24,448 nucleotides of DNA from Syntrophomonadaceae bacterium. Lineage in GTDB: Bacteria > Bacillota > Syntrophomonadia > Syntrophomonadales > Syntrophothermaceae. The stretch's first letter is position 1. Every line of letters begins with the position of its first letter. The translations under genes and the position numbers were made by a program. The notes under the pieces were generated by a model that searched no databases, had not been told where the DNA came from, and saw only the letters and a program-made list of their open reading frames with translations. The stretch is from positions 1 to 24,448 of the forward strand of contig JARYMO010000001.1 of assembly GCA_029907055.1 (NCBI GenBank), given 5' to 3'. Of the stretch, positions 1 to 24,448 are shown in pieces.

Positions 1-1031
1 CCCGCACGACCCATCCGCACCCGTTCCTCGGGACGCTGGAGCAACCAGCGCAGGCGTTGGCGGAGACTCTCCTCGTCTCCCCGCGGGACAAGAAAGCCGG
101 TGATCCCATCTTCGACCGCTTCGCTAACCCCGCCCACATCCGACGCAATGACGGGCAGCCCGGCCCGCATGGCTTCCAGCACGGTGAGGGGAAGGCCTTC
201 ATAGCGCGAAGCCAGCACGAAGACGTGGCTGCGTGCCAGCCGGCGCACAACGTCGGTCTGCGCCCCCGAGAACGACACGCGGTCGCTGGCACCGAGTTTT
301 GCCGCCAGAGCCTGGCTCTGCTGCATCAAGGGCCCATCGCCCACCAACTCGACCTCGAAGTCAGGCACTCCCTTCAGTGCGGCAACCGCCCGGATAAGCA
401 GATCCTGGTCTTTTTGGGTGGCAAACCGCGCCACCATGATCACCCGCACCGGGGTCCCGGTCCCCGGCTGGGCCACGAGGTCTTCGCCGACATCAGGAAT
501 CCCGTTGTGCACGGTCACCAGTTGCTCCTCGCGCGCCACCCGCCAGCGGAGGGCCAGGCTCCGGTCGTAGTCGGACACGCAGATGATCTTGCTGGTACAG
601 CGGGCTGCAAGTCGTTCAACGTCTGCGTAGAATCGCCTCTTTCCGGCCGGCACCCCTTCCGTGAAGGCCCACCCGTGAGCGGTGAACACTGACGGGATCC
701 CGCACCTGTGGGCGGCCAGCCTGCCCAGCACCCCGGCCTTGCTGGAGTGGGTGCAGACGAGGTCCGGCTTCAGCTTTCGCATCAGCACCCTCAGATTATT
801 GAAAGCGCGCAGGTCGTCCAAGGGCGAAATGGGCTGCATCAGGGAAGGTATCGCGAAGACCCTGATGCCTGCCGCAACCAGACCGTCCCGCAACCAGTCG
901 GGGTTGCCCATGGCGACGGAGACTCTGAACGTGCTGGTCTGCCTGCTAGCCAGCTCAAGAAGGTGTGCCTGCGCCCCCCCAATGACGCCTTGACTGATGA
1001 CATGCAGCACCCGCGTTTTTGTGCCTTCCAT
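1..1031 (-). CDS. Glycosyltransferase family 4 (GT-B fold), 3' end runs off the window
   Basis: Absent from the ORF track because there is no stop in the window. Translated by hand from ATG at 1031: MEGTKTRVLHVISQGVIGGAQAHLLELA...HSSKAGVLGRLAA...VFTAHGW...VHNGI...VARFATQKDQ...VGDGP...SRYEGLPLTVLEAMRAGLPVIASDVGG. It carries the GT4 EX7E motif. AGGAAGGA SD-like sequence upstream. Confidence 0.93.
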   Translation of the reverse strand, partial: MEGTKTRVLHVISQGVIGGAQAHLLELASRQTSTFRVSVAMGNPDWLRDGLVAAGIRVFAIPSLMQPISPLDDLRAFNNLRVLMRKLKPDLVCTHSSKAGVLGRLAAHRCGIPSVFTAHGWAFTEGVPAGKRRFYADVERLAARCTSKIICVSDYDRSLALRWRVAREEQLVTVHNGIPDVGEDLVAQPGTGTPVRVIMVARFATQKDQDLLIRAVAALKGVPDFEVELVGDGPLMQQSQALAAKLGASDRVSFSGAQTDVVRRLARSHVFVLASRYEGLPLTVLEAMRAGLPVIASDVGGVSEAVEDGITGFLVPRGDEESLRQRLRWLLQRPEERVRMGRA

Positions 1032-1062
1032 GGGCCGTATCGTTCCTTCCTGCGCCGGGTCC

Positions 1063-1071
1063 ATTTTAACA
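1063..1071 (-). promoter_or_regulatory. Possible extended -10 (TGtTAAAAT), internal promoter for the downstream GT4
   Basis: TG-n-TAAAAT about 30 nt before the ATG at 1031, in a 270-bp gap. No convincing -35. Confidence 0.35.
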
Positions 1072-1303
1072 CGGGGGTCAGTGTTTCATCGCCACACGAC
1101 TGTGCCTATTGGGCTCGCGTCCACACCGAGCGTCTGCGGCGACAGCCACTCCCATCTCCTGCGCCCACTGTGTTCAGATACCACTCGCCGCCACCGTGCA
1201 CACCACTTGCAGGGTTCTTGCCGTGGAGCATTCCGGTTTGCCCCGCCGCAAGATCATGTCACGAAACATGACGGGCTCAATGAGTCCCGCCCTGCGCCTG
1301 CGA

Positions 1304-2386
1304 TCAGCTTCCCTGCAATATGCGCTGGTAAAGAGTCAGGTGGGCCTGCGCAGTATGTGATATGTCGAAGTTCACAACCCGTTTGAATCCTCTCTCTCTC
1401 AGCTCTTCGCGCATGGCTGAGTTCGACAGAACACGTTTCAGTTCCTGGGCAAGCCGCTCATCGTCTCCCGCGGGAAAGAGTATACCAGCCTCTCCGACGG
1501 TCTCTCTCAGCCCAGGAACCGCAGAGGCCACCACTGGGAGCCCGCTTGCCATGGCTTCCACCACCGACAAGGAGAACCCTTCCCACCGGGAGGACTGGAC
1601 ATAGACGTCGCACGCTTTCATTATGCGAGCAACGTCGCTGCGACGGCCAAGAAAGTGAACCCTGTCTTTCAGGCCCATGGAAACCACCTGTGATTCCACC
1701 AGCGGTCGGGTGGAACCGTCACCAACCAAGACCAAATGCGCATCCTCCAACCTTCTCATGGCCCGCAGCAAAGTCGCATGATCCTTTTCTTCCTCGAATC
1801 TGGCCACTGAAAGCACTATGGGGCCCCCACCGCTACCCACGAGAGCCTCCCGAGTCAGCGCAGTCGCTGTGCCAAATTGTGATACCGGGATCCCGTTGGG
1901 GATTACGTGCACTATTCCCTCAGTCTGTGGCACCCAGGCCTGCAGCGAACGTTGCACGGCATCGCTCACGCATACAATTGCTGCGTACTGCATGTACATC
2001 CATCTATCCACAGGCCGAAGCAATGCTTTTCTCCTGTGATTGTGGGTGCTGTGCTCCGTGGTGATAAGAAGAGTCCTGCGCCGAGCTGTCCTCAGGGCAA
2101 TAGGCACCCACAGTTGCGCCGGAAACAAGTGTACATGGATCACGTCGTAGTCGTCCCACCCAAGCCGCCGTCGGAGTCCGTCAACCTGCAGTGGACTGCG
2201 CAAGCGGCCCTCAGCGAAAGTTATGGAGAATATTCCTTTCGCCCGGTACTCCAGCACGCTGTCCGTCCGCTGAAGGGCGTGGATGGAAACCTCACAGCCG
2301 GACTCTCTCAGAGCCGAGACCAGATTGACGAGGAGCGTTTCTGCGCCTCCCACCTGTAGGCTATTGATAATGTGAAGTACCCTCAC
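1304..2386 (-). CDS. Glycosyltransferase family 4, about 360 aa
   Basis: RVLHIINSLQVGGAE N-terminus, HVHLF, TEHS, IPNGI, VARFEEEKDH, VGDG, SRWEGFSLSVVEAMASGLPVVAS (EX7E). Start moved from the track's 2434 to GTG 2386, which follows a GAGGAG SD. Confidence 0.93.
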   Translation of the reverse strand: MRVLHIINSLQVGGAETLLVNLVSALRESGCEVSIHALQRTDSVLEYRAKGIFSITFAEGRLRSPLQVDGLRRRLGWDDYDVIHVHLFPAQLWVPIALRTARRRTLLITTEHSTHNHRRKALLRPVDRWMYMQYAAIVCVSDAVQRSLQAWVPQTEGIVHVIPNGIPVSQFGTATALTREALVGSGGGPIVLSVARFEEEKDHATLLRAMRRLEDAHLVLVGDGSTRPLVESQVVSMGLKDRVHFLGRRSDVARIMKACDVYVQSSRWEGFSLSVVEAMASGLPVVASAVPGLRETVGEAGILFPAGDDERLAQELKRVLSNSAMREELRERGFKRVVNFDISHTAQAHLTLYQRILQGS

Positions 2387-2434
2387 GCAGCCACTCCTCT
2401 TGAGAACAACCTGATGTATCGATTGCACAAGCAT

Positions 2435-3400
2435 TTATGGCACGCGAATCTGAACAGGAATCCCTGACTTTGCCACCGAGAGGAATTCTCCAGACGTGCG
2501 CTGTGTCGACTTTCGAACGCCAGTTATACTGACCGCTGTCGTCACACGACACGAGACTATAGCGGGTCCGTCGTTTCATCCAGCGCCACCGCCTCCAAAG
2601 AGGTGCTGCGAGGATTTCCGGTCTGCACGAATGCCATAGGAGTCCGCTCTGCGGCTGACGTGCGGAATTTATTGGCGGCAGGCGCAAGCCACGATCTTCG
2701 CCATGTTTCCACGCAAGCATCTCCTGTCCTCATTGATTGCATGAAAATCCCCCTTCTCTTGGTCGGGGCTGGGCCAAGGCCGCCATCACATTCCTCACGA
2801 ACGTCGGCAGATTTAGTACCGCACGAATTACCATCCAGTAATGATGCTATGAGCGGGTAAAATCTTCTAAGAGCGCAGCAGTTGCGGCCACTGCTTCCAC
2901 AAGGAGTGCCCGGCCTAGAAGAACACATAGTCGTAGACAATAATGGAGATATGAACAACATGATCAATCGTGATGACAGGACATCACCTTGAATCGCCAC
3001 CATCTTCGCTGGCCCCGCCAGTCAGAGCTATCATCTTGCACCGTCAGCACTCCCGACCAGGGGGAATTCTAGCCCCTGCTACACGGAACTACACTACGCG
3101 TTCACGCTCGAATTTCAACGGCTCAAGCAGACCAAGACCACTACCCTCTGATGCATATGAGCGATTCTCACTTCAACAAGTCCTGTCATGTCCAATTCCA
3201 ATGACAAGGCCGACAACAGCGCGTCTTACCCATGCACACCCCTACTCACTTCAAACCATTGCGAGGAGTTGCCTTAGGCTGGCGTTGAAAAGCGTCTACG
3301 TATGAACTTGATGAACTTGCCGCAACAACGCCGCGGCCTTCGTGAGTCGTCAGGCGAGCGTGCTGCCCGCAAATATCAGCCTCCTTCTCTCCTGCCGATA
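2435..3400 (-). pseudogene. Decayed coding remnants between GT2 and GT4 (identity unresolved)
   Basis: About 1 kb with no long coherent ORF inside an otherwise dense operon. An intact AAGGAGG SD precedes TTG 3372, but the frame stops after 32 aa. Protein-like segments are broken by stops (e.g. LLGRALLVEAVAATAALLEDFTRS*HHYWMVIRAVLNLPTFVRNVMAAL). A second SD-ATG at 2742 overlaps the upstream frame's stop at 2730-2732. Confidence 0.4.
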
Positions 3401-3437
3401 GGTGCAAACTATATACAAAATAGACAATGTTGCAATG

Positions 3438-4403
3438 TTAACTGACATTCCTCCGTTTCGTCTTGATTTCATAAGCGTTGCCAATCCTTCTTGGCTTCAA
3501 TCGCAAACCTCCTAACCTTGTTCGGGACCGCATTACCACCTGTCGGATTACGACTATCCCCGCAAACACATGAGAACACACCAGAGCAACAATCCTTGGC
3601 AGAACTTGTCGCCAGTTCTTAAACCGAACGGCGACTACAAGCATGTCAAAACGGTACTGGGCTAAATGATAGGCAACAAGAATCGGTACACCCAAGTAGC
3701 CTATCTTGTCAGCATGCTTTGAGAAAATGCGATGCAACGCAAACTTCCTGTTCTTGGAGTAGGTTTTCGACAGCGACCCGGGCCGAACCATGTACTCGGC
3801 GAGAGGCTCTGGGACATATACCCACTTCGCTCCTCCGCGTAGCAGCCGAAGCCACACATCGTAGTCTTCTGCTTCCCCTTTCAGCACTTCATCAAATCCT
3901 TGGATACGGCGGAAGAGTTCGGTGCGGCCGACAGTCATGGCAAAAGGCACCGTCTGCCAAAGCAAGTGCAGATACTGGCGACTTCCTGGGGCTGCAAAGC
4001 TCTGATGAAGCGCTGGGCGTTCTCTGAGTCGGCGCCCCCCCTCGTCGATATAGAAGTAGTTGGATATTGCCAGATCGGCTCCACTCTCAAGTCCGTCGAT
4101 CATCACTTCGAGTCTACGGGAATCCCACTTGTCGTCAGCATCCAGAAACGCAACATATTTGCCCCTGGCAAGCTGAAGACCCGCGTTGCGCGCCGCTGCA
4201 ACCCCCCTGTTGTCTTGCGAGAATACTCTGACTGAGTCTCCAAACGTTTTAAGAATGGCTGCAGTGTCGTCAGTAGAACCGTCGTCGACAACAATCACTT
4301 CGAGGTTAGCGTAAGTCTGACTGAGGGCACTCTCTATCGCTGACCGAAGCCATCGCCCGCAATTGTATGTCGGGATTATCACGCTGACCATAGGCCTTGA
4401 CAT
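3438..4403 (-). CDS. Glycosyltransferase family 2 (GT-A fold), about 321 aa
   Basis: VSVIIPTYN, VVDDGSTDD, NRGVAAARNAG, FLDADD (DXD), GFDE...EDYDVWLR. Hydrophobic C-terminal tail. Start taken as ATG 4403 (the track extends to 4427). Confidence 0.94.
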   Translation of the reverse strand: MSRPMVSVIIPTYNCGRWLRSAIESALSQTYANLEVIVVDDGSTDDTAAILKTFGDSVRVFSQDNRGVAAARNAGLQLARGKYVAFLDADDKWDSRRLEVMIDGLESGADLAISNYFYIDEGGRRLRERPALHQSFAAPGSRQYLHLLWQTVPFAMTVGRTELFRRIQGFDEVLKGEAEDYDVWLRLLRGGAKWVYVPEPLAEYMVRPGSLSKTYSKNRKFALHRIFSKHADKIGYLGVPILVAYHLAQYRFDMLVVAVRFKNWRQVLPRIVALVCSHVFAGIVVIRQVVMRSRTRLGGLRLKPRRIGNAYEIKTKRRNVS

Positions 4404-4615
4404 GCTGGAATCACCGCTTCCCACCAATGAGTAGTCGCGGAGGCTGAAATGGTCCGTCCTCCAACCGCTATCTGCCGGACTCCCAATGGTTCTCCTTCCT
4501 CAACCATAATCCGCTTCATCCATCATGATGCTCCGCTGACCTGGTGGCGCCCCTGCGCCCTTATCGCGAATACCCTCTTGTCCATTTATTTCCTTCTTGC
4601 AGCTGCCGAACAACA

Positions 4616-5950
4616 TCAAGAACTCTTACCCTTCAACAACAGGACGCGCAAGGTCCTCAACAGCACGACGACATCAAGCACTGCAGACTGCCGTTGAATA
4701 TAGAGCAGATCGTAACGCAGCTTGTCTTCCGGAGCGGTGCTGTACCTGCCCTCCACCTGCGCCAGACCCGTGAGCCCACAAGGCACCCTGTGCCGGTAAG
4801 CAAATTCCGGTAAGGTCCGGCAGTATTCGTTGACGAAGTGCGGGCGTTCGGGACGGGGCCCCACGAGACTCATATCTCCTACCAGCACATTCCATAGCTG
4901 GGGCAGCTCGTCTATCCGGCTCCTCCGCAGGAACCGCCCAACCCTGGTCACCCTGGGATCCCCTTCGCTCGCGAGTACGGGACCGGTATCCTTTTCCGCG
5001 TCCGCCCGCATGGTGCGAAACTTGTGTACTCTGAATATTCGGCCGTCCTTCCCTAGCCGCTCCTGCGAGTAGAACACCGGCCCCGGGGAGTCTACCCTGA
5101 CCAGCAGCGACACGAGTGCGAGCACGGGGCAAAGCAGGACAAGGCCCGCCGCCGCAACCACGATGTCGAACACCCGCTTCCCCCAGCTCAGATACCCCGG
5201 GCCCGAAATACCCTGCAGCAGTAGCAAGGGTACGTCGCCGGCATTCACCAGCCCTGCCCGTTGCAGCATGATGTCCTGAACGCGAGGCTGAATGAGGACC
5301 GACTTGCGGGTCTGGACGCAGTATTCTACGATCGCCTCTCGAGTCCCACTATCAAGTCCGGCACCGACGATGACCGCCGCCACCTCGCGAAGAGACGAAC
5401 TGGTTTCCGCCAGGCGGTCCCACAGGGCGTGCGAATCTCCCTCACCGGTCAAGGACACGCTATCAGCCACGAAGAACACTCGTCCCAGCTGGTCGGCGAC
5501 GGCGTGGCGCAATCGCTCGATCTCGCCCTCTGCTCCGACAATGACGGCCTTCTTCGGCGCTCCCGCCAGCAACGCCTTTCGCCACACCAAGGTACGCCAG
5601 ACACCGAGGAGAAGCAACTGAAAGACGGATGCCATCGCGAACACCGTCCGCGGCACGGCAAACTGTCGCAGGAGGAATGAAAGCCCCATGTTCACCGCCA
5701 GCGAGAGGCCGACGATGCAGACCAGCGAGGCCAGCACCTCGTCGAAATCCGAATATTCCGAGTAGAAGCGGTATACCCAGCTCAGCACGACGAATGTAGC
5801 GATAAACCAGGGTACCATGGTCAGGAAATCCTCGAGGTTCTCGGTCGGGATTCGCAGGCCGAATTTCAGCAGAAAGGCAATGAGAAAGCTCCCCAGGAAC
5901 AACAGAACATCAATGGCTCCAACCAGTACTTTTCTTCCTGAACCGACCAC
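4616..5950 (-). CDS. Priming polyprenyl-phosphate sugar-1-phosphate transferase (WbaP/WcaJ/WsaP-like)
   Basis: Four N-terminal hydrophobic segments, a KAVIVGA Rossmann-like middle region and a fifth TM segment (KRVFDIVVAAAGLVLL). The C-terminal Bac_transf domain has KFRTM, IDELPQLWNVLVGDMSLVGPRPERP, GLTGLAQV and DLLYI. GGGAGG SD before the GTG. Confidence 0.96.
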   Translation of the reverse strand: MVGSGRKVLVGAIDVLLFLGSFLIAFLLKFGLRIPTENLEDFLTMVPWFIATFVVLSWVYRFYSEYSDFDEVLASLVCIVGLSLAVNMGLSFLLRQFAVPRTVFAMASVFQLLLLGVWRTLVWRKALLAGAPKKAVIVGAEGEIERLRHAVADQLGRVFFVADSVSLTGEGDSHALWDRLAETSSSLREVAAVIVGAGLDSGTREAIVEYCVQTRKSVLIQPRVQDIMLQRAGLVNAGDVPLLLLQGISGPGYLSWGKRVFDIVVAAAGLVLLCPVLALVSLLVRVDSPGPVFYSQERLGKDGRIFRVHKFRTMRADAEKDTGPVLASEGDPRVTRVGRFLRRSRIDELPQLWNVLVGDMSLVGPRPERPHFVNEYCRTLPEFAYRHRVPCGLTGLAQVEGRYSTAPEDKLRYDLLYIQRQSAVLDVVVLLRTLRVLLLKGKSS

Positions 5951-6026
5951 GGATGTCCCTCCCGGTTCTCAATGGACGTTCTGCCAATGCAGCCCATGCG
6001 TGCCGTAGCAGTGAGTCAACGCAAGA

Positions 6027-6052
6027 CGCGGGGGCCGATTGTTCGCCCCGCG
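6027..6052 (-). terminator. Terminator-like hairpin inside the leader of the sugar transferase operon
   Basis: CGCGGGG (6027-6033) / CCCCGCG (6046-6052) stem, followed on the minus strand by TCTTGCGTT. The U-tract is weak. Confidence 0.35.
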
Positions 6053-6174
6053 CAATTCAGTATCGAGGCCACCCTCCGAGTGCTCGCCGGAAACGGAGGG
6101 GGCGGGCACTCCTGCAGGCCCCCTGCGTGGCCCTCTCGCCAGCACCCCAGCTTGCCGCCCTGTTCCCGCCCTAT

Positions 6175-6183
6175 ATGGTACCA
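6175..6183 (-). promoter_or_regulatory. Possible extended -10 (TGgTACCAT) for the glycosyltransferase operon
   Basis: TG-n-TACCAT within the palindrome TATGGTACCATA. The -35 is poor (TTGGCA at 19-nt spacing). Confidence 0.3.
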
Positions 6184-6371
6184 TAATGGCCCCAGGAGGT
6201 GCCAAGGCGTTTGCCTCTCGGCGCGGCGGCGTCAACCGGGCCATTCATCCCGACTGCTTCAGCCGGTCCCAGAACTGAGTTCAATCCCGCAACGGGCATC
6301 CAAATGCTCCAACCCGCACACTTCGAAATCGTTGCCCGGCACGTTTCAGCGCAGTGTGTTGCCTGAACACA

Positions 6372-6400
6372 AGAAGGGCCCGCGTACAGCGGGCCCTTCT
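6372..6400 (-). terminator. Rho-independent terminator after the lipoprotein gene
   Basis: Perfect 12-bp stem AGAAGGGCCCGC / GCGGGCCCTTCT with a 5-nt loop, followed by TGTGTT on the minus strand, 80 nt after the stop at 6480. Confidence 0.8.
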
Positions 6401-6479
6401 CCAATCGGACGCTGTGGTTTCGCTGGTTGCCTTCGCCGTCCCTTCACCAACGCGAGCAGCACCTCCCAGCGGGTCAACG

Positions 6480-7862
6480 TCACGAATCCACGGAACACTT
6501 ACCACTGCTGGGATCAAATGCGAACTGGGCGGCAAAGGCACGGCAGACATCGGCTGCAGGCACCAGCACCCTGCCAGACACCAGTTCGGCAGCAGCCTCC
6601 ATGGGCACTTCGACGCCGTTGACTCTCATCGTCCGACTGCCGATGCTGATCTGCAGCGCCTTGGCAGGAGTGAGCATGGAGACTGTGCGGGTAGCGGCGT
6701 CCCAGTGAACATCGCCCGCACTCACCCCCAGCATCTGGGCAACATCGCTGACGGCAACGAACACCTTCCCCTCCCTCAGAAATGGGGCAAAGGCCATCGG
6801 CCGCTCTTCCCCATCCACTTTCATGGTGGTACCCCCAATGGTGAACGACGAGACGATTTGGGTTCCCTTCGGCGGCGCCGTATTGCAGTAGGCGACCGCA
6901 GCTTCCGCGGCCGACACGAACGGATTGCCCATGGTGATGGCATCGACCGCAGATCCACCCACCGCCAGCATCACCGGCCCGGCCGGCACCGTGCGGTCCA
7001 GGGTCAGCAAGATGTCAGACACTGCGATGGTGCTGGGCTGGGTGCTCCCGCCCCGCAGCAGGATGGTGAGAATATTGCCGCTGACCATGGCCGAAGGGGA
7101 AGCGAGTTCGAGGTCGCCTGCGGTCACGTTCACCGTGGGACGCGCAGCGAAAGTGACCCCCGTCGGCGCAACCACCACCAGCCGCCCTTGTGTGCCCCGT
7201 ACCACTGCCTGCAACGCCTCCGGACCCGCCTCGCGGACGACCAGGTCAGCGGCGGGCTGGGCCTGTCGCCCGGCTCCGACCGTGCGCGTCCCCCCGACCT
7301 CCAGCGAGAGCGCCCTGGCAACGCGGGCCACCGGCACCTGGGCAGATGCTCCGGCCGTTCCACCCACCGTGAGGATGACCTCGCCTTCGCCAGTACCCAG
7401 CGGCACCGTCACGGCCCCACGTTCGAATACCACCCTGCTTGCCCGGTTACCAGCCTTCAAGACCGTGTAGCTGACCAGCCGCCCCTGGGAGTCTTCTGGT
7501 ATGGCTCCGGACCCCAGCACCACGTCGCCTTCAATCACCGTCGGCACTGGCGCGCGGTTCCAGGCCAGGCCGGGCGGCAGTTCCAGGGTAACGGTCCTGC
7601 CTTCCTCCAGGCTTCCCGCCCCCAGCTCCCTCACCTCCACCGCGGCTACCCCTGCATCGAGGCGACCAGTGTAGACCTGCAAGGGAGATGCCGCTCTCAC
7701 CTCGAGCCCGGTTTCCCGCGGCAGACTTGGTTGTGGCGCCGGCCGCGGTGCACATCCGGACATCAGCAGGGCCATCAGGCCTGCCAGCAGGAACGCTGGC
7801 AGACTCATGCGTACTCGTCTGCGGCATTTCTCCACCTGGTTGGTTCGCAAGGGATTGCTCAT
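6480..7862 (-). CDS. Lipoprotein with two S-layer-type modules and a C-terminal copper-amine-oxidase-N (stalk) domain
   Basis: Lipobox LMSG-C after a basic/hydrophobic leader. GSLEEGRTVTLELP and QPAADLVVREA...PTVNVTAGDLEL...LTLDRTVPAG align by eye with the 10436-12589 protein. Stalk domain FTIGGTTMKVDGEERPMAFAPFLREGKVFV...SGRVLVP. GGAGGGG SD. Confidence 0.85.
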   Translation of the reverse strand: MSNPLRTNQVEKCRRRVRMSLPAFLLAGLMALLMSGCAPRPAPQPSLPRETGLEVRAASPLQVYTGRLDAGVAAVEVRELGAGSLEEGRTVTLELPPGLAWNRAPVPTVIEGDVVLGSGAIPEDSQGRLVSYTVLKAGNRASRVVFERGAVTVPLGTGEGEVILTVGGTAGASAQVPVARVARALSLEVGGTRTVGAGRQAQPAADLVVREAGPEALQAVVRGTQGRLVVVAPTGVTFAARPTVNVTAGDLELASPSAMVSGNILTILLRGGSTQPSTIAVSDILLTLDRTVPAGPVMLAVGGSAVDAITMGNPFVSAAEAAVAYCNTAPPKGTQIVSSFTIGGTTMKVDGEERPMAFAPFLREGKVFVAVSDVAQMLGVSAGDVHWDAATRTVSMLTPAKALQISIGSRTMRVNGVEVPMEAAAELVSGRVLVPAADVCRAFAAQFAFDPSSGKCSVDS

Positions 7863-7912
7863 GATATCCCCTCCATTCTGTTCCCGTGCTTGACGGCGGC
7901 CTTCATCGCGCT

Positions 7913-7918
7913 GTTATA
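7913..7918 (-). promoter_or_regulatory. Possible -10 element (TATAAC) for the lipoprotein gene
   Basis: TATAAC about 50 nt upstream of ATG 7862 and just downstream of a strong terminator, so a promoter is expected here. The -35 is weak. Confidence 0.3.
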
Positions 7919-7965
7919 CTACCATGATAGCATGCCGGAAGAGATGTCCCGACCGTTGGTGAGAA

Positions 7966-8008
7966 AAAAGCATGACGGGCGCCCCATCTGGGCGCCCGTC
8001 ATGCTTTT
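7966..8008 (-). terminator. Strong (potentially bidirectional) Rho-independent terminator
   Basis: Perfect 19-bp inverted repeat AAAAGCATGACGGGCGCCC / GGGCGCCCGTCATGCTTTT with a 5-nt loop and T-runs on both strands, 35 nt after the stop at 8044. Confidence 0.9.
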
Positions 8009-8043
8009 CTCGTGATTGTTGCGCTGCTCCTCTGCCACGCCCC

Positions 8044-9210
8044 TCAATGTCCTGACGCCGTGGACGGCGATGCCAGGTATGCCCAGGGTTTGGCAAAGGC
8101 CATCTTCATGTAGGCGTGCTGGGCAGCGATCTCATCGGCTCCTGCCACCGCCGCAGCCAATGCCTTTTCGGCTGCCGTTACCTCCGCCAAGGTGCCCACC
8201 CCCACCTCGTAGCGCACGCGGGCCACCCGCAGGTTCTCCTGGCACACGCTGATGCCAGCCATGGCAGCGGAGTAGCCCTGCTCCAGCGCCTGCACCGCGT
8301 AGTAGAGGTTGCGGGTCAGCAAGGCAAACGTTTCCTCGGCGCTCATGGCATCAAGGCCTGCCTGCTCGACCTCTATCTTGCGCACCTGGTACGGAGAATA
8401 CTGGCCGCTGTACAGCGACATGTCCTGCAGAATCTCCCGCATCTTCACCGTTTGCCGGGCCAGCCACAGGCTAGGGGCGCCCTCCAGGGCGCGCCGCACC
8501 TCGTAGTCAAGGCTGTCGATGCGCAAGGGCTGGAACGACAGCTGGTCGACCAGTATCGGCCTGTCCTCCGGCCACAGCCCCACTGCCTGGTTGAACGCCG
8601 CGTAGGCCTTCTCCACCTCGGCACGCGCGCTGGCCAGGGATGTCTCGCCCGATGTCAGCTGGGCCTCGGCGGCGGCCAGTGCACCTCCTGTTCCCATGCC
8701 GACCTGGAACATCGCCCGGGAGTCCTGCAGCCGCCGCCTGGCGTCCGCCAGAGCCGCCTCAGCGGCCTCCTCCCTCGCCAGCGCCACCTGGACCTCGCGG
8801 TACTTCTTGGCGGTGTCCAGCACCACCGTATCCCGGGCCGCCTGCTCGGACCGTTTGCTCATCTCCCAGGTGAGATCGGCGGCTAGGAACTGGGCCCAGG
8901 GGACCTCGACGATGGAGGAGCCGGCTGGCTCCGAGGGTACCCAGTCGAGCCCGCTCGCGCTGTGGTCACGGAGCTCGCCCGTGCGTTCAACCTCGCGGGC
9001 AGCCTTGAGCACCGCCTCGCTGTGGCGCATTGCCATGGCGGTAGCCTGTTCCAGGGTGAGCTGCGGTCGGGCGGGTTCCCGGGCCTGCACCGGTGTCATC
9101 GCGGCAGTCGCGGCGAGGGCCAGGCACAGCAGCAGGAAGACCGCCCGGGCAGCCCCGCTGAGCCCACGAAATCCAGACCACCACTCACCGCCGGCACGTC
9201 TCATGGTCAT
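8044..9210 (-). CDS. Secreted TolC/outer-membrane-efflux-family-like helical protein
   Basis: Signal peptide ending VQA, LTLEQATAMAMRHS start motif, and two helical repeats with the TolC-type turns MFQVGMGTGGAL and RYEVGVGTLAEV. Confidence 0.8.
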   Translation of the reverse strand: MTMRRAGGEWWSGFRGLSGAARAVFLLLCLALAATAAMTPVQAREPARPQLTLEQATAMAMRHSEAVLKAAREVERTGELRDHSASGLDWVPSEPAGSSIVEVPWAQFLAADLTWEMSKRSEQAARDTVVLDTAKKYREVQVALAREEAAEAALADARRRLQDSRAMFQVGMGTGGALAAAEAQLTSGETSLASARAEVEKAYAAFNQAVGLWPEDRPILVDQLSFQPLRIDSLDYEVRRALEGAPSLWLARQTVKMREILQDMSLYSGQYSPYQVRKIEVEQAGLDAMSAEETFALLTRNLYYAVQALEQGYSAAMAGISVCQENLRVARVRYEVGVGTLAEVTAAEKALAAAVAGADEIAAQHAYMKMAFAKPWAYLASPSTASGH

Positions 9211-9257
9211 GTTCCCCCATTTCTCCAGTGGATACCGGGGAGCCCCCGGTTTCCCCC

Positions 9258-9286
9258 AGTATACCCTCCGCCGACCCGCCGGTCAA
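9258..9286 (-). promoter_or_regulatory. Sigma-A promoter TTGACC-N17-TATACT for the TolC-like gene
   Basis: -35 at 9281-9286, -10 at 9258-9263, exact 17-nt spacer. Predicted +1 near 9251, immediately followed by a 7-bp hairpin (9234-9250). Confidence 0.75.
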
Positions 9287-9317
9287 TGCATGCGAGGTGA
9301 ACTGCAGCAGGCGAGTG

Positions 9318-9347
9318 CAGGGGCAGACCGGCGGCGGCCTGCCCCTG
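9318..9347. terminator. Stem-loop after the 9385-10281 gene
   Basis: 9-bp stem CAGGGGCAG / CTGCCCCTG with a 12-nt loop. No U-tract on the minus strand, so it may be a 3' stabiliser rather than a terminator. Confidence 0.35.
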
Positions 9348-9384
9348 GCTTCTCTTCAATCCCGGTGGCGCTTCCCGCCTTTAC

Positions 9385-10281
9385 TCAGTAGGCGATTTCC
9401 ACCTTGGCCCACTGGGCGTCGGTAGCCTCCTCGACCCTCAGGATGGTGTCCCGCTCCACGATGCGGCACCCGGCCACCATCACCTCGCTCCCAACGAAGC
9501 ACTTGCAGTCCAACATCTCCCCGTTGGCCACGATGACCGGCCGCTTGGGGCTGAACGGCCATTTCTGGATATGCCGGACCTTGACCCTCGCCCCGTCGAA
9601 GCCCGTGCGTCCGGGAAGGTACGAGGTCACCACGTCGGCATCGGTGACCAAGCGGAGGACAGAGGCGCTGGTCGCGTACAGCCTGACCTGTCCGGCCTGG
9701 GTCAGTGCTCCGGGCTCCAGCTCGACTTCCACGCTCACCTTGGGGTTGATGGCCGCCTGGATCGTGAGGGCGCGCGAAGGATCATAGAACCCCTCGGCGA
9801 CCGGCTCGCCCTCCGGCGGCTGCTGGACGAGGGTGGAGATGCGGATCGTCCTCGTCACGCTGTCCCAGCTGACATTGGTCTCCATGGACTCAGCGATAAA
9901 GCGCAGGGGCACCATGGTGCGTCCGTTGATGATCATGGGGGGGACATCCAGCATCATCTTCTGCGTGCCTCTCAGCGCCTCCCGGTCTCCGATCTTCAGC
10001 ACGATGGTCATTCCACCCTTGGTCCCGATGACGGTCTTGGTCGCCTGCTGCCACTCCAGGTGCACCCCCAGCGCCTCGAAGATGCTGCGCAGGGGCACCA
10101 GCGTACGCCCCTGCACCACCTGCGGCGGGGTGTCAAAGCGCAGCGGCTCGCCGTTGAGCCGAACGGTGATGGGCCTGGTCTCAGCCATTACCGGCGGCGC
10201 CAACAGACCTGCTACCACCAGGCCCACCAGCAACGCGGCCAGCGCAGCCCGCCGCCAGCCTGCTCGTATGGCTCCGTGCAT
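9385..10281 (-). CDS. Secreted protein with an N-terminal copper-amine-oxidase-N (stalk) domain and an unknown C-terminal domain, about 298 aa
   Basis: Signal peptide ending VMA. ITVRLNGEPLRFDTPPQVVQGRTLVPLRSIFEALG...PMIINGRTMVPLRFIAE...VSWD. Start reassigned to ATG 10281 after a GGAGGTGG SD, because the track's extension overlaps a terminator. Confidence 0.88.
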   Translation of the reverse strand: MHGAIRAGWRRAALAALLVGLVVAGLLAPPVMAETRPITVRLNGEPLRFDTPPQVVQGRTLVPLRSIFEALGVHLEWQQATKTVIGTKGGMTIVLKIGDREALRGTQKMMLDVPPMIINGRTMVPLRFIAESMETNVSWDSVTRTIRISTLVQQPPEGEPVAEGFYDPSRALTIQAAINPKVSVEVELEPGALTQAGQVRLYATSASVLRLVTDADVVTSYLPGRTGFDGARVKVRHIQKWPFSPKRPVIVANGEMLDCKCFVGSEVMVAGCRIVERDTILRVEEATDAQWAKVEIAY

Positions 10282-10330
10282 CCCCGACCACCTCCAGTCA
10301 TCGCGTGTTCGACAGTCTGTAGTACAAAAC

Positions 10331-10369
10331 GGCGGGGAGCCCGCATCCTCAAGGACCGGGCTCCCCGCC
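10331..10369 (-). terminator. Rho-independent terminator of the S-layer gene
   Basis: Perfect 13-bp stem GGCGGGGAGCCCG / CGGGCTCCCCGCC, followed by GTTTTGT on the minus strand. Confidence 0.85.
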
Positions 10370-10435
10370 AGCTCCGTCATCATCCGCTCCTGCGTTTCGA
10401 CTGCATGCCTTTCATTTCAACCGTCTTCAGTCTGG

Positions 10436-12589
10436 CTAGAACGTCACCGTGACGGTCTGGGTCGCCGCATCCCACGCGATGTCGGCTCCGAACGCCTGGG
10501 CCACGAAGCGGATGGGCAGCATGGTCCGGCCGCCGGTGATCTCGGGGGCAGCGTCCATCATGATAGCGGCGCCGTTCAGCAGCATGGTCTTGCTGCCAAT
10601 GGTCATCTGCACCACGCGGTCACCCTTGATGATGGTGACGGTCTTGGACACCGCGTCCCAGATGATGTTGTTGTCGCTGACGCCCACGGCATTGGCCACG
10701 AAGCGGACCGGCAGGAAGGTGCGGCCGTCCTTGATGTAGGGAGCCACGTCCATGGTCACCGCTTCGCCGTTGAGGGTGTAGGTGGTGCTGCCGATGGTGA
10801 ACACCGCGGTGCCGGTGGTCTCACCGGGAGCCGGGGTCACCACGACCGCCGCCACGAACTTGGCCACGTACTCGGCATCCTCGAATACCAGATTGTCTGC
10901 CCCGTTTTCCATCAGGTCTTCATTCACAGCCGTCCCACCCGCGCTGACCACCAGGGTGCCCACCGGCACGGTGCGGTCAACGGTGAAGGTGATGTTGCTG
11001 ATCTTGATGGTAGCGGCTTCAGAGCTCTCCGCCTTGATGGGGATGACCAGCACCCGGTTGCTAGTGGTGCGGGTGATGGAGCCAAGCTCCACGTCGCCCG
11101 CGGTGACGGTGACGGTCGGGACCTTCGACCATGCTACTCCGGACGGTGCGGTCAGTTCCAGTCTGCCACCGTCCATCAGGGCCTCGGCCTTGGCCTCGAC
11201 GATGGTGATGTCCCCAGCCGGCTGGTCCTTGATGCCGATCTTGACCTCGTTCTCGCTGCCGGTCACCGTGATGGGAGCGAGCACCTTGGCCACCACGACG
11301 TCACCAGACACCCCGGCGCTGCCACTCACCGTGACCACCAGGTCGCCGGGGGCCATGTCGACCGCCAGGTCAACCTCGATGTCCTTGATGGTGATCTTGC
11401 CAGCATCATTTCCGGTGTTGTCAATCTTGAACTTCAGCTGATCGCGGTCACTGTTGAGCGTAACGCCCTCGACATCCACACCGCCTTCGGTATCGAAGGT
11501 GTAGCTGTCTTCCACGAACTTGGCCTTGTCGGGAAGGGTGAGTATCACGGTGCGCCCGTCAACCAGGCTGTTTCCGGCGGCCTCGTCGATCACGATGTCG
11601 CCGACTTCCTCGGCCAGACGGCCAGCCAGCACCTCGGTGGCGTTCTTGGCCTCCACGGTCACGCCGTAGTCAACGTACTTGGCAACCACCAGGCTGGAGG
11701 GGGAGAAGGTGGATTTGCCGCGCACGGTGACCTTGACGTCGCCGAGCTTGGCCTCGGTGGAGTCAACGTCGATAGTGGCGCGGAGCCGCATCAGTTTCTT
11801 CCCCGTGGTGCTTGTTGCACCATCCGTGTCGTGACACCTGACGTACAGGTCGCGACCGTCCACTTCGTAGTACACCTTGCCCGTAAGATCCTCGCCGTAG
11901 GTGATATCATAGACCTTGCCGCCCGCGAAGGACACCCACGTAAATCCCTTGGGCAACGTGAAGCGCAGGCTCTCCGGGTCTTCTTTCAGCGCACCGGCGG
12001 TGTTTTCCTTCATGTTGATGATAATGGCACCAGCGTCGCTGCCAGACTCGGTAATCTCCTTCACGTCCGGGACGGACAGTGCCACTTCGCCGTCGCTCAG
12101 CTTGGCGATGGTGAGTTCACCACCCACGAACTGGCCGGACAGCGCGGTGATGGTGGCCTTCACCTCACCGGAGGCACTGCTCGGGATATCCATGTTCAGC
12201 TTCAGGTAGACGTCCACATCGGTATTCTTAGCGTAAACGGTGAGCTTGAGTTCATAGTCGGAACCAGAGACCTCTTCGTAGAAGAGATCAGTGCCGACCT
12301 GCAGGGAGTTGTCGTTCACCCCGTACACACCGCTGACGACACAGCTTGCAATATTGAGGTCATAGTCGTCCGACGGAAGTGAGATGATGGCGCTGCTAGT
12401 GGTCGTCAGGGGATCAAAACGGATGTGGATCTGCCCTGACATCTGTCCCGTATCGCCAGCGGTCAGCGTCGGAGTCGTCAGCATCTGGTAGGTGGTAGCC
12501 GCCTGTGCCGCCGGGATGCCTACGAACAGCGTCGCCAGCATCGCCAGCACCAGCAGCAGGGCGAGCTTGCTGTTTCTCGCTTTGCGCAA
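10436..12589 (-). CDS. Probable S-layer / major surface protein, about 717 aa: four tandem beta-rich modules plus a C-terminal stalk domain
   Basis: TTG 12589 after an AGAGGAGGG SD. Signal peptide RKARNSKLALLLVLAMLATLFVGIPAAQA. Thr/Val/Asp/Gly-rich and acidic. Strong codon bias, long leader and strong terminator, as expected for a very highly expressed gene. C-terminal FTIGSTTYTLNG...MDVAPYIKDGRTFLPVRFVA...GRTMLPIRFVAQAFG. S-layer identity is an inference. Confidence 0.8.
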   Translation of the reverse strand: MRKARNSKLALLLVLAMLATLFVGIPAAQAATTYQMLTTPTLTAGDTGQMSGQIHIRFDPLTTTSSAIISLPSDDYDLNIASCVVSGVYGVNDNSLQVGTDLFYEEVSGSDYELKLTVYAKNTDVDVYLKLNMDIPSSASGEVKATITALSGQFVGGELTIAKLSDGEVALSVPDVKEITESGSDAGAIIINMKENTAGALKEDPESLRFTLPKGFTWVSFAGGKVYDITYGEDLTGKVYYEVDGRDLYVRCHDTDGATSTTGKKLMRLRATIDVDSTEAKLGDVKVTVRGKSTFSPSSLVVAKYVDYGVTVEAKNATEVLAGRLAEEVGDIVIDEAAGNSLVDGRTVILTLPDKAKFVEDSYTFDTEGGVDVEGVTLNSDRDQLKFKIDNTGNDAGKITIKDIEVDLAVDMAPGDLVVTVSGSAGVSGDVVVAKVLAPITVTGSENEVKIGIKDQPAGDITIVEAKAEALMDGGRLELTAPSGVAWSKVPTVTVTAGDVELGSITRTTSNRVLVIPIKAESSEAATIKISNITFTVDRTVPVGTLVVSAGGTAVNEDLMENGADNLVFEDAEYVAKFVAAVVVTPAPGETTGTAVFTIGSTTYTLNGEAVTMDVAPYIKDGRTFLPVRFVANAVGVSDNNIIWDAVSKTVTIIKGDRVVQMTIGSKTMLLNGAAIMMDAAPEITGGRTMLPIRFVAQAFGADIAWDAATQTVTVTF

Positions 12590-12826
12590 GTGTTTTCCCT
12601 CCTCTAGTATGTGATGTTGATTGAGGTAATCGGGGCCTCCTGCCCCAGCTGGAGGTGGTCGCCGGGACTGCCCGGCATCGCGGCCTATACCTCTCATCCC
12701 TCCCAACCCTGGCCGGCCGGGAACCGACCGGTGTCTCCCGCCATCCGCGTGCGGTGGGTTCCCTCCCGCCCGCGGCGCGGGGTCGTCGCTGGAGGCGGCG
12801 GCCGCCCTGGCGGCCTTCGCTGTTCC

Positions 12827-12832
12827 AGTATA
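12827..12832 (-). promoter_or_regulatory. Sigma-A-like -10 (TATACT) upstream of the S-layer gene
   Basis: Same AGGGTATACTGG context as the clear promoter at 9258-9286. No good -35. Confidence 0.35.
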
Positions 12833-12837
12833 CCCTA

Positions 12838-12866
12838 TTGGACACGCTGGCAGCCAGTGATGTTCC
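12838..12866 (-). promoter_or_regulatory. ECF-sigma-type promoter pointing at the S-layer gene
   Basis: GGAAC (12866-12862)-N16-GTGTCCAA (12845-12838), with the same boxes and spacing as the copy in front of the ECF gene. Confidence 0.55.
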
Positions 12867-13004
12867 CGGGCCCGATTCAAAATCTCACCCGATCCGCAAT
12901 GGCCGGGCCGGTGCGCGGCGAGCTGCACGACCATGTATGGAGTCATATATTATATAATAGATGCTGCGGTACGCGTTCCATGGCACATGACCTTTTTCGA
13001 GAAC

Positions 13005-13033
13005 GGAACAAAACCCCGAAGGCCGGTGTCTAA
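13005..13033 (+). promoter_or_regulatory. ECF-sigma-type autoregulatory promoter
   Basis: GGAAC (13005-13009)-N16-GTGTCTAA (13026-13033), about 40 nt before ATG 13074. AAC in the -35 and GTC in the -10 are general ECF promoter features, and ECF genes are commonly autoregulated. Confidence 0.6.
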
Positions 13034-13073
13034 AGAGGTAACCGGGTCCGCTCGGGTGGCAGGAGAATCCAGT

Positions 13074-13682
13074 ATGAATCAAGGGATGGACCCCTTGGTG
13101 AGCAAGCTCCGGCAGGGGGACGCCGGGGCCTTCGAGGCGCTGGTAGTAGCCTACCAGGACCGGGTGTTCACCCAGTGCTATCACCTCACCGGGAGCCTGG
13201 CCGACGCGCAGGACCTGGCGCAGGAGGTGTTCCTGCGGGCATATCGGGGCCTGCATGCGTTTCGCGGTGACGCGGATCTCGGCACCTGGCTGCACCGCAT
13301 CGCCGTCAACACCTACCTGAACGGACGGCGCAAGTACAGGCCCGAAGCGCTGTTTTCACTGGATGACCCCGTTCCCGGCACCGACGGCGACCTGACCCGC
13401 CAGCTTGCAGCGCAGACCGAAGACCCTGTCGAGCGCCTGGAGCGACTGGAAATCCAGGCAGCGGTGCAGGAGGCGCTCGCCCAACTGTCGCCGGACTTCA
13501 GGGCCATTCTGGTGCTGAGAGAGTTTGAGGATTGCAGCTACGAGGAGATGGCCTCGCTGCTGGGCTGCTCGGTGGGAACGGTGAAGTCGAGGCTCAACCG
13601 GGCACGGCGGGCCCTGCGGGACAGGGTGAAGGACATTATCAAGACCGACGCGGATAACCGGTCTGGGACGCCACGGACTTGA
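13074..13682 (+). CDS. ECF sigma-70 family sigma factor, about 202 aa
   Basis: GDAGAFEALV, DAQDLAQEVFLRAY, WLHRIAVNTYL (region 2) and LSPDFRAILVLREFEDCSYEEMASLLGCSVGTVKSRLNRAR (region 4). Start at ATG 13074 after an AGGAG SD. Confidence 0.96.
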   Translation: MNQGMDPLVSKLRQGDAGAFEALVVAYQDRVFTQCYHLTGSLADAQDLAQEVFLRAYRGLHAFRGDADLGTWLHRIAVNTYLNGRRKYRPEALFSLDDPVPGTDGDLTRQLAAQTEDPVERLERLEIQAAVQEALAQLSPDFRAILVLREFEDCSYEEMASLLGCSVGTVKSRLNRARRALRDRVKDIIKTDADNRSGTPRT

Positions 13683-13747
13683 GACCATAGTGGCTGTGGC
13701 GGGGGCCGGTGCCTGACACGCGGTTGCTGCCGGAAGGAGGCGCAGGG

Positions 13748-14758
13748 GTGGACTGTCGGACCGCAGACAAACTGCAGGGGTTGTTCCTGGACAACCGGCT
13801 GACTGGCGAGCAGCGACAGGCGTTCCTCCGTCACGTGAAGGACTGTCACGTCTGCCGCGAAGAGCTGAGCCTGGCGCAGGACATCTCGGTCGCCCTGCGC
13901 GCCTTGGGCAACGTGGTAGAGGCCCCGGCCGGCTTCGCGGCAGGGGTAATGGCCTCACTCGCGCACACCGGGAACAGGCGGTCGGCAACGCCGGTGCGCG
14001 AGCGGGTCCTGCGCTGGAAATTTGCGGCGGCCGGGGTGGCAGCCGCGGCAGCGGTGGCGCTGGGCACCTACTCGGCTGACTTTGTCAGGATGGCTCCGCT
14101 GCCGGCTCCCGTGCCAGTAGCAGAACGTTCTTCGGGGAATGCGGGAGAGCCCGTGCAGACAGTGACCCCGGACGAGACTGCCGTGCACGGCGAGGCAACC
14201 GTTACATCACGGCAAGTTCCGCACCAGGTAGCGCTCTCCACCGCTACCGGCACCGGGAAACCGGCCCTGCCACCTGCAACGGGAACCATCCCCTCTGCTC
14301 AAGCCGAGACGCCAGTCTTCCTGAGCTCGGATCACCGGCTGCTGAGCACGGTAACCAAGCTGGCGGTGGCGGACCTTGCGGTCGCAAAGTCCCGTGCCTT
14401 AGAACTGGCGACCGCATCGGGCGCTTCGGTGGAAGAGGTCGCGGCGGGCTTGGACGGAAGCAAGTCGTACGCCGTCTTGCGCTGCGTGGTGCCGCCAGCC
14501 CGGCAGGACTCGCTCCTGGCGTCGTTCGCGGGGCTGGGTGACGTGCTCTCGTCCACCACTTCCTCGGCCGACCAGGCGGACGAGGTCGAGCGGTTGCTCA
14601 CGCAGTACCGCAACGCCCTGGCGGAACTGCAGATGTGCGACGACAGCCAGGCGCGCCGGATGCTGCAGGCAGAGGCAGACGAGTTGAAGGCGCGTGTCGA
14701 GCGGCTGGACTTCGAGTGCACCCAGCGCGTGGTAGTGCTCTGGCTGACGGAGCAATAG
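13748..14758 (+). CDS. Zinc-binding (zf-HC2) transmembrane anti-sigma factor with a DUF4349-like extracytoplasmic domain, about 336 aa
   Basis: GTG 13748 after AAGGAGG. HVKDCHVC = HxxxCxxC. One TM segment (FAAAGVAAAAAVALG), a Pro/Ala/Thr linker, then VLRCVVPPARQDSLLASFAGLGDVLSSTTSSAD, which resembles DUF4349. Directly downstream of the ECF gene. Confidence 0.88.
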   Translation: MDCRTADKLQGLFLDNRLTGEQRQAFLRHVKDCHVCREELSLAQDISVALRALGNVVEAPAGFAAGVMASLAHTGNRRSATPVRERVLRWKFAAAGVAAAAAVALGTYSADFVRMAPLPAPVPVAERSSGNAGEPVQTVTPDETAVHGEATVTSRQVPHQVALSTATGTGKPALPPATGTIPSAQAETPVFLSSDHRLLSTVTKLAVADLAVAKSRALELATASGASVEEVAAGLDGSKSYAVLRCVVPPARQDSLLASFAGLGDVLSSTTSSADQADEVERLLTQYRNALAELQMCDDSQARRMLQAEADELKARVERLDFECTQRVVVLWLTEQ

Positions 14759-14813
14759 CAGGCCCCCGTCCGCGGCGCGCACCACGAGCGTATGGCGTAT
14801 AGGCTGAAAAAGT

Positions 14814-14840
14814 GGGCCGGCCCTCTCAAGGTACCGGCCC
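14814..14840. terminator. Bidirectional terminator between the convergent anti-sigma and protease genes
   Basis: GGGCCGG / CCGGCCC stem, followed by TCGTTGTTTCT on plus and ACTTTTTC on minus. Confidence 0.65.
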
Positions 14841-14866
14841 TCGTTGTTTCTGCCTTTCCTGTGCCG

Positions 14867-17800
14867 TTACCTGGCTGGACCAGCAGCCTCGTGCCGGGCA
14901 GCGGCGTCGACCAGCAATGCCGCTTCCCAGCGCGACAGCAGCCGCTCTGCCGTCCACGCTCCCCCTGGGTCACCCTGCAACCCCGGAACCAGCCCGGCCG
15001 CCACGCAGCGGCGGACCGCGCCGGCGGCCCATCCATACTTCGCCAGGGTGGCGACTTCTTCCCCGGCTCCGGGCAGGTGCTCCGCCTCCCGCAGGCGGAG
15101 CAGCGCGTCAAGCATGACCGCCGCCTCGGCCCAGGACAGGGCTTTGTTCGCCTGGAATGTGCCGTCCGGATAGCCAGTAACGATGCCGTGCATGCGCGCC
15201 GCCGCTACCGCGGCGCGGCCCCAGGCCGGGATAGATGACTGGTCGACGAACGGAACAGTCTCGGGGGCAGAAGCCCACCTCCTGAGAGCGGCCAGCATGG
15301 CAACGAATTCCATGCGCGTGGCCTGCGCCCACGGACGGAAGGTGCCATCGGGGTATCCTCTCAATATCCCTCCCTGCACCAATTCCTGCAGCTGCGCCGC
15401 CCCCTGGATGTCCTTCACATCCGGGAAAGGCCAACCCTCCCTAGCTCCCTGCGCGCGCACCACCTGTACCCTCCGAACCGCGATACCGCCCCCGGCCGCA
15501 TCGACGGCCACTACCGTCAGTTCAGGTTCTTCAGAGCGGGCCGGGAACGTCGTGCCGAATCGCCCCTGGTCGTCTGGCATCAACTTCAGTCGACTGCCGT
15601 CAGCGTGGTACACGTACACGTGCGTGGCACTGCTCTCTCCCGAAACTGTCACCGTGCCAGCCTTCCTTTCCGCCTGCACTTCCAGCCACGGCGGCTGTGC
15701 AACGGCTGGTGCCGCGGCTTCGACGGACAGGAGGACGCGCTCCTCCCCGGGTGCCGGCGGGGCCACGCTCACCAGCCGCAGACGGTCAAGGGGGGACAAG
15801 ACTGCCGCCTCCACCGGGTAGCCTGCCTTGACGACCTCGGTGGCCGGGGTAACCCGGTAGCGCGTTCCTCCACGGGTCACCAGCGTGCCCCGGCCTTCAT
15901 CCCAGGTTCCGAACCAGTCCCGTCGCTCCGTTTCCCCGCTCACCAGGTCGATGCGGAGGGCGCGCCCCTTCGCGTCGGTCAATACCCGCGCCCAGCGACC
16001 CGCCAACCCTGGGCCGACCACTCCGGCCTCCTGGCCATGCAAAACCTGGGTACCCTGGTCGGTCGGCAGCACCAGCACCCGGTTGCGGGCGGTGTCCTTG
16101 AGGTACAGCAGGCCGGCTGCGGGATCCACGTACACCAGGCGCCCGAAGTGAACCGCAGAGAATGCCTGCAACGACACGATGTCTATCGTGTCCGGCAGGC
16201 ATACAGCCATGATGGCCATGCCCTCCCTCACCTGGTGCAGCGAAGCCGGCCGGCTGTCAACATGTATTGTAGCCCCGGTCAGGACCCGGTACTCTCGCCC
16301 AGAGGTGAGCGACAAGGTGCCGTCCCTTCCGTCGACGCTCCGCAAAGTCCCCACGATTACCGTGCGCCGAACCGTCACCTGGTGCACGGTAACTCCGTCC
16401 TCCCCCAGCCGCAAGCTCACAGCCATGCCGGGCGCGATAAGATCGAGTGCCGCGGCTTCGGTGCTGGAAAACAGTGCATCGGTAGGCGAGCCATCCGCCA
16501 GCTCGTCGACCAGCTTCACGCCGGTCCAGAGGCCGGTCCGGTAGCTGGAGGGCTCGCGCAGCAGTTCGAGGGTTCCGGCATCAGCATCGTAGCGCTTCAC
16601 GATGCCCTCGTGCTCGCGGAACACTACTTCCATTCGCCAGATGGTCTGGAACCGCGGGCTCACAGAGGCCTTCACCTCCACTCCCACGGGAACTGCGCCC
16701 GCACTCACTCCCGTCTGCCCGTTGACACGCAGCCAGCAAGCAGACGTGCGCTGGGCTGCCCCGTCCACCATGTAGCCGCCACTCCTCGCGCGGGACTGGG
16801 CTTCTTCCACCAGTACCCCAGTCGGGCCTTGCACCAGTCGCATGCCATGCCCAACCACGGTCCTGGCTGCCACCCAGACGAATCCCGACCCCTCCCAGAC
16901 GTCGCTTCCCGGCAGGAGGGCGTCACTCGCCGTCGCTTTCCCGCCGTTCACTGCCGCCCTGACCACGCGCTCCCCCAGTACCAGCTGGCGGCTGCCATCC
17001 ACCATCTCGAGCACCCGCTGACCATCGCTGGTACCCGCCAAGGTCCCATGACGGCCCACCTGCCCATAGACCAGGGCAAAGTCCTGCCTAGCCCGGGAGG
17101 CATACGGGTTCACTCCCCGCCCGATGCGAGAAGCGGTCACCCGCACCGTGTACACCCCTTCCACAGGCTCGGCAATCTCAAGGGTTTCCAGGTTGTTGGC
17201 CCGGTCCGCCCTGCCGCCGGTCAGGTGCTGGTTGCCAACCAACGTCTTTCCCTTCGGGTCGATCACCTGCAGGTCAAGGTCGTTGACCAACCTGGTTCCC
17301 GCGCTCTCCGTCGCTGCAGGTAGGTCAGTCCACGCCAGGGTAACCCTGAGCGGGAACCCCCGGTCCTTCACCCACAAGCGGAACTCGCGCGCCTCGCCCT
17401 GCGCGAGGCCCGCCGTGTCCTCGCTGGTCCTCGACATCCCCGCCGCCAGGGGAAGCACCGATCCCGCCACGTCGAGGATGCCGAACCCTCCATCGCCGGC
17501 TGCAACGGTTCCCCTCCTCGCCCCCTGCACCAGGACCGCCTTCACCAGCGCCGCCGTGGGCTGCTCCCCCTGCGACTCCAGGTATTCCCGTACCAGCGCG
17601 GCAGCGCCCCCGGCAATCGCGGCAGCCATGCTGGTGCCGCCCATCCTGGTGTACTTCGGGTTAGCCGGAAGGTTGCCGGTGATGCGGCAGGAGCAGGCAG
17701 AAACGACAGCGGAAGAGGGAACCAACAGGTCTGGCTTGACCCTGCCGTCTGTCGTCGGTCCCCGGCTGGAGAAGGAAGCCACGGCAGTGGCATCGACACA

Positions 17801-18550
17801 GTCCGCCCCATAAGATGGGCGCGGCGTCTGGGATGAGCCGACGACCAGGGCATTCTTGCTGTTCGCCTCGGAGGTCAGGGTGCCGGAGCCCGGGCCCCCG
17901 TTGCCGGCCCCGAAGACGGGAAGGAAGTGGGGAGCGGAACGAACGAACTGGTCCACCTGGGCCGTGCGCTGGGTGTACCTGTTGCCTCCTCCGCCCCAGC
18001 CGTTGACGTGGACCCGCACCCCCGCGGCGTAGGCCGGTGCGAACAGGTCATTGATGTCGTCCGGTACGCGAATGGAACCATCGGCATCCAGCAGCCCTTG
18101 CACGTAGAGGCTGGCGCCGGGCGCTATCCCCTGGTATTGCCCGCCCGAGGCGCTGCCAGAGCCGACGATAGTGGCCGCCATATGGGTACCGTGTCCTGAG
18201 GGATCATCCGCCACTGGCCTCCCGGCCCAAGACTTCAGGAAGGCCACGCGCGGCATCTGGCCCGGGGTACTGGCCAGGTCAGGGTGGATATCGACGGTAC
18301 TGCCCTTGTCCAGACCGCTATCAGCCAGGCCCACCAGCTGCCCATGTCCAGTGAGCCCGAGGGGGCTGACAATGTCTGCCGCCCCCAGCGCGCTCGCCCC
18401 GATGATGTCCGCCGACCGGTCATTGAGGAATGCAACGGGGGAATCGAATGGGGGGCTGGAGTCCCGCAGCAGCGGTAATCCCACCCACAGCACGAGCAAT
18501 AAAGATGAACCCATCAGCGCCAGCGCCCCGCTGGCCAGGAAGCGCTTCAT
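14867..18550 (-). CDS. S8 subtilase (KP-43-like) with a beta-sandwich domain, tandem repeats and three C-terminal SLH domains, about 1227 aa
   Basis: Catalytic triad LADSG, HGTHMA and GTSMA, oxyanion-hole GAGNG, SSRGPTTDGRVKPDL and VTLAWTD...LVNDLDL. SLH motifs GYPDGTFRPWAQATRMEF and GYPDGTFQANKALSWAEA, plus a degenerate third. Start at ATG 18550 (GGAGGG SD, hydrophobic leader), not 18862. Confidence 0.92.
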   Translation of the reverse strand: MKRFLASGALALMGSSLLLVLWVGLPLLRDSSPPFDSPVAFLNDRSADIIGASALGAADIVSPLGLTGHGQLVGLADSGLDKGSTVDIHPDLASTPGQMPRVAFLKSWAGRPVADDPSGHGTHMAATIVGSGSASGGQYQGIAPGASLYVQGLLDADGSIRVPDDINDLFAPAYAAGVRVHVNGWGGGGNRYTQRTAQVDQFVRSAPHFLPVFGAGNGGPGSGTLTSEANSKNALVVGSSQTPRPSYGADCVDATAVASFSSRGPTTDGRVKPDLLVPSSAVVSACSCRITGNLPANPKYTRMGGTSMAAAIAGGAAALVREYLESQGEQPTAALVKAVLVQGARRGTVAAGDGGFGILDVAGSVLPLAAGMSRTSEDTAGLAQGEAREFRLWVKDRGFPLRVTLAWTDLPAATESAGTRLVNDLDLQVIDPKGKTLVGNQHLTGGRADRANNLETLEIAEPVEGVYTVRVTASRIGRGVNPYASRARQDFALVYGQVGRHGTLAGTSDGQRVLEMVDGSRQLVLGERVVRAAVNGGKATASDALLPGSDVWEGSGFVWVAARTVVGHGMRLVQGPTGVLVEEAQSRARSGGYMVDGAAQRTSACWLRVNGQTGVSAGAVPVGVEVKASVSPRFQTIWRMEVVFREHEGIVKRYDADAGTLELLREPSSYRTGLWTGVKLVDELADGSPTDALFSSTEAAALDLIAPGMAVSLRLGEDGVTVHQVTVRRTVIVGTLRSVDGRDGTLSLTSGREYRVLTGATIHVDSRPASLHQVREGMAIMAVCLPDTIDIVSLQAFSAVHFGRLVYVDPAAGLLYLKDTARNRVLVLPTDQGTQVLHGQEAGVVGPGLAGRWARVLTDAKGRALRIDLVSGETERRDWFGTWDEGRGTLVTRGGTRYRVTPATEVVKAGYPVEAAVLSPLDRLRLVSVAPPAPGEERVLLSVEAAAPAVAQPPWLEVQAERKAGTVTVSGESSATHVYVYHADGSRLKLMPDDQGRFGTTFPARSEEPELTVVAVDAAGGGIAVRRVQVVRAQGAREGWPFPDVKDIQGAAQLQELVQGGILRGYPDGTFRPWAQATRMEFVAMLAALRRWASAPETVPFVDQSSIPAWGRAAVAAARMHGIVTGYPDGTFQANKALSWAEAAVMLDALLRLREAEHLPGAGEEVATLAKYGWAAGAVRRCVAAGLVPGLQGDPGGAWTAERLLSRWEAALLVDAAARHEAAGPAR

Positions 18551-18851
18551 CGGCCACACCCTCCGTCGCGTCCGTCGGACACGGATATAGTGCACGGCAC
18601 CAGGCTGACCAGCGTCCTTCACCTTCTCTCGATGTATACGCGCCCCCAGCGTTCTCCTTTCAGCGCGAGCGCGTGGCTCCGCTCGTGAGCGGGAGCCGTG
18701 ACGTGAGGCCGTGAAGCCGGTCAGGCGTGAAAGCCCGCTCCTGCATCGGCAGCTTGCCAAATGCTCATTCTCGCTCCTCATGAACTGTAGATGGGCGCGA
18801 GAGATCCGGACACCACTCGCCCATTGGCGGTGCACCACCAGGAGCGGACAT

Positions 18852-21314
18852 CTACCAGACACTGCGCTCGGGTACAGCCACCTTCACTGCGAGCAACCGC
18901 TCGAACTCTTCCCGGTGTCCGGCATCTTGACCGTCCAGCCTGCTCCGGGCCTCTTCCACGGCAATCTCCTTGCCTCTCACCAACGCTGCTGCCTGCCACG
19001 CCTTGGCCGTGGCGACTACCTCTGCTTCCTTCGCTCGTGTTGCCCGGGCCAATTCCTTCTGCGCTGCAGCGTAGTCGCCGCGCAGGAAGAGGAGCCGGCC
19101 CCGTGCCAGGTGGATGCCGGGGCTGGGCATGAGGTCCTCCGCATAATCGGGGTATTCCGCCTGCACGCGCGCCAGAACGGCCGCGTACTTCTGTAGCAGA
19201 TTAGCTGCATTGCCCACGTACTCGGTCGCGGCCTTCTCCCCCTCCTTTTCTGCCACCTGGACCGCGATGTCCAGGTACCCGTTGGCAGCCGCCGAGTACC
19301 TGCGGGCATCCAGCGGATTCGCGCGCACCCCCATGTCAAGCATCCGCAGTGCGCCCCGGAAATCGTTCAGCCCGGAATAGATCTCCTGCATCGCGTCGAT
19401 CAGCTTCAGGTCATACGGCGCGACCTCCTCCACGCGGCGGGAGGCCTGCTGGGCCGCTTGGCGGAACACCTTGCTCTGCGAAGAGCCAGACTGCTCCAAG
19501 GCCTGGTATTCAGTGGTCAGCACGCGCGCCAGGCTGGCGTAGGCGAAGCCATCCCAGGGGTTGAATTCGGTGGCTTTGACCAGCTTGACCCGTGCCGACT
19601 CGAGGTTGCCCTGGTGGGCATCGGTCACGGCCGACTTCTCGAACCCGTAGGATACGAGAAAACCCGTTGCCAGCACCAGCGCCACTGCTGCCAGGCCAGC
19701 CGCACCCAGCATGGCCCCCACCTGGATGGAGCCAGTCCCGCCCCTCGAAACCAGGCGCCACCGCACGGCAGCGAGGGCCAGCAGCGACCAGAGGATGATG
19801 GCCACCGCCGGCAGCGACAGATCAATGTCTATCGCAGCATGCATCCCTAATACCAGAGCGGCTGAGGTTATGCCAGCCATCTGGAGTTTGGCAGAAGCAT
19901 CTGCTGGCGCCCGGTACACTGACATGAACAGGAACAGCAGGACAACCCACATGGCCAGGAAGGCTGCCATTCCAATGATGCCGGTTTCTACCCACACCTG
20001 GAGGAAGTGGTTGTGCACCTCGGTAGTAAAATACGGCATGTCCAGGTACTGGTGATAGAGCGCGTTCCATCCACCCGCCCCGGTACCCAGCAGCGGGTGT
20101 TCCATGCCTATCCTGAACGCTGCCCGCGAGAAGGCGAGCCTGGTGACGAAGCTCTGGCCTCCCGGATCGGTGAGTTCCTCCACCCGCTGGGCGGCTACTG
20201 ATGTCGGCAGCTTGTCCTGCGCATGGTCCAGTCCGCTCAGCGTCCACGTCACCGCCGCCAGGATAACCAGGCTCCCCAAGGCCAGCGCAGTCGCCGTCCT
20301 CCTGCCTGCCGCTTCCCCTGTTGCCAGGCGACTCCTGGCCAAGTCCAGTGCCCCCACGGCCCCGGCCATCAGCGCGAGCGCCCCCACTTGCACAGGCACA
20401 CGGGAGCTGGCCATGGCGGGAGCGTAGAGCAACGCGGCGGCCAGCGCTGGAAGGAACACTACTGCCAGCGACGCCAGCAATGGCAGGCGCTGAGCGGGAG
20501 GTGCCAGGGCAACCAGCAGGCACAGCCCGGCCGCCAGCGCCAACCACCCGCCCTTGGCAGCTGCCACGATGGTCACCAGTATCATCAGCGCGGCCGCGCT
20601 GCCATAGGCCAAGCGGAGCCATGGGGTTCCCTGACGCTGGTACAGAACAATCCCCATTACCCCGAAGGCCGCAGCATAGGCAGCCAGTGAGTTCGGGTAC
20701 TGGAGGGTGGACTGGATCCGTCCGGCGTCGAAGGCATGCGGAAACACGTTGAGCCCCAGCGACGCCAGCACCCCTACCAAGGCTACCCCGAATGCACCCC
20801 AGAACAGCGCCGCCATCGAATCGTCAAGCGTCGCTTCATCCCTCACCAGGTTTGACGTCAGCCAGTATACGAAGAAGTAGGTGCCTGCCAGCAGGAAACC
20901 CGTGATCGCCTGCTCTGGGTGGACCGCGCTCACCAGCGACAATCCGTAACCCACGACATACGCCGCAACTGCCCAGTCAAGGGGGGTGCGCAGCAATGTC
21001 CATTCCCCGCGGCGCATTTTCCACACTGCCGCGGCCAGAAAGAGAGCCGCAACCGCAGCGATGTACACCAGCTTTTCCACTTCGAAGAAGAGGCCCCGAA
21101 AGAGCGGCCCCAGCAGGACCAGCCCCCCCGTAACCGCGAGAAGCCCCCGCTCATAGGTCAAGCGCGCCGCCTGCCGAGGAGTCTCCTTTGTCGCCCCGAC
21201 CCCCGCTGAGGGTCTCCCCCGCATGTCGACTCCACTGGTATTTTTCTCCTGCCGCCCGTGGCGGACTTCACCGTTGCTGTTTGCCCTCCTCGTCCTGCTG
21301 TGCTTGCGACCCAC
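18852..21314 (-). CDS. O-antigen-ligase-like (Wzy_C) multi-pass membrane protein with C-terminal TPRs; candidate O-oligosaccharyltransferase
   Basis: Many hydrophobic segments, GRIQSTLQYPNSLAAY, TRLAFSRAAFRIGMEHPLLGTGAGGW, EVHNHFLQVWVETGIIG (conserved His). TPR-like helices (KATEFNPWDGFAYASLA; GVRANPLDARRY; RGDYAAAQKEL). The start may be GTG 21314 or ATG 21224. Confidence 0.88.
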   Translation of the reverse strand: MGRKHSRTRRANSNGEVRHGRQEKNTSGVDMRGRPSAGVGATKETPRQAARLTYERGLLAVTGGLVLLGPLFRGLFFEVEKLVYIAAVAALFLAAAVWKMRRGEWTLLRTPLDWAVAAYVVGYGLSLVSAVHPEQAITGFLLAGTYFFVYWLTSNLVRDEATLDDSMAALFWGAFGVALVGVLASLGLNVFPHAFDAGRIQSTLQYPNSLAAYAAAFGVMGIVLYQRQGTPWLRLAYGSAAALMILVTIVAAAKGGWLALAAGLCLLVALAPPAQRLPLLASLAVVFLPALAAALLYAPAMASSRVPVQVGALALMAGAVGALDLARSRLATGEAAGRRTATALALGSLVILAAVTWTLSGLDHAQDKLPTSVAAQRVEELTDPGGQSFVTRLAFSRAAFRIGMEHPLLGTGAGGWNALYHQYLDMPYFTTEVHNHFLQVWVETGIIGMAAFLAMWVVLLFLFMSVYRAPADASAKLQMAGITSAALVLGMHAAIDIDLSLPAVAIILWSLLALAAVRWRLVSRGGTGSIQVGAMLGAAGLAAVALVLATGFLVSYGFEKSAVTDAHQGNLESARVKLVKATEFNPWDGFAYASLARVLTTEYQALEQSGSSQSKVFRQAAQQASRRVEEVAPYDLKLIDAMQEIYSGLNDFRGALRMLDMGVRANPLDARRYSAAANGYLDIAVQVAEKEGEKAATEYVGNAANLLQKYAAVLARVQAEYPDYAEDLMPSPGIHLARGRLLFLRGDYAAAQKELARATRAKEAEVVATAKAWQAAALVRGKEIAVEEARSRLDGQDAGHREEFERLLAVKVAVPERSVW

Positions 21315-21420
21315 TCTCTCACCCCGCTGCGTTCCTGGCCAACTGTGCTGGCGCGCTCACGCGTCGCTCTAGCTCCTCCTGATTTCACGGCAGTTCTCTC
21401 GCCTGTTCCACGCTGGGTGA

Positions 21421-21426
21421 ATTATA
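21421..21426 (-). promoter_or_regulatory. Perfect -10 hexamer TATAAT upstream of the ligase-like gene
   Basis: TATAAT is rare in this GC-rich DNA and lies about 105 nt before GTG 21314. The -35 is unclear. Confidence 0.4.
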
Positions 21427-21566
21427 CCCCATTTGCACCCCTGCCAGCCACCGGCCAAGAGGGTAGCTGCACCTGCGTCTGGAGGAAAGGCAAATGGGGG
21501 CCCGACATCACAGCCCCCCGAGGTCAGATCCTGATCCTTCATCCTTCCGGCACACCGGTGCCGCAC

Positions 21567-22724
21567 CTATTCCTGCAGCGTAATCGCTACCGAGCGGCTG
21601 GGGGCGTCCCACTTCACCGTTCCGTCCAACTGCTCGGCCAGGAACCGGACGGGTACCATCATGCGCCCCGGTGCCACCACCGACGGGGCCACGCGTCGAT
21701 TCGCCGCATCAATGTAGGTCAGCGTGCCGTTGGCCAGAGCAACCGGGTTGCCGTCCCAGAACTCGACCCTTTTCTGCTTCAGGGTTACCACCGCCTGTCT
21801 GCTGACCGGTCTCCACTCCACCGCCGCCCCCAGCGCCTCGGCTGCATTTCTCAGCGGAACCAGCAGCCGACCGTCCAGGATGCGAGGCGCCGCGTCAAGC
21901 AACTTTTCTTGTCCGTCTACCGTGTAGACCAGGCTGTCCAGGAAAAACGTCACCGTCCTCGTCCGCGGCTGCGGAGGAACCACCTCCGGCGGGGTGGTCA
22001 CGGTGACCTCGTTGGAGGAAGCGGAGCGGCCGCCCGCTCCGTAGGCCTGGACTGCAAACACGTAGGTAGTTGCCGGTGACAGCCCGGTAACCGTGTGGTT
22101 GGACACGTTCGCCCGAACGGTTGCAATTTCGGCAAAGGCTTGGCTGCCAGTTTTGCGAAGAATGCTGAACCCGTTCTCATTGTCGGAGTTGTCTCGCCAG
22201 GTCAACAGCACGGATACGGGCGAGAGTACCTCGGCCTTCAGGTTGCCAGGGGGGGTTGGTTTGCCATCGGTGCCCACCGCGGCGTCCGAACTGACGAACT
22301 GTCCACTCAGTGCAGTAACCTGCACGCGGATATCACCCGTCAGGCCCAGCGGGATGTCAGCTCGCCAGTCCAGGAAAAAGCTTATCTTGCGCGGCACGTC
22401 CGGGGCCTTGATGGCCAAGCGCAGTTCGTTCGGTTCCAGCAGATCCAGCGAAAAGTCCAGGCCCTCTGGCTGGATGCTCCCCTCGTATGACACGATGACG
22501 AAATCCCGCGGCAGCCGCAGCAGCGCCGCACTGTCCGCAACCATGGGGTCGATCTCGATGGCCAGCGTCCCCAGCTCTGCGTTGCGTTCGCCCGGCACCA
22601 CCACCGGTACCGTGAGAGCCTCGTACGAAGTGCCTGCCTGGGCTGCCGGCACATACGCAAGAATACCCAGCACGCAAAGACCACACAACAGGGCGAATGA
22701 CCTCATCGTGGCCCGAGCAGCCAT
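21567..22724 (-). CDS. Secreted protein with S-layer module 1, a fibronectin type III domain and a C-terminal stalk domain, about 385 aa
   Basis: ATG 22724 after GGAGGGGG. Signal peptide ending AQA. FN3: PPGNLKAEVLSPVSVLLTW...GLSPATTYVFAVQAY...SASSNEV. Stalk: LDAAPRILDGRLLVPLR...GRMMVPVRFLAEQL...VKWD. Confidence 0.9.
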   Translation of the reverse strand: MAARATMRSFALLCGLCVLGILAYVPAAQAGTSYEALTVPVVVPGERNAELGTLAIEIDPMVADSAALLRLPRDFVIVSYEGSIQPEGLDFSLDLLEPNELRLAIKAPDVPRKISFFLDWRADIPLGLTGDIRVQVTALSGQFVSSDAAVGTDGKPTPPGNLKAEVLSPVSVLLTWRDNSDNENGFSILRKTGSQAFAEIATVRANVSNHTVTGLSPATTYVFAVQAYGAGGRSASSNEVTVTTPPEVVPPQPRTRTVTFFLDSLVYTVDGQEKLLDAAPRILDGRLLVPLRNAAEALGAAVEWRPVSRQAVVTLKQKRVEFWDGNPVALANGTLTYIDAANRRVAPSVVAPGRMMVPVRFLAEQLDGTVKWDAPSRSVAITLQE

Positions 22725-22820
22725 GAACACCCCTCCCTCTTTGGACCCGCGTCTCCTCTTTGCCAACCAGCGAGCGGAGGACATATTCCTCCGGCGCTGA
22801 TGCGCACCCCCTTCATTTCA

Positions 22821-22829
22821 ATCGTAGCA
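22821..22829 (-). promoter_or_regulatory. Possible extended -10 (TGcTACGAT) for the FN3/stalk gene
   Basis: TG-n-TACGAT about 100 nt upstream of ATG 22724, downstream of a terminator. A hairpin CGGAGGA/TCCTCCG (22775-22793) lies in the leader. Confidence 0.4.
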
Positions 22830-22941
22830 CACGGTGAGTCCTGCTGGACAATCCTAGTCACGGGCCGAGGGACGAACGTCGTAGGGTCAAAAAGTATGCG
22901 GCGCCAGAGTAGGGCAGTCCGTCGGTTCACCATGACGAAGA

Positions 22942-22964
22942 GAGCCGGTCTTTTCGACCGGCTC
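22942..22964 (-). terminator. Probable terminator after the amidase gene
   Basis: 9-bp stem GAGCCGGTC / GACCGGCTC with a 5-nt loop and a TCTTC tail on the minus strand. Confidence 0.6.
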
Positions 22965-23035
22965 ATGGGCTTCTCCACGCACCAGGCATGTGGCGCGCGG
23001 CCACGCGCTGGTTGCCATCTGTCAGCTGATTTCCC

Positions 23036-24448
23036 CTACTTCCTCCCCGCCCACCGCAGGTAGTCGAGGATGCCGCGGGCGATGGCCGCCGCGGCGGTGG
23101 ACTGGGTCTCAGGCATGGCCAGCAGCTGCTCCTCCAGCGGGTGGGAGAGGAAGAGGGTCTCCACCAGCGCCGAGGGCATGGTGGTCTCGCGCAGCACCGC
23201 GAAGTTGGCGGTACGCACCCCCTTGTCAGTGCGCCCCAGGGCCTGCAGCAGGGCCTCCTGGATGAAACCGGCCAGCTTGCAGCGGTCGAATTCCTGCGCC
23301 GCCAGCAGCGCGTTGTCGGCGGGGGCGTACCAGTACACCGAGGTTCCTTCCTTGCTGCGGTCGGTGGAACCGTTGCAGTGCACGGAGACGAAGACGTCGG
23401 CGGCGATGGCGTTGGCCACCTGGCTGCGCTCGGAGAGCGTCAGGTAGGTGTCGTCGCTGCGGGTGTAGGTGACCTCCACTCCCTCGCCCTCCAGGATGCG
23501 CCCCACCTCCAGGGTGATGGGCAGGTTGATGTCCTTCTCGTACACGCCGCTGGGGCCGATGGCACCGGTGTCCTTGCCCCCGTGCCCGGCGTCCAGCACT
23601 ACCCGCACGCGGCCGGAGGTGCGGGCGCCGATGTCGGTCTTGATGAAGAGCTTGAGCTGTTTGCCGCCGTCGGCCGGCACCAGGCCGTAGACGCAGCGCC
23701 CCTGGGCGTCCAGCGACAGGGTGGTGGAGGGCAGCGCGGCATAGCCGGTGGCCCCTTCCCCGCTGGCCTCGGGCTCCTGCTGGCTGACCTCGATGCGGGT
23801 GGCGCCCAGGCCGTTGAGCGACATCTGTCCCTCGAACCCGCTGCTGCGGATGCCCTTGAGCAGCAGGGTGTAGCCGTCCGGGCGCTCGCTGCCCTGGTAC
23901 TCGGTGGCACCTGACAGCTTGACCGTGATGACCTGCACGTTGCCGGCCACGATCTCCGCGATGTCCAGCAGTCGGCCCTCCACCGGCACCGGGGCGGGCA
24001 GCTGGGCCGGCTCTTGGTCGGGCTGCGGCTCCTCCGCGCGCGGGCTCTCACCCCGCGAGGGCTCGGGCTCCGCGGCGGGGGCGCCGGCGGAAGGGCTGGC
24101 GGCCGGGCCGGGGATGCTGGCCGGGACGTAAGAGACCAGCCAGCCCGCTACCCAGGCGCTGCCGCCGCTGGCGCTGCGCACCTCCAGCCAGTCCCCTTTC
24201 ACTGCCAGCACTGCCAGAGAGGTGCCGGCCGCCACCTGGCCCACGGTGGGGTAGGTGGTGCCGGGACCGGAACGCAGGTTGAGCTGCGAGGACTTGACCA
24301 CTGCCTGCCCGATGGGCGCCCGCGAGGGGGTGACCGGTGCCGCGGGTGCCGCCGCGGGCGCGCTGGTCGATGTCGTCGCCGGCGCAGCGGCCGGGCTGTA
24401 GCTGACCAGCCAGGCGGCGGCCCAGGCGGTGAGGCCACCCGCCGTCTT
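23036..24448 (-). CDS. N-acetylmuramoyl-L-alanine amidase (Amidase_3) with at least two SH3b domains; 5' end runs off the window
   Basis: The frame is open to the window edge (49 codons beyond the track start: KTAGGLTAWAAAWLVSYSP..., the end of another SH3b). LNLRSGPGT...WLEV...AWVAGWLV SH3b. Zn-amidase motifs LDAGHGG, YEKDINL, SVHCN and VETLFLSH. Confidence 0.95.
   Translation of the reverse strand, partial: KTAGGLTAWAAAWLVSYSPAAAPATTSTSAPAAAPAAPVTPSRAPIGQAVVKSSQLNLRSGPGTTYPTVGQVAAGTSLAVLAVKGDWLEVRSASGGSAWVAGWLVSYVPASIPGPAASPSAGAPAAEPEPSRGESPRAEEPQPDQEPAQLPAPVPVEGRLLDIAEIVAGNVQVITVKLSGATEYQGSERPDGYTLLLKGIRSSGFEGQMSLNGLGATRIEVSQQEPEASGEGATGYAALPSTTLSLDAQGRCVYGLVPADGGKQLKLFIKTDIGARTSGRVRVVLDAGHGGKDTGAIGPSGVYEKDINLPITLEVGRILEGEGVEVTYTRSDDTYLTLSERSQVANAIAADVFVSVHCNGSTDRSKEGTSVYWYAPADNALLAAQEFDRCKLAGFIQEALLQALGRTDKGVRTANFAVLRETTMPSALVETLFLSHPLEEQLLAMPETQSTAAAAIARGILDYLRWAGRK

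Follow-up and report, generated by a model that had tools for sequence, protein, structure and literature searches.

The window, by which we mean the whole 24,448-nucleotide stretch of DNA that was analysed, encodes on its minus strand a barrel-less homologue of TolC, P0001. We read P0001, with a probability of about 0.68, as a wall-spanning duct that serves as the exit of an MFP-RND pump encoded in trans, and perhaps of an MFP-MacB pump as well, and that is held in the envelope by Cu_amine_oxidN1-type proteins. The analysis itself shows the fold, the loss of the barrel, a monoderm genome, the presence and orthology of a pump, the synteny, and the domain fusions on which this reading builds. 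P0001 is not an orphan, nor does it represent a new kind of protein, and it is most readily understood as an ordinary efflux duct with a split operon. The gene and the features of its product and flanks are as follows.

8044..9210 (-): P0001 gene, encoding a barrel-less short TolC (OEP) homologue; intact ORF, 388 aa
9082..9210 (-): Sec-type signal peptide, aa 1-43, read from the sequence, with predicted cleavage after VQA
8683..8712 (-): membrane-proximal tip turn 1, MFQVGMGTGG, aa 167-176, aligning with TolC RFNVGLV
8185..8214 (-): membrane-proximal tip turn 2, RYEVGVGTLA, aa 333-342, aligning with TolC GYSVGTR
8077..8091 (-): C-terminal KPWAY motif, aa 374-378, recognized by family conservation
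9258..9286 (-): sigma-70-like promoter match, TTGACC-17-TATACT, about 48 nt upstream of the ATG
7974..7988 (-): hairpin resembling a terminator, with a T-run, 56 nt past the stop codon; weak as evidence, 0.9 such sites expected by chance

P0001 matched the Pfam family OEP (PF02321) over two stretches, with an E value of 1e-14 and 55 bits (cut-off, 22), and thus carries the two tandem OEP repeats that characterize the TolC or outer membrane factor family (PF02321, TCDB 1.B.17); it scored far below the curated TolC and NodT thresholds (TIGR01844, 44 bits versus 225; TIGR01845, 27 versus 210). Recognition of TolC itself needed a profile search, as a single-sequence phmmer search against the PDB gave an E value of only 0.42, while the profile of the 20-sequence alignment A1 matched TolC chains with an E value of 1.8e-11. 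The AF2 monomer model built from the same alignment reached a pLDDT of 86 and a pTM of 0.77, and all 44 of its significant Foldseek matches in the PDB were TolC-family channels, including ST50, TolC, OprM, OprN, CusC, CmeC, and MtrE (TMq, 0.68 to 0.72; E value, about 1e-10). Like E. coli TolC, OprM, CusC, and ST50, P0001 has two tandem repeats, long H3/H7 helices, an equatorial segment, and VG(L/T) tip turns. Both helical repeats and the tip turns had already been described in the sequence-only reading, and we recovered them as the two OEP domains and as MFQVGMG (167-173) and RYEVGVG (333-339). Tip turn 1 is presumed to be a docking site for an adaptor protein. At the N terminus, inspection by eye pointed to a signal peptide with a basic n-region, the hydrophobic core AVFLLLCLALAATAAM, and then VQA followed by RE; the model places a helix at residues 19-36 within this region, and the homologues show a similar N-terminal layout followed by a conserved KEPATP start.

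That the gene has a promoter of its own, as proposed earlier, fits the predicted near-consensus sigma-70-type site at 9286..9258 on the minus strand, which matches at 10/12 positions, with 0.2 sites expected in shuffles of this 66% GC stretch. A search of the region upstream of the P0001 gene gave no ECF-type promoter motif. None of the RNA runs searched contains the locus, and one soil DNA run contains 7% of the sampled words.

The four membrane-spanning beta-strands that each protomer contributes to the 12-stranded barrel are absent from P0001, both in the alignment with TolC and in the AF2 monomer model. Two short vestiges occupy their positions.

8896..8961 (-): vestige of beta-hairpin 1, aa 84-105, SASGLDWVPSEPAGSSIVEVPW, with about 25 aa fewer than this hairpin of E. 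coli TolC
8389..8424 (-): vestige of beta-hairpin 2, aa 263-274, DMSLYSGQYSPY, with about 37 aa fewer than this hairpin of E. coli TolC

The reference for this comparison was E. coli K-12 TolC, aligned with mafft for both hairpins and with hhalign for hairpin 2 only. At hairpin 1, TolC LLPQLGLGADYTYSNGYRDANGINSNATSASLQLTQSIFDMSKW corresponds to L-DWVPS-EPAGS-SIVEV-PW in P0001, with about 25 residues gone, and at hairpin 2, TolC TLDLTASTGISDTS...VGLSFSLPIYQGG corresponds to QDMSLYSG-QYSPYQ, with about 37 residues gone, leaving P0001 without the approximately 62 residues that make up the four membrane strands and external loops of TolC. The leftover similarity between TolC and P0001 at these sites (DYTYS/DWVPS, LDLTASTG/QDMSLYSG, and LPIYQ/SPYQ) suggests that the strand bases alone survive, with about 5 residues for each of the four strands, and stubs of this length would be too short for crossing a bilayer. 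In the AF2 model, hairpin 1 is replaced by a loop (87-98) between helices 65-86 and 99-169, and hairpin 2 is replaced by a loop (269-273) between helices 246-268 and 274-336, with no strands near either site. The sequence-only reading had proposed that the barrel is lost and had named two remaining segments of about 20 aa and about 12 aa, which lie exactly at 8896-8961 and 8389-8424; the mafft and hhalign gaps and the all-helical model bear this out.

An exhaustive HMMER search returned 803 cluster representatives of short TolC at E values of at most 1e-3, 129 of them at E values of at most 1e-30. Members are nearly all 353-400 aa long and fall into hundreds of 50%-identity clusters of uniform length, found among other named genomes in Desulfofundulus, Desulfoscipio, Pelotomaculum, Desulforudis, Desulfovirgula, Sporotomaculum, Syntrophomonas, Syntrophothermus, and Moorella/Neomoorella as well as in a Thermacetogeniaceae MAG, and their synteny is conserved across the Syntrophomonas, Pelotomaculum, Desulfofundulus, and Moorella genomes. 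In a 151-member alignment, insertions at the two hairpin sites were almost nil (gap fractions, 0.06 and 0.22), thus indicating that the whole short-TolC family is barrel-less. The best-conserved positions in this alignment are the membrane-proximal tip glycines, G171 (98%) and G337 (100%), while the distal stubs are among the least conserved parts, with mean top-residue frequencies of 0.34 and 0.27. P92 in the hairpin 1 vestige is kept in 88% of the members. Further conserved positions are N207, G211, R217, P218, L220, P246, and W249 (83 to 98%), K374, P375, and W376 (83 to 89%), Y137, E310, and the equatorial H365; by analogy with the TolC topology, the KPWAY motif and the conserved residues between 207 and 249 probably sit in the equatorial belt. 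P0001 itself has the family's commonest residue at 27/29 of the columns that are at least 80% conserved among these 151 divergent members, and it thus looks functional.

The host genome is a MAG of 1.83 Mb in 362 contigs, 93.5% complete and with 65% GC. Omp85/BamA was found in 0/31 genomes (the host and 30 relatives of the same family or order, some of them single-contig), while known diderms used as controls gave matches; a search of the host genome for LpxC gave no match, and Spo0A is present there. These results indicate that the host, a spore-former of Syntrophomonadales-like lineage, is monoderm, in agreement with what had been supposed from the window, and the host envelope thus departs from that of typical TolC-family hosts, which have an outer membrane with BAM/TAM.

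The 24-kb contig that carries P0001 has neither an MFP nor an RND gene, in line with the earlier statement that none is adjacent. The view that P0001 has no pump partner is not supported by a search of the whole genome with Pfam and with our own HMMs built from seed sequences. The host has one RND transporter (contig C278, 635-3784, 1,049 aa), preceded by the C-terminal 211 aa of an MFP, the contig starting inside the MFP gene. In the same-family and same-order relatives G001, G002, G003, and G021 (G001 and G003 being of the same family), the orthologous short TolC (43 to 53% identity) is directly followed by an MFP and an RND gene, in the order coat-like gene, short TolC, MFP, RND. The C278 transporter is 75% identical to the RND of G003 and 71% identical to that of G001, and the MFP fragment is 65 to 67% identical to the MFPs of G001 and G003. 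The C278 pair is thus orthologous to the TolC-linked pairs of the relatives, indicating that the cognate pump was retained and that the operon was split in this host. The adaptor adjoining P0011 gave alpha-hairpin Pfam matches. The earlier suggestion that the protein was repurposed is likewise not supported; the pump-facing tip glycines are the best-conserved positions, and the orthologous pump has been kept.

The host also encodes an MFP-MacB pair on contig C4. In relatives, a second, distant short-TolC paralogue (26 to 28% identity) heads a TolC-MFP-ABC-MacB operon, and no paralogue of this MacB-operon type was found in the host genome with our HMMs. A weak second OEP match on contig C270 was considered as a second TolC and rejected, being an MFP with a long hairpin. 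Across the 31 genomes, 23 have both short TolC and RND, 3 have only TolC, 3 have only RND, and 2 have neither, but these genomes are kin and the counts are not independent, so that the association is only loose.

The genes around P0001 encode probable surface proteins, and the following three lie close to it.

10436..12589 (-): upstream partner gene, encoding a 717-aa secreted protein with Ig-like beta-sandwiches and two C-terminal Cu_amine_oxidN1 domains (Pfam)
9385..10383 (-): gene for a 332-aa Cu_amine_oxidN1 protein (Pfam), between the partner and TolC genes
6480..7862 (-): gene for a 460-aa lipobox (LMSGC) protein directly downstream of the TolC gene, a paralogue of the C-terminal half of the partner

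The true start of the partner gene is the TTG at 12589, preceded by the ribosome binding site GGAGGG. The model of the 717-aa protein is all-beta, with a chain of Ig-like beta-sandwiches and then the two Cu_amine_oxidN1 domains, and its Foldseek matches were generic multi-Ig proteins of low TM, with no S-layer protein identified. Full-length orthologues of the partner (30 to 43% identity over about 715 aa) lie upstream of short TolC in other loci, and orthologues of the 332-aa protein (47 to 58% identity) occupy the same position in L005, L029, and L031. The 460-aa protein is 33% identical to residues 426-834 of the 836-aa partner ORF. Its lipobox was not seen in other short-TolC loci, and a general lipid-tether model was dropped for this reason. 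The window arrangement recurs in L008 (41% TolC identity), where a divergent ECF sigma/anti-sigma pair, a large protein, a mid-size Cu_amine_oxidN1 protein, short TolC, and a Cu_amine_oxidN1 protein of about 430-460 aa follow one another. The sequence-only reading had called the neighbours S-layer genes; they encode the secreted Cu_amine_oxidN1 proteins and an SLH-bearing S8 protease, for which an S-layer role is plausible only. No S-layer lattice protein was identified among the neighbours with Pfam, the model, or Foldseek, and no link to Cu_amine_oxidN1 proteins was found in an S-layer atlas preprint.

This neighbourhood was compared across 53 distinct full-length short-TolC genes, a sample that was collected by peptide patterns from A1 and thus favours this subfamily, its members being kin and not independent. 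Of the 41 loci whose upstream sequence extends for at least 3 kb, 34 have a Cu_amine_oxidN1 protein of at least 650 aa on the same strand within 3.5 kb upstream, and these partners are multi-Ig proteins of about 720-780 aa with Cu_amine_oxidN1 domains. Of the 41 loci for which at least 6 kb of sequence is available on the downstream side, 17 have an MFP gene downstream of short TolC and 14 an RND gene; a Cu_amine_oxidN1 gene is directly downstream in 9/41 loci. The host genome has 21 Cu_amine_oxidN1 genes in its 1.83 Mb, and we estimate that a chance adjacency of short TolC to such a gene would occur in a few per cent of cases.

The same domain is also found within the short-TolC polypeptide. 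Cu_amine_oxidN1 is fused to short TolC in 7 of the top 150 representatives, N-terminally in P0089, P0116, P0131, P0151, and P0155 and C-terminally in P0052 and P0085; P0105 has three SLH domains in front of short TolC, P0107 has a SpaA-like domain, and the ESM Atlas contains a 57-member cluster with a Cu_amine_oxidN1 plus OEP architecture. SLH domains are an established anchor to wall polymers. The two termini of TolC are found on the outer face of the tunnel, at the equatorial belt, and the topology of the P0001 model agrees with this, so that an anchor on either end would land at one place. The equatorial belt may be where barrel-less ducts are attached to the wall or coat, by an anchor that would act in cis in the fusions and in trans, via neighbouring Cu_amine_oxidN1 genes, in loci such as this one.

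On this basis, P0001 would be the exit-duct subunit of tripartite efflux pumps, a homologue of outer-membrane factors that has become adapted to an envelope without an outer membrane, and the data are compatible with a duct that passes through the wall or surface layer. The protein would be exported by Sec and would assemble, presumably as a trimer, into a long alpha-helical tunnel of the TolC type, whose two conserved glycine turns at the membrane-proximal end may dock onto the alpha-hairpins of the MFP. The adaptor would in turn sit on the RND transporter from C278, and the MacB-type pump on C4 may be a further partner. At the distal end, only short stubs rich in aromatic residues and proline take the place of the 12-stranded barrel, so that this end cannot span a lipid bilayer; the duct would open within or at the peptidoglycan and protein coat, probably held via its equatorial belt by the Cu_amine_oxidN1-type wall-associated proteins encoded around it. 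Trimer formation, adaptor docking, the location in the wall or coat, and the substrate of P0001 are what we infer.

Short TolC is linked to the coat-like gene more often (34/41 loci, upstream) than to an MFP gene (17/41, downstream), which leaves room for a coat-centred role, in which P0001 would primarily be a structural or pore component of a coat of multi-Ig/Cu_amine_oxidN1 proteins, with pump coupling secondary or lost in this host. The immediate surroundings of the gene, flanked by the coat-like gene, the smaller Cu_amine_oxidN1 gene, and the lipoprotein paralogue, are consistent with such a role, as are the fusions of short TolC to Cu_amine_oxidN1 or SLH, the promoter-like site of its own, and the separation from pump genes. 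We nevertheless consider it unlikely, since conservation peaks at the tip glycines expected to dock the adaptor and not at the distal stubs (0.34 and 0.27), and since the closest orthologues lie in pump operons and the orthologous pump is kept in the host. The authors of the D. reducens surfaceome study (PMC4137172) suggested a duct of a type-1-like secretion route, which here would export the neighbouring surface proteins, and the adjoining genes indeed encode abundant-looking secreted proteins. Such a route is very improbable for P0001, as the linked transporters are of the RND and MacB types and not HlyB-type ABC exporters, and the neighbours begin with N-terminal signal peptides or a lipobox and thus look like Sec substrates.

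The other two explanations concern the history and nature of the envelope. Barrel loss in a lineage without Omp85 could mean that the P0001 gene no longer functions and is left over from an ancestral diderm envelope, in decay since the outer membrane was lost, and such genes have been discussed as remnants of the diderm-to-monoderm transition (PMC11170357). An intact ORF, the match to the family's commonest residue at 27/29 conserved columns, the hundreds of uniform-length clusters, synteny conserved across four genera, and expression of a homologous family member at the surface of D. reducens (PMC4137172) all speak against decay, making this explanation highly improbable. It is scarcely credible that the host is instead a cryptic diderm in which another protein supplies the barrel, because Omp85 is missing from all 31 genomes, including single-contig ones, LpxC is absent from the host genome, and the diderm controls were positive; what favours the idea is that some Syntrophomonadaceae stain Gram-negative. 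The relic, secretion-route, and cryptic-diderm explanations are thus each contradicted by tests, and the wall-spanning exit duct of an MFP-RND pump is the reading that we carry forward.

TolC-like proteins have been described in monoderm Firmicutes that lack BamA, mostly in operons with an adaptor and a pump, and for those with truncated barrels a location in the S-layer was proposed (Stubenrauch et al. 2022, PLoS Biol, PMC8809574), so that the conduit across the wall or S-layer put forward in the sequence-only reading restates a published hypothesis. In C. difficile 630, CD630_24060-24080 is an MFP-RND-TolC operon (PMC11170357); according to a thesis cited there, its TolC orthologue fractionates with S-layer and cell-wall proteins, and its pump is reported to export toxic metabolites. 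Surface extracts of D. reducens, which is also a monoderm, yielded a PF02321 protein together with HlyD-family proteins (PMC4137172).

P0001 resembles the proteins of PMC8809574 in being an OEP protein with a predicted signal peptide and a truncated barrel in a BamA-less, single-membrane Firmicute, and in having relatives in operons with an adaptor and an inner-membrane pump; by description, it can be likened to the C. difficile protein. It differs from both in that its gene is separated from the pump genes. Its group (Syntrophomonas, Pelotomaculum, Desulfofundulus, and Moorella) consists of genera absent from the main text of PMC8809574 and, unlike the proteins described there, is consistently linked to a multi-Ig/Cu_amine_oxidN1 protein. 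The text of PMC8809574 makes no mention of SLH, amine-oxidase domains, fusions, Desulfotomaculum, or Moorella, PMC11170357 likewise does not refer to fusions with wall-anchor domains, and the limited literature searched contained no report of the coat-gene linkage or of short TolC fused to an anchor. The coat-duct gene pair and the anchor fusions thus appear to go beyond PMC8809574 and PMC11170357.

Compared with the E. coli TolC family (TIGR01844), P0001 lacks the roughly 62 barrel residues, and its host lacks an outer membrane and BAM/TAM. Pumps of the tripartite kind are known from textbooks as machines of Gram-negative bacteria. PMC8809574 raises the question of how a duct like TolC can be assembled and kept in position where there is neither an outer membrane nor BAM, and the conserved multi-Ig/Cu_amine_oxidN1 gene upstream and the fused Cu_amine_oxidN1 or SLH domains provide candidate holding partners. 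Since cultured hosts exist in Syntrophomonas, Pelotomaculum, Desulfofundulus, and Moorella, the question of how the duct is held is directly testable, and it is the conserved pairing of coat and duct genes, together with the anchor fusions, that merits further work. A broader proposal, which we regard as tentative and somewhat doubtful, is that short TolC and the multi-Ig/Cu_amine_oxidN1 protein of about 720-780 aa form a co-inherited module, in which a coat with a plugged-in duct stands in for the part of a tripartite pump that lies in the outer membrane. The wall anchor would then be Cu_amine_oxidN1 or SLH, in cis or in trans, and the module would predate the split between Syntrophomonas, Desulfotomaculum-type, and Moorella lineages; if true, it could record how Firmicutes kept efflux ducts after losing the outer membrane.

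As in MacAB-TolC pumps, the second short-TolC paralogue of the relatives stands in an operon with an MFP, an ABC protein, and MacB, and the host has its own MFP-MacB pair on C4; the host differs in that the TolC paralogue of this operon was not found in its genome. OmpM and SlpA are SLH-anchored outer-envelope proteins that use a beta-barrel in a real outer membrane. P0001 is unlike them in lacking a barrel, an outer membrane, and a wall-binding domain in cis, but the family member P0105 resembles them in joining a wall-binding module, the three SLH domains, to a channel-forming part.

The 836-aa open reading frame called for the large Cu_amine_oxidN1 surface-protein gene, which lies upstream of the gene for the short, barrel-less TolC homologue, was found to be too long at its 5' end (window 12587-12946). 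Alignments of homologues to this frame begin at residue 120, and a TTG codon at 12589, located 7 nt 3' of GGAGGG, gives a 717-aa product with a signal peptide. Between this gene and the ECF sigma gene, the following motifs were detected:

12841-12866, reverse strand, GGAAC-N16-GTGTC motif
13005-13030, forward strand, GGAAC-N16-GTGTC motif

The two form a back-to-back pair, and the window holds one further match, internal and antisense to the TolC gene. At the short-TolC locus of a relative (L008), the gene for the surface-protein orthologue is likewise preceded, at a distance of about 2.4 kb, by a divergent pair of ECF sigma and anti-sigma genes.

A second gene of the window encodes a protein that shares 33% identity with the large Cu_amine_oxidN1 protein over the C-terminal half of the latter:

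6480-7862, reverse strand, gene for a 460-aa protein with the lipobox LMSGC

Since similar genes located downstream of short TolC in other loci encode ordinary signal peptides, the lipid anchor predicted from this lipobox looks particular to the genome carrying the window. Over the whole of this genome (1.83 Mb), Cu_amine_oxidN1 domains were counted in 21 ORFs, which constitute a big paralogous family of surface proteins.

We also identified a complete operon in a relative of the same family (G001):

G001:C1:93000-109000 (locus L065), 3169-8102, reverse strand, operon of short TolC, MFP adaptor (489 aa), ABC ATPase and MacB-type permease

This operon, which adjoins a PAS/HAMP histidine kinase gene, represents a MacAB-TolC-like system in a monoderm host. 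Its adaptor gave a weak OEP match via a long alpha-hairpin, as did the 450-aa MFP of the window's own genome (G000:C270:2590-3939). These similarities are consistent with adaptor helices and TolC helices having arisen from one ancestor, a proposal mentioned in a study of TolC-like proteins of monoderm Firmicutes (PMC8809574).

In the 20-sequence short-TolC alignment (columns 420-445), the KPWAY motif is invariant, and in many homologues it is followed by a C-terminal tail of low complexity, rich in Ser, Gly and Ala. The tail of the window's protein is brief (ASPSTASGH). Such tails could serve as linkers or glycosylation sites.

In several related MAGs, the short-TolC loci (L004, L005, L007 and L008) are flanked by dense clusters of toxin-antitoxin genes of the PIN/VapC, MazE, BrnT and HepT types. 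Within the window, GC content falls to 52-56% across the glycosyltransferase genes (2001-5000), compared to about 65% elsewhere, and these genes may have been acquired horizontally.

Follow-up and report, generated by a model that had tools for sequence, protein, structure and literature searches.

Which promoter supplies the transcript of a bacterial surface coat, and can it be one that belongs to an alternative sigma factor encoded next door? Few bacterial genes are expressed as strongly as those for S-layer proteins, whose transcription is usually attributed to strong housekeeping promoters. In the window analysed here (the whole stretch of DNA under study, 24,448 nucleotides, which makes up contig C344 of an assembly of 362 contigs, 1.83 Mb and 67% GC), a candidate S-layer gene, referred to below as the coat gene, is divergent from a pair of genes for an ECF sigma factor and a membrane anti-sigma factor. 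An initial annotation of the sequence had described two back-to-back copies of a bipartite motif between these units, and had proposed that the sigma factor uses them to activate its own operon and to boost S-layer transcription in response to envelope damage. Here we ask whether the two motifs are promoters of this sigma factor and, if so, whether they provide the routine expression of the coat gene or an additional, damage-induced supply. We consider it likely that the adjacent RpoE/SigW-like ECF sigma factor reads two divergent promoters in the 196-bp interval spanned by the motifs, and that, together with its anti-sigma factor, it is a dedicated, largely constitutive controller of coat synthesis.

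Results

Two rare motif copies of the ECF-promoter type lie back to back

Both motifs were found at the coordinates and on the strands given by the initial annotation (Table 1). The plus-strand copy reads GGAAC-N16-GTGTCTAA and lies 40 nt 5' of the sigma gene, with a predicted transcription start near 13040, 34 nt upstream of the ATG; the minus-strand copy reads GGAAC-N16-GTGTCCAA and lies about 249 nt 5' of the gene for a 717-aa secreted protein, with a predicted start near 12830. GGAAC-N16-GTGTC occurs twice in the window against 0.08 occurrences expected, and none of 100 shuffles contained two or more. Across both strands of the 1.83 Mb assembly, the genome-wide scan that the initial annotation had called for returned three matches, of which the window pair are the only non-coding ones; the third (C10:20871) was rejected as a promoter, as it lies within a coding region read as dapF-like. 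Allowing one mismatch in GGAAC-N18-GTCTAA gave eight sites genome-wide. Of the six others, four fall in frames whose GC3 resembles that of coding sequence; C137:7596 and C213:3309, which carry GTCGAA, are ambiguous.

Table 1. Features of the window at and around the two divergent promoters
Feature	Position	Strand	Remarks
TolC-like protein	8044-9210	-	own sigma-70-like promoter
Second Cu_amine_oxidN1 protein	9385-10383		left of coat gene
S-layer candidate (coat gene), 717 aa	10436..12589	-	TTG start, Sec signal peptide, two C-terminal Cu_amine_oxidN1
5' leader, about 240 nt, of S-layer-candidate mRNA	12590..12830	-	second Shine-Dalgarno-like block GGGAGG 12704-12699
P_slp, ECF-type promoter	12838..12866	-	-35 GGAAC 12866-12862; -10 TGTCCAA 12844-12838
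AT-rich block between the two promoters	12935..12962	.	contains TATATTATATAATAGA; genome 67% GC
P_ecf, ECF-type promoter	13005..13033	+	-35 GGAAC 13005-13009; -10 TGTCTAA 13027-13033
ECF (group IV) sigma factor, 202 aa	13074..13682	+	Pfam Sigma70_r2, Sigma70_r4_2
Membrane anti-sigma factor, 349 aa	13709..14758	+	zf-HC2, one hydrophobic span
S8 subtilase with SLH domains	14867-18862	-	convergent to anti-sigma gene
Wzy_C protein			after S8 subtilase, further right

The 16-nt spacers of the two window copies are identical at just 3 of 16 positions, so the copies do not represent a duplication. The proposal that they form a selected bipartite element is supported, among other evidence, by conservation across 46 orthologous loci (see below). 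A wider membership of the element did not hold up. Four of six GGAACA sites had been counted as sharing it on the grounds of a GTG at the same offset, and two of these, 21409(-) with GTGAAATC and 6166(-) with GTGCTGGC, were rejected as members because the GTC(T/C)AA core is absent. These two sites lie upstream of the Wzy_C gene and the gene for a priming sugar transferase, and a search of the relatives' loci with the strict motif did not find them.

Both window promoters depart from the family consensus in missing the T-tract after GGAAC, which occurs in about 90% of the relatives' sites, and P_slp has GTCCAA as against GTCTAA in 84 of 84 sites collected from relatives. These deviations may reflect GC pressure or a weaker promoter.

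The neighbouring genes encode an RpoE/SigW-like ECF sigma factor and its putative anti-sigma factor

The sigma factor consists of sigma-2 and sigma-4 domains only, which fits the ECF (group IV) family, and its score against the general ECF model TIGR02937 (107.4 bits, cutoff 42.9) places it within that family. The best equivalog models are SigW (NF007223 / TIGR02948, 147.5 vs 209 bits and 147.1 vs 243 bits) and RpoE (TIGR02939, 133.9 vs 236 bits), and the protein stays below the cutoffs of both. In a profile search, the closest solved structures were 6in7_B ('sigma-H'), which we take to be the Pseudomonas aeruginosa AlgU-MucA complex, together with SigW and Escherichia coli sigma-E; matches to sigma-E and AlgU had E-values of 1e-40 to 1e-47. 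The orthologue alignment shows no variation at the positions equivalent to S172 and R176 of sigma-E, the residues that read the -35 element (as cited in PMC3397946).

The second gene of the operon begins 27 nt past the sigma stop codon and follows the sigma gene immediately in each of the 15 relatives fetched, a position that marks its product as the putative cognate partner. This protein has an N-terminal zf-HC2 domain with H-x3-C-x2-C and a hydrophobic span near residues 103-121, and its outer part combines a weak DUF4349 match with a C-terminal coiled-coil-like stretch. With AAC in the -35 element, GTC in the -10 element and a motif copy 5' of the sigma factor's own gene, the operon has the sequence features expected of ECF autoregulation.

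The coat protein is probably an S-layer subunit

The coat gene starts with TTG behind GAGGAGGG, a strong RBS. A domain search of the 717-aa protein returned just the two C-terminal Cu_amine_oxidN1 domains and no SLH domain, so that the label of an SLH-anchored S-layer protein was rejected; a PDB sequence search with the same protein found no relative. Full-length homologues with 29-41% identity and the same Cu_amine_oxidN1 domain are encoded at the same place in relatives, and the protein is the orthologue of Swol_0133 of Syntrophomonas wolfei. Swol_0133, a 78-kDa 'copper amine oxidase', exceeds all other proteins of the membrane fraction in abundance and has been predicted to form the S-layer (PMC3582634), and its abundance is among the highest in all three growth conditions studied (PMC4324140). 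Swol_0131, two genes apart from Swol_0133, carries the annotation 'putative transmembrane anti-sigma factor', and its product was found in the proteome (supplement of PMC4324140). Given the published prediction and the abundance of Swol_0133, the label 'S-layer candidate' is reasonable, and the 717-aa protein is probably an S-layer subunit.

The stretch between P_slp and the coat gene appears to be a conserved leader. Leaders of 195-340 nt were present in 19 of 19 aligned loci, and each of the 19 carries, besides the true RBS, an AGGAGG or AGGGGG block 81-156 nt 5' of the start codon. This second Shine-Dalgarno-like block resembles the STAB-SD mRNA stabilisers of highly expressed Bacillus genes. 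Rfam returned nothing, either for the whole window at gathering thresholds or for 12500-13100 at E up to 1, so the leader belongs to no known family of riboswitches or other RNAs; folded as a single sequence, it was no more stable than shuffles (z = -1.06).

The motif is conserved with the sigma factor and follows the coat gene

Among 40 relatives searched, 17 have one clear sigma orthologue (48-60% identity). Nearly all 17 have GGGAACTTTT-N13-TGTCTAA upstream, with the GGAAC-N18-GTCTAA geometry of the window, and in most of them the opposite strand carries another copy. A further 80 loci came from a scan of named genomes, with taxa including Syntrophomonas wolfei subsp. methylbutyratica (G024), Syntrophomonadaceae, Pelotomaculum, Desulfoscipio, Neomoorella, Moorellaceae, Ca. 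Syntrophopropionicum and Desulfofundulus. We assembled an orthologous set of 46 distinct loci (ECF identity at least 46%, duplicates removed) and a comparison set of 47 loci with more distant ECFs. The conservation in orthologous divergent regions that the initial annotation had named as a check is evident on both sides. Of 45 orthologous loci, 41 have the strict motif GGAAC-N18-GTC(T/C)AA at -53 to -106 relative to the start of the sigma gene, with the sigma-side form GGAACTTTT-N14-GTCTAA; on the opposite strand, 30 of 44 have a copy 185-603 nt upstream. Such a copy is missing within 750 nt in the other 14, several of which have one farther off. Among the more distant ECFs, the strict motif was found in 5 of 46 and the opposite-strand copy in none of 39. 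A word count that presupposed no motif gave TGTCTAA (42) and GGAACTT (41) as the top 7-mers upstream of 44 orthologues.

Each opposite-strand copy examined is followed, 225-370 nt on, by a gene of 700-780 aa with a strong RBS, a signal peptide and Cu_amine_oxidN1. The motif also accompanies coat genes that have been displaced. For example, other genes intervene in two loci (L023 and L031), where the motif is 2.4-3.0 kb from the sigma gene and still about 240 nt 5' of the coat gene; two coat paralogues in L035 each have a motif 251 nt upstream; and in G038 the coat gene is 24 kb away, with the motif 250 nt upstream. G038 has a further copy 5' of a gene for a 423-aa Cu_amine_oxidN1 protein. Since complete relatives carry two to three copies genome-wide (two in G001, both at the locus; three in G014; three in G038), the regulon looks very small. 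G014, a single contig of 2,936,195 bp from the same genus (Syntrophomonas), is presumably S. wolfei Goettingen.

In one genome without an orthologous ECF (G007), a terminator and a TATAAT-type region precede the full-length coat homologue (L119, G007:C19), which has no ECF motif upstream; as read from the sequence, this suggests that promoter replacement accompanies loss of the sigma factor. G010 has only a degenerate GGAAC-N18-GTCATA. Tandem ECF-type promoters were observed 5' of the coat gene in L034 (6447 and 6623), L040 (7679 and 7588) and L044 (7698 and 7588), the last two being the Desulfoscipio loci.

RNA contigs of S. wolfei begin at the ECF-type promoter of the coat gene

No sequencing run was listed for the sequence of the window itself. 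Four RNA runs were compared with the S. wolfei locus (L028:6900-8900), where the coat promoter lies at 7825-7853 (+) ahead of a coat ORF that begins at 8088, and the sigma promoter lies at 7710-7682 (-). A metatranscriptome contig (X1) begins at 7870, 17 nt past the -10 element of the coat promoter, and a culture transcriptome contig (X2) begins at 7889, 36 nt past it; both are 2.7-2.8 kb long and cover the coat gene alone. The sigma-operon contig from the same run as X1 has its end at 7646, which lies 36 nt inside the -10 element of the sigma promoter and gives indirect support for transcription from it, and none of the four runs yielded a contig between the promoters, at 7647-7869. The contig ends are approximate because the assemblies are unstranded. 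Within that precision, two independent runs agree on the ECF-type promoter as the 5' edge of the S. wolfei coat mRNA, whose leader measures about 220 nt.

The surroundings of the two promoters are syntenic

The conserved cluster has the order TolC-like gene (leftward), coat gene of about 700-800 aa (leftward), two promoters, sigma and anti-sigma genes (rightward), and S8-SLH gene (leftward). Eleven of 15 relatives retain the TolC-like protein downstream of the coat gene, and in the window the TolC-like gene has a promoter-like site of its own at 9286-9258 (-), TTGACC-17-TATACT. Of the 15 relatives fetched, 9 have a full-length homologue of the S8-SLH protein in the same position, and one more (L025) shows a partial match. 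The S8 subtilase gene has no motif copy; it is conceivable that its product has a role in coat processing or in cleavage of the anti-sigma factor.

Discussion

Direct control of the coat gene by the ECF sigma factor is well supported, since the motif is conserved, follows the coat gene when it is displaced, is rare genome-wide and lies where RNA contigs of S. wolfei begin. The same observations uphold the view of the initial annotation that both motifs are of the ECF-promoter type, one serving the sigma operon and the other the S-layer candidate, and it is very likely that the sigma factor transcribes its own operon and the coat gene. These two units appear to make up essentially the whole regulon. 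We propose a model in which P_ecf would drive the sigma/anti-sigma operon and so provide positive autoregulation, while P_slp would drive a monocistronic coat mRNA with a leader of about 240 nt. The membrane-spanning zinc-finger anti-sigma factor would hold the sigma factor at the membrane until a signal sensed outside the membrane frees it, and the free sigma factor would then transcribe from P_ecf and P_slp.

How the circuit is used depends on whether the coat gene has another promoter. The initial annotation took the ECF promoter for an auxiliary, damage-induced booster, with routine coat expression supplied by a separate housekeeping promoter. Most characterised ECF sigma factors do stay inactive until envelope stress, and the gene of a transmembrane anti-sigma factor adjoins the sigma gene here, both of which would suit such a role. 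However, a search of 12400-13200 for sigma-70-type promoters returned none, the long leader behind the motif is kept as a single unit, and the coat contigs from ordinary S. wolfei cultures begin at the ECF-type promoter, with no separate contig start downstream. With a coat protein that is constitutively very abundant in S. wolfei, a coat mRNA that starts at the ECF-type promoter in ordinary cultures of that species and no housekeeping promoter seen in the intergenic region of the window, we favour the ECF-type promoter as the main, routine promoter of the coat gene and regard the booster role as unlikely. An 'envelope-damage' trigger also fits poorly with constitutive, very high coat expression. 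Since the orthologous coat protein is constitutively among the most abundant proteins, we see the sigma/anti-sigma pair as a dedicated, largely constitutive controller, possibly a homeostat of coat synthesis rather than a pure damage alarm.

Another ECF sigma factor might read these promoters in place of the neighbouring one. Five genomes (G014, G035, G007, G018 and G034) encode a paralogous ECF, about 41% identical, with GGAAC(T/A)TTT-N-CGTCTAA at the junction of its own sigma and anti-sigma genes, and related ECF groups can overlap in specificity, as do sigma-W, -X and -M of Bacillus subtilis. Cross-recognition by another sigma factor is thus possible, given the similar motif of the paralogous group. 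As the main reader of the two promoters, however, the paralogue is highly improbable. The sigma-side motif co-occurs with the orthologue and not with more distant ECFs, the only two copies in G001 are those at the locus, and the assembly of the window genome shows no further copy. In addition, G007 has the paralogue without the orthologue, and its coat homologue has the motif-free, TATAAT-type upstream region described above. We infer that the neighbouring sigma factor, and not the paralogue, reads the motif. The junction motif of the paralogue (L117:4267-4295 (-), L118:4246-4274 (-), G007:C5:102605, G018:C39:6517 and G034:C4:8708) may be an internal promoter or reflect regulation of one sigma system by the other. 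The paralogous operon, in at least five genomes, encodes an anti-sigma factor with zf-HC2 and RseA_N, followed by polA.

Their inverted orientation within one intergenic region might suggest that the two copies are instead half-sites of an operator bound by a regulator, or a pair that arose by chance, but this is scarcely credible. The distance between them ranges from about 115 to about 530 nt in relatives, while the distance from each copy to its own gene is maintained. Within the motif, the geometry is constant and the spacer sequence unconserved, as in sigma-factor promoters. In addition, RNA contigs begin just downstream, and chance would give 0.08 copies per window.

The components of the circuit are known in kind, including the ECF sigma factor, the zinc-finger anti-sigma factor, the RpoE-like promoter and autoregulation. 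Like the E. coli sigma-E (RpoE)/RseA and P. aeruginosa AlgU/MucA systems, the locus combines a two-domain ECF with a membrane anti-sigma factor co-transcribed from an autoregulated operon, and its promoter is almost the same as that of sigma-E, with GGAACTT at -35 and GTC at -10 (PMC6648896). Unlike these systems, the window anti-sigma factor joins zf-HC2 to a DUF4349-like outer domain and lacks the RseA fold, the host is an anaerobe of a Gram-positive lineage, the regulon appears to comprise two units as against about 100 genes for sigma-E, and the main target is a surface-coat protein. Sigma-W/RsiW of B. subtilis is likewise a Firmicute ECF with a zinc-binding transmembrane anti-sigma factor and autoregulation, and SigW is the best NCBIfam hit of the window sigma factor (147 bits), which nevertheless scores under the SigW cutoff of 209 bits. 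The sigma-W promoter, TGAAAC-N16-CGTA, is unlike the window motif, and the sigma-W regulon is large and directed at antimicrobial stress. RpoE1 of T. tengcongensis also has a different motif, tGTTAC...CGTC (PMC3397946).

The closest counterpart is the orthologous locus Swol_0131-0133 of S. wolfei, with the same two motifs in the divergent region. The S. wolfei promoters fit the consensus fully (T-tract, GTCTAA), whereas the window copies deviate. The S. wolfei papers (PMC3582634 and PMC4324140) address protein abundance only and mention neither these promoters nor a link to the sigma factor. Similar in organisation are the Sigma-I/RsgI pairs of Clostridium thermocellum, alternative sigma factors with transmembrane anti-sigma factors that each serve a few abundant surface-structure genes, those of the cellulosome (PMC7826278). 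Unlike the window sigma factor, Sigma-I is not a canonical ECF, has a different C-terminal domain, senses polysaccharides and uses different promoter motifs; the main text of that paper mentions none of DUF4349, S-layer or copper amine oxidase.

A literature search for a link between ECFs and S-layers, or for DUF4349 anti-sigma factors, found no relevant paper. What appears to be new, and was not found in the literature, is a probable major coat gene as the main, near-sole target of an ECF sigma factor across several families. The conserved promoter of this probable major coat protein is thus of the ECF type in many syntrophic, sulfate-reducing or acetogenic anaerobes. The small and well-defined regulon of two promoters offers a testable promoter/sigma pair for organisms with few genetic tools, and possibly a handle on how bacteria of methanogenic degradation, such as S. 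wolfei and Pelotomaculum, match coat synthesis to envelope growth. Such a compact and highly specific sigma/promoter pair could also become an orthogonal expression part.

A more far-reaching reading, which we put forward tentatively and rather doubt in its full form, is that across a Clostridia-lineage clade (Syntrophomonas, Syntrophothermus-like bacteria, Pelotomaculum, Desulfoscipio and Neomoorella) the major coat gene has no housekeeping promoter and would be transcribed only via this dedicated ECF sigma factor. In this scenario, the anti-sigma factor, through its DUF4349-like outer domain, would monitor the status of the coat or the wall, possibly with the S8-SLH protease cleaving, and would close a feedback loop. 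Within the interval itself, the AT-rich block at 12935-12962 could be a UP-element or a regulator site.
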